Positions 1 to 64,000 of a DNA stretch of 64,000 nt are shown here, piece by piece. The DNA lies in assembly GCA_951406725.2 (NCBI GenBank), contig OX597827.1, positions 66,340,001 through 66,404,000 of the forward strand, written 5' to 3'. The translations under genes were made by a program, and so were the position numbers. Below the pieces are notes generated by a model that was not told the DNA's origin, did not search any database, and saw nothing but the letters and a program-made list of their open reading frames with translations. Within the stretch, counting starts at the first letter, position 1. Each line of letters opens with the position of its first letter. Source of the stretch: Octopus vulgaris (lineage: Eukaryota).

Positions 1-630
1 TTTGGAGTTGCGTTTGATTGTCCCAACAGCCCATTTCTCCTACACTGTTCTTTGGTTATTCAAGATGTTCTTCATGTATTGTTTGAGGTTATATGTTTTT
101 GATTCGAGCAAGCTGAGAGCCGTCGAATTTATATGTGGCTGCTGGCAGTATTTTAGTTTGTTAACGTTCTTTATTGTTCTTTTTATGTTTCTTATAATCA
201 TTTTTTCTGCTTTGGGGAATTCTGCACTTAGTTTCTTTCACAGGTCTTTGTGGGGTGTGTTTCGCATATATATTTGTGAAAGTGTCAACAAAGATTTGGC
301 GATTTACTTTGATGCTGGAGGGTGTGTGTGCATGTGTGAAAGACCAGTCAACATGAGATAACTCGTTTATGATTGCGTTCCAGTCGGCATCGTCGAAATC
401 CATGGTATCAAATGGATGGTGTGGAGGGATATCATTACGCTTAGCTTTCAGCTAGTGGAATCTCAGTCACCGGTAGGTACATCGTTATGGATATACTTTA
501 TGTTGGATGTTTAAATGAACGCGGCCTGGGAGCAGATGGGAAACATGGTGATTTCCAGAATGACCTCAGGTCGAATAGAATGGACATTATGGTTGCCAGA
601 GAGTCCAAACTGAGTAGTCGATGGGGCTTT
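1..630 (-). mobile_element. Decayed LINE ORF2 fragment (endonuclease-RT linker region, CR1/L2/Jockey-like)
   Basis: ORF 161-403(-) reads DFDDADWNAIINELSHVDW...FVDTFTNIYAKHTPQR, like the ADW..L...DW...F......H.P linker of APE-type LINEs; boundaries approximate. Confidence 0.5.
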
Positions 631-639
631 TTCTCTTTA

Positions 640-957
640 TAAATATATATATATATATATGCGCAACAAATGTTAAATGCAAAAGGTGATAATCGTGGAA
701 AGCATGGTACGCATTTAAATAATATGAATTCTTAAGTTGCAAATATCTATGCGTAAGGGAATTGACACAGATGTATATCTACACGCGCAGTTACACACAC
801 ACACACATATATATATATATACATATATACATATGCACATATACATATATACAAGCATATATATATATATATATATATATATAAACACTTTCATATGTAT
901 ATATATATACATACATACATACATATATATATATAAACGCAAATATACATATTTATT

Positions 958-996
<39 letters not shown>

Positions 997-1016
997 ATAT
1001 ATATGTACACACATAC

Positions 1017-1084
<68 letters not shown>

Positions 1085-1524
1085 ATATATCAATATCTGT
1101 AAATATATATACATGTTTGTGTGTGTGTGTTCATATACATATTCTCGTAAACATTGAAAAATTCATATGGTTTGGGAGAAAAGTCTGATAAAGATCCCCA
1201 ATACACGATATTAAAAGTTTTCATTTATTCCCCATTTTTTTTTTTCAAGATTGTATGTTTTAGAAACAATTTCCATAAGATAAGATATGAGTGTTCCCTG
1301 TTATTTCCATATTGATAAAAATGATAAAACGGAATCATTTAAATATATTTTGTGCATGACATTATATGTACTTTCGCATCTTCTACTCTAATAGATGTAG
1401 ATGTATTATTTCTTATTTGTCCATCATGATACAATATTAAATTACATGTTTTATATATCTTGGACTCTCTCTCTCTCTCCCTCTCTCTTTCCCTCTCTCC
1501 CGGTATATATATATATATATATAA

Positions 1525-1567
<43 letters not shown>

Positions 1568-1880
1568 GATATATATACATATATATACACATATATATAT
1601 ACATATATATATACATATATATATATTTATATATATATATATACATATATATACATATATATATACATATATATACATACATATATATATATATACATAT
1701 ATGTATACACATATATATACATATAAATATATACATATATATATATATCTATATATCTATACATATATATATATATATATATATACATATATATACATAC
1801 ATATATATATACACATATATATATACATATATATATATATACATATAGATATATGTGTTGTGTGTATGTGTATGTGCTTG
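640..1880. repeat. Compound (TA)n/(CA)n/(TG)n/(CT)n microsatellite tracts (640-1140, 1465-1880)
   Basis: Directly visible dinucleotide and ATAC-type repeats; source of the YIYI ORFs. Confidence 0.95.
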
Positions 1881-2091
1881 TTTGTGTGTGCGTGAGAGCG
1901 TGTGTGTAAGTTTATATACTTACATGTGTTCATATATACATATTTGCATTTATGTATACATTTAATGATATCCATCTGTTCCATCCAATATTTTATGATT
2001 TTTTTATGCACACAACTATCTACAAATAATCTTAGAACCGTTGTTGGATTCGAGGGATTTCACCTGATATTTGATATCTATCGTCCCTCCC

Positions 2092-2151
<60 letters not shown>

Positions 2152-2371
2152 GATTTACCTATTAATTATTTTACGTTTTAATCTACATGGAGATCGACTA
2201 CACTCTTAGTTATTTTTATATATTTTTTATTATTTCCGAATATGCTATTTTCTTCTTATAAATATCATGTATTGAAAAGATTCATGCGAATTTTTCCTCT
2301 CAAAGCAGATGCGACGAATATTTTACTACAGAAGATGCTTTAATATTTAAAAAAAATGTATATATGTATAT

Positions 2372-2412
<41 letters not shown>

Positions 2413-2834
2413 GATACGCTTTATGTTGGATGTTTATATATATGACTCTTTATCCTTGTATCTAACTACCAAGATAGATAGATATATAGATAGATATATA
2501 GATAGATATATAGATAGATTAAATGACAGTTGGCTGCATGGACAGATGGCTTGATACTTGTGTGTGTAACATATATATTATATATATGCTTGTCTGTGTG
2601 TGTGTGTGTCTGTGAGTATGTGTGTATCTGTTCATTATCGGTTCGATTTTATAAGCTGATTGCCTTTCATGTCGGTTATGAGAATTTTACGCAGTATTAT
2701 TTTCTTGGAATATAACTGATAGGTAAATATGCACTTCTTATTCACATTGCGTTAACGTTGTCTCAACTATCTTTCTATTATCCATCCCTATAATACATAT
2801 GTCTGCTTTGGGGTCTGTAATGATATGGAATTCT

Positions 2835-3226
2835 CAGCAAATGATATTGCTTATCAAATTGAATGGGAAATGAGTCGGTCTCGTGGTACACATGGATGAC
2901 AATCGGTTACCTAAAGTTTTCTTATATAGTTAGCTTTGCTATGATAACAGTCACAATGTTTGTCCGACTGTCTAAAAGCCTGCTTGAAAATGTGCAACTA
3001 TATCCGATCCCATGAGAATCCGAAGCACTGATAAAGGGCTCAATGGAGAATCTCTTGTAAATAAGTCATATCCGACTTTGGAGAAGCGATGATCAACACG
3101 CTGAAGGAGAGAGACGATATCAGCGTAGAACCAATCTAGCCCAAATGGCGGAGACTATCATTTTGATGTCTGCAACAAGATCTGAAAAATACGAATAGGT
3201 TTGAATTCTCATATGTGACGACATGT
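2835..3226 (+). mobile_element. RTE-clade LINE ORF2 C-terminal fragment (decayed)
   Basis: Manual translation across stops/frameshifts: *VGLVVHMDDNRLPKVFLYS*L ... DCLKACLK ... ESEALIRAQWR ... DVCNKI*KIRIGLNSHM*RH, matching the RTE WAGHVVRM.D.RLPK motif and the terminal C..C...RIGL.SH...H motif. Confidence 0.8.
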
Positions 3227-3299
3227 CTAAACATTAAACACAGAACATTGTGAAGCTGTGTGTAGCTGGATTCTGAATCGTCATGTGTCAGTATTTAGA

Positions 3300-3760
3300 T
3301 CTGGTTTACAAGAAAAAGTCATCCGACTATATATTTTCGCTCGTAAATTCCAATTCCATTTCGAAGAATCATTCACTAAGTTTGACCGTCGACGGTTATC
3401 AATTCTCACACGTCTACAATACTCTATCAAATACACCAAATCCCAAATATCATCCAAATCTATGTTAGTTTTCTTTCCGACTTGGCTTTTGAAGGAATCC
3501 TCCACATTCGAGTCCCTTTGGAAGATTTCCGCTTTCTAATCTGCATCTTTATTTTTCTGGAAGAATTGAGCATATCGACTGCTGTATCAAGTCAGAGCAC
3601 CCATGTTTTCTTTATGAAGAATCTTCAGCTCGACCAGAATTACCATTTTATTTTTCCATTCAAACAATTTATGGTTTCTCTGATAGTGATGGGGGAGGAT
3701 TCTTTGCTACTCAGTCAAATATGAAGCCATGTCTTCCAGACAATTCCAGCTTCGATCGTT
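3300..3760 (-). mobile_element. Highly decayed RLE-endonuclease LINE C-terminus (HERO/NeSL-like)
   Basis: Minus-strand translation: EKP*IV ... VILVELKILHKENM ... SSKWNWNLRAK, parallel to KPDILV/VNLVELTVPHEDNM/NHWIWLKR of the 4725-5230 copy. Confidence 0.5.
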
Positions 3761-4724
3761 CATAGGAACATTTTTGTTTTAGCAGATCTACTATCTTATA
3801 TATTCTCGATCAAATATACAAGATCCCAAAGATCATGTTTGTGTATATATATATACTTTTACTGCTTATTAGTATAGCAACTGTTCAAGGCGGGACTTTC
3901 GCAAAACCGATGCATGAGTAATTTATCTGACATTTCTTTTCCTTATCGTACTTCTGCTATTCCAAAACCCTGATTTGTGCCTAATTTAGCTGTTATTTCT
4001 CACCATTATGCAATCAATTTCACCTGCACTTGTTCGCATACGATGGTCTGTTATAAACTTAGGGTATAAGAATTTATACCGCTTAATTCTATGTAGTTTG
4101 CGAGTTGACTTCAACTGCATTTACATACAACATCGACACACATTCTTACGTTGTATACAGTTAAATACCTTTAATATATAATGCATGAACCTGGTTCCTT
4201 TGTATCACAGGGAAATGCGGACAGCAAGTGACTAAATAGTGTGCATTGCTTAGTTACGTCGCATTTCATCGAGTGTTTTGTAGAATCTATCTATTATATT
4301 TCTAACATTGACTTATTTAAGTTCCAATTACAAGCAGTTGTGTGTCTTTGTTTTGTTACAAATATAAAAATGTATATATCTATCTATGAATGTTTAAAAG
4401 TCAAATCATCAGTTTTAAATTACTGGCTGAATGGATGTAATGCAATATCCGTTCACAGCGCCTCCAGGATCGGTGATTATGACGGAGTAATGAATGTAAG
4501 TATCCGGAACCCACATAGAATTGCACCGATATACTACCATTTTGCTGGACTGAGACAAACTTACTGTACGGCCATTATTAAAAGCAACAGATTGTGTGTG
4601 ACTTTCAGGATTTTATTTTTAGATAGCGAAGTGAACATCCATTCTCGGAATTAAAAGTGATATGTAAAATATCCCTAGATTAGGCATAGATCTGTGCATT
4701 TTATTTCGATACTAAGATCGTTAT

Positions 4725-5230
4725 ATTCTTTCCCATAACAGTTACGAAAAAACCGGACATTTTGGTTCGGTGTGAAAGAATGAAAGTTGTAAATCTAGTC
4801 GAGTTAACGGTTCCTCATGAAGATAACATGGACACCGCTCGGGATCGAAAGATTGACCGTTATATAAACCTCATCGAGGAATGTGAAGGCGTAGGCTGGA
4901 AAGCGGAACATTTTCCAATCGAAGTTGGATGTAGAGAGTTTGTTGCACACAGTGTGAGACGACTGTTGTTATCGTTAGGCCTAACTCATCGTAAAATCAA
5001 TACCACTTTGACAGATATACAAACTACAGTGTAGAAGGTTAACCACTGGATTTGGTTAAAAAGAGACGATGAGCAATTGATAGAGAACTATTGAGCTTTA
5101 TTTGATAACCAGTTGATTGAGCAAGCGGGGCCTCATATCAGTGATGGGGTTAGGGTTAGGCTGGTGCGCAATGATGATGTCGAGAGGTAGGCCCCGAAAC
5201 AGTGCGCATTCTCTCTTGATGACCCCATAC
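4725..5230 (+). mobile_element. 5'-truncated RLE-type non-LTR retrotransposon 3' end (HERO/NeSL-like) with 3'UTR
   Basis: FPITVTKKPDILVRCERMKVVNLVELTVPHEDNMDTARDRKIDRY...FPIEVGCREFV...*KVNHWIWLKRDD: PD-(D/E)xK restriction-like endonuclease with one internal stop, followed by a structured-looking 3'UTR. Confidence 0.85.
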
Positions 5231-6240
5231 ACTTGCTGGCTTCCAGTATACGAAGCTCTCGACTAGTAGCACTTGCATGTGCAAGTTATATGCAAGACAA
5301 CAGTGGTATAAGGGTTCATGTCATATATACTCTCAATATATATTTCGAATTCGGTATAATGTTTCATTTGAAAGTTATGTATTCAAGATATATCATTTCC
5401 CTTCAGACAATATGTTTATTAATTACGCTTTCAATAGGTACCTAATATACACTATTTTCATTTGTCTATGTGTCAATTATACACGCTTAAACTAATCACA
5501 GTCTCATACTGGAAACAGTTTTATTGAGCTATTTTGAACATATTTTATTTTTCTAATAACACATCGAAGATAATTATTCCAAGAGCGTTATTCAAATAAC
5601 AACTATATTTATTTGATATTTTTGGCTTTTATTTATGTTTTTTTGGCGTGTTGTCTGATCAGATATAGTCAAAGTTATTTAAATGTTCAAGTACATAATA
5701 CAATATCGGTAATATTCGTTCGCTTTTGAGCAAAGAGTCACTTTACTGAACTATAAAGACAAAAATGAAAATAAAACTTCAAAAGCGAAGATCATATTAT
5801 TATTAATAACAGTTATGTTCGCATTGAAAAAAAAACACTAATGTATATGAATTGAGTTAATTATCGAAAATATTCGAATATCTCAAACAGTAGACGCTAA
5901 TATAAAATTGAAGGAAATGATAAAGCACCGGAGACTATGCACTGAGATTTTTAGTTGCGAACGTTGACTTTCAGAGATCAAATCCTCTCGGAGCTGACGT
6001 TAATTGTCATAATTCCATGGTAGATTAAACATTTTTTTTTTTAGGTATTTATATCTTTCCACAATCGATGAGAGAGCTATCTTCTAGAAAATGTTTCAGT
6101 TACCCTAATTATAAAATTGATATCATTACAATTAATTTCATTGCCATGCCGTATTGTATATGACAACGGAATTCTCTCTCAGAATGTGTGTGAATCTGAT
6201 TCGAGCAAAATTCCAATCGAATATTCTCTTTATAAGTTTA

Positions 6241-6650
6241 CCAGCAGCTAAGCCCGGCTTCATCCGGTCAGTTTGGATGATGTGGCTGTGATCGTTTTCG
6301 GTTAGGCATAATCTATAACAGCGTTTGTCAACCTTATCATTCCGGGTCCCATGATTCGATTAGAACCCCCAGATATATGAAAATTTCCTAACCCCCTCCC
6401 TCCGTCAGAAAACAGCTCCTAAGCAACTGGTTGTTTTAATGGCAAAAGAAAAGGAAATTCCATGAGAAAAAGTTTTAATCGATTTTCTCGGTACGTATGG
6501 GACTTAGGAAGAAATACAAACTGCACTCCAATCTATGCACCTGTCGCCTCATGTGCGACATTTTTCATGCAAATCCACCCAGCCGTTTTGCTGTGAACCT
6601 CAAGACAAAAAAGAATAGAACGATCGCCCATGTCCAATTTATATTATAGA
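6241..6650 (-). mobile_element. Non-autonomous Helitron
   Basis: Minus strand starts A|TCTATAATAT at 6650 and ends CTGG|T at 6241 (CTRR), with subterminal hairpin CCGG-cttcat-CCGG (~6254-6267); A|T target, no TSD. Confidence 0.75.
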
Positions 6651-6654
6651 TAAT

Positions 6655-6960
6655 CACGTGATCACGTGACCGACCAGACCATCAGATGTTGTTACACATC
6701 GCTGGTCACAATGCGTTCGCATTGTTTTAGCCTTCGAATGACGCCACCCCGCTGGCTAAGCGAGCAGGCCAACAGAAGAAAGGGTGGGAGAAAGAGTGGT
6801 GAAAGAGTATACAGCACGGATCACCACCCCCTGCCGGAGCCTCGTGGAGCTTTTAAGTGTTTTCGCTCAATAAACACACACAACGCCCGGTCTGGGAATC
6901 GAAACCGCGATCCTGCGACCGCGAGTCCGCTGTCCTAACCACTAGGCCATTGCGCCTCCA
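6655..6960 (-). mobile_element. tRNA(Arg)-derived SINE, family B (octopus OR-like)
   Basis: Minus head GGAGGCGCAATGGCCTAGTGGTTAGG...CTCGCG...GGTTTCGATTCC with A/B boxes; TSD TTATAGATAAT at 6644-6654 and 6961-6971. Confidence 0.9.
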
Positions 6961-7949
6961 TTATAGATAATAATAATTACTATTATTGTTTAGTATCATT
7001 TACGCTGTTGAGATTGCAAAATCATTAGTAGGTCCACCAAAATGTTTAGCAGCGTTCTTTTCGGTTCTCTAGCACTATCATGTCAAATTCGATTTTACAT
7101 GGTCTTGTATCAAAATTAGAAACGAATATTAATTATAATAACATATGAAAATACTATCAAATATACATGTGTACAGCTGCATATATTATAGAATATTGGT
7201 AACACTAGTAGTGAGACAAGGAAAATCAATTTACAGTGCTACCAATAATACATTAATCACCATATTTTCATATATATATATATATATAAGTATAAATACA
7301 TACATATACATACACGTACAAACACGCACACATACACTCATATGTATAAGGCGAAAATTAATGCCATTTGGTTGCTTTCTGCATTATTAAGTAATTAAAT
7401 CAATTTGAATAAATCAACAACAGCAGATCGCTATTTATGCAAATCGAACTAATTGGTTGAGCAAACGTACCACATTTAGCGTCTTTATGGCGACATATTT
7501 CTTCCATTAGTAGAACGAATGTTATTCTATGCCAGATGAGAATCAAATGAAATTGAAATCACTCAGGTAAGACCATATCCTATGTCCGTGCATTTGAAAG
7601 AAAATTATGCATGCTTACAATTGTAATAATGATAATAACAACAACAAAAAAACACAGAGAAGCGCTCCTGTTGTTTTAGAAAACGATGTTTATATTTTGG
7701 CACACGGCAGATATCATAATAAACGGAAGCTTCCCTATTGTTGGGGGAGGGGAGGGAGTAATATTAATATTCAATAATTTTTTCTGTTTATTTTTCTCTC
7801 TTTCTCTAGGAATTTTTACAGACATAAACACTTATATAAATGCACACACACATATATTCATGCATACATACATACATACATGCAGACGTGTGTATGTGTG
7901 TATGTTTACGTATATATATATATATATATATATATATCCATGATATTTC

Positions 7950-8360
7950 ATAGGAGTGGCTGTGTGGTAAGTAGCTTGCTTACCAACCACATGGTTCCGG
8001 ATTCAGTCCCACCGCGTGTCACATTGGGCAAGTGTCTGCTGCTATAGCCTCGGGCCGACCAAAGTCTTGTGAGTGGATTTGGTAGACGGAAAGTGAAAAA
8101 AAGCCCATCGTATATACGTTAATATGTATGTGTATATGTAAGTGTGTGTATATTTGTGTCTGTGTTTGTCCCCCAGCTATGACAACTGATGCTGGTGTGT
8201 TTACGTACCCGTTACTTACATTCAAAGGCAAAAGTGACCGATAGAATAAGTACTAGGCGTACAAAGAATAAGTCCTGGGGCCGATTTCCTCGATTAAAAG
8301 CCGGTGCTCCAGCATGGCCGCAGTGAAATGACTGAAACAAGTAAAAGAGTAAAAGAGTAA
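7950..8360 (+). mobile_element. tRNA-derived SINE, family A (full length)
   Basis: Head GGAGTGGCTGTGTGGTAAG...GATTCAGTCCC, internal TA/TG tract, tail GGTGCTCCAGCATGGCCGCAG...TGACTGAAACAAGT(AAAAGAGT)n; many homologues in the window. Confidence 0.9.
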
Positions 8361-9289
8361 GGAAGCAAGGAAAAATGTAGCGAACAGAAGAAGGCGAGAG
8401 AGTAAAGCAGCGATAAAGAGAGAAGAAAAAGCGACTAATACTGAGGAGAAAAAGAAGGAGAAACAATTCAGTAAAACAGATCAGTGTCCAGCAGTCATAT
8501 AAAGTGATGGAGTATGTTTATATGGTTGCACAGAAAGAAAGTGATACGATTGGCCTTCAACGCACTGATGCATCGCTAACGTACTTTTACACACATGTAC
8601 AAGCGACCTGACGTACGCTCACGGTCGGACATATTGGTATACATGTAACCCTTGAAGCAAACTTCCAAATACACACCATTGTACATGTGTACTACATATA
8701 ATTATATTATTTCGGCTTAGAATCTCCATCCTTATAATTCTGAGTTAACCGCAACTAAACGTAACTGCATTGTTATTGAAATGTTTATTTAATCTGTGTC
8801 GAAATGGAGAAATACTTTCGTTTAGGAATAACAAATCCGAAGCTATGCTGCTGGACAGATTTAGATTATTGCATTGGATGTTTCTAATACTAAAGCTAAA
8901 ATCGCCCCCTTTTAAGTGTGGTATGATAATAGAGTGAAGCTACTCGGTTGAAAATTGCCAGTGTAAGGGCAAGCAGGTTATATACAAAATTACGTTATCC
9001 ATTTTACGTGTCTGAATACATTCTGAGTTGGTTTGGAATATTTACTAATGTAAATGGTTTCGAAGTTGGATTTATGGTATGCGTAAATGCATGTTGGCGA
9101 ACAAATGTAGTGTTACGTCTAAACACTTTTTTTGTATCTATATTAGGTTTTACTGGGTTCTTATTGTCAAAATATTTAAACATACAAATCTAAGATTTTT
9201 CTCCATTTCAGGTTTTATGCGTTTCAGCAGACGAATCTCCGGACTCTTGCGTCATATTTCTGTCGATTGTAAATTGAGCACTCGGTTTA

Positions 9290-9585
9290 GGACGTCGAGT
9301 ATTGTAGGTCATTCGACTGAAGGAGCAGGCTGGTCGTAAAATTTACGTTTAAGTACTTGATCATGTCAAAGACACGCGTGCCTTTCACATAATCCCCAGG
9401 GGAATTCAGTGTGATACACAATATGATAAATATGCCCTTTGAATTACAGGCACAACACACGTTTGCTAGTTGAGTGAACTGGGGCAACGGGGAAACAGTT
9501 TCTTGCTCATAAACACGACGCACTCGAGAAATCGAAATCAAAGTCCGGTCGCCAGTCGAATACGCCTGACTACTAAACCGTCACA
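9290..9585 (-). mobile_element. Degenerate SINE, family C
   Basis: Reverse complement aligns by eye with 25198-25528. Confidence 0.7.
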
Positions 9586-11055
9586 GTGATTGCGATGTAT
9601 TTACCTGACGAAATAACTACAACAACCATTGTTAAATACAATTCTATCGACTGAAAGTGACACAAGTCTTATCTTCTTTCCGTTTAAGAGTTCTGCTTTT
9701 CCTTTTTTATATACCCTCTGATACTTTCTCCCATCTTTTTCCCCAGAAGATGACCAGAAGATATGTTACTAGGCAGAAACTCATACCCAAGACACAAGTG
9801 TATGAAAGCCATTGTCTTAAATGCAAATTTTAAGAGAATTTTACATTAATTTAAAATCTAAATTTCGATCATTGAAAATTGTATACGCTGTGAAAAAAAC
9901 ATTTAGATATAGAGAAAATACAATATAGAAGAGAACTAAAATTAAATCACACTCTAATTTTTAGGTTCAAACACGGCAGAATTCATTCAGGAATTAGGGA
10001 AAAAGACTTTAAAATGTTGGAGTAGAAGAGAAAAGAGGTTGAATATAAGTGAGAAAGTGGGGATGGAATCAACAAAAAAGAAAGAGGCATGTTCTCTATC
10101 TGAACGATTCGATTCTTGATGCAAGTATATTACAATAAAAAAGAATATCCATAAATACATGCATATGATCGTCGTTTACCGTCCATTTTCGAAGCTGGGA
10201 TGGTGTCTACGATTGAATGTCTTATCTAACGCCAACTGCTTAACTATGAGGTTTTACGTGCAACAACGCAAGCAAAATCACCAAGTAACTGGCAAGGCGC
10301 AGAATCTTCATATAAGATGGGGGGGGGTTATTGCAGGAGTTGGTTTTGTGTCAGGCGATAAATTGCTAAACGGGGTGGGGGAGGGCAGAAAGGGTTCACA
10401 TTCTGTAGTCGGAGAAAGATCGTGAGAAGATTCTAGTGGAGATGTGCCAGTGCTTTACGAGCAGCTGAATGTAAGCTGGGTGGTACAGAAAACAGGGTTA
10501 GTGAGTAGGGGTTCACGAAAGAGAAATAGGAGAGCGAGGGAAATGAGAGGCGAAGGAAGAGGCAATGAATGGTGAACATGGGAATAAAGGGGAACAGAAG
10601 GTTAGCAATGATACAATTGTCAGGGAAGGACAGGAGAGATAGATGACAAAATGGCTTGGGCTGCAGAGAATGAGGGAGAAACAAGCGTAGTGCACGATGT
10701 TTTGTAGCTTGGTTCATTAATATGGGATGGGGAATGTGGGTAACATATTGGTGGAGTACCCACATTTCTCAGCGCTTCCAGTACTCAGTTTCCTTGACGT
10801 AGGCGGGTTTTCTCATGAATCACAAACCGCCAGACATATCCTCCGTGAGACCCAACATCTTGAGATTGCCCCCACTACGGCATCCCTCGACTCCTTCTGT
10901 CTCCCACTCCGGTCTGTGTTGTCCATTTTAACCGCTCACCATTTGTATATGCATCTCACTCCCGTGGTTTACTCTAACCCTACTGTGTATATATATGTGT
11001 AAAGGAAAAATGTTAGATTTCTTTTTACTACTACCGTATATGTTCAACCCTATAT

Positions 11056-12725
11056 ATGTGTCGGCATTCTTTTTGATCTCTGTCGGTACCCTCTTTGATC
11101 TCTGTCGGCACCCTCTTTTATCTTTGTCGGCACCCTCTTTGATCTCTTTCGGAACCCTCTTTGATCTTTGTCGGCACCCATCTTTAATCTTTGTCGGCAC
11201 CCCTCTTTGATCTTTGTCGGCACCCTTCTTTGATCTCTGTCGGCACCCCTCTTTGATCTTTGTCGGTACCCTTCTTTGATCTTTGTCGGCACCCTCTTTG
11301 ATCTCTGTCGACACACTCTTTGATCTCTGTCGGCACCCTCTTCGATCTCTGTCGGTACCCTCTTTGATCCCCTTAGGCACCCTCTTTGATCTCTGTCGGC
11401 ACCCTCTTTGATCTCTGTCGGTACCCCTCATTGATCTCTGTCGGCACCCTCTTTGATGTATTTCGGAACCCTCTTTGATATTTGTCGGCACCCCTCTTTA
11501 ATCTTTGTCGGCACCCTCTTTGATCTCTGTCGGCACCCCCTTTGATCTCTGTCGGCATCCCACTTTGGTCTCTGTCGGCACCCCCTTTGATCTCTGTCGG
11601 CACCCTCTTTGATGTATTTCGGAACCCTCTTTGATATTTGTCGGCACCCCTCTTTAATCTTTGTCGGCACCCTCTTTGATCTCTGTCGGCACCCCCTTTG
11701 ATCTCTGTCGGCATCCCACTTTGGTCTCTGTCGGCACCCCCATTGATCTCTGTCGGCACCCCTCTTTGATCTCTGTCGGCACCACCTTTGATCTCTGTCG
11801 ACACCCCCTTTGATCTTTGTGGGCACCCTCTTTGATCTTTGTCGGCACCCTCTTTGATCTTTGTCGGCACCCTCTTTGATCTCTGTCGGCACCCACTTTG
11901 ATATCTGTCCTCACCCACTTTGATCTCTGTCGGCACCCCTTTGATCTATGTCGGCACCCCTCTTTGACCTCTGTCGGCACACTTCTTTGATCTATGTCGG
12001 CACCCCTTTGATCTCTGTCGGCACCCCTCTTTGATCTCTGTCGACACACCTCTTTGATCTATGTCGGCACCCCCCTTTGATCTATGTCGGCACCCCGCTT
12101 TGATCTCTGTCGGCACCCCCTTTGATCTCTTTTCGCACCCCTTTTGATCTCTGTCGGCTCCCTCTTTGATCTATATCGGCGCCCTCTTTGATCTCTGTCG
12201 GCACCCCCTTTGATCTCTTTCGGCAACCTCTTTGATCTCTGTCGGCACCCTCTTTGATCTCTGTCGGCACCCCCTTTGATCTCTTTCGGCAACCCTTTGA
12301 TCTCTGTCGGCACCCCTTTGATCTCTGTCGTCACCCTTTTGATCTCTGTCGGCACCCCTCTTTGATCTCGCTGATCTCTGTCGGCACACCTATTTGATCT
12401 CTGTCGGCACTCTTCTTTGATCTCTGTCGACACACCTCTTTGATCTATGTCGGCACCCCCCCTTTGATCTCTGTCGACACCCCTCTTTGATCTCTGTCGG
12501 TACCCCCTTTGATCTCTGTCGACACCCCTCTTTGATCTCTTTCGGTACCCCTCTGATCTATGTCGGCACCCCCTTTGATCTCTTTTCGCACCCCTTTTGA
12601 TCTCTGTCGGCTCCCTCTTTGAGCTATATCGGCGCCCTCTTTGATCTCTGTCGGCACCCCCTTTGATATCTGTCGGCACCCTCTTTCATCTCTTCTCTGA
12701 CTCCTCTTTGATCTTTTTCGGCACA
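11056..12725. repeat. Minisatellite, ~22-23-bp unit TCTTTGATCTCTGTCGGCACCC(C), about 75 copies
   Basis: Contiguous tandem units with no spacers; internal multi-unit duplications. Confidence 0.97.
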
Positions 12726-12904
12726 ACCGTACCCTTCTTATTGACTCAATTTTTTTCAATTCATACAAGACAGATGCCCAAACGCAAACCTGGAAATACA
12801 TACTACTACTGGAAAGCACAGTTTAAATGTGAAAGTGGACGAGCGAGCTTTATACTGTATTCTACTATGTTCTTAACAGAATATACTATAATTATATATA
12901 TACA

Positions 12905-13023
12905 TATATAAGACGGGCTTCTTACTGTTTATGTCAACCAGATATACTCACAAGTCCTTAGCAGGAGACACTTGCCGAAGGTGTCACGCAATAGTACTGA
13001 ACCCAGAACCATGTGGTTGGGAA
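12905..13023 (-). mobile_element. SINE family A, 5' fragment
   Basis: gacgggcttctt...agacacttgcc...gaaccatgtggttgg matches the reverse of family A. Confidence 0.8.
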
Positions 13024-13042
13024 TAGTATATATTTATATATA

Positions 13043-14240
13043 TCTGTATATATATACGGCAAGATGTGTGTCTGTGTGTGTGTACGTGATTGTAGTTTAT
13101 GCACATCTGCAAATTAGCACGCATGTCGCTTAAATTTTAGGAGGACATTCGTCAACATCCTATCTGGGTTTTGTCAACTTATTTTTCTCCCGAGGCACTC
13201 GCGGATAGCGGTAAAAATCTATTTTCAGCCATAACTTTTAGCGGTACAAATCTATTTTCAGCCATAGCTTTTTGACGGCGTCTAACAAGAAACAAGATAA
13301 AAAAGAGTGGAAGAAGAGAGGCAGAGAATTTCACGGGAAAGATAAAGTGACAGAGGGAGAGAGAGTAAGTGACGACGTTCCTAAAAATCTATTTTCAGCC
13401 ATAGCTTTCTGACGGCGTCTAACAAAAAAAAAAATTAAAAGAAAATTGGAAGAGGAGCAGAGAGTTTCACAGGAAAGACAAAGTGAAAGAGGGAGAGAGA
13501 GAGAGTAATTGACGACGTTCATAAAATAAAAAATCTAAAATGTTTTGTCTTTTCTTAAACAGGAGATATAGTGTTCAAATTCAGGATGTTTTTGAAAGAC
13601 ACTATATTTTATAATCTTAGTATGTATACTTTCTCACACAACAATTACAATATATTTATTTTAAATCATTTATTTATTTTAAATCGTTCATCTTTCTCCC
13701 CCTCTCTCTCACACACATTACTTTGGGTGTGAAAGAGTTTTATTTTAATTTTACGCCGAGTAAAAAAGTGTTTTGTTGACAATCCATTTATCTAACAACA
13801 AAGAAACACAGAGGTGAGTATCAATTTGTCTGTGAATTGCACAATATAAATCGGTACAATTTCCGAGGCTTCCACCACACCCACTCCGTTTCACAGACCA
13901 CAAAATTGTTTTGTAGCATAGTTGATTCCACGCAAAAAAAACGATTATTTTTCTTAGTGAAAATCGTGCGAGTGTTAATCTACTAATTTAACAAAAATTT
14001 TCCATTCATTTCTGTTTATGAACATGCACAAAACATGCATTAGGTGTACGTACGTACATGTCTGTTCGTCTCTGTTGCCCATATATATTTAGGTTATATT
14101 ATATTATATATGTATAATATATATAATATAACCAATTTCATCGGATTTTGCCCAAATTTGACGTCGACATTATTTAGTTTGGTTTGAAATAAAGAACTCG
14201 ATTAGCTTAATAATCGTAACTTAATTCCGAGCAAGGCTAG
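13043..14240 (+). mobile_element. Non-autonomous Helitron (~1.2 kb) with internal tandem duplications
   Basis: A|TC at 13043 followed by TA/GT-rich 5' region; CTAG|T at 14237-14241, preceded by CCGAGCAA as in the 46978 element; AATCTATTTTCAGCCATA x3 and a ~135-bp duplicated unit at 13250-13520. Confidence 0.6.
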
Positions 14241-14264
14241 TATTTATATATATTATAAATAATA

Positions 14265-14360
14265 TCAAGGTAATAAAAATTTTAGAAATTTTTACTACCA
14301 GTGGCCTAACGTGTAGAAAATTAGTCAAAAGTCTATATATTATTCATATAAATACAGTGT
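14265..14360 (-). mobile_element. Dispersed repeat fragment (homologous to 56868-56968), possibly a PLE terminus
   Basis: ctaccagtgg.cta.cg...aa.tagtcaa.ag.ctatata.tattcatataaa shared by both loci. Confidence 0.55.
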
Positions 14361-14477
14361 TCCTTCAAGCGTGTCAGGAATCTTATGATAGATACCTCTT
14401 ATGTGTGTCAATGTAAACTGTATATATATATATATGTATATATATGTTTATGCACTGACACACAAGCACATATATAT

Positions 14478-14680
14478 ATCTTTTCTACTCTAGGTACAAG
14501 GCCCGAAAGTTTGTGGGAGGGGCCCCAGTCCATTAGATTGAACCCAGTACGCAACTGGAACTTTATTCATCGAACCCAAGTGATGAAAGGCAAAGTCGAC
14601 CTCGGTGGAATTTGAACTCAGAACGGTAAAGACAGACGAAATACCGCTAAGAATTTCCCCGGCGTGCTAACGTTTTACCG
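14478..14680 (-). mobile_element. SINE family D (Nin/Deu-domain type)
   Basis: Reverse of GTTCTGAGTTCAAATTCCRCCGAGGTCGACTTTGCCTTTCATC, a Nin/Deu-like core. Confidence 0.85.
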
Positions 14681-14891
14681 CTTTACACACACACATATAT
14701 ATAATGCCTGTATAATTACATATATGTATGTGTGCACCTACGTATATGTAGTATATGCATAACGTGCCTATGCATCATATTTATATATATATATATATAG
14801 GGAGAGAGAGAGTGAGAGAGAGAGAAAGGGGAGAAGGCTAGAGAGAGAGAGATTGGTAATTAGAGAGACAGATAGATAGATGTGTATAATG

Positions 14892-15193
14892 TACCTGTTT
14901 TTTTTAATAAGTATCCCGACTGTTGCCGTGGAAACGAAGCTAAAGCATGCAGATTGAAACTGCGTGGCACCGATTGACTTTGAATTCCGCTGTACATGCA
15001 ACCTAATTTTAACATTCTAGCTCACTTCCGCTATTTGCAGCAGAGCTTGGAAGGAAGGTGTGTAGCGTGTGATCATCGCATTGGCTATCACAATGAAAGT
15101 TAAGCAAAGAATCTGCATCAAATTTTGGCAAGAGCTTCGCGAGAGCTTAGAGGCCTACGCGAAAAGTCTGAATACTTATTGATCAGCTCCGTA
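14892..15193 (+). mobile_element. Mariner internal-deletion derivative (MITE-like)
   Basis: Imperfect TIRs AATAAGTATCCCGACT / AGTCTGAATACTTATT with TA ends; retains transposase start MKVKQRICIKFWQEL (QR..IKF HTH motif). Confidence 0.7.
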
Positions 15194-15363
15194 TGTATGC
15201 ATGGATATATAAATATATATATACATATGCTTAGATAAGTGTGAGTGTACGAATGTTTGTATTTAGGTCGACAGGTTGAAATACTTGTACGAGTATATAT
15301 ATCAAATGTTAGTTGTAAGAAACAAATAAAAGTTACTTATTACCGAGGGTAAAGTGTAAATAT

Positions 15364-15621
15364 TCATGTTTGTTCCTTCTCGTATAGTTCCCCAACTGGA
15401 CGAGACGCCGGTCCGTCGCAGGTGAGCTGCAAGATGCAGGAGGAAAGAGTGAGAGAAAGTTGTGGCGAAAGAGTCAGCAGAAGTTCGCCAATACCTTCGG
15501 TCGGAGCTGCGTGGAGCTTAGGTGTTTTGCTCATAAACACACATCACCCGGTCTCAGATTCGAACCCGTGATCCCTCGACCGCGATGTCCGCTGCTCTAA
15601 CCACTTGGCCATGTGCCTCCA
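15364..15621 (-). mobile_element. SINE family B with alternative 3' tail
   Basis: Same tRNA-Arg head and body as 6655-6960; TSD GTAAATAT at 15356 and 15622. Confidence 0.88.
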
Positions 15622-16265
15622 CGTAAATATACCTTTTCTTTATTTCTGATATCTTTATTGACTACGACTTATAAAGATGAGTCGCAGCTATCTTCGCTCA
15701 TTCTGTTTTTCAGTGAATCCTTTAGAACTTAATAAACCAACTTCAAAATCAAGAACAGAGAATCTGTGAATATGTACTTTAATTATTTTGTATGAACTTC
15801 GTCATATTATAAATCATTATATATGCTTTTTGTTTTCTTTAGTAATCATTATCACATCATCTACTCGTGTTATTGTGTGTATATCGACAGTGTAATTGTA
15901 TTATTATTGCTTAATCAGTTCTGGTTCATAGACAATCAAAATCAGATAATCATTTTATTTCTATACGTATGAAATTAGATTTCATTTTGTCACAATTAAA
16001 AATTTTGCCAATTTAATTTTCTGCATTCATAATCTTTGAAACTCTCCGTTTCGATATTTCTTTCACTTTTGCTATAGATTGATCGATCTCTATGTATATA
16101 TGTGTAGCTAGATAAAAACGCTGGCACATATGAGTAATTGTATATGCGTATATAAAAGTGCAAATAGATACAAACACGTACACATGTCTGTATGTATACG
16201 AACAATCACATCACATACACATAGTATCTCACTTTCTCTCTCTGTCTCTCACTCTCTCTCTGTAC

Positions 16266-16302
<37 letters not shown>

Positions 16303-16304
16303 AC

Positions 16305-16681
16305 CCTCTCTTTTACTTCTTTGGTTCTTTCAGTCATTTGACTGCGGCCATGCTGGAGCACCGCATTCAGTCGAATCAAACCGACCACAGGACTTATCCT
16401 TTGTAAACCTAGTTCTTACTATATCGGAATCTTTTGCAGAACTTCTAAGTTACGGGGACCTAAACATACCAGCATCGGTCGTCAAGCAATGTTGGGGGAG
16501 GACAAACACAGATACACAACATATACACACAAATACATACATATATATATATATATATATATGATTGATTCTAGTTTCAGCTCACGAGCTGTGGCCATGC
16601 TGGGGCACAGCCATTTGGTGTTGCTACTTGGTTATACTACACGAATGCTTTTTAGCAACTGCCATTTGGTGCATGAGAGAG

Positions 16682-16717
<36 letters not shown>

Positions 16718-16880
16718 GACGGGCTTCTTTCAGTTTCCGTCTACCAAATCCAGTCACAAGTCATTGTTCGGCCCGAAGCTATAACAGAAGACACTTTCCC
16801 AAGTTGCCACGAAGCGGGAAATGAAACTGGAACTATGTGGTCCGGAGGCAAGCTACTTACAACACAGTCACCCCTACGCC
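16305..16880 (-). mobile_element. SINE family A with a nested retroposon tail in its internal microsatellite
   Basis: Tail at ~16310-16365, head at ~16800-16880; foreign segment 16565-16683 lies inside the (TA)n. Confidence 0.88.
16565..16683 (-). mobile_element. 5'-truncated retroposon 3' tail (homologue at 27570-27616)
   Basis: ctagtt(t/c)cagctcacgagctgtggccatgctggggca.agccat at both loci. Confidence 0.65.
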
Positions 16881-17010
16881 TAAATATATATATATATATA
16901 TATATATAAATATATATATATTGTGATATATATAGATATGTATATATATATATATATATATATAGTGATATATATAGATATGTATGTATATATATATATA
17001 TATATGTATG

Positions 17011-17057
<47 letters not shown>

Positions 17058-17109
17058 ATGCGCGGGTGTATGTATGTGTGTGTAGCTGTGTATGTGTATC
17101 TGTAACATT

Positions 17110-17230
17110 AGAGGTTTGGCGAAGGAGCGCGATGAAATAAGTTCTGGGGTCCATTTCTTCGAATAAAACCCTTCCAGGCAGTGCTCCAGCACAACCGCAA
17201 TCAAGTACCTGAAAGAAGTAAAAGAATAAA
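17110..17230 (+). mobile_element. Degenerate SINE family A tail
   Basis: ggcagtgctccagcacaaccgcaatcaagtacctgaaagaagtaaaagaataaa. Confidence 0.65.
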
Positions 17231-17942
17231 TGAAGGAAGGAATAAATAAATAAAATCAGCTCGCTGTCAGCCGCCAAAAGCATAAAATATCAGAACATGG
17301 AATAGAAAACTATAAATACATTGAGAACGTATGTATATGTAAAAGAGAAAAAAATTTAGACAGAGACGGAAGCCAAGAACGAGCAGACAAAACGTTGAAA
17401 TTTGACTATAAGATTGCTTATGCACAATCCTTCATTTTTACCAACGTCTGCACTCAGAGACGCGCACATATAATAATGTACATACATAAAAACGCACACA
17501 TGGACATATACACTCCTTACATACACATAAGCGCTCACAGAAACACATACAATCACACACATGGATCGACAGAAGTTCGTAAAAAATAAAATGTAATATA
17601 TTTTAAAATAATAAATACAGAACAAATTACAAATCTAAAGCAAAAAGTTTCAATTGCTTCACCGCATTCAATTGGCATTTGCATATTTTTTTACTCCATT
17701 AAAATTTCCGTTTCCATATCCCCATTTTTCTGAGAATGTCCATTTAGTGCAAGAAATTATAGTCTAAAATAGAATTCTCATACGCAGGGAATGTAAGTCA
17801 ATACAAATATATGTGTGTGTGTGTGTGTGTGTGTGTCTACATGCTTGATTTTTTGTATATATAAGTATGAATATATGCATATGCGCCTATGTGTATACAT
17901 ATATGAATATAAGTTTATAGATCTATCTGTCTGTATCTATCT

Positions 17943-18071
<129 letters not shown>

Positions 18072-18188
18072 CAATTTAGGACAACTTCTTGATAAGGAAA
18101 ACTTAACAAGAAATTATCGGGTAGATAGCGTGAAAAACCTCATAAAAGAAAAAATTTCGAAAATAATTCTTTCTTATTGAACATATTA

Positions 18189-18428
18189 ATTTATATATAG
18201 AGGGCATTATTATACATACATGCCACACGCTAAGAGGGACAAAATTAGTCATTTCTACCAAAAATTTTACTAATCCCACCGAATGCAATTCTTCAAAGTA
18301 AGATTTTTAAATGTCTTACTTTGAAGAATTGCATTCGGTGGGATTAGTAAAACTTTTGGTAGAAATGACAAATTTTGTCCCTCTTAGCGTGTGGCAGGTA
18401 TGTATAATAATGCCCTCTATATATAAAT
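18189..18428. repeat. 240-bp near-perfect spacerless palindrome
   Basis: Arms 18189-18308 and 18309-18428 are reverse complements with about 5 mismatches; centre TTT|AAA; TA runs at both ends. Confidence 0.97.
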
Positions 18429-18653
18429 ATATATATATATATACAGGCACATACACGTACACGCCCGCATGCACATATATAAATATACATATGCCCCTGC
18501 AGGAATACATCTCTTCTGTTACTTATCTATTTAACTATCTTCTGTCTCTTACCCCACTTTCTCTCCCCAAGATATATGTATATACACACGCACACACATA
18601 CACACACACATATATATACACATGCATACATACATGCATACATACATACATAC

Positions 18654-18690
<37 letters not shown>

Positions 18691-18692
18691 TG

Positions 18693-18792
18693 TACTTGGT
18701 GTTATTGATAATTATTCCAAATTAATTAATATGCCGAAGACTACTTGGTGTTATTGATAATTATTCCAAATTAATTAATTTCACCCTTCATT
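18693..18792 (+). repeat. Direct repeat (38-bp core x2) at an element terminus in (TA)n, related to 20448-20502
   Basis: TACTTGGTGTTATTGATAATTATTCCAAATTAATTAAT twice; ccgaa..ctacttggt...ttaattaattt..ccctt shared with 20448-20502. Confidence 0.75.
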
Positions 18793-19042
18793 ATATATAT
18801 ATATAGATAGATAGATAGATACATACATACATACATACATACACACACACATATAGATATATAAAGGGAAGATTATAAACAAGGGTACAAAACAGTACCA
18901 GCATTGCTAGAGACAGGAGTCAAAAACGACTCAATTAGCCACAAAAACCACCATCTTAATAAGATGACAAAAGAGAGAAAGCAAGAAATATACATATATA
19001 CATTAGTGAGACAAGCGTTCAAGTGAGGCAGCAGATAAACCT

Positions 19043-19097
19043 ATGTCACATGATTTCGAACTCTGATACATTGCTTCTCAGTTCTCGTCAGTGAGAC
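19043..19097 (-). ncRNA. Degenerate hammerhead ribozyme-like motif
   Basis: Minus strand: tctca-CTGACGA-gaact...agttc-GAAA-tcatgtgaca. Core boxes and stem II intact; stem III and cleavage site decayed. Confidence 0.45.
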
Positions 19098-19763
19098 TTA
19101 CTACGCCTAATGTTTCACATAACTCACCTCGTCAACTCATAAGCGAGAATGTTAAAAGTGTGTACTATTTCAAAACGGTAGAAGTGTATACGCGTGTGTG
19201 TGTCTGTATATATAAATATTCTTTTATTCTTTTATTTGTTTCAGTCACATTTGTCTCAACCTGATATGTGTGTGTATTTATATATGTTTTTATTCTTTTA
19301 ATTGTTTAGCTTAGTAAATTTGCTGTGAAAACTGAACGATTCAAGTTTTCGGACAGACACCAGCCTTGAGAGAGAAACGATAAGAAAAGATTGATCAACG
19401 CTGTGGAAGACGAGAAAGAACTATGAAGAGAGAGAAACAAAGGAAGTTTGTACCTGAAAAGTTCTCTGAAACAGCGATACGGTTTAGTGTGATGAATGCT
19501 ACAATCTGTAGTAGATTAGTAAATTTAAGCAAATGATATTGGTGAGTTCTATTGATTTAGCTGTACGTTATTGGATGAGAGGTGAGAAGAAAACGATAAA
19601 AGTATCTATGACAGCAAATAAGCAAACGCTCACATCACAGCAAATATATATATATATGTGAACGTGTGACATGCAAAGACATGCAAGATACACACTTAAT
19701 AGTGACATGTATATGGGTGTATATATATATGATTAAAATAAGCATGAAGTATATCCAGAGTTA

Positions 19764-19853
19764 ATGCAGTACGATCGTTTCATGCGACACCATTTAATTA
19801 AACAATGCAAGTATTACATCAGTTTTAAGATTTAGAGCAATTCTCAGCTGCAT
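19764..19853 (-). ncRNA. Minimal type-I hammerhead ribozyme motif
   Basis: Minus strand: ATGCAG-CTGAGAA-ttgc...gcat-GAAAC-GATC-GTA-CTGCAT; perfect 6-bp stem I and palindromic stem III ACGATCGT; core variant. Confidence 0.7.
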
Positions 19854-19939
19854 ACAAATATAAAATTTAGTTAAATCTAAAAGATTCATTTTTACAGTTA
19901 TTCCATTAACTTTTAAATTTAACTAAATTCTCTATTTGT

Positions 19940-20029
19940 ATGCAGCTGAAGATTGCTCTACATTTTAAAACTGATGTAATGCTTGCACTGTTTAATTAAT
20001 TGGAGTCGTATGAAACGATCGTACAGCTT
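19940..20029 (+). ncRNA. Minimal type-I hammerhead ribozyme motif (inverted partner)
   Basis: ATGCAG-CTGAAGA(19946-52)...GAAAC(20012-16)-GATC-GTA-cagctt; canonical core, stem I 3' side mutated. Confidence 0.7.
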
Positions 20030-20169
20030 TACCTCTGGATATACTTCTTGGTTATTTTGATTAAAATTACACCCATTTTGAATTATATCGATGATACTAC
20101 ACTAAATTCTGGTGCCTTTAACTGAAGTACCATATTCAACTGAATCTAAATTTTAACTGAACTATATAT

Positions 20170-20172
20170 GTG

Positions 20173-20245
<73 letters not shown>
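20170..20245. repeat. (TA)n microsatellite
   Basis: Directly visible. Confidence 0.95.
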
Positions 20246-20248
<3 letters not shown>

Positions 20249-20702
20249 TCTATAATTATATGAGCATATTTATGGGATGTTGAGTATTGCTGTCTGGGTG
20301 ATATTTTGTGGTTGTAGAATCGTATTTTAGCTGCTATTTCTAAATTTCGATATGTGGTGAAGCAAACTTTGCTGAACCTTAATTATAATTATGCTCTTAA
20401 TTAAATAATTTTTGTATACGTTTACCGATAATGGTTCTTTTAACATACCGAACTACTTGGTAAAATTCTTAATTATTAATTGATTAATTAATTTTTCCCT
20501 TTATGATATATATATATATATATACATATAAGTAATATTGTATTTCTATAGATGTATAGACACGGGCATACTTACACAGTGTAGAGACATACTGATAAAT
20601 ATCACGCAAATCTTAGGATTAACAGAATATAAAAGTGGTTTAGAAATGTTAACGTACTGACATAAGACATACATAGCTTAATAATCTATCTAACTCCCTG
20701 CC

Positions 20703-21100
<398 letters not shown>

Positions 21101-21387
21101 CCGAAACTGCATGAATCCAATGAAAGTGATATTTTTAAATGTAATTATCTGTTTCATTCGGCTTCACTTAACTTCTCTAAACAAGATTCGTTTATATACA
21201 TATAGGTTATGTGAGGTCGTCAGGTAATACTGAATATATGCTGTAGATAGACCATAGTTAAGTTTCAAGTTCGGGGGTTTTTGCGAATACGGGGGTCAAC
21301 GTTGGTCATATATCACCGTATGTATATAAAAGAAATTTCGTGATGAGATAAAAAATCTACTCATCCTTGTTTTTTTTTCATCCCATT

Positions 21388-21429
<42 letters not shown>

Positions 21430-23539
21430 AAATGATATTCATAATAATATTTATTGCTATATTATATTGCTATAATATTGACAATACCCTGTTCCAGATT
21501 CTATGAAATTATGTTAGAGGAGAATGTGTACACACTAGAAGGGCTGAATTTGAAATGTTAGCTTTAAGTAGTACTTGATCGAGTGGTGCAAGGTGAATGT
21601 TGCAATGGCAGTTTCAATGAGAGGGCGTGAAAAGTGTTCACCATAGTTATGAAATAGAATAAAGATGAATAAATGAGAGAGAACCAGGTATAGTTTACAG
21701 CGTAGAATATAAATAGATTTCAACAGATTAATTGTTGAAGAAAAGTGATGTAATTGTAACGGAGATTGTCCTGTCAATACGCAGATGTTGTGGATGAGTG
21801 AGTTGTGAAAGGATGATGTTGAAAGGAAAGCAACGATGATTGGTTGGATTCTGACGTAAGAGTGAATGTTTGTGTAGAGTCTATTAACCATTGGTTAGAA
21901 GGGGGTTTAATGCAGATAGCAGGTAATTTGAGAAGTTTGATGGTTCTCTCGATACTGCTCGAACGTGGTGTATTTTAACATACATCGTATCAATTGAATT
22001 CAGTGTAATAAAAGTATTATCTATACCCCTTGTAGCGAACACAATTCCACATGGAAGATATTCCATCATTCGATAACCTAATATAAAACATATCTCACTG
22101 CTGCATAACATGTCAAAGTGGAATAAGATAAACAATTTCATTGCAGAATGATATAAATACGTACAAGAAAACAATTATTCTCAAATGATTTTTATTTGAA
22201 AATGTATTCATCTCTCTAGGAACCTGAAAATCACGTGCAATATCAAGGAACAGGCTTCTTTGTTTTACCTTGAGCTACTACGGTTACCATCCATATCAAC
22301 TCAAACAATATTTCACCTTTATGATCATCGGCAAATACCGAGACTAAGAGCATGGATGTTGAAATTGCCAAAACTCTTAATTCATTTCTAATCGCTTATG
22401 TCATTTAAATTGATATTGGGAAATTAATCCTCCTGTAGTCAATTAGGAAGTCCGTGGGGTTTTTTTTTTGTTCTTCTGGGGTGTTGTTTACTTAATTTCC
22501 TATATCTTTTCCTGTGAACCAAAACTTTCCAAGGTCTTCTCACTCAGATATTCACCAGGGGGAAAAAAGACCGCCACAATGTCTTTGGTTGTATCATTGT
22601 GCAAATCTGGATCGGAGCTTATCAAGAGAGAACTGATCACGTAAAACCAGCGGCATAATTGCGAATGGATTAGGTAAACTATATTTCGTCATTGGCTTTG
22701 CTAGAAATAGCAGAGAAATGATTCTCAACTGATACCTATACATTACATTAGGAAATGTGACACAATGTCTTAAGCTAAGATGTTATCGATTACTGTGGAA
22801 ATAGGGCTCAACAACCAGAACAAAATATAACAGAACGTGCGTGTTCCATAGAGTAACCATTATATTTTATGAAAAAAATGTCCATTTGAAAGAAAAGTAA
22901 GATAACTAAAGATTAATGTTCGGAAGACATAGATAGTAATAGATGCAATGCATCCAATATATCACGAAAAATATGTACTTCTGAAAATAAATGTTCTCAT
23001 AGTAGGTATCTTTTAATTAAATTTGCTGTAAGGCATCCCGGTTTGAGTCTGAAACAATTTATTCGGCGATTTTCTGTTAGGCATTCACCTTCATATATGG
23101 AATATATATATTAAAGAATGTACTGTAAATGAGACATATGAAATTGAGTTGTTTCACAAAGGAACAAGTAAATGGTTTTGTAGATCAATGCGTGATATAT
23201 ACGCACGCACACATACACACACACCCACACACATACATATATATATATACAAATATGAACGCATACATACATGCATGCCTTCACGATTACATATATACAA
23301 ACATTCATATATACATACACACGCATATATATATATAATATATACATGTTTTTATGTACATATGCACACATATGTATGTATACATACATACATACAAACT
23401 TATATTTTCTATACTTATCATTTATACTTATATGCATACATATATACAAATTTAATTCGGGAGACATTGATGTGTGTATGCATTTATATATATATATATA
23501 GACACACACATATATATATAAATATATATACATATATAC

Positions 23540-23609
<70 letters not shown>

Positions 23610-23612
<3 letters not shown>

Positions 23613-23890
23613 TGTATGTTTGTGTTCTGTGTTTGTCCCCGCAACATCGCTTGACAACCGATGCTGGTGTGTTTATGTCCCTGTAACGTAGCGGTTCGGT
23701 AATAGTGACCGATAGAATAAGTACTAGATTTACAAAAAATAAGTCCTGTGTTCGATTTACTCGACTAAAGGTGGTGCTCCAGTATGGCCACAATCAAATG
23801 ACTGAAACAAGTGAAAGAGTAAAGAGTAAAAGAATAAAGAGTAAAAGAGTAAAGAGTAAAGAGTAAAGAGTAAAAGAGTAAAAGAGTAAG
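23610..23890 (+). mobile_element. SINE family A 3' half with expanded (AAAGAGT)n tail
   Basis: tgtgtttgtcccc...ggtgctccagtatggccac...tgactgaaacaag followed by AAAGAGT repeats. Confidence 0.88.
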
Positions 23891-24009
23891 ATGATTAATT
23901 CACGAAATGATAAATAATAAATTAATTAAACACCTCGCTAAAATCATACTCATGTCTTTGGAGTTAAGAGGCTTACTTCCAACTGGGTAACGTGGTGCTA
24001 ATCTCTTTT

Positions 24010-24423
24010 CCTATATCCCATGACCAATCAAATCCTCGTGAGTAAATTTGGAAGCGCGAAACTGAAAGAAATGAGTCCTATATACATACGTAACTATATA
24101 TGGTGTGGCTCTGTGGTAAGAAGCTTGCTACCCAACCATATTGCACTGGGTTCTTTTTCACATACACACACACACACATATATATACATACATCCGTACA
24201 CCCATCCATATATATATATATATGTTTGTGTGTTTGCCCTACCAGCATCGCTGTTGTGTGTGTCCCAACACCATGTTGTTGTGTTTACGTCCTTGTAAAA
24301 TAGCGTTTCGGCAAATGGGATCGGATAGAATATGTACTAGGCTTACAAAGAATTAGTCCTGTGGTCGTGTTGTTAGACTAAAGACGCAGTGAAATAGCTG
24401 AAACAAGTGAAAGTGTAAAAGAG
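24010..24423 (+). mobile_element. Degenerate SINE family A pieces
   Basis: Head tggtgtggctctgtggtaagaagcttgct at ~24101; tail ctgaaacaagtgaaag; mid fragment at 24020-24080. Confidence 0.75.
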
Positions 24424-24820
24424 TGATAGTTTCGGAAGATATCCACCTGAGAACATCCAGGATTCATAAAAGGGATTTAAAAAAAAATCCAATTATACAT
24501 AATAGGAAATATCCGCTTATGCATAAAATGAAATGGAATCAATAAAGTAAAACTAATAAAGGTAAAATACGGTAAAATATTAAGTGCCATAAAAGCTGGA
24601 ACAATAAGATAACAAATATTTCCTAATCACAACAAAATCATTGATGTAAGTCACTGCGTGAAAAACCATAACAAAAATTTGTTTAGTTTCAAATATGATG
24701 CGATACGAAAAGAAATTCATAAAGGAAATCGTATATGAGATTAAAATAATACCCACAGATTTGAATTGAAAGAGAAGAGAGACTGCATCAGTGTACACTT
24801 AACCACATATATAGTGTATG

Positions 24821-24862
<42 letters not shown>

Positions 24863-24867
<5 letters not shown>

Positions 24868-25068
24868 GGAAAGTTTACGAAAATAAACAAAAGACGAAGG
24901 CAGGTGGTGCACGAACAAACAGATGTATTAGTATAGCGCTCAGGAATAGAAAAAGTATTTTACGTTTTGAGCCTACGCTGTTCTACAGAAAGATACACAG
25001 AAAAAAACAAGGAGAGAAAACAATGTGTGTAGTAGCTAACGATCTATCATGGCGTCTGACTTCGGACG
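24863..25068 (-). mobile_element. Short element inside (TA)n with decayed hammerhead-like core (PLE-related?)
   Basis: Flanked by (TA)n on both sides; minus strand CTGTAGAA-cagc-gtag-gctc-AAAACGTA; ends TTTCCCTT against (TA)n. Confidence 0.45.
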
Positions 25069-25197
25069 ATATATATATATATATATGTATATCGATAAAA
25101 ACGGTAAGAAAACAAAAGAAAGAAATACCTCGATATTATGTAAATAGAGCTATTTATCTGTAAATGTAATATGTGACAATTATTCTGTAGCCATGAT

Positions 25198-25528
25198 GTG
25201 AGGGCGCGTGGCTTAGTGGTTAGGGCATTCGGCTCATGATCGTAAGGTTGTGAGTTCGATTCCCGGCGACGCGTTGTGTCCTTGAGCAAGACACTTTATT
25301 TCACGTTGCTCCAGTCCACTCAGCTGGCAAAAATGAGGTGTAATTGTCTTTCAAAGGGTCAGCCTTGTCACTCTCTGTGTCACGCTGATTATCCCCGAGA
25401 ACTACGTTAAGGGTACACGTGCCTGTGGAATGCTCAGCCATTTGCACGTTAATTTCACGAGCAAGCTGTTCCGTTGATCGTATCAGCTGGGACCCTCGTC
25501 GTCGTAACCGGCGGAGTCTTTTTTTTTA
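25198..25528 (+). mobile_element. tRNA-derived SINE, family C (full length)
   Basis: A box TGGCTTAGTGG, B box GTTCGATTCC, GTGTCCTTGAGCAAGACACT body; TSD AGCCATGAT at 25189-25197 and 25529-25537. Confidence 0.92.
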
Positions 25529-25534
25529 AGCCAT

Positions 25535-25595
25535 GATAATATTCCAAGTTTCGGTTGTCGGAGCGCAAATACACGCTGGCATCTCTTCAGTTATC
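25535..25595 (-). ncRNA. Hammerhead ribozyme motif
   Basis: Minus strand: GATAA-CTGAAGA-gatg...caacc-GAAAC-ttggaata-TTATC. Confidence 0.6.
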
Positions 25596-25627
25596 CGGTC
25601 ATCAGAAACAATGCTATCCGATGGCCA

Positions 25628-25688
25628 GATAACTGAAGAGATGGCGGCGTGGATTTTCACCTCGGCATCCGAAACTCGGACTTTTATC
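25628..25688 (+). ncRNA. Hammerhead ribozyme motif
   Basis: GATAA-CTGAAGA(25633-39)-GATG...CATC-c-GAAAC(25671-75)-tcggactt-TTATC; stems I and II pair. Confidence 0.65.
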
Positions 25689-26299
25689 ATGGCTACCGAA
25701 TACTTGTCACATACACGCAGGAACACCCACGAACACCCACGAGCATGTGTATATATATTTGTGCCAGTATACATTTATGTATGTGTGTGTGTGTATGCGT
25801 GTGTATTAGTCCTTTATGACAAACTGCAATACATTATCCACTTGAGAGTACTGAGAGGGTTCAATAAAATAAGTGATTTGATTTTTACTGGATCAGTGAC
25901 AGCGTCAAGAAATTTTGAATCTGAAAATAATGGTTTTTTTATGATTTTTCACCCGAACGCAGAGAATATAATAGCAATAAAATATCTTGTTGTAAGTTGA
26001 CAAAGAATTATGTGCACTTAATAAGAGAAGGTGAAGCAACTCATAAATATCAGGAAATTACAAAAAGGAAAGATATGTCATATGTATATAATAGAAATAA
26101 TATTTCAAAAATTTCATTTTGGGAACGACATGCGGGTTAACAGAAACTTAAGGGAAAGAGAATTTCTTCAAGCGAAATAATGAATACGACACGAATTTGA
26201 AATGAGTTCTTATAGCTGACATATTGTCAAGAAATAAAATATATACTATTACAAGGTACTCGGAAAGTATGGTGTATATTTAGATATTGATAGAAAGAT

Positions 26300-26510
26300 A
26301 TGAATCGATATGAGTGAAGATTATTGAGAAGGTTGCAAGACGCAACGAAAATTTTAGGAAAATAACTATAAGAAATAAATGGAAATTTTACCGGTGAGTG
26401 TGTTAAATTAGAAGGCACAAAAAGAAAATGACTCTATCCAGACACAACAGAACATGCTTCAACACACGAATTCACATAAAGAATCTTGCAAACAAAATCC
26501 CAAAACGAGA
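26300..26510 (-). mobile_element. Dispersed repeat (homologue at 53644-53790, +)
   Basis: aattttaccggtgagtgtgttaaatta.aaggcacaaaaa...atgactct...ataaagaatcttgcaaa is the reverse complement of 53660-53785. Confidence 0.8.
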
Positions 26511-28059
26511 TATGAATCGGGTTATGTGGAAATTCAAATCTTATCGTCATATAAGTAAGACTATTTTTGACAATGTAAAATCAATTCCAGTGTTACACCA
26601 GTGGTAACTGTCATTGTGTGGCGATTATATATTCTAGAAGAAAACACAGCAAACTAATAAATATTTATACTAAGGATTTATATATAAAGATTTATATATA
26701 TATTTTACTAAAGATTTATATATTCACAAAATCTGAATAAAGGCGACGAAATAGACAACAAAATATTAAACTACATTTGACAACATACAAAAACAAAACA
26801 TGTAGACATAAGCATTAGTATTGAACACATTCATATAGACTTTGACGTAGAAATAGTTAACGTAGTATAGAAAACAGAAATGGCTGAAAACAAATTTGGA
26901 AGAAAGACAAACTGACAAGACATAACTTTAGATAAAGCGAATAACGGCCTATACACTAAATATGTAAAGACTATATTATGATACAGAAACGATAAAAAGT
27001 GAATATCATACAATTAACGTTAAACAATATTGATCAAATAAACCAACAAATGTCGTAAGACCGGCAGTTGAAACTAGTGGTGAATACAAACATGCTACGT
27101 TATGAAACAAGAAGTATATCTAGGAAAATCATATACCAAATTTGCTCTATGACCGTGTGTAATAATTGTTATTAATATTTTAAATAATGATTATTATTCT
27201 TTCTAAAATTATATTTACAGTCGCAGTTCTTGACTAGCTGTTTACGCTGTCGATGGGTAATGCTAATGTTACGTAGGTAAGATTTGAAGAACATAGCATA
27301 AAGATTGGATGCAAATGTTTTGATGCATTTTCACCAATTCTGTCAAACAAGAACCATACGGCCAACTCTGGTCCAAAAATCAAGCGGGAAATAAATCGAC
27401 GTTGTGAGGGAAGAATATTGGTCCCTTCTCAATATACCTTGTCCATAAAGAATTCGAAGATGTATGTACACAAGATCCTGGACATATTGAAATCCAATAT
27501 ATTATGATTTAATGTTGAACCTGTAATACATATGAATAGGTGCAAATATATTATTATTATTTTATTTTATATCTAGTTCCAGCTCACGAGCTGTGGCCAT
27601 GCTGGGGCATAGCCATATATATACGAAAAAAAATCAACATAAGCAAACACGCAAAATTTAAAGCCAGTACAATCTCGCAACAAAATGTCTCGTATAAAGT
27701 GCACGATTTTATATCTAGGAAATATTAAATCAACGAAACATCTCATACACACGCTCAAATCTTCCTACTGTATACACGTACATTTCTCTAAATCGCAGGA
27801 CATGAATATTGTAAACAACAGGAATTAAACCGAAGAAGGGAAAAGACAAGAAAATAAAATTAATCACATCCATAAATATATATTTCCTACGCTTTTAATT
27901 GCCTCTTTTTAACAGAGACCTATTATCTTTCAAGTCAAATAAATTGATGAACTTTCTATTAAAGTTGTTTAGCTGTGGCTTTATCATCAGTGGTAACAGT
28001 TTGTTAAGTCGCTTCAGTTATCATATTTTATCGCGTTAACAGCTTATTATCATAATATT

Positions 28060-28340
28060 ACTATTGTTTACTTCTCAGAATGTTCGGTCTTGTTTGTTCT
28101 GGTAGATTCTGTGAGAGCGGACAGCAGCCTGCCGTCAAAGATCTCACAGTGTCTCTTTCCGCTCATTATAAGCGTTGATATTTGGTTGTTAACATTCAAC
28201 GTCCAAATATTAATCTGAAGATCATAGCTATCCTCAGCTGAGCATTTTGGGAAGTTTACCCTTCTCTCATGTCAATTCCGATTTCATTGACATATTTCTC
28301 GAACTTGGTTGCTAGTGCTCCGAGTGTCCCTATATATGCC
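28060..28340 (-). mobile_element. R4/Dong-type LINE 3' fragment
   Basis: Minus: IGTLGALATKFEKYVNEIGIDM...QNAQLRIAMIFRLIF*, similar to IG.LG...QK.ALLGTA.ILR; 3'UTR ends in TAA-like repeats. Confidence 0.65.
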
Positions 28341-28441
28341 AGGTGTTCACTTATCGGACGAGTAGTCATGATGGGTATTCTACAGGGCTTCGTATATTTT
28401 ACCCCAGTATCAATTTGATGGTATGTCCTGTTCTCTCATTC
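28337..28441 (+). mobile_element. Element X, 3' fragment
   Basis: Reverse complement of the first ~100 bp of 28658-29208. Confidence 0.85.
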
Positions 28442-28443
28442 AA

Positions 28444-28466
28444 TATTATTATCATCATTATTATCA

Positions 28467-28539
<73 letters not shown>

Positions 28540-28577
28540 CATTATTATTATCATTATTATAATTATCATTATTATTA

Positions 28578-28657
<80 letters not shown>
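28444..28657. repeat. (TAT)n microsatellite
   Basis: Directly visible. Confidence 0.97.
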
Positions 28658-29208
28658 GAGTGAGAGAGCAGTGCATCCCGTCAAAGTGACACTGGGGTAA
28701 AATATATGAAGTCCATTATACCCAGCATGACTACCTGTCTTATAAGAGTACACTAGGTACATGCATCATAAGCATATGTGCGAGACATGGTGATCTCATA
28801 TCAAGATAAACAGCACATGATCTTGCAGCTGGGGCCCAGTTAGAATTTTCTTCTGGTCGAGTAACCCATCCCGCTCAAAAGGTCCCTGAATAAGGGTTGT
28901 TTAAGGATGTTGAACGAAACATACATGTTTCCAGAGGTGAATTATTCAAACCCCAAAGAATCCAAAACATGGCTATGATGCTCCCCACTGCTTATGCTCG
29001 TGATCAGAGATGCACATATCGTCAGCGATTAAGGGGTATGCTCAACTGGTTAAGGTCAAACAACTGAGAAGCAAATCTGTGGTATTGAGCAGAATATTTG
29101 CTGTAACCCATCTTTTATACCAGGAGAAAATAATGTACATGATAACAGTTCCAATCAGTTAGGATAACAAGCCACGAGAGCCACTTGCTGGTACTGCATC
29201 AGGGCATT
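28658..29208 (-). mobile_element. Element X: ~550-bp non-coding repeat embedded in (TAA)n
   Basis: Colinear end to end with 52330-52886; both flanked by TAT repeats. Strand inferred from truncated copies keeping only one end. Confidence 0.88.
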
Positions 29209-29219
29209 TATTATTATTT

Positions 29220-29487
29220 TATGTTTGACTTTTGCATTATATTTGTACAAGTTGGCTCCAAGTCTCACCCAGAGACCCCAAGAGAAAACGTGTTGGAAAT
29301 TCATGTTAGTGTTATGCCTATGGTGCCATATATTTGGTTTTGTACATAGTGTTGTTCTAGAGAATGATAAAGAAACCATAAGAAAATTATGTTTGTTTTA
29401 AGACTTGAGATTACATAGTAAGAATTTTGCGTAGGATATTAGCAGTTTCCATAAGCACTATCTTTTGAATTTCTGCCATTTTGGGGG
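29220..29487 (-). mobile_element. R4/Dong-type LINE 3' end
   Basis: Minus: PKMAEIQKIVLMETANILRKILTM* then 3'UTR and TAA tail. Confidence 0.8.
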
Positions 29488-29506
29488 CTTCTTCTTCTTC
29501 TTCTTC

Positions 29507-29555
<49 letters not shown>

Positions 29556-29945
29556 CATCATCATTATTATTATTTTTATCATTATTATTAACACTATTCA
29601 TTAATGAGCAAAGTCCTGATAAGCAATACAATCTCAAAAGGTAACGTGATATTTAATATATTGTTAATATATTTTCTTCCTAGCTAGTTGGCAGCATTTC
29701 TGAGGAACGCCATTTCCCTATACTCCATTGAAATAGTGTTATGACGTCGCCACATGTTCTTTAGCTATCGAACAATAGCTACACTACTTATACGAGTCTT
29801 TGCTCTTGAGAGTTCAATATGGAAATTACACGTGTATACCGTTAAAATATGCGGATCTCAAATGACTGCACTATCAAAATGTCAGTGCTACAGGTAATTT
29901 GTTTAGGAATCAGGTACTTATTGAAAAAGGCTAGCGATAAATGTA

Positions 29946-30006
<61 letters not shown>

Positions 30007-30274
30007 TGCGTATTGATCCACATAGAGTTGATGTTATTAGGTTATTTTTTTGGTTTTCTTCCACATTGATAATGTTAGTTTTATGTGAATCGCCCGTTTG
30101 TATCGATAGAAGTGTTTGGACGTAGGCGATAGATAATCTAATCTAAATAAGTAGAAATTGATGTATGTAATTGGATGAAGATTTGATTAGCAACAATTCT
30201 GATATTATGCATCAATATGTAATTGGGGGAGGAATTTCGCGAGACGTTGACCCTACCATCTTATTCGTTTATAA

Positions 30275-30345
<71 letters not shown>

Positions 30346-30413
30346 TGTGTGCTTGTCTGTGTGTATGTATATGTGTGTATATATATATATATTTATATAT
30401 ATATATACGTATG

Positions 30414-30455
<42 letters not shown>

Positions 30456-30774
30456 CTTTTACATATATATATATACAAGTAGTATACGTCGATTGACGTA
30501 TATTGATAGGTACGTACAATGACTGCTTAGATTGGTTTGCCACTGAAATTCTCGGCTTGAAGTGTAAATGGAAATGAGGTGCTGAACTTGTCTATCCAAG
30601 GCGGTTAGAAGCGGTACCTGATTCAGTGGGTACATTAAATATGTTAGTCGATAAGCAATGTATTTAGCATTAGGCGAGTATATTTAGTTTATATTAAAGA
30701 GTGTAAATTAATTAACTAAAATCAATACACTCACAAAAAGTAACGTGATAAGTAATATTCTTTATACTATTATA

Positions 30775-31135
30775 CTTTTAATAGTTTCGCTCATTCGACA
30801 GCGCCCATGCTAGGGCACCGTCTTTAGTCGAAGAAATCGAACCCAGGACGTAAACCAAGTATTTATTCTATCGGTCGGTTTTGCTTAGTTACAGACCCGT
30901 AAACACACCAACATTGGTTGTGAAGCCATGGTGGGGGTACGGACGCACAAACATATATATTTATATAAATGCGACGGGCTTCTTTTAGTTTCCGTCTACC
31001 GAATCCATTCACAAGGCTTTGATAAGCCTGAGGCTATAATGGTAGACACTTGTCCAAGGTGCCATTTAGTGGGACTAGACCCCGAAGGATGTGGTTTTAA
31101 ACCAGGCTTCTTACCACACAGCTACGAGCACGCCT
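30775..31135 (-). mobile_element. SINE family A (diverged)
   Basis: Tail, body and head motifs in reverse order. Confidence 0.85.
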
Positions 31136-31907
31136 ATATAGTATATTACCAACGTATTTTCTTTGCAGGTAGTTGGCAGCATTTCTTAAAACGCCTTTTC
31201 CACATAGTCAATTGAAATATGTAAGGACATTTATGGTAGATAAGTAAAGTCTCTTACTGGTGTTTCTGGAAGAGACAGAGGATCGAGCTAATGTGTAACG
31301 AATTCACGTAATCCAAAGAATCCCGTCATCCCGTCATCGGAGAGGTCGAGATAAAACAGTACAGAAAGACAGATCCTTAATTGAAGATATTAGTAGTCAT
31401 CAGTAAGAATGAGATGCAAATGTATTAGGTAATTACATGTTTAAAACAATTAGGGAATTAATGAAATCATAGAGTTAATGAAGTCGTATAAATTTTGTTT
31501 GTATTCCCATATATAATGTTTTAATTCAGCAGGTAAATTGTTTAGCGGGGAAAAAGTTACGAATGATCCATAACAGAAGAATATAAGTTAATAAATTCAT
31601 TCTAAGATTGAAAAACGTTTTAAAAATATATATTCCTATGTGAGGTAAAGACCGATTAGAATCCATGTATAGCTAAGAAATGTACTGCAACGTGATACAA
31701 AAATGGACTAGAACCAGTGTAAAACTGTATTTATAGAAATTATTTCCATCATATATGTACTAATCAAGTCTATTGTATTGTTATCTCGATATTTCCATGA
31801 GCGACGCTATCTCAGATCGAATATTGCCGTATAAGTGTTTGTATAATACGTATGATGCAGAAATGACTATTTTGATTAAATACTACCTCACTTGCCTATC
31901 TATCTAC

Positions 31908-31976
<69 letters not shown>

Positions 31977-32067
31977 AACATCTCATTCTCTCTCTTGTAT
32001 ATACATACATATATACACTCATATATAATGATAATAATAATAATATATATATATACACCATAATAAT

Positions 32068-32108
<41 letters not shown>

Positions 32109-32131
32109 ATATATATATATATATATATATG

Positions 32132-32202
<71 letters not shown>

Positions 32203-32476
32203 GATGTAATATGTATATATATACGAATATAACGTTGGGAAAGAATCAAAAGCTTCCCTAGTCTTAATTGATATATCTAATCAGCATATTTCCTCTCATT
32301 GTTGAGAGTACCATGTTATCTATTTTGCAATTTGTTGATTCTGGAGTGTGTAAAAGCTTTCGAAAGATTGAAACATACCCGCTTGTACAATGCATAAAGG
32401 GATTTTCCTTAAACTAAGGACATACTGATTTGAATAGTTGACAGTGGGGAGGAGCAAGGTCAAAATCACAAGAAAT

Positions 32477-32865
32477 GGTATGGAAGCACTCCGTCGGTTC
32501 TGACGACGAGGGTTCCGGTTGATCCGATCAACGGAACAGCCTGCTCGTGAAATTAACGTGTAAGTGGTCGAGCACTCCACAGACACGTGTACCCTTAAGG
32601 TAGTTCTCGGGGATATTCAGCGTGACACAGAGAGTGACAAGGCCGGCCCTTTGAAATACAGGTACAACAGAAACAGGAAGTAAGAGTGAGAGAAAGTTGT
32701 GGTGAAAGAGTACAGCAGGGATCAACACCATCCCCTGCCGGAGCCTCGTGGAGCTTTAGGTGTTTTCGCTCAATAAACACTCACAACGCCCGGTCTCAGA
32801 ATCGAAACCGCGATCCTACGACCGCGAGTCCGCTGCCCTAACCACAGGGCCATTGCACCTCCACT
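32477..32865 (-). mobile_element. Chimeric SINE: family B head with family C tail
   Basis: 32670-32865 matches 6775-6960; 32487-32665 matches the reverse of 25345-25518; TSD TCACAAGAAAT at 32466 and 32866. Confidence 0.9.
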
Positions 32866-32904
32866 TCACAAGAAATAACTACGATATGTTTGTGGTAATC
32901 TTCT

Positions 32905-33325
32905 CCCGTGTGCAGGAGCCGGGGGGTCACTTGCACACCGGGAAAGTTACTTAGCGACATTGCGTCTGTCTTTACGTTCTCAGTTCAAATTACGCCGAGG
33001 TCGACTTTGCTTTTCATCCGTCCGGTGTCGAGAATTTAAGTACCATTTACGAACTGGGATCAATCTATAATCGTCTGGCCCCCTCCCCCAAAATTTCGGA
33101 CATTGTGTCTAGATAAAAAAAGAATCTTCTCCTCTGTGAAGAAGGCAGTGAGCACACCGGGTATTTTGCTTAGCGACATTTAGTTCCTTTTTACGTAGTT
33201 AGTTCAAACTCCACCTCGGTCCATATCGCCTTTCATCGATAAAACAAGTACCCGTTGAGTCCAGGGGTTGATATAATCGACTTCCTTCCTTCCACGAAAC
33301 TGCTAGCCTTGTTCCAAAATGTGAA
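32905..33325 (+). mobile_element. Two tandem degenerate family D SINEs
   Basis: gttcaaattacgccgaggtcgactttgc (~32983) and gttcaaactccacctcggtc...gcctttcatc (~33202). Confidence 0.8.
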
Positions 33326-36300
33326 ACCTATATTCTTCTGTGTGACTGCAGTAATATGTAGATTTGCATTATCGTATAATGATCAATGAATAGCGGTCTT
33401 ACTGCACATTTTTGGGCCTCGCTTCCAATTGACGGCAATACTCTGCGTAACTGTTACGGTTGGGTTTCAAAACTTGATGATATACGACACATCTCCTATT
33501 TCACTAGATGCAGGACTTTCTTTGTGTCTAGTCCTCGCAAGGAGATTGATACACGCTGGGTGGAAACCATTCTAGTTTTCGTTGGTTCGTTGCTTATGTT
33601 TATAGACAATCCGTTTTTCATAGGATTTGGTCATTCTAACAAGGGTAATGTAGCAGGTCAATGGCGAGCAGAAGGTCACTCACTATTTAAGCTCAGAGGC
33701 AGGCAGATTATGTAGGACCCACTGATAACATTTTGTTGCTTTTGCAAGTTAATGATCATGATCAAAATATATGCTGACTTGGACTCTTATATGCATTCAC
33801 GTGCCGTTTGCTTTGGAGTTCTTTCAACTAGTTTTTCTATTCTGAATATGGAAATAAATCCATCCTCCCGGCAGATGAAAATATGCAGGAGTAAAAACCG
33901 CCGAACGAAAGTAGCCACATCACCATTGAGATGTGCAGGCATTAAAGCATAATTTCTATTGAGAGAACGAATATTTCCTGCCCATTTCATCGTTTGAGGA
34001 CCATGTTTAAGTCATACCATATGCAGTAATATACAGTGATTTGAGTCTAATGAAATGAAAGATATACAATCGACACGAATTTATTGCCTGTGATATACAG
34101 ACGTCTAGAAGTACATACATATTATATCAGAATATAGAATCTAAATGATTAAATACAGAAGAGACGCAAATATGTACATATACGTAGAAGGTTGATTCTA
34201 GTCGTACATCCAAAATGTTATGATTCTTTTCAAAGTCACTAGTTGGAGATAAGGTTAAAGCTGATCTTGGTCCTTTCTTCTATAAGGGTGATATCGGAGA
34301 TAATCTATCTTTATCAGAGAAATGCATTTTGCAATCTTAAGTCCATCTTTGCAAAGGCTTCATTAAGATGTCGATGTCTATGGTTAGTTTTTTCTGGAGT
34401 ATATCTTTGATCAAATGCATTTAAGTCGAAGTAAAATAGCATAAGAATACCTCACGTGACCATAACTTTTACAGGGAGAAATTGCGTTTATATAATTAGA
34501 TTCAGTGATTATTTCTATATTCGTTGACAAGGTTTCTGTTTTGTATATTAGAAAGTAACAAATAATGCAAAGCGTGGCTTCCTTCTCTTAAGAATATCAA
34601 TGTATTCATGGTGTTAACTATTCACATAACTTTAAGCATAATGACTAATATAGCTTCTGTTTTATACATTCAGAGGTTTGAGAACTATATATGTTTTCGT
34701 GTTAGTCTTAACTTATCACAATTTCTACTTAAAGGTCGTGTATTTTAGAACCACTAGTGTGACGGAGAAATTAGATTTCGGTGTTGAGTTTTGGCCATTA
34801 TTGCATTGATTTGACAACTTTGCATTTTGTCATTTCTAAGACGATTAGATATAATATCAGTGAAATATTATAGTCGATATATTCGATTATAAATTTTCCC
34901 TATAATTCCTGACATTGTTCTCTGACATTAGAAATCGATGCGTACATCCTTAATTCCTAATCCCAAATTTACAATCTCAGATATTGCAATATTGATGAAT
35001 TTATACAATATCGCTTTTGTCTAAGTCATTAAACAATATAAAGCTCAGCGCGCCCTCTAATGTCCATCTTGGATATTAAGTTACTAAGAAATGACATATA
35101 TTTACAGTTAACGAAGATAGTTATGGATATTTATAATATCACCTATTCTTCCTAAATTCTCTTTTCTACATATAATTATCGTGTAAACTTTGCAACATTA
35201 TCCGCCATAGTTTATCACTTCCAAATCTGTTTATTACTTATCTAATAAGCAAGTTTATCGTTATATTCATTTACACGTCCTCACAATTCTCACTATATTA
35301 CTATATTTCAGACCATTATGATTCAATGAATATCGGTGTATATTGAACTCAGGTTGGAATAACTGATGTATAGATGACCGGGTAATAAAATATTCAATAT
35401 CTATGGTAGGTTATTCACTTATTCGCATTGAGATGAGAATCTGTTACTGCATTGCAATTATGCATAAACTTCTACCTATCGAGAATTTATCACCGTAGTT
35501 GATTGACCCGCTAGATGAAATATCCAAAATCTTACTCAGCTATCATAGTATCGTAATAGGTACTGAAGTGCTACGTTTATATGTAGAAAAGAGAATTTTG
35601 GAAGAATGGGTGATATTATAAATATCCATAACTATCTTCGTTAACTGTAAATATATGTCATTTCTTAGTAACTTAATAACCAAGTCAACGGTTAAATCTA
35701 AATGATCAAGGCTAGAATACAGCTGATCTTTGGTGTGCTGGTCAGACTTGACCTGCGGCTAAGCAACAACAAAAATTAACAGAGACAAAGATCAATGCCA
35801 AAAACACGAATGAATCACTCTCAGACTAAACTGATTAGAGATTTCAATGGTTTTTCTTTTACCCATTATTCTTTTTTAGCCTATGGCATTTTTATTTTTA
35901 CAAAGTTAACAATGAGACTCCTTTCAAAAAGTATTCCCAACATTTATTCATTTATTTATTTTTATAATTATTCATTTATTTATATATTTATTTAATTATA
36001 ATTTATTTTGTTATTTAGGTTTTTGCTGGTCTTTCGTCTGTTTTAATAACATTCTCTTTGACTGCTGCTTTCATCTGTTTGAAGCCTTCACAATTGATTA
36101 GTTCACTTCTGTATCTTACACTATTTTTACTTCATATTCATTTATGAAATATGTTTACAGCTAATTAATCCTCTTGTGTTCCTTTTGTACTCATATAAAT
36201 TAATGTAAGCTGTGTCTTAGGATCATAATGTTTGGCCCGTCATTAAGGTAATTATATTTCTACAGATATAGGGAGCACAAAGTCTGCACTACGTGACACA

Positions 36301-36404
36301 ATATAATGATGTAATTTTTGTTACATCTTCAAGCAAGTTCTCATTAATTACATCACTAATAATAGTGGTAATGATAACACCACGACCACCACCAATATTA
36401 GTGG

Positions 36405-36531
36405 TAGTGATGATGATGATGAAGATGATGATGATTATATTGTTTGATGATGATGATATTGCTGATGATGATGATATAGATGATATTGATGATGATATTG
36501 ATGATGATGTTGATGATGATGATAATGATGA

Positions 36532-36566
<35 letters not shown>

Positions 36567-36661
36567 AAGATGATGATGAAGATGATGATGAAGATGATGA
36601 TGATGATGATGATGGCGATGGCGATGACGATGACGATGATGATGATGATGATGATGATGAA

Positions 36662-36699
<38 letters not shown>

Positions 36700-36737
36700 C
36701 GATGATGACGATGATGATGATGATGATGATGATGATA
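36405..36737. repeat. (GAT)n microsatellite
   Basis: Directly visible; source of the poly-D/S/H/M ORFs. Confidence 0.95.
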
Positions 36738-38899
36738 GTGGTTGGAATATACTAAAATTACAATGCTGGTAATACAAAAATAATTTTTCAAAATGCCGCC
36801 TGACATTCCGCCCTCTTTCTCTATTTATCTTAGATCATATCCGCTTCATTAAATTACATTGTGTAACTAATTATATCGAATCAATAGTAGGAATATGTTT
36901 TTAGAACATTGATATATATAACCCCAGGACGTGTTTAAATGAAAACACAAAGGATCAAAGGCAATGTATAAATGAAGATCCCATTTTGTTAACCGATATA
37001 ATGCGTAAATAAACACACTATCTATTACTTCTGACTTTTGTTGTAAATATTACTCTCTTTGGTCATTGCTTTTTACTTACTAACTGGGAAACGAACTACG
37101 AGGGCTGAGTGCAAAAAAATGCTGTAAAGATTTTCATATAATTCGGATTATTTGTAACAGTGCCTTCCGATGAGGCTTATTTTGACTTCTCGTAAGTCAA
37201 TGTTTACTTACAGATGGGCAAGTACTAAGCTTACAAAAAAAGCTCGTCGATAAAAATGTTTACTTTCATTAAAAAAATGTTCACTGGCTTTGATATATAT
37301 ATATATATATCAAAGGTTTTTCAAACGATGAATAGTTTGCGTAAACCATGGTCCGTTTTGTTCTCTTACTTTATTATCATCTTATAATCATCTCATAATA
37401 ACGACTTTTATGACTCGTATTACTACCTCAGTCAATCTAAATGTATATATTTGTCGTTACCTGCTATAAATAGCCTTTTTTATTTGCAATGTGCATTTTC
37501 ATTGGATTTTCATATTTTACTCCTATATATATATATATATATATATAATTATTAATATTAGGGAAATTATTTCCGAGTCCACAGGGGAGAGAAATTCAAT
37601 TTCTCGCTGTATTATATACATATATATATATAGATAGATAAGTTTAAGAGACAGTTGTTTTTATTATTATTAACTTGTCATTTTCGACAAATTAAATTAC
37701 CCGTCGAGCACCGCTTGCTGTAATCGATTTATCACACCCCACTAAAAGGTTGCTGCCCTTGTACCACAACTAAAAAATACCGACTGTGATATATAGCGAA
37801 GAGAATTTAGTTGGTTACGAGAAAACGTGAAAGAAATGTGGAGAATATTCTTGAAACTAAGCTACTTGCCCTGGATAATTCGAAAGATCATTTCGGCAGA
37901 TTCCACGATAATTTAGCATCGAAAGCGCGAGCAAATATCCTATGGATTAATTATGTAATATCATAAACGCGTTTATCACAACATTTTTTATCAATATTCA
38001 TTTAAAATTTGTATTGTATTAATATTTGGATTTGTGTCACACTGCTATCAAATTCATATTTTATTCTTCCGAAATATACAGCTAAATACGAGAAAAACAG
38101 GTAAAAAAATAATAGTAAATTGAACATTAATATGCCTTTCCGCAGTGTCAGCCACTCTCCTTGTAGCGTTATAAAAATTCATTAAACTGATCATTTCCTT
38201 ACTTAATTACATAATGATATTTGGGTGAAGTTTTTAGACAAGGTGTGGCATTTTTTTGATAATTATTCATTTTTAATTGTAAAATTGTAAACAAACGAGA
38301 CCATATCTAATTGATAACGACTCGCTTGTTTACAGTATAAAATGAAAAGGTAAATGAATTATAAATGTAAAAATAAAAAAAAGAAAGTGAAAAACTCCAA
38401 TTATTTCTAATGCTACAAATTTTATATGCCAGATTTCGACTTGAATATCATTAGAGGAAAAACAGATATAAAATTTACAAAAATGAAAAACGAAGGAAAA
38501 TATATTATTTGCTTAATTATAGATCTAACTAAGGTGTGTATTAATCATAATAATTAATTCCTGATATTTGAATCTATGTATACAATGATTCAAAATTCTT
38601 TACATTATCGCTTCGCTAACCTTTGGTTGGTAGAGTTGTAGGTGCGCCATTGTGACACTCAACTTGCTCTGAAGATATTTACAGCTGATGAAGCACGGTA
38701 TTTCTACATCGCTGGTCGCAGCTGATTACTTTTAGAAAGCAGAAAAACTGCCATTCAGAATGATAGAACCATATATTATTGATTGACACTGAAAGGAATA
38801 AGTGCGAGGTTGACATGTTATTTCACATGTGCAACTTAAATGACATATGTGACAACTCTTACATTACTTTCAGTGAACAGCTCTTACTTTAATCATCAC

Positions 38900-39335
38900 A
38901 GCATTAATATAACTAAGTCTATCGTTGATCTTCCTATAAGGTTTATAAATGTTCTTATTTAGATCTAAGGATACACCTAGGAAATTGACAACCGTCAGGT
39001 TGGTATCTGTAGTTATGCTAAGACCGAAAGTTTTCATTAAATGGATAATTTCCTTCCTACACTGATCCTGTGCTGGTCCATTGGTATTGGCTGTTAAATG
39101 GCGAAGTATAAGTCAGGAAAAATCTTACCCAACGTATCGAGTAGGAATAATCCCATATGATCGCATATGCCTGCTCCATCATATGACCCCATGCTCATAT
39201 CGAAAGCTCTCTCTGTATCGGTAGTCTTGACCCACTCTGTCTACTCGCAGAAGAGTAAAGTCTTTCTAGCATAGAAGATTATGTCCTTATCCTGTGTACT
39301 GATTTCTATGAATTCGTTTGCGAAGGTGAATGCGT
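38900..39335 (-). pseudogene. Penelope-like (Neptune-type) reverse transcriptase fragment, inverted relative to the rest of the element
   Basis: Minus: DIIFYARKTLLF..EWVK..AFDMSMGSYDGAGICDHMGLFLL ... NGPAQDQCRKEIIHLMKTFGLSITTDTNLTVVNFLGVSLDLNKNIYKPYRK; YRDD region deleted. Confidence 0.88.
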
Positions 39336-40335
39336 TATCTAGCAGTTCCTACATCAACAGCAGTGGGCATTGCGTTCTTTGCGATATGTAAAGATAGCAC
39401 ATCTGCAAAAGCAGCCACATGTCTAAATTCAAGAACTGAACTTTTCGGTTCATGTCCATACGTGGCTAAATATTTGTTACGTTTTTGGTCCCCCTCCCCG
39501 ACATTACAGATAGGAGATGCTTCCAATATTGTGTCCACGTACATGCTTTTTATCTCTATATTTTTCCTTATGTTTCTTATATATTTTGTACTTATATTTT
39601 TTATATATTTTTAGATAATTATAGAGATATTGTTTCATGGTTTTATTGCACATATATTTTTAGACATGATTTTTCTGTATTCTCTCTTCCACCTTGCATT
39701 TTTCCTGTGCTTATATAGACGTTTATATGAAATTTTTGTGCGCGTGTGTGGATGTGTGCGTGTGCGCGGGTATGTGCGTATATAAGTGTGTGTGTGTGCG
39801 TGTATGCAAGTATGTGCATATATAGACTTGCTTTACTCAAATTCCTATATTTTTACACTTTTTTACACATTTTTCTGTATTTTGACTTTAGTCCGGTTTT
39901 TTGTTGTGCATGTGCGTATATAGACGTGTGTATGAACCGTTGTGTGTGTGTATGTGTGTGCGCGTGCGTGTATGCGTGTATGCATATATATATATATATT
40001 GGCGAATGTGTGGTTGAGCATGTGCGTGTTTTAATTGTGGGTGTGTGAGTATATACATATAGGCGCATGTAAGTGGGTGTGCGGTCGCTTACACGATTAC
40101 TATGAACATTTTTACTCCCTTATCTTTACTCTTACCCCTTACTTAGCGGTCATTTTCACAGTATTTTTTCGATGGCCCGATAACTGAAGAGATGCCGTCG
40201 TGCGTTTGCGCTCCGACATCCGAATCTCGGAGTTTTTTCATGGCTACCGAATAATTGCCACATATTATATTTACAGATAAATTCCTCTATTTACATAATA
40301 TTGAGGTCACTTTCATTCTTTTGTTGTATCATATT
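39336..40335 (+). mobile_element. PLE ORF C-terminus, 3' region and hammerhead-bearing pseudo-LTR
   Basis: YINSSGHCVLC...CLNSRTELFGSCPYVAKYLL resembles the Neptune C.LC..EK...LN.R.EL...C.H..K.LL end; 40168-40325 is homologous to 25095-25712. Confidence 0.75.
40179..40240 (+). ncRNA. Hammerhead ribozyme motif (GAAA mutated to GAAT)
   Basis: GATAA-CTGAAGA(40184-90)-GATG...CATC-c-GAATC-tcgga-GTT-ttttc. Confidence 0.6.
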
Positions 40336-40399
40336 ATCTAACACATACACACGCACATACACACACACACACACTCACACACACACACACACACATATA

Positions 40400-40800
40400 T
40401 TCTTTCTTTTATTCTTATACTAGTTTCAGTCATCTGATTGCAGCCATGCTGGAGTACCACCTTTTGGTCGAAGAAATCGACATTGAACTTTTTCTTTGTA
40501 AGCCTGTTGCTTATTCTATCGGTCTCTTTTTGCCGGACTGCTAGGTTACTGGGAATTGAATACACCAACATCGGTTGCCAAGCCATGGTGGGGGTGGGGT
40601 GAAAACACACACACAAGCACACACATAAAACTATAAATATATACGACAGTCTTCTTTCAGTTTCCATCAACTTAATCCACTTAGAAGGCTTTGGTTGTCT
40701 CGAGGCTATAATAGAAAACATTTGCCCAAGGTGCCAAGCAGCAGAACTGAAACAGGACCCATGTGGTTGGGAAGCAAACTTCTTACCACACAGCCTCGCC
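40400..40800 (-). mobile_element. SINE family A
   Basis: Full set of family A motifs in reverse. Confidence 0.88.
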
Positions 40801-40847
40801 ACATATATACATTCATATATACATACATATACATAAATATAAATAAA

Positions 40848-41105
40848 CGGTAGACGGAAACTGAAAGAAGCCCGTCGTATATATGTGTGTGTATATGTTT
40901 GTGTGTGTGTGTTTGTCCTCTCAACATCGCTTGACAACCGATGCGGGTGTGTTCACGTCCCCGTAACTTAGCGTTTCGGCAAAAGAGCCGATAGAATAAG
41001 TTCGAGGCTTACAAGGAATAAGTCCTGGGGTTGATTTGCTCGACTAAAGGCGGTGCTGCAGCATGACCGCAATCAAATGACTGAAACAACTAAAAGAATA
41101 AAAGA

Positions 41106-41106
<1 letters not shown>
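40848..41106 (+). mobile_element. SINE family A, 5'-truncated
   Basis: ggtagacggaaactgaaagaagcccgtcg...tgactgaaacaactaaaagaata. Confidence 0.9.
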
Positions 41107-41148
<42 letters not shown>

Positions 41149-41216
41149 TACATACATACATACATACATACATACATACATACATACATACATACATACA
41201 TACATACATACATACA

Positions 41217-41247
<31 letters not shown>

Positions 41248-41278
41248 GTATGCGTATGCATATATATATATATATATA
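41107..41278. repeat. (CA)n(TACA)n(TA)n microsatellite
   Basis: Directly visible. Confidence 0.95.
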
Positions 41279-41508
41279 TTTCTTTACTACCCACGAGGGG
41301 CTAAACACAGAGGGGACAAACAAGGACAGACATAGGTATTAAGTCGATTACATCGACCCCAGTGCGTAACTGGTACTTTAATTTATCGACCCCGAAAGGA
41401 TGAAGGGCAAAGTCGACCTCGGCGGAATTTGAACTCAGAATGTAACGGCAGACGAAATACGGCTACGCATTTCGCCCGGCGCGCTAACGATTCTGCTAGC
41501 TCGCCGCC
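41279..41508 (-). mobile_element. SINE family D (full length)
   Basis: Reverse complement of the 58817-59045 monomer. Confidence 0.9.
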
Positions 41509-42363
41509 TATATATATATATATATATATATATGCGTGGATATATGTATGCCTATATATGTTGGTGGTGGGCGTATGTGTTTATATATTTTCATGCAATT
41601 TTCCTCGATAGCAAGAAACAAAGAGAAATTTCTGGTCTATATTCCTCTTATTTGAAACAATTCTTTTTTTTCCTTGCTTCTTTTAACGCATTCAACGTGA
41701 AGTAAGAATTATAAAACTGAGCTGTCATTTTCCAATAACCTATTAAACTTGTTTACGAAGACACTCCATGTCATCTTTCTTTCTCTTAACGCCAACAGTA
41801 AACGGAGGAACATGTCTTCTTTTCTTTTTTATATTCTGACAACATGAACGCTCCATCGGAAACATATTAAGTGAACTGCCACATGAAATATCATTACGCC
41901 ATATTAATTTCATTGGACAGCTTGCTGATATGTACGAGAGCGTAACAACATTGCTCGGCTCTCACTCTATTTCCGGAAAGTAAGTGAAATTAAAGCCAGC
42001 AATTGTTATACGAGATATACATTGCCAACGAAGCACAATGCGATTCCCTTTCGTTTATTCTGCCGCTCATATTCGTATATAGATACATCGTACACACGAG
42101 CAAACACAGAAGAACATTCAAACATGAACACATACACAGAATCCCTACTACATACATAGATATAAATGTGTGCGTGCATATATATATATATATATATATA
42201 CATATTTATTCAAATACATATATACGTATACATAGATACATGTATACATATACATACATACATATGCACACACACATACGCATATACATGCATATATATA
42301 TATATATACAAGCTGTATGTATGTGAGAATAAGGTGCGTACACACACACACACACATACATAT

Positions 42364-42438
<75 letters not shown>

Positions 42439-42502
42439 TGCCTGTATACTTCCGAAAATTTATGGGTATGGATGTGTGTATATGACATTGATACGCGTCT
42501 TA

Positions 42503-42564
<62 letters not shown>

Positions 42565-42725
42565 CTCTATCTATCTCTCTATCTCTCTCACTATATATAT
42601 ATCTATCTATTTGCCTATCTATCGATCTATCTACTTTATCCAGACAAACTAATCCTTGAGAAATTATGGCAAGATTATCAGACACATTTACTGGCATTTA
42701 ACCACACACACACACTCACACACAG

Positions 42726-42758
<33 letters not shown>

Positions 42759-42975
42759 AGGTGTTGCTGTAATTGTCTAGGCTTTGGACTCTATGTAAAG
42801 AGAGGAGTGGCAGGTAATTATGATTTTATTTAATATACTCCCTTCTCCGTTTTACACGCTTATAGTAACGTTCCTCCAGTTCTTCTATATCCAGTAAAGT
42901 AATCATAAGTTTTGGATTCAACTAGGCATTTCGTGAAATGTTTAAATCAGGAACTTTTCACCCCACCCTCACCTC

Positions 42976-43029
<54 letters not shown>

Positions 43030-43684
43030 GACCTGTTGGACCTCAGGTGTCATATTACTAGGTAGTGTATTAATAAGTATTTGCATGGTGCAAAACCTGC
43101 TGGGTATACTTCCATGAGTATAACAATTATGGATTCAAAATCTGTCCAGGTCAAATTTGCGTTACCAGTATACGAAGACGAATCTTCATTGATGTAATCA
43201 ATAGTAAGATCGACGTAATTAGCGATGACTTATTATATCGCAACATAATTCAATACTGATGACGGAAGCACTGCAAATCATAATATAACAAAATGATGCA
43301 TTCATATAATAAAATTTGATAGTCGTGCATAAAATATTGCAAATGAGATCGTTGGTTAACTGAGAATTTCGGTTTTACGAAGAGGATATTTTAATTGACT
43401 TACAAAGGATACGGTTTCAATTCAATTATTCCAATTAATTGAAAAAGAAAGAAAAAGAAAATTAGGGAATACATAATCAGTCATGCAATATCGCAATTTG
43501 GCGAAAGAATGCGTATATTAGAAAAGTAATCAATCATAGAACGTTCCGGTTAATTCGCTGCACTGATTATATTTTACGAAATATAATATTTCATAAGGCT
43601 TGTACGGTATTTCTTGTACTACTCTGCCATATTATGATTCTATTTCTCTTAAAATAGTAATCTGTGTGTTTTCGAGATGATGCT

Positions 43685-44432
<748 letters not shown>

Positions 44433-44444
44433 ACTTTCAAAGTT

Positions 44445-44638
44445 CATAATTTCGCTGGTGGGGCGCTAAGTTGATTACATCGATCCCAGTTTTCGAATGG
44501 TACTCAATTTATCAACACGGAAATTATGAAATTCAATAGCAACTCCGTTCGGCAGAATTCGTATAAATTCGTGGATACGTACGAAATGCTGTTCAGCATT
44601 TTTCGGCGTTCCAATCATTCTGCCACCCCCACCGCCTT
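44445..44638 (-). mobile_element. Degenerate SINE family D
   Basis: aagttgattacatcgatcccag...tggtact...attctgcca...ccgcctt. Confidence 0.65.
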
Positions 44639-45161
44639 CATAACAACGCCACTAATAACAACGTTAACAATAACAATACCGATAACTGCTTAAAAAAATA
44701 CGACTCTAAGTAACGATAATCGATGATAGTCATTTGAAAAGAAAATGAATCAATTATGTTTTCATTTCCAACTAATTATAATAGCTTCTACACGATAATT
44801 GCATCATATTCTTTCATTTCTGAGTGATTAGATACTTGGTGTTTAGAAGATGTAATTTCTGTAATGATACAGAAGATGTTTTAGGAAATGCAATTTCTCT
44901 AATGGTACCATAATATGCTGCTGTAAATATTCTGGCTCGTGTTAAAATTCTTACAATATTTGTTGTTTATGTCGATTCTGTATAACACGTTTCTGCGACT
45001 AAGATTTACACAATTCTGTTCTGTCTATTGAATTCTTCTGTTTTTGTTGTTATTGCGTAAAATGGGCCCCAAAATAAGTCTAAACATCGAAAATAACTTA
45101 TCCGAAAGACAGTGAAGCTATCATCTTACTATAATGGTCCTTATGTCCGCCTGTCAATTAG

Positions 45162-45462
45162 AAGTGTCTCCTACTATAGCCTCGGGCCGACCAAAGCCTT
45201 CTGAGTGGATTTCTTAGACGGAAACTGAAAAAAGCCCTTCGTATATATGTATATGTGTGTGTTTTTGTGTCTGTGTTTGTCTCCCCCCAACATCATTTGA
45301 CAACCAATGCGGGTGTGTTTACGTGCCCGTAACTTAGCAGTTCGGCGAAAGAGACCGATAGAATAAATACTAGGCTTACAGAGAATAAGTCCTGGTGTCA
45401 ATTTCCTCGACTAAAATGTGCTGCCCCAGCATGGTCGCTGTCAAACGACTGAAACAAGTAAT
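45162..45462 (+). mobile_element. SINE family A, 5'-truncated
   Basis: aagtgtct..tactatagcctcgggccgaccaaagcc...gactgaaacaagtaa. Confidence 0.88.
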
Positions 45463-46594
45463 ATTTATATAAAATGTAAAATGGATATGTGTGTGTGTGT
45501 GTGTTTTAACTTTTCATGCAAAAACGGCTTCACCAATTGCTTCCATACTCGTGATGCATGAATAATTTAACCCTGGACAAACTATAGCCTCTTCATTTGA
45601 ATTTTTTATGTTAAAAATAAGTAATATTGCTTTATATATATGATTGACTTATTTAAAATGATTTCTGAGTGTCAACTTCCGGTATTGACGTTGCAAAGGC
45701 AAAATTTTCTGTTTTCATATGCAATATCTCTTTCTCTCTTTTGATGTTTTAATTTCAAGTTTTAATTCACTATTTTCAAACAACTACGATAAATTACTGA
45801 AATAAATATTTACTAAGTTCACAAATTTAAACGTTCGCTGCAAGAACTTATGTTTATACGACTTTTTTCGTTTCATGTTTATTTCATCTATTTGTTCGTG
45901 ATGTTCTCTTTCTCTCTCACTCACACAAAAGTCAGTCACATACGCACACGTGTGTTTTTGTAAGTACGTTTGTATACATTCATGTATGTATATGTGTTCG
46001 TAAGAGAGAGAGATAGAGAGAGAGAGAGAGATAGAGAGTGAGTCAAGGGGCATATTCTCATGTATTCGTACATACATAAGCAAATATACATACATCCTTT
46101 TTATATGTATGTGTACATGTATGTGTTTGTGAGAGAGACACAGAAAGAGACAGAGGGAGTAATGTCTAAGTTGCATTCACTCTCTCTCTTTCCGTCTCTC
46201 TCACACACACACACGCACACATACACACAAAAAAGATGTATGCATATTTATTTATGTACGTATACATGACAACACGCCCATTCTCTCTCTCTCTCTCTCT
46301 CTCTCTCGCACATACACACGTCCTTTTCCTCAGATGTTTGATTCTCTATTTGTGTGTGTGTATGTGTGTGCGTGTTCGTTCATGCACGCGCGCATGGTGT
46401 GTCGCGCAACCGCCATTAATTTCAATTACTCTTGTGGAGATATTCACGTCACTCCTTTTTTTTCATTTAATCCCAATTTTAATTTTTGAAACTGTTTTCG
46501 AAAACAATGTTTTCACAACCTACAAGACGAATTGCTGTAGATGTATTACTGTAGATAAGTATTGAACAGTCAATCAAAGATGAGGACAGGTATA

Positions 46595-47960
46595 CAAAGT
46601 CAATGTTGAAATTCTCCTACTCTTTTACATCTGTCAACTATGTTTACTAATATATAAACAACAGTTTAGATGCTGCAACATACACTCGTATGCAGAATGG
46701 CAGTCAGGAGATAAATATAAATGACGAAGATGCACTATATGATAGAGGAAGATACATGAATACCGATGCGGCTTATTGGGGCGTATTCAATTTTCCCATT
46801 CATAAGAGGTACCCAGCCATCATTCATCTGTGTGTCCATATATAGAATGGCCACAGGGTTCTCTTTACAAAACAAACAGATTTGCAACAAGCACCTTCTC
46901 AAAAAGAAACTACTCTTACTGCCTTTTTAAAGTTACGTGAAGTAGATGAAGAGGCAAGAAAACTCCTTTATCCACAACTAGCAGTATGGCCCGCTGATGC
47001 TCGGGTTTGTAAGGGAAATAACTATATAAGCATTTTTAGAGAGTTATAGCCAAAAAATAGCAAAAAAATGCATTAAAAATGGAAAAAAAATGATGATAAT
47101 TTTTTTTTAATCGTTGACTCATCGTAGACATTTTTAGACAGTTACTTCCCTTAGTTAATAGCGAAAAAATGCATTAAAATGGAAGAAAATGATGGTAAAT
47201 ATTTTAAATCGTAGACTCATCGTAGACGCGCGCTAATACCCAGAAGGCTCGATATGAATCACGACTATATGATACCCGGTTTTGGTTAAACTGCACCGCA
47301 AAATGTGGGAGTAGTTAGGAATCTAAATCGTAGGAGACAGACACACAACCTTACTTTTATATATAAAGATTACCCAAGTATTACACATGGAGTAACAATA
47401 CATGGCACAAGAGGGAATGTGGGGCCGATGCTCTTGCAAGAGTTTACAGGGTCTCTCCAAGCCAAGTAGAACACTACTACTTACGCCTACTTTTGCATGA
47501 AGTACGTTGTCCCAAATCATTCCAAGATTCGAGGAGGGAGGGTGGTCATGTGTGTGAAACGTATGGGGAAATTTGCTATCAACAATGCTCATTTTTAGAA
47601 TATGAAGAGCATTGGAACCTTGCATTAACTGAAACATTAATATCACATTCTCCAAGGAAACTTCGTAACATTTTATACTGAACATGTGTCAACTTGACAG
47701 TCTCCTATAGCTTTCGATGGAGCATCGTGAAGACATGGCTGAGATATTAAAGTATGCAGTTCAATAGGCAAACCTAGATATAAAATTTCAGTTTTCTGAA
47801 AGAATTGTAAACCAAGCACTGATTGAAATTGGGGATCGAATTTTGGCCATGTGAGGCAAATATTTGCAAGAGTCTGGCTTTGGACTGCCAAATACGAACT
47901 GTCAACTTACTGATTTAGCATCAAGTAACATAACAACAAAGACAAATTACGACGTCATAG
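46595..47960 (+). pseudogene. Decayed Helitron Rep/helicase coding fragment
   Basis: NVEI..SVNYVY*YINNSLD...RGRYMNTDAAYWGVFNFPIHKRYPAIIHLCVHI*NGHRVLF...TTLTAFLKL...ARKLLYPQ|LPKYYTW...ARVYRVSP...YYLRLLLHEVRCPKSF...EEHW: Rep motif 3 and downstream Helitron blocks. Confidence 0.92.
46978..47369 (-). mobile_element. Non-autonomous Helitron nested in RepHel
   Basis: Minus A|TC at 47369, CTAG|T at 46978, hairpin CCCG-ctgatgct-CGGG (46990-47005), internal ~100-bp duplication. Confidence 0.9.
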
Positions 47961-48124
47961 ACTGGGCTGCATTTTGGAATGGACATGAACCTAAACTTCT
48001 TCGAGATATCGCTGTGCATCTGATAATAAATGTTTTCCTTTATTGTTATTATTATTTTGTATCTTTTTGGTTTGGTATTATACATTCAGAATTGATTTCC
48101 CAACTGAAGAATACCAAATTTCTA

Positions 48125-48570
48125 TACTCTCTTACTCTCTTACTTGTTTCAGTCATTTGACTGCGGCCATGCTGGAGCACCGCCTTTAATCGAGCAACTC
48201 GACCCCGAGACTTATTCTTTGTAAGCCCAGTACTTATTCTATCGGTCTCTTTTTGCCGAACCGCTAAGTTACGGGGACGTAAACACACCAGCATCGGTTG
48301 TCAAGCGATGTTGGTGGGGACAAACACAGGCACACACACACACACACACATACATACATATATATACATATATACGACAGGCTTCTTTCAGTTTCCATCT
48401 ACCACATCCACTCACAAGGCAGTGGTCGGCCCGGGGCTATAGCAGAAGACACTTGCCCAAGATGCCGCGCAGTGGGACTGAACCCGGAACCATGTGGTTG
48501 GTTTGCAAGCTACTTACCAACTTAGCAAGCCACTCCTGCGCCTATCCACACAGCCACTCCTGCGCCTATA
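48125..48570 (-). mobile_element. SINE family A, well preserved, with duplicated 5' end
   Basis: All family motifs; AGCCACTCCTGCGCCTAT twice (~48528 and ~48552). Confidence 0.92.
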
Positions 48571-49685
48571 GATACAACATATTTTGATTTTTCTTCCAAC
48601 ATATAAGTAAGAATTTCATTCCCGGTCAATATATATCGTGCGAAACACCGAGTAAATGTTTTCCTTGATTTACGGACACTTACTCCTGATTCACGAATAC
48701 GTGTTGTACGAATGTTACTCTCATCTCGCATCAGCTGAAATATCTTGATCGGATCACGATTGACGCACAATTTTCATTTTTATAGACCCAAATGAGAAAA
48801 AATTGATACGTATGTGAAAAATAGCAAAAAAATTAGAAGATTACTAAGTCAGGACGACTAGGTTATTACACGCAACTTTATACATTCCCAGCATACATAG
48901 CGAGCAACCGGAATGGTGTGCTGCCAACATGCTGATGTTTTGTAGATGTATTCGAGAGTGGCAAAACACTTGCAAAACATTTGTAACTATCCTCCGGAAG
49001 TTCGAATCGTTGATAAAATAGCGACGGTTTCTTCTTCCTCGTGTGTAAACGTGAAGTTAGACACCGAGCATATTATTCAACCAGTCTGTGTTTACATAGC
49101 ATAATGTTGAGATAAGGAATAAACACAGCTTTAGGCTGACGTTAATATAGGCTTATTTACTAAAAGATAATGACAATTTTAATTTAATTTGAAAACCTAG
49201 ACAGGTTGCATAAACAAGAGCCATAAGCATGAAGCGAAACATTTTTATCAGCCTTTAACAGACAATATTAATCTCATGTTGTTTGTATGCAGCTGTGGGA
49301 GGTATTAAAAGCAGCATATTTCCAAATACTATGCGGGTAGTGGTGGAGTAGAAATGTTTATATTCGCTATCGAGACGGTTTACCATCTCAGTACAAATGC
49401 TCTTCAACAGTCTGTTTCGGACTTATCGGGGTTAAAGTTAGACGATGCATTCCTTGTTCATATGCATTTGGCATTTTGCTTCACGTGGCCAAACAATTCA
49501 AATGAATTAGATAAATATTCTGAGTTTTACTGCATGCGTGATGGTTCTTGTAATTGCTCCTTCAGCTGTTTTATTTTTCTTGTGCATTGAGATACCTACC
49601 GATGCTGATGTTGTTGTGATTGAAGGTTTCTACATGTATCCTATTTTTGCAGGGTTAGCGTGATTTGAAGACTATACTGAACAAT

Positions 49686-49707
49686 TCTTTTTCTTCTTCT
49701 GCTTCTT

Positions 49708-49738
<31 letters not shown>

Positions 49739-50370
49739 TTATTATTATTATCATTATTATCATCATCATCATTATTATTTTCCCTTTGGCACACGTTTTG
49801 TTGGAGCTCTTGTTGTCTTTCATGCGTAGCGGGCTTACTACCTGCAGCTTACGTTATCAAGTTATTCGCTTTTTTCAACTAACACTTCCTAATTATCCTG
49901 GCCGTGCCAAGGAGGGAAAACTTTTTTTACGGTTCTACTGGGTGCTCTATTCCAAATTCGTTTATGTTCTTCTTAATGCCTTCTGGTACATTCCCCAAGG
50001 ACCCAACAATTATTGGCTGTATATACACCTCCTTCAGTTTCAAAAGCCGGGCTATTTTGTACTTAAGAGGGCTTTTCACCTTCCTTCTTGACTATTCGTC
50101 CAAGGGCTACGCAACATCAACTATATAGATCATGCGAATAATATAATTCAACCACTAAGTCCGGTCTTTTATTCTCTAATACTTGATCTGGATGGGTTGG
50201 GAAATGACAGGAGGTTTTGCAAGTGTCAGTGGTTCTTGCTTGCGCTACATCTTGCCTTTCTCTATCACCCACTTTTTGGGCAGTTTCTAATGTTGCTCTT
50301 TCGCTACCTCATCGTGTCACAAGGTGTATTGGTTTGGAGCAAATGTAGGGTATTCATTTGAGACAAAGGC
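49686..50370 (-). mobile_element. Decayed R4/Dong-type LINE 3' part with (AAT/GAT/AAG)n tail
   Basis: Minus: YPTFAPNQYTL*HDEVAK...DQVLENKRPDLVV...IQPIIVGSLGNVP...LLGTARIIRK; tail 49686-49778. Confidence 0.8.
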
Positions 50371-50416
50371 AATGGTTTGGTCCACTCAAATTAAAATTGC
50401 GCTATAACGGAGACAC

Positions 50417-50483
<67 letters not shown>

Positions 50484-50486
<3 letters not shown>

Positions 50487-52220
50487 TAGTTTTATTTTTA
50501 TAGCGTGCTTTCACTTCACTACCGAGCGCAGCTCTGTGTGCCTTGAGTATGTGCTGTGATTTGTTGTGATGCTCTGATGGTTATTGTATGGAAAGTGTTC
50601 TGCGTAGGATGTGTGCAGTGCCTAGTAGTGCAATTTTCTGTATGTTATATGTGTTTGTAAGTCCTGGTGTTTTTGTTATGTATTTGTCTGAATATTTTTT
50701 TATCATGCCTAATGCACCTACTATGATAGGAATTGTTTCTGTTTTCAGATTCCACATTCTAGTTACCTCTATTTCCAGGTCTTTGTATTTTGAGAGTTTC
50801 TTCATTTCTGTTAGAGACACGTTGTCATCAGCCGGTATTGATACATCAATTAGAAAGCATTTTTTTCTTCATGGTCTCTGACAACTATATCTGGTCTGTT
50901 GGCCTTAATTTCTCTATCTGTGTGTATCGGCATATCCCAGAGTATGGTTGCTTTCTCGTTTTCTGTGACCTTTTCTGGTGTGTGCCTATACCATCTTTTT
51001 TCTGTTGTTATTCCATAATGTTGGCATAGCTTCCAATGTATGTAGGTTCCAACTCTGTCATGTCTGTGAATATATTCCTTCTTAGCCAGGACTGGGTAGC
51101 TAGAGATAATATGATTTATTGTTTCTTGTCCATCTCCACATATTCTGCAGTTACTTGTAATATTTCTTTTCATTACATGTTTTTGGTAATTTCTGGTGGG
51201 GAGGCTTTGGTCTTGTGCTGCAATTAAAAATCCCTCTGTTTCTGCTTTGAGTCCTGAGCTTCTCAACCATTGCTGGGATTTTTCTTTGTCTATTTCTTTT
51301 GCGTTTAGTTTAGTCCAGTATTTACCATGAGCGGGCTTTTCTTGCCATCGTTTATCATGGTTCGTTGCTGTTCTATTTTCAGTTTGGATTTCATTTGTTT
51401 TATAGCTTTTGTTGTTTCTTCATCTTCTTCTTCTTCTTCATGTTTATTAGGTGGTATGATTTCTTGTTTGTATTTGTCAGCTTCCTTAAATACTGAGAAC
51501 AGTTTTTTGTTTTGCTCGTGTTTTGCCGCTATCTGGATCAGTTTTCCTTCCTTCTTGCAGTCCTATGGTGGTTATTTTATAGTTGTTTTCCAGCTGTATA
51601 AGGCCTCTACCACCTCCTATACGTTGTATATATAGTCTTTCTATGTCAGATTTTGGGTGATGCATCCTAGATCCTGTCATTATTTTTCTTCTTTTCCTAT
51701 CTATTTTGGTCAGTTCATTTCGTGTTTAGTTAAGGATATTGTAGCTGTAACTTATAACTGGGACAGCTAAAGTGTTGATACCTATTATCTTGTTTTTAGC
51801 ATTGAGCTCTGTTTTTAGTATTGATCTAACTCGTCTATAATATTCTTTTTTTATTTTCTCTTTCATTTGTGTGTGTTGTGTCTTATCTAGTTCATGGATT
51901 CCTAAGTATTTGTAAGTTTGGCTTTGGTCTAATTCTTTTATTTTATTGGTTTTATCTAGTGTGATGTTGTTACTCTTAACTAGTTTTCCTCTTTTCATGG
52001 TTACTTTGGCGCATTTTTCTAATCCAAATTTCATATCTATTTCTTTGGTAAATCCATGAACTGTCTTTAATAGTGTTTCCAGCTGTTTGTCATTTGCAGC
52101 GTATAGTTTTAGGTCATCCATATATAAAAGGTGGCTGATTGTTTTGCCGTAACATTTATATCCGCATCCAGTTCTATTTAGCATATCAGATAGAGTTGAC
52201 AGTGCCAAGCAGAAAAGGTT
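50484..52220 (-). mobile_element. 5'-truncated R4/Dong-clade LINE (RT, CCHC finger, RLE) inserted in (TAA)n
   Basis: ORF pieces: ISHLLYMDDLKLYA, YKYLG, RLYIQR..GGRGL, AAQDQ, CRIC...ETINHII, RHD, ANRPDIVV, KYKDL, QKIALLGTAHILR; few frameshifts; (TAT)n on both sides. Confidence 0.95.
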
Positions 52221-52228
52221 TATTATTA

Positions 52229-52293
<65 letters not shown>

Positions 52294-52329
52294 ATTATTA
52301 TTACTATCATTATCATTATCATTAGTATT

Positions 52330-52882
52330 GAGTCAGAGAACAGTGCATGCCATCAAAGTGACACTGTGGTAAAATATACGAAGCCCAGTATACCGATCTT
52401 GACTACCCATCTGATAAGTGTACACCAGGCACATGCATCACAACCATATATGTGCGACATGGTGATATCATATTAAGATAAACAGCACATGAACTTGCAG
52501 ATGGAGCCCAGTTAGAATTTTCTTCTGGTCGAGTAACCCATCCCGCTGCGAAGGTCCCTGAATAAGGGTTGTTTAAAAATGTTGAACGAAACACCCATGT
52601 TTCCAAGGGTGAATTATCCAAACCTTTAAGAATTCTTTTCAACACACGGTTATGACGCTTCCCTACTACTTCTTCTCATGATCACAGATGTACATAACGT
52701 CAATCACTAAGGGACATGCTCAACTGGTTAAGGTCAAGCAACTGACAAGTAAATCTGTGGTACTGAGCAGAATATTTGTTGTAGCTCATCTTTTATACCA
52801 AGACAAGCAATGTGCATGATAACACTTCCAATCAGTTAAGATCAGAAGCCATGAGAGCCACTGCATGGTACTGCATCAGGGC

Positions 52883-52886
<4 letters not shown>
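52330..52886 (-). mobile_element. Element X, second full-length copy
   Basis: Colinear with 28658-29208; (TAT)n on both flanks; extra remnant at 52962-52980. Confidence 0.88.
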
Positions 52887-52964
<78 letters not shown>

Positions 52965-53447
52965 TGGGAGAGCAATGCATCTTGTCGTGTTGATTGTTGC
53001 GGCAGTGTCGATTGTAGCTATAGTTATTAAGGAGAAACTAAAAAGTATATATATCATATATCATATTATATAACCCAAAAAAAACTATCAACGATGCGTG
53101 TAATAAAAATTATTACATTGCTCCAAATTAATTTACGATTGTACGAATCGTGCATTGGCATGGCAGAGTGTGTTTTGTGGAATGATTACTCTGCAGTTGA
53201 AATTATATGCTGCATAAAAATTATATGGGAGACACTGGTGGGAATTTAAAGTATTTGGTTACAAGCCAGCGTAAATGTGATTCGATTTTACAGTGATATG
53301 ATGGAAAAGTTAGCAATCATGTGTTGGATTTCGTTATATTAATCATACTGTATAAACTTTTCTCGAGAGTAGTTTATTTTCTGTATAAAAAAATTTTATG
53401 TAGCAGTATATACATCAAAATTTCTAAAAACATAACATGGCTGTCTG

Positions 53448-53481
<34 letters not shown>

Positions 53482-53522
53482 GATCTATCTATCTATCGAT
53501 CTATATATACTATATATGTATG

Positions 53523-53590
<68 letters not shown>

Positions 53591-53643
53591 GTTTATATAT
53601 ATATGTACATATATACATATATAGAAATATATATATATATACA

Positions 53644-53790
53644 TTTCGTTTTCGGATTTGATTTGCAAGATTCTTTATATGAGTTTCTTTATATGAGTTT
53701 CTTTATATGAGTTCTGTTGAGTCTGGGGAGAGTCATTTTTGTGCCTTATAATTTAACACACTCACCGGTAAAAATTCCACTTATTTCCTC
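53644..53790 (+). mobile_element. Dispersed repeat (homologue of 26300-26510) with a 14-bp triplication
   Basis: TTCTTTATATGAGT x3; tgtgcctt.taatttaacacactcaccggtaaaatt. Confidence 0.8.
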
Positions 53791-53845
53791 AAAAAATAGT
53801 CTTGACTCTCTATATATACCTATATATATGTACATATATAGATGC

Positions 53846-53892
<47 letters not shown>

Positions 53893-54046
53893 AATATACG
53901 ACGCGCTTCTTTCAGTTTCCCTCTACCAAATCCACTCACAAGGCCATAGTAGGAAGACACTTCCCCAAGTTGCGACGCAGTGGGACTGAACCCTGAACCA
54001 TGTGGTTGTTAAACAAGCTGCTTACCACACAGTCACTCCTACGCCT
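53893..54046 (-). mobile_element. SINE family A 5' half
   Basis: cttctttcagtttcc...cagtgggactgaacc...cttaccacacagtcactcctacgcctat. Confidence 0.88.
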
Positions 54047-54396
<350 letters not shown>

Positions 54397-55628
54397 TAAA
54401 TCCAGTTATAAAGCACCTGAGTTTAGGTGTGCATCTGTGTGTGTGTGTGTGTGTTGTGTGTGTGCACGTATCTAGCTCTGTCTGTATGTATGTATGTTTG
54501 TGTATGTATATAGTTATGTTTGTTGTTTGAATGAACGTACATTATATTTATATATAATTTTTATTTCAGATACAGCCTCCGTAATTTATTATGTTTAATT
54601 ATTGTCATTTTTTTACATCCTTTTATTGATTACTAAATGATTTTTTGAATCATCTTTCATATTCTGAAGCATTTACTACGAAAATCGACAACAAAATTTC
54701 CTGAGTATTAACAGGTAGAAATTCCAGCATTTCAGTGATTTTCTTCGCCAACAGTTTGTTAATGAAATATCACATGTATGAAAGTTTTAGTTAATTAAAA
54801 TGTAAATTTTACTGCACATTTCACAATTCTTACGGCCAATGTTAGAATCTTGCAAGGAAATGGAAAATAGGTTTAAGAAATTTAGAATAAATTTTCACTT
54901 TAATTTACGTACATATAGAAGGCATCGCCCGAATTTTGACAACCAGCAAAGTGAACGCTGGGGATGTTTCCTCAAGAAATACACTCCAGTTTAATCCCGT
55001 TTAAATGAGACTTCAGTCGACTCCAAAGAATTCCAAATATAGAAAGAATTATCAATGACTTTCGGTCAATGATATTTGAATAATTCGTAATGAAATGAAC
55101 TATAGAAACGGAAAACGAAATTTTGCCAATAGCATCAATGTGGATTAAATTAAAGTGTGATATATTTAAATGTCATGCTCCCAAAACTAAATAACTCAGT
55201 TTATTGTAAATTGCCTCTTACTTGACGAAATAAAACAACATGGAAGGAGAAAGATTGAGAAACACACGAAGTAAAGCTGAAATGATTAAAGAATTGTTGT
55301 GTTAATTAATTTAGTTTTCAAGAAAAGAGCAGTCTGGTCTTTATTTGCAGGGCATTGTTAATTCTTTAATGAAGAAGAAAATTCCAATGAATGGAAAACA
55401 ACAGGCGTTTGGTATTGGATAATCCATAACGTATTAATCCAGATTCATGCCTTTGGCGCCCATTGTTTATTTCACTTCGTTCATTGTATTTTTAGATAAT
55501 AATTTATGCTCTCGTATCTTCTATATAAATTCATGCACACAAACCCATACATGCATGAATGCATGCCTATACACACTGTTTCATTTCTATTTATCTCTAT
55601 CTCCCCAATCTGTGTGTGTATGTATGTG

Positions 55629-55708
<80 letters not shown>

Positions 55709-57129
55709 CGAGAGAGAGAGAGAAATAAGTTGATAGATTCATAAATATCGAGAGAGAGAGAGAGAGGTACTTGCTCCTTTTTCCAAGGAGGTTTTAACTA
55801 GCATATGAATATAGATCGTAATAAGACCACGTCCTCTCATATAATCAGTTAAGAGCAATCCTATTCAATCGAAAAGAATATTTGAATGATAAGATTCGAG
55901 ATGAATATTTCTTCCCTATAATTAAGAAAAGTCTGATGCCTATAACACAAAAGAATTATAGTTATCGGAATTGTAATTTTTTAAGAGGAATCACAATGCT
56001 ACAATATTTGAAAATGGAATTTCTCCTAATGATCTGAAGAAACACAGATTATAAAAATTGCTCCAACAAAACTGAAAGCATTTTTGAAAATAGATATGAA
56101 ATTCAAAATTCGAAGCAAATATATATTGTGAGATATATCTAAAAATGTCCATCTAAATAATGTACCTTATCATAATTCATTTCTTTCATATAATGTAACA
56201 ATAACATTGAGGAAACAAAAAAAGCTGATTCACACGGAAACAACTGTATCAGTGTACAGGCACGTACGATATAATTGTGACTTATATAATCGACAGATAG
56301 CACAGTCTGCATCTGTGTGAACCCTTCATTACGTTCAAAGACCACACGGATATTTTTAACTGAATCCCGTGTGTACGAATTAATCAGGCTAATAGCATCA
56401 ATAAACAAATTAAAACAGATGGAACAATATCAATATGTAAGCACGTACGCTAGTATTCCGACTTCATATAAATAAGAGAGTTGAATGTTTGCCTAAGTAT
56501 AGACCTCATATAACTTTGAAAGGCCACGAATATATTTTTAACCTAAACACTTTTCTAGACGACATCATCCAATAATACGAATGTTACACAATCCACAGAT
56601 TTACATTCATAGAATAATATCACGTTGACGATCAAGCAGTTTAATAGTACAAGGAGTAGAAATTAATTGCTGTATATCTACTCAATTTGACAAAGTGGAG
56701 TGATATCTCACCATAACATAACCATGCTAAGAAAAGTCAGCGTTTATTTGTTGATTCCATTAAGGTAATTGATATAAAGTTTGATATGAGGGCACGGTTG
56801 TGCACATGCAAACAAATAAATACTTATATATATATGAATGCATATATATATGCACATTAATACATTCCAGGGCAGCAAAAACATTTTGAAAATTTCTTTG
56901 CTACCAGTGGTCTAGCGAGAAGAAAAAACTAGTCAATAGACTATATACTATTCATATAAAAATACAGTCTACATTTAAACACATAAGAGATGGCCATAGC
57001 AGGACATCTGAGCCGCTAGTAGGAGTAGGTAAACTCCATACCACTATTAGGGGTAATTTCGAAAGGAACTGGAAAATAAAAACATTTACCCTCTAGAGGG
57101 TAGATACATTTCTTGTGTGTATAAATGTA

Positions 57130-57196
<67 letters not shown>

Positions 57197-57954
57197 CAGG
57201 ATAAAATCTATATAAGATTTTACAAAGTAGACACCGTGTAAAACCAATTAAGGAGAAAAATTCATACGAGGTATATATTTTTTTTTTAAATTCCAGGGTG
57301 TGACTTTCCTTATAGTAATTGCCCTTAATGCATGTGTATGTGTGTATAGTGTGTGTGTGTGTCTGTGCATTTCAAAACATCTGGCATAAAAAAGATTGCT
57401 TATGATGTATCAATCGATCCATTTATCACTGCTAAGTTAGTGTCATGTGATGTTCCTAAAGATCACGTCTGCCAGAATGAATCTGATGTCTTTGCGAAAG
57501 TATACTAAAGTTAAAATGCTGTCTACTTATAATAATTTTTTTTTTTTTATTATAGTTTGGTATATTCATATAATTATTATAGATGAAGTAAAAACAGGAA
57601 ACAAAAACTGCCTTAAAACACGAATAACAAATATATTCACCTATCAAAAACAAACGCCCACACATTCAGCTCCCCTAATAACAAGCTTTTTATTTTCTTT
57701 CATACATTTCGACTAAGATGTACGACTATGATTTGCTTTCATATACATGTACATATTTAAGTTCTTATGTATCACGTTATAATTTCATCAGAGCTTCAAA
57801 AGTGATGTTCAATTATATTTGGGAAAGCATTTTCTGTTTAAGTATTTGTACGTTTATATATTTGTTTGGCAAAATACTTGAAGTAACATCGTGCGTTGAA
57901 ACAAATAGCGCTATACTTGGGATAGCTACATTTTGCAAATTAAACCCACGCATT

Positions 57955-58158
57955 ATGTCCTAGATTTGGATAAAAGATAATGCTAGCGGATTAGTTCATT
58001 ATGATTGTTTTTAACATAGTCCCCTCTCAAATCTACACACTTATTAGCGCAGTCCTTCGGGTTTTCTAAACAATGTAAAAGAACCCGGAATGTTGGACCT
58101 CAAACCTGGTCATTCAGAATTCCCTTAAAGTCATGAACTTTTCAGCAAACTCTCGTAT
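57955..58158 (-). mobile_element. Mariner-derived remnant
   Basis: Minus: ...NKCVDLRGDYVK (mariner C-terminal KC....GDY.E motif); TIR-like gaacttttcagcaaactctcgTA. Confidence 0.55.
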
Positions 58159-58175
58159 TTGGTTTTCATTTCAGC

Positions 58176-58228
<53 letters not shown>

Positions 58229-58816
58229 CATCATTATTATTATTTTAGTTCTTTTGTCAAATGTCTTTTGTCACACCACATGTGACACCTTCAGCGACAT
58301 TTTATCCCACTTGTCTCCTCTTCTACTTATTCCAAAGAGTCGTTGAAAAGGGCACAGGATGTTTGACGAAAGAATTTTGATAAATAAATTAAAGTAAGAA
58401 TAATAAAGCTGAATTGAAGACCAAATATATAGTCCGTGTCTTTAATTGCCAAACTACGACGATATCTATGTCAAAGAATTTACATTTATAAATATACAGA
58501 AAGCATTACCATCGAAGGAATCATGAACATTATATAGGAAATGTAATACAAAATTTGGCATTCAGAATCCTTCCCAGAAAAAGGAGAGTTATGGAATTAT
58601 ATATATCAATGTAGGCATATGGAAAAATCCTATGTAAAGAATTGCAAAATAATTAAATATACACCTGAGAAAAGAGATACATAGAAAATGACAGAAAACA
58701 GAACAGTAAGAGAAAGGAGGGGAGAAAAAGTATGTGTTCGAGGGTCATAGAACAATTCAACATAAGGACCCAAGCCAGATCGACAATTAAGAGGCCGAAG
58801 AAAGAATGGAGCGGGA

Positions 58817-59234
58817 AGGCGGCAAGTTGGCAGAAGCCTTAGCGTGCCGGGTGAAATGCTCAATGGTATTTCGTCTACCGCTACGTTCTGAGTTCAAATT
58901 CCGCCGAGGTCGACTTTGCCTTTCATCCTTTCGGGGTCGAATAAATAAGTACCAGATACGCACTGGGGTTGATATAATTGACTTAATCCGTTTGTCTGTC
59001 CTTGTTTGTCCCCCCTGTGTTTCGTCCCTTGTGGGTAGTAAATAAGTATTTCGTCCGCCGTTACGTTCTGAGTTCAAATTCCGCCGAGGTCGACTTTGCC
59101 TTTCAACCTTTCGGGGTCGAATAAATAAGTACCAGTTACGCACTGGGGTCGATATAATCGACTCAATTCGTTTGTCTGTCCTTGTTTGTCCCCTCAGACT
59201 GTAGTCCCTTGTGGGCAGTAAAGAAATAAGAAAC
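58817..59234 (+). mobile_element. Dimeric family D SINE within one TSD
   Basis: Monomer 58817-59045 plus headless monomer 59046-59234; TSD AATGGAGCGGGAAG at 58805-58818 and 59235-59248. Confidence 0.92.
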
Positions 59235-59974
59235 AATGGAGCGGGAAGTCACCTTACAAAAAATAGCGGGTGTTTTTGTGTGTCCGCATTCGTGCGCGTG
59301 TGTGTTTCGCTTGTGCGAGTGTGCTCGTGTGGCCGTGCGTGTGTGCGCATGTGTATGAATGTGCATCTATGTTTGGAACTACCGGAGTAATATACGGGTT
59401 ATATTCTACTCATCAATATTTCATATTAATTTTTCTCTTTCCGTGTTTGTTGTTCGTTTCGGTGCATGTGGACCGGCGGATGAATTTGACGCTGACCTTT
59501 TCGTCAACACGTTTATACTTGTTGTTACATATCCTATATGTACATATTTATGCATAAACTTATACTTCTGGACACAACAGCTACTAATCAATGAAATTTC
59601 ATAGGGTATGGCCGCTGAAATTATTTTACCGATGATCACAACGCACCCCTTCGATTGGTCCGAATCATCAACAACCAGTTTCAAATACACCTCTAATTCC
59701 AAGTCCTTTGTTCATGTTAATCCGGCATTTCAGGCCTAACCTTATACGCCTGCCATTTGTCAAACACCCACCGGTACAATTTCGTCGTTGGTATCTTTTT
59801 CAAGAATTTCTTTCATAACAGTTTTGGTAGTTCGATAATCGGTACACAGATGGAATTCGAAATATATGATTCTAACGAATAATTACAAAAGCATTTTTCA
59901 TTTTTGTCACTTGTAGCATGTAACGTTCACATATCGCACTGATGATATGCAATTGAAATTATCATTGATAGTAA

Positions 59975-60150
59975 CGGAGTCGTCAACCTAGCAGAATTTT
60001 TGGCTTACAGGCATTTTTTTCCAGCTTTAAATTTTGATGTCAATTTTCACCGAGATCGACTTTGCTTTTCTTCGTTTCTCGTTTGATGAAATAAATACCT
60101 CTAAGTACCTTTTCCAGAATCCCAGGCTTCGTACCACTGCCAAAACGGAT
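59975..60150 (+). mobile_element. Degenerate SINE family D
   Basis: caccgagatcgactttgcttttc. Confidence 0.6.
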
Positions 60151-60934
60151 TGTTACTCATAGCAAAGAAAAGCTTCCTTTCATCAGAGCATAGTAGTGCA
60201 GAGACTGTTTTCTATTCCATTTTATAATCATACTTGGGCATTTATAGCGTTTATGGGGACATATCTTCTTGATATATTTTATTGCAGTCGTATTTCTTGT
60301 GTCTCATTGAAAATCACCAACAATACAGTACTCACTTTCAGTACAGTATAACAATACAGTATTATCTTTCAAAGCTATTATATTCTGTCGCTATTATACT
60401 TTAGAAACAAACTATAAAGTCTTAGTGAGCGATCACACCTTTCTCGGCTACAGGCTGTTGTTATTAATCACTTTGCTAATAAATTTCCAACCGCAAATAA
60501 AATGTTTTCACATATTATTTGTAGGCAGGTGTTATATTTTCTCATAACAAGACATACTGCTGTAAGCAGCCCACGATCAAACGCTTTATCAAAGTCGTCA
60601 CTCAATTTGTTGTAACGGTCTCTGCTGGAGTTCGAATTATATTTTCCGGTAGAATATTAACGCTATAATCTGATGAACAATGTTTATCCTTCCTTGGAAA
60701 CCAGTCTAAATTTTTTTTTTATTGTTTCTTTAATTTCCCACAATTAAATTATGTGGCCATCCCTAATTTGGAAGTCTTTGCAAATGTTTGTTTTACCTTT
60801 CGTAAAACAAAATATTACGTCAATTCGTCTTTTTATTTGGGGCTTCGTTGCTTAGACGGTCCACGTTTTCAGTTATACACTCCATGACAATTTACCGCGT
60901 TTACCGGTAAAAATTCGACTTTATATACACAGCG

Positions 60935-61250
60935 TATGAAGACGCTCGGCTTACTTTATTCGATTAATGAGTGTAAGACCGTGAGTTCAATTCCTCACAC
61001 AGAGTTTTATCCGTGAGCAGAACACTTTATTTCACGTTGCACTCGTTAGCTCATCCGAGAGAAGGGAGAAGTACCTCCAATTCAAAGAAGTACCTCTAAT
61101 TCATTCTATGTCACGCGAAATCACCCTGAGAACTACGCTAGGAGTATACGTGTCCATAGAGTACTCAGTCACATGAACGTTAATTTCAAGAGCAGGCTGT
61201 TGCGAGGATCGGATCTCCTGCAACACTCGCCGTCGTAACCGATAGAGTAC
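60935..61250 (+). mobile_element. Diverged SINE family C
   Basis: gtgagttcaattcc...acactttatttcacgttgc...gagaactacg...cgtcgtaaccga. Confidence 0.82.
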
Positions 61251-61444
61251 CAGTTGGTATATACAATAAACTTAGTGAAACAGTCACACATCATCAGAAT
61301 CTCTCCAAATCAGCTCCATTTGACATGGAATATTTGGTGTCCTAAGATCGTGTTGGCGTTTACATTGACCTGCCTGATTTGGCTGTAAGTTTTAGAGTGA
61401 AATATTTTACTTGCGTGTCGGAAAATGTGGTATTTCCACTTACA

Positions 61445-61522
61445 CTTTTACTTGTTTCAGTCATTTGAGTGCGGTCATGCTGGAGCACCGCCTTTAATCG
61501 AACAAATCAACTCCAGGACTTA
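61445..61522 (-). mobile_element. SINE family A tail
   Basis: ttttacttgtttcagtcatttgagtgcggtcatgctggagcaccgcc. Confidence 0.85.
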
Positions 61523-61749
61523 TTAGTCTAGATTGCGAATCCTCGGTACCCCAGGATTGTTCAGCTCTCCACCCGTGAAAAGACACTGCTTACGGAATCA
61601 AGATAAGAACGTAGCTTTCACGCTCGTGCAACCGCCAGTATATCGCGTGTGGTGGGTGGATCTTCAAGTTGCCACACGCATTCTTAGTAGCTTAAAGTAG
61701 GCTCGAATTAGAGATTAGTCTTTGTGGCCAATGGCGTGAGTCCTGATTT

Positions 61750-61849
61750 GAAGAAGAAGAAAAAGAAGAAGAAGAAGAAGAAGAAGAAGAAGAAGAAGAA
61801 GAAGAAGAAGAAGAAGAAGAAGAAGAAGAAGAAGAAGAAGAAGAAGAAG
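61750..61849. repeat. (GAA)n microsatellite, probably the tail of a short retroposon at 61525-61749
   Basis: Repeat directly visible; the upstream GC-richer segment interrupts a SINE A copy. Confidence 0.85.
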
Positions 61850-62736
61850 ACATCAACAACAGCTGCTTCTCCTGTTATTGCTACTATTGTCTATAAGGCT
61901 TTTTGCGACAATAGTTTTGAATAAGGTGTTTATATTTGTGCATGGACGACTTCCTCGTTTAGCATAGTTCAGCGTTTTTAAATGCATTTTTAAGGCGTAT
62001 ATAGGAGATTGACGCTATATCCAGAGCACTGTTATGTTTCTTAAACATCTTCGTTTGTGCTTCTGCCATTGTCTATATTGCAATCTTTGTAAGAGTGTGT
62101 TTGTGTATGCGTGAGTGTGTGTACGAGTGAGCGCTTGTGTGTGTGCTTATGTGTATGTATATGTGTGTTTTGGCGTGGTATTGCTGACGTAACTGTGTAC
62201 ATTTGCGATCTTGAATGATTTATAAAAAACTGCGTAGCTAGGTTACAATACTGCTAGTGTTCCCTTACCTAATACGTTTGAAAACAATAGAATATGAAAA
62301 CAAATCATGAAATATTCATATAAAAGTATTAAATAACAATTAAATTTGTTACAAGATACTTAATTAAAATGTAATATCGACATTTAAATATTTCTTCGTA
62401 TTACCTATTCTTTAAGATTCACTATTTCATTTATTTTATTATTTCAATGTATTTCGAGAAAACGTAATTTTTCGATAATATTAGTTTCCTTTAATTGGCC
62501 ATCAAAATAATTTTATAGTTTTTTTGTAAGTCTATACAATCTGAGATGACAACAGTCAATTAGTAACGCTGACAGTGAAGAGATTGTATAAAAAAAAAAC
62601 ATGTTTATATTTTACTTCTCCTTGTCTAATGGAACAATATAATGTTTTAGTTAGAGCACTAAGTATTATTTACCTACTCAGAAGAATAGAATGGGAGATC
62701 ACAAAAGTAGGATTTCAACTGAATATATATATTGCA

Positions 62737-63189
62737 TTGGGTTGTCCGGAAAGTTCGTGCCGATTTTTAAAAGAAAGAAAAAGTTAAATAAATACTTGCC
62801 ATTACATTTTTAATCAAGCAAATATGAACCATTTCGTTGCACAATGCGTCTCCACCTTTCCTTTAACTTTAAAATACCCTCTTCCAAGAATTGAGGTGGT
62901 TTCATGTCAAAGAATTCATCAAGGTATCTTTTTACATCATCTAAGGAATTGACATTTTTACCATTAAGACTATTGTGCAGAGACCTGAATAAGTGGAAAT
63001 CCGAAGGAGCAATATCTGGTGAATATGTAGGGTGAGGTAACACATCCCAGCCGTGCTGCAGCAATTCTTGTCTGGTTCCCAAAGCATAAAGTGCAGAAAA
63101 TAAACTTTTTTATCTTCCATTTTAAAGGGTTACAGAATTAACATAGGTTATAGGAACATAAATCGGCACTAACTTTCCGGACAACCCAA
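62737..63189 (-). mobile_element. Mariner internal-deletion derivative with both TIRs
   Basis: TIRs TTGGGTTGTCCGGAAAGTTCGTGCCGATTT / AAATCGGCACTAACTTTCCGGACAACCCAA-TA; ORF WDVLPHPTYSPDIAPSDFHLFRSL...NGSY; start MEDKK fused to the C-terminal half. Confidence 0.95.
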
Positions 63190-63209
63190 TATTATACAGA
63201 ATCGCTTAA

Positions 63210-63601
63210 TACAATTTGTGATATATAAGACGTGGTATCTCAAACCGAGAACTGTTCCTGTTATTGTGGCTGCCCTAGGTATGATAAGAAAGGGATGCCA
63301 ACAGATCTAGATAATTTCCCAGGAGACTCATGTCTCAGAGAAATCCAAAAGAATATGCTAACATGTATTGACCACATACTTCGAAAAACTCTATGCATTT
63401 AAATATTTCTGTTTCTTTGTATTACGTGAATATGTTTCGCTACTGCGTCTGCCACTTCCACTCCTTAAGCTTTCAGTCATACTCAAATATCCGTTCTCTG
63501 TCATTTGCTCTATGGGCGCCGGAGTGTCTCGGCACGGGATTGTAACAAACATGGAGATTAAAAGTAAATAATAATAATGATGATGACGACGATGATAATG
63601 A

Positions 63602-63677
<76 letters not shown>

Positions 63678-63678
63678 G

Positions 63679-63737
<59 letters not shown>

Positions 63738-63740
63738 TAA
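63210..63740 (+). mobile_element. R4/Dong-type LINE 3' end with (TAA)n tail
   Basis: KTWYLKPRTVPVIVAALGMIRKG...LREIQKNMLTCIDHILRKTLCI*; tail 63566-63740. Confidence 0.85.
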
Positions 63741-63764
63741 TGATGGCATGCACTGCTCTCTCAC
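63741..63764 (+). mobile_element. 24-bp 3' remnant of element X inside (TAA)n
   Basis: TGATGGCATGCACTGCTCTCTCAC matches the end of element X. Confidence 0.75.
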
Positions 63765-64000
63765 ATGATAATAATAATAATGGAAAGTATTAGACAACTG
63801 AAAATAAAGCGAAAAGCATGGTGCAGTAGATTGCAGGTAGTAATCCCACTACGCATGCAAGACCCCGAGGGATCTTACAAAACGTGTGAATAAGAGAAAA
63901 ATATAATATTAATATATTGAATCCATACACACAAGCCCACAATTAGTGTAGGAGTTCGACAAAGCTGATTGGTCTTTATGTCATTGAAATGTGAGAGTTA

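Follow-up and report, generated by a model that had tools for sequence, protein, structure and literature searches.

The window analysed here is a stretch of 64,000 nucleotides of Octopus vulgaris DNA (contig OX597827.1, positions 66,340,001 to 66,404,000), in which an inverted repeat lies at 25 kb. The features of this locus are given below; the module referred to is the 3'-terminal sequence of a second element at 39-40 kb in the same window, and L060 is another genomic copy of that element.

25066-25094, no strand: (TA)n microsatellite, the target site flanking the 3' end of the long arm (read from the sequence; the same junction is found at most other copies)
25095-25197, minus: long arm, distal part (module about 168 to about 96; 87% to L060 2481-2611)
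about 25095-25143, minus: tail of the long arm, ~48-50 bp (aligned with the 40-kb copy)
25198-25528, plus: young tRNA-derived SINE, with the target-site duplication (TSD) AGCCATGAT as a direct repeat at 25189-25197 and 25529-25537
25529-25616, minus: long arm, proximal part (hammerhead-like motif at 25529-25600)
25617-25713, plus: short inverted arm, tail-less (module about 6 to about 104; 88% to L060 2414-2508; motif at 25623-25694)

Positions 25095-25616 of the minus strand therefore constitute a full 3'-terminal module, interrupted by the SINE, with its 3' end abutting the (TA)n tract at 25066-25094, and the plus-strand sequence 25617-25713 is a partial inverted copy of the first ~100 nt of the same module. 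The inverted repeat described in an earlier, sequence-only reading of this DNA was real, as an inverted-repeat search of the window returned two arm pairs, 25529-25606 with 25617-25694 (78 nt, 81% complementary) and 25170-25197 with 25686-25713 (28 nt, 93% complementary). The motif string reported from both arms was also recovered, CTGANGA-N(18-40)-CGAAAC giving two matches in the window against 0.06 expected; a match at 18508 was set aside as a chance match. The apparent loop of 10 nt was found to be the 5' end of the minus arm (TAGCATTGTTTCTGATG...), so the two arms abut at 25616/25617. The long and short arms were only 83.5% identical, and the short arm stops about 16 nt before the tail-less end that is usual elsewhere. 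The long arm had been called a solo pseudo-LTR; this description was abandoned, the arm being an insertion with extreme 5' truncation that has a (TA)n junction of its own, and not the remnant of an LTR.

The short arm is followed by 36 nt of unrelated sequence (25714-25749), in which GAACACCCAC occurs twice, and then by a short TA run. On the other side of the locus, a repeat at 24865-25060 (..GTTTACGAAAA..AACAAAAGACGAAG..CAGATGTATTAGTATA..) recurs beside (TA)n at other loci, including L005 and L009, where it is downstream of their (TA)n. The (TA)n microsatellite seems to be a common landing site of several elements.

The SINE within the long arm belongs to a very young family, tRNA-like at its head and T-rich at its 3' end. 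A genome search gave 2212 first-look candidates, of which 40 were scored, and all 39 of the other scored copies shared its boundaries (~25192-25198 to ~25522-25541). The tRNA-like head (25204-25273) scored 25.1 bits, below the gathering score of 29, and no tRNA gene was detected in the SINE by ARAGORN. Removal of the SINE and one copy of AGCCATGAT made the 28-nt arm pair contiguous with the 78-nt pair, which confirms the previous observation that the pairing of the arms extends once the SINE is taken out. The SINE was 97-99% identical to its relatives and the arms are far less alike (83.5%), and so the SINE came later; the inversion predates it, as had been proposed.

The second locus, at 39-40 kb, was made up of the following features.

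38903-39348, minus: inverted ORF fragment, residues 271-426 of protein P0001, with a frame break (tblastn; unit 908-1376 at 78%)
39349-40327, plus: 5'-truncated element with the ORF's C-terminus, a long 3' UTR and the terminal module (collinear with L060)
39365-39503, plus: ORF residues 667-716, part of the 5'-truncated element
40160-40327, plus: terminal module (hammerhead-like motif at 40174-40245)

Positions 39349-40154 and 40147-40327 were collinear with L060 1501-2330 and 2390-2571, and the copy at 40168-40325 was 90.7% identical to L060 over 182 aligned positions. The sequence CTGAAGAGATG was found exactly at 25580 (minus), 25633 (plus) and 40184 (plus); the two 25-kb arms and the 40-kb copy belong to one sequence family. 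Twenty-nine other copies were found by means of the 3' piece of the ORF; in 18 of these the module came after it in the same orientation, 567-899 bp downstream, and a 19th carried a partial module. These data, with the collinearity of L060, identify the module as the true 3' terminus of a 5'-truncated element and argue against an independent insertion at 40168-40325; the earlier claim that this sequence terminates the element stands, module and ORF being contiguous. Searched for in the 2.8-Gb genome, the module (40160-40327) yielded 1920 first-look candidates (40 scored), and its copies end ...CATTTCTATCA and then run into (TA)n. Through a protein fragment of the window (38870-39112, minus), copies were reached at loci L043-L046 whose frames are open over 717 aa (720 aa in L045), some in tandem arrays with a period of 2585 bp. 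The ORF of these open-frame copies is followed on its own strand, ~190 bp downstream, by a related module, and the sub-family of the window copy has a longer 3' UTR. The junction at 39348/39349 represents a second kind of inversion, in which inverted residues 271-426 abut a direct piece that begins near residue 662, so that its two arms derive from different portions of the element. No recognisable 3' terminus was seen where the inverted piece ends, at 38903, and a weak look-alike of the tail-less end lies at ~38838-38860 (minus).

The element had been described as a Neptune-type Penelope-like element (PLE). In the portion of Craig et al. (2021, PMC8557442) available to us, the hallmarks of the Hydra clade are given as RWK, DKT, a linker of the form CxCX5C, a GIY-YIG core free of cysteines and C-terminal CxxC and CxH, while the Neptune clade is given a zinc-finger-like linker, CX2-5CxxC, and has CCHH within its GIY-YIG core. 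The tandem unit of 2585 bp with its single ORF of 717 aa (P0001) agreed with the short (<3 kb), single-ORF form of the Hydra clade. P0001 contained RMRWKAFFFD (...KRMRWKAFFFD...) and LFSDKT (...LFSDKTKNLY...), supplying RWK and the DKG-to-DKT change, and the linker CSCRNKELC, which is of the form CxCX5C. Inspection by eye showed a GIY-YIG-like stretch (IIYEATV...YVGLTE) with no Cys between its blocks and, near the C-terminus, CGLC..E (RCGLCDME) and SCPH, which correspond to CxxC and CxH. Insertion into (TA)n, a further character of the Hydra clade, was seen in the window (25066-25094) and in other copies. Neither the CX2-5CxxC linker nor the CCHH cysteines of the GIY-YIG core that mark the Neptune clade was found in P0001. 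Sequence searches of P0001 against Pfam, NCBIfam and PDB returned no reverse transcriptase or endonuclease domain, and both calls accordingly rest on the motifs read by eye and on the published classification, with look-alike clusters in the Atlas that carry GIY-YIG and RVT_1 as a lead only. The PLE origin of the element was upheld and the clade was corrected from Neptune to Hydra; judged by these sequence characters, it is a Hydra-clade PLE resembling Hydra-1_Obim of Octopus bimaculoides.

Hydra-1_Obim is recorded in the available text of Craig et al. (2021, PMC8557442) as an element of 2507 bp that inserts into (TA)n and has a sense hammerhead near its 3' end. As far as that text extends, the two elements share a short unit (2585 bp here, 2507 bp there), a single ORF, a predicted C-terminal GIY-YIG endonuclease, the (TA)n target, the RWK and DKT motifs, the CxCX5C linker and the cysteine-free GIY-YIG core. 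Their proteins have long identical stretches, compared by eye only with the sequence given there. A hammerhead-like motif in sense orientation close to the 3' end, opening with CUGAAGAG-AUG and having U at the predicted cleavage site, is likewise common to both. However, set against the descriptor in the same portion of the source, all three helices (I, II and III) differ in sequence here; helix II, of about 11 pairs, is the longer one and is closed by a G-C pair, after which a C is bulged. The entry, as available, is annotated 'no pLTR', whereas tandem arrays occur in the family of the window. By these differences in sequence the window element is to be placed in a different family or sub-family from Hydra-1_Obim. 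Literature searches on octopus PLE hammerheads and on both-strand priming turned up no additional paper on the PLE family of the window.

The hammerhead-like motif reads, from 5' to 3', GAUAA (helix I), CUGAAGA, a long helix II (closed by G-C, with a bulged C), GAAA, ACU-CGG-AGU (helix III), U17 and UUAUC (helix I). This layout is predicted to be that of a type-I hammerhead and resembles the Hydra-1_Obim descriptor in the published text to which we had access. The core boxes CUGANGA and GAAA with H17 were present in both 25-kb arms and were not in the 40-kb copy. In the long arm (25529-25600) helix II contains A.A and helix III C.A, and position 17 is A, a permitted H; in the short arm (25623-25694) both core boxes are intact, helix III has a C.C mismatch and the predicted cut is at 25683/25684. 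The 40-kb motif (40174-40245) has GAAU instead of GAAA and a U.U in helix I, and each of the three window copies has some defect in its core or a helix. Genome-wide, the canonical boxes were exact in 1867 copies. Pairing was assessed on 58 copies, chosen by a core-based regular expression and with the C next to G12 bulged; 95.2% of cells paired in the named structure compared with 31-51% for slid 3' partners. Covariation was not in excess over shuffles, the observed values being reached by 324-390 of 500 shuffles. The centroid fold of a near-intact copy contained helices I and II. Z-scores of thermodynamic folding, -0.3 to -1.6, were uninformative. No Rfam hammerhead model matched at its gathering score, and none matched the window copies or the near-intact copy at E up to 10. 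The motif is accordingly termed hammerhead-like; it is a predicted hammerhead. Two loci (L123:230-345 and L124:270-400) represent a sub-family with a different outer helix I (UUGCC/GGCAA as against UGGCC/GGCUA), and one compensatory change (G.U to U-A) was seen by eye in outer helix I between sub-families.

The motif also invites comparison with the minimal type-I hammerheads described from the terminal repeats of PLEs by Cervera and de la Pena (2014, PMC4209133), whose paper, in the part available, also records motif pairs on opposite strands 100-700 bp apart. Within that part, the two agree in type-I order, a short helix I, a long helix II and location in a terminal repeat, and in a short helix III with a near-palindromic loop (ACUC-G-GAGU) that might pair between copies. 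They differ in the side of helix II on which the unpaired nucleotide falls, 3' here and 5' there. The proposal that fold-back hammerhead repeats are tied to PLE integration was correct and was already in print (PMC4209133, PMC8557442, PMC11167929).

The arrangement of the two arms at 25 kb was not confined to the window. The head-to-head motif pattern with a gap of 10-150 nt was found at 221 loci (control 0), 160 of them with a gap of 60 nt or less, and the direct arrangement at 100-400 nt gave 27 matches, 24 of which were in one array. Among the first 100 matches listed of a young variant of the motif, neighbours within 4 kb were head-to-head in 26 cases, direct in 7 and tail-to-tail in 1. 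A tail sample of 29 loci, selected solely through the module's final 65 nt, gave a similar picture: 15 had an inverted partner directly upstream, and 24-25 of the direct arms were 180 bp or shorter. In another set of 29 loci a direct second copy was found at none. Head-to-head pairing is the usual insertion form of this family.

The two arms of such pairs end differently. The terminal arm runs to ...TATCA and (TA)n, and its partner stops about 50 nt earlier, at ...TTTACAGATA and (TA)n. All 14 short-range inverted partners in the tail sample ended at reference positions 2506-2545, mostly near 2526, and none reached 2574; the ~50-bp tail was thus absent from all 14. The short arms of 15 tight pairs ended within about 3 nt of ...TTTACAGATA in 10-11 cases and were followed by (TA)n in 11-12. 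As short and full arms alike end in (TA)n, both outer ends are microsatellite junctions and just one of the arms has the ~50-bp tail. Two loci depart from this rule, L028 with two full arms and L090 with two short arms. An inverted, 5'-truncated copy adjoining the 5' end, with a tail at one end only, is typical of PLEs, and (TA)n targets are known (PMC8557442); this architecture was found both in the window and across the family.

These ends bear on whether a single cDNA might have folded back at its truncation point and been copied back, by snap-back or template switching and without priming on the second strand. Many junctions are indeed near-perfect palindromes with 0-30 nt between the arms, and those at 25 kb abut at 25616/25617. 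Copying back should, however, stop at random or reach the very end, and the short arm instead ends at a defined site by (TA)n; the truncation points of the two arms also often differ widely, as at L121 (2406 and 2523). We regard this explanation as unlikely.

The pairs might also have arisen by two independent insertions, a later copy having entered the same microsatellite, or homed against the first copy, in the opposite orientation. The low similarity of the 25-kb arms would fit this, as would their helix II sub-variants, the long arm resembling the 40-kb copy (TTTGCGCTCC) and the short arm being of the GGATTT.CAC.TCGGC type, and (TA)n tracts attract other repeats too. At the long arm of the 25-kb pair, 12 of 26 arms from other loci were as close to it as its own partner. 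Across the family, partner arms were nevertheless more alike (mean 92.2%) than arms of different loci (88.8%), and in 8 of 14 loci no more than 3 of 26 foreign arms equalled the partner; the 25-kb pair has decayed too far for such a difference to appear. Many of the arm differences are CpG-type transitions, which are to be expected from age, and orientation is one-sided throughout the genome, both in the neighbour counts and in the head-to-head pattern with its empty control. Independent insertion appears rather improbable as the origin of the pair.

We therefore favour, as the probable account of 25095-25713, two 5'-truncated 3'-end copies of a Hydra-clade PLE placed head-to-head in a (TA)n tract, likely formed in a single integration primed on both strands and later split by the SINE. 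The pattern of the family matches both the published anatomy of PLEs and the in-vitro behaviour of the Poseidon protein PAc of Anolis, from which we infer one double-ended integration. In vitro PAc cleaves both strands and extends them; its reverse transcription begins from either of two internal sites, which enclose the tail (Frangieh et al., 2024, PMC11167929). Its targets are AT-rich, and the one-tailed arms with both ends in (TA)n seen here are what its biochemistry predicts; insertion in vitro does not require the hammerhead (PMC11167929). PAc belongs to another clade and its start sites lie inside the 5' region of the ORF of a tandem transcript (PMC11167929). A both-strand mechanism for the window family would accordingly be an extrapolation from one in-vitro study of another clade.

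Under this mechanism both microsatellite strands would be cut by the element protein. From one of the 3'-OH ends cDNA synthesis would set out at the terminal site, from the second at an internal one, and the tail would be the stretch between these two start sites of reverse transcription. Synthesis of each cDNA would break off inside the structured hammerhead region or shortly beyond it, and host repair would join the two in the middle. In this reading the hammerhead-like motif is a passenger of the 3' module. No target-site duplication was readable in the microsatellite at the 25-kb pair. The one-arm tail lends genomic support, from outside the clade studied in vitro, to both-strand priming with two start sites. 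The locus itself is an ordinary, textbook-style PLE insertion, covered by the published architecture of PLEs, their hammerheads and the octopus Hydra-clade family.

About 20 of 45 5' ends clustered in two windows of ~15 nt, about 11 just 5' of the motif at a U-run and about 9 in the stretch from the 3' base of helix II to the predicted cut, at 2-15 nt upstream from the latter. Only 1 of 29 direct arms started within 2 nt of the predicted cut. This distribution, off the cut, fits a polymerase stalling at structure and not templates cut by the ribozyme, and ribozyme-cut RNA was rejected as the template; a stalled polymerase would also suit the snap-back route considered above. At L094, around 1410-1460, the helix II hairpin is deleted exactly between its bases (GATG|ATA|AAACTCGG), as expected if the polymerase had skipped the hairpin.

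Non-LTR retrozymes reportedly consist of tandem hammerhead repeats, as Cervera and de la Pena are said to have described in 2020. At the 25-kb locus the units are not arranged head-to-tail in tandem, the form by which retrozymes are recognised. According to the part of Li, Clavereau and Pollet (2026, 10.64898/2026.07.22.740005) available to us, non-LTR retrozymes are short hammerhead-bearing sequences from the terminal region of a PLE, in which they resemble the module, and one tandem array of the module also exists in the genome. Unlike these elements as presented in that part of the source, the 25-kb locus is inverted and not tandem, and direct copies are rare in the family. The tandem array lies on another contig, at L122:1197-5728 (G000:C16:47252696-47257227), and consists of a 109-bp unit repeated 41.6 times with 96% matches; the unit is the tail-less module, from just 5' of the hammerhead-like motif to ...ACAGATA. 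By its sequence the array is best described as a putative retrozyme-like satellite derived from the element of the window.

The young and old sub-families differed in the core of the motif. CCGAAGA, with C at core position 4, together with U instead of C before G12, was found in 3889 exact, mostly identical copies, and both features were present in all nine motifs of four loci with an intact ORF (L043:5690-5910, L044 with four motifs, L045 and L046). In the old sub-family CTGAAGA was present in all 15 motifs of the loci found through the 3' piece of the ORF, and a derivation of CTGAAGA from CCGAAGA by CpG decay was on this count rejected for that sub-family. The lineage that looks most recently amplified is off the core and the decayed lineage is canonical, which would mean either an undescribed, tolerated variant or a disabled ribozyme. 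We put forward, as a tentative possibility, that the young lineage with open ORFs of 717 aa (one of 720 aa) has departed from the core, which the old decayed lineage keeps, either through such a tolerated variant or as a PLE thriving with a disabled ribozyme, and that its head-to-head habit has seeded hundreds of near-perfect hairpins, a potential input to small-RNA pathways. The altered core of the youngest sub-family is relevant to the question whether transposition of PLEs depends on their hammerheads.

A hairpin of this kind might be taken for a functional unit in its own right, that is a fold-back ribozyme, a miRNA or siRNA precursor, or a foldback or MITE DNA transposon. Matches to miRNA models were obtained, for example MIR1027 at window 25542-25677, with 33.3 bits against a gathering score of 150, and all such matches were far below their gathering scores. 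The unequal arms are those of a retroelement 3' module with microsatellite junctions, one of them contains a SINE, and in a read-through transcript the sense motif would pair with its antisense copy, which opposes the ribozyme fold. A functional hairpin was for these reasons considered very improbable, and the double-ended PLE integration remains the preferred reading of the locus. Head-to-head pairs of this family mimic miRNA hairpins or foldback transposons, which is a warning to annotators, and they are a likely source of false miRNA annotation. A younger pair, at L015:1604-1751, matched MIR1319 with 74.4 bits against a gathering score of 116.6.
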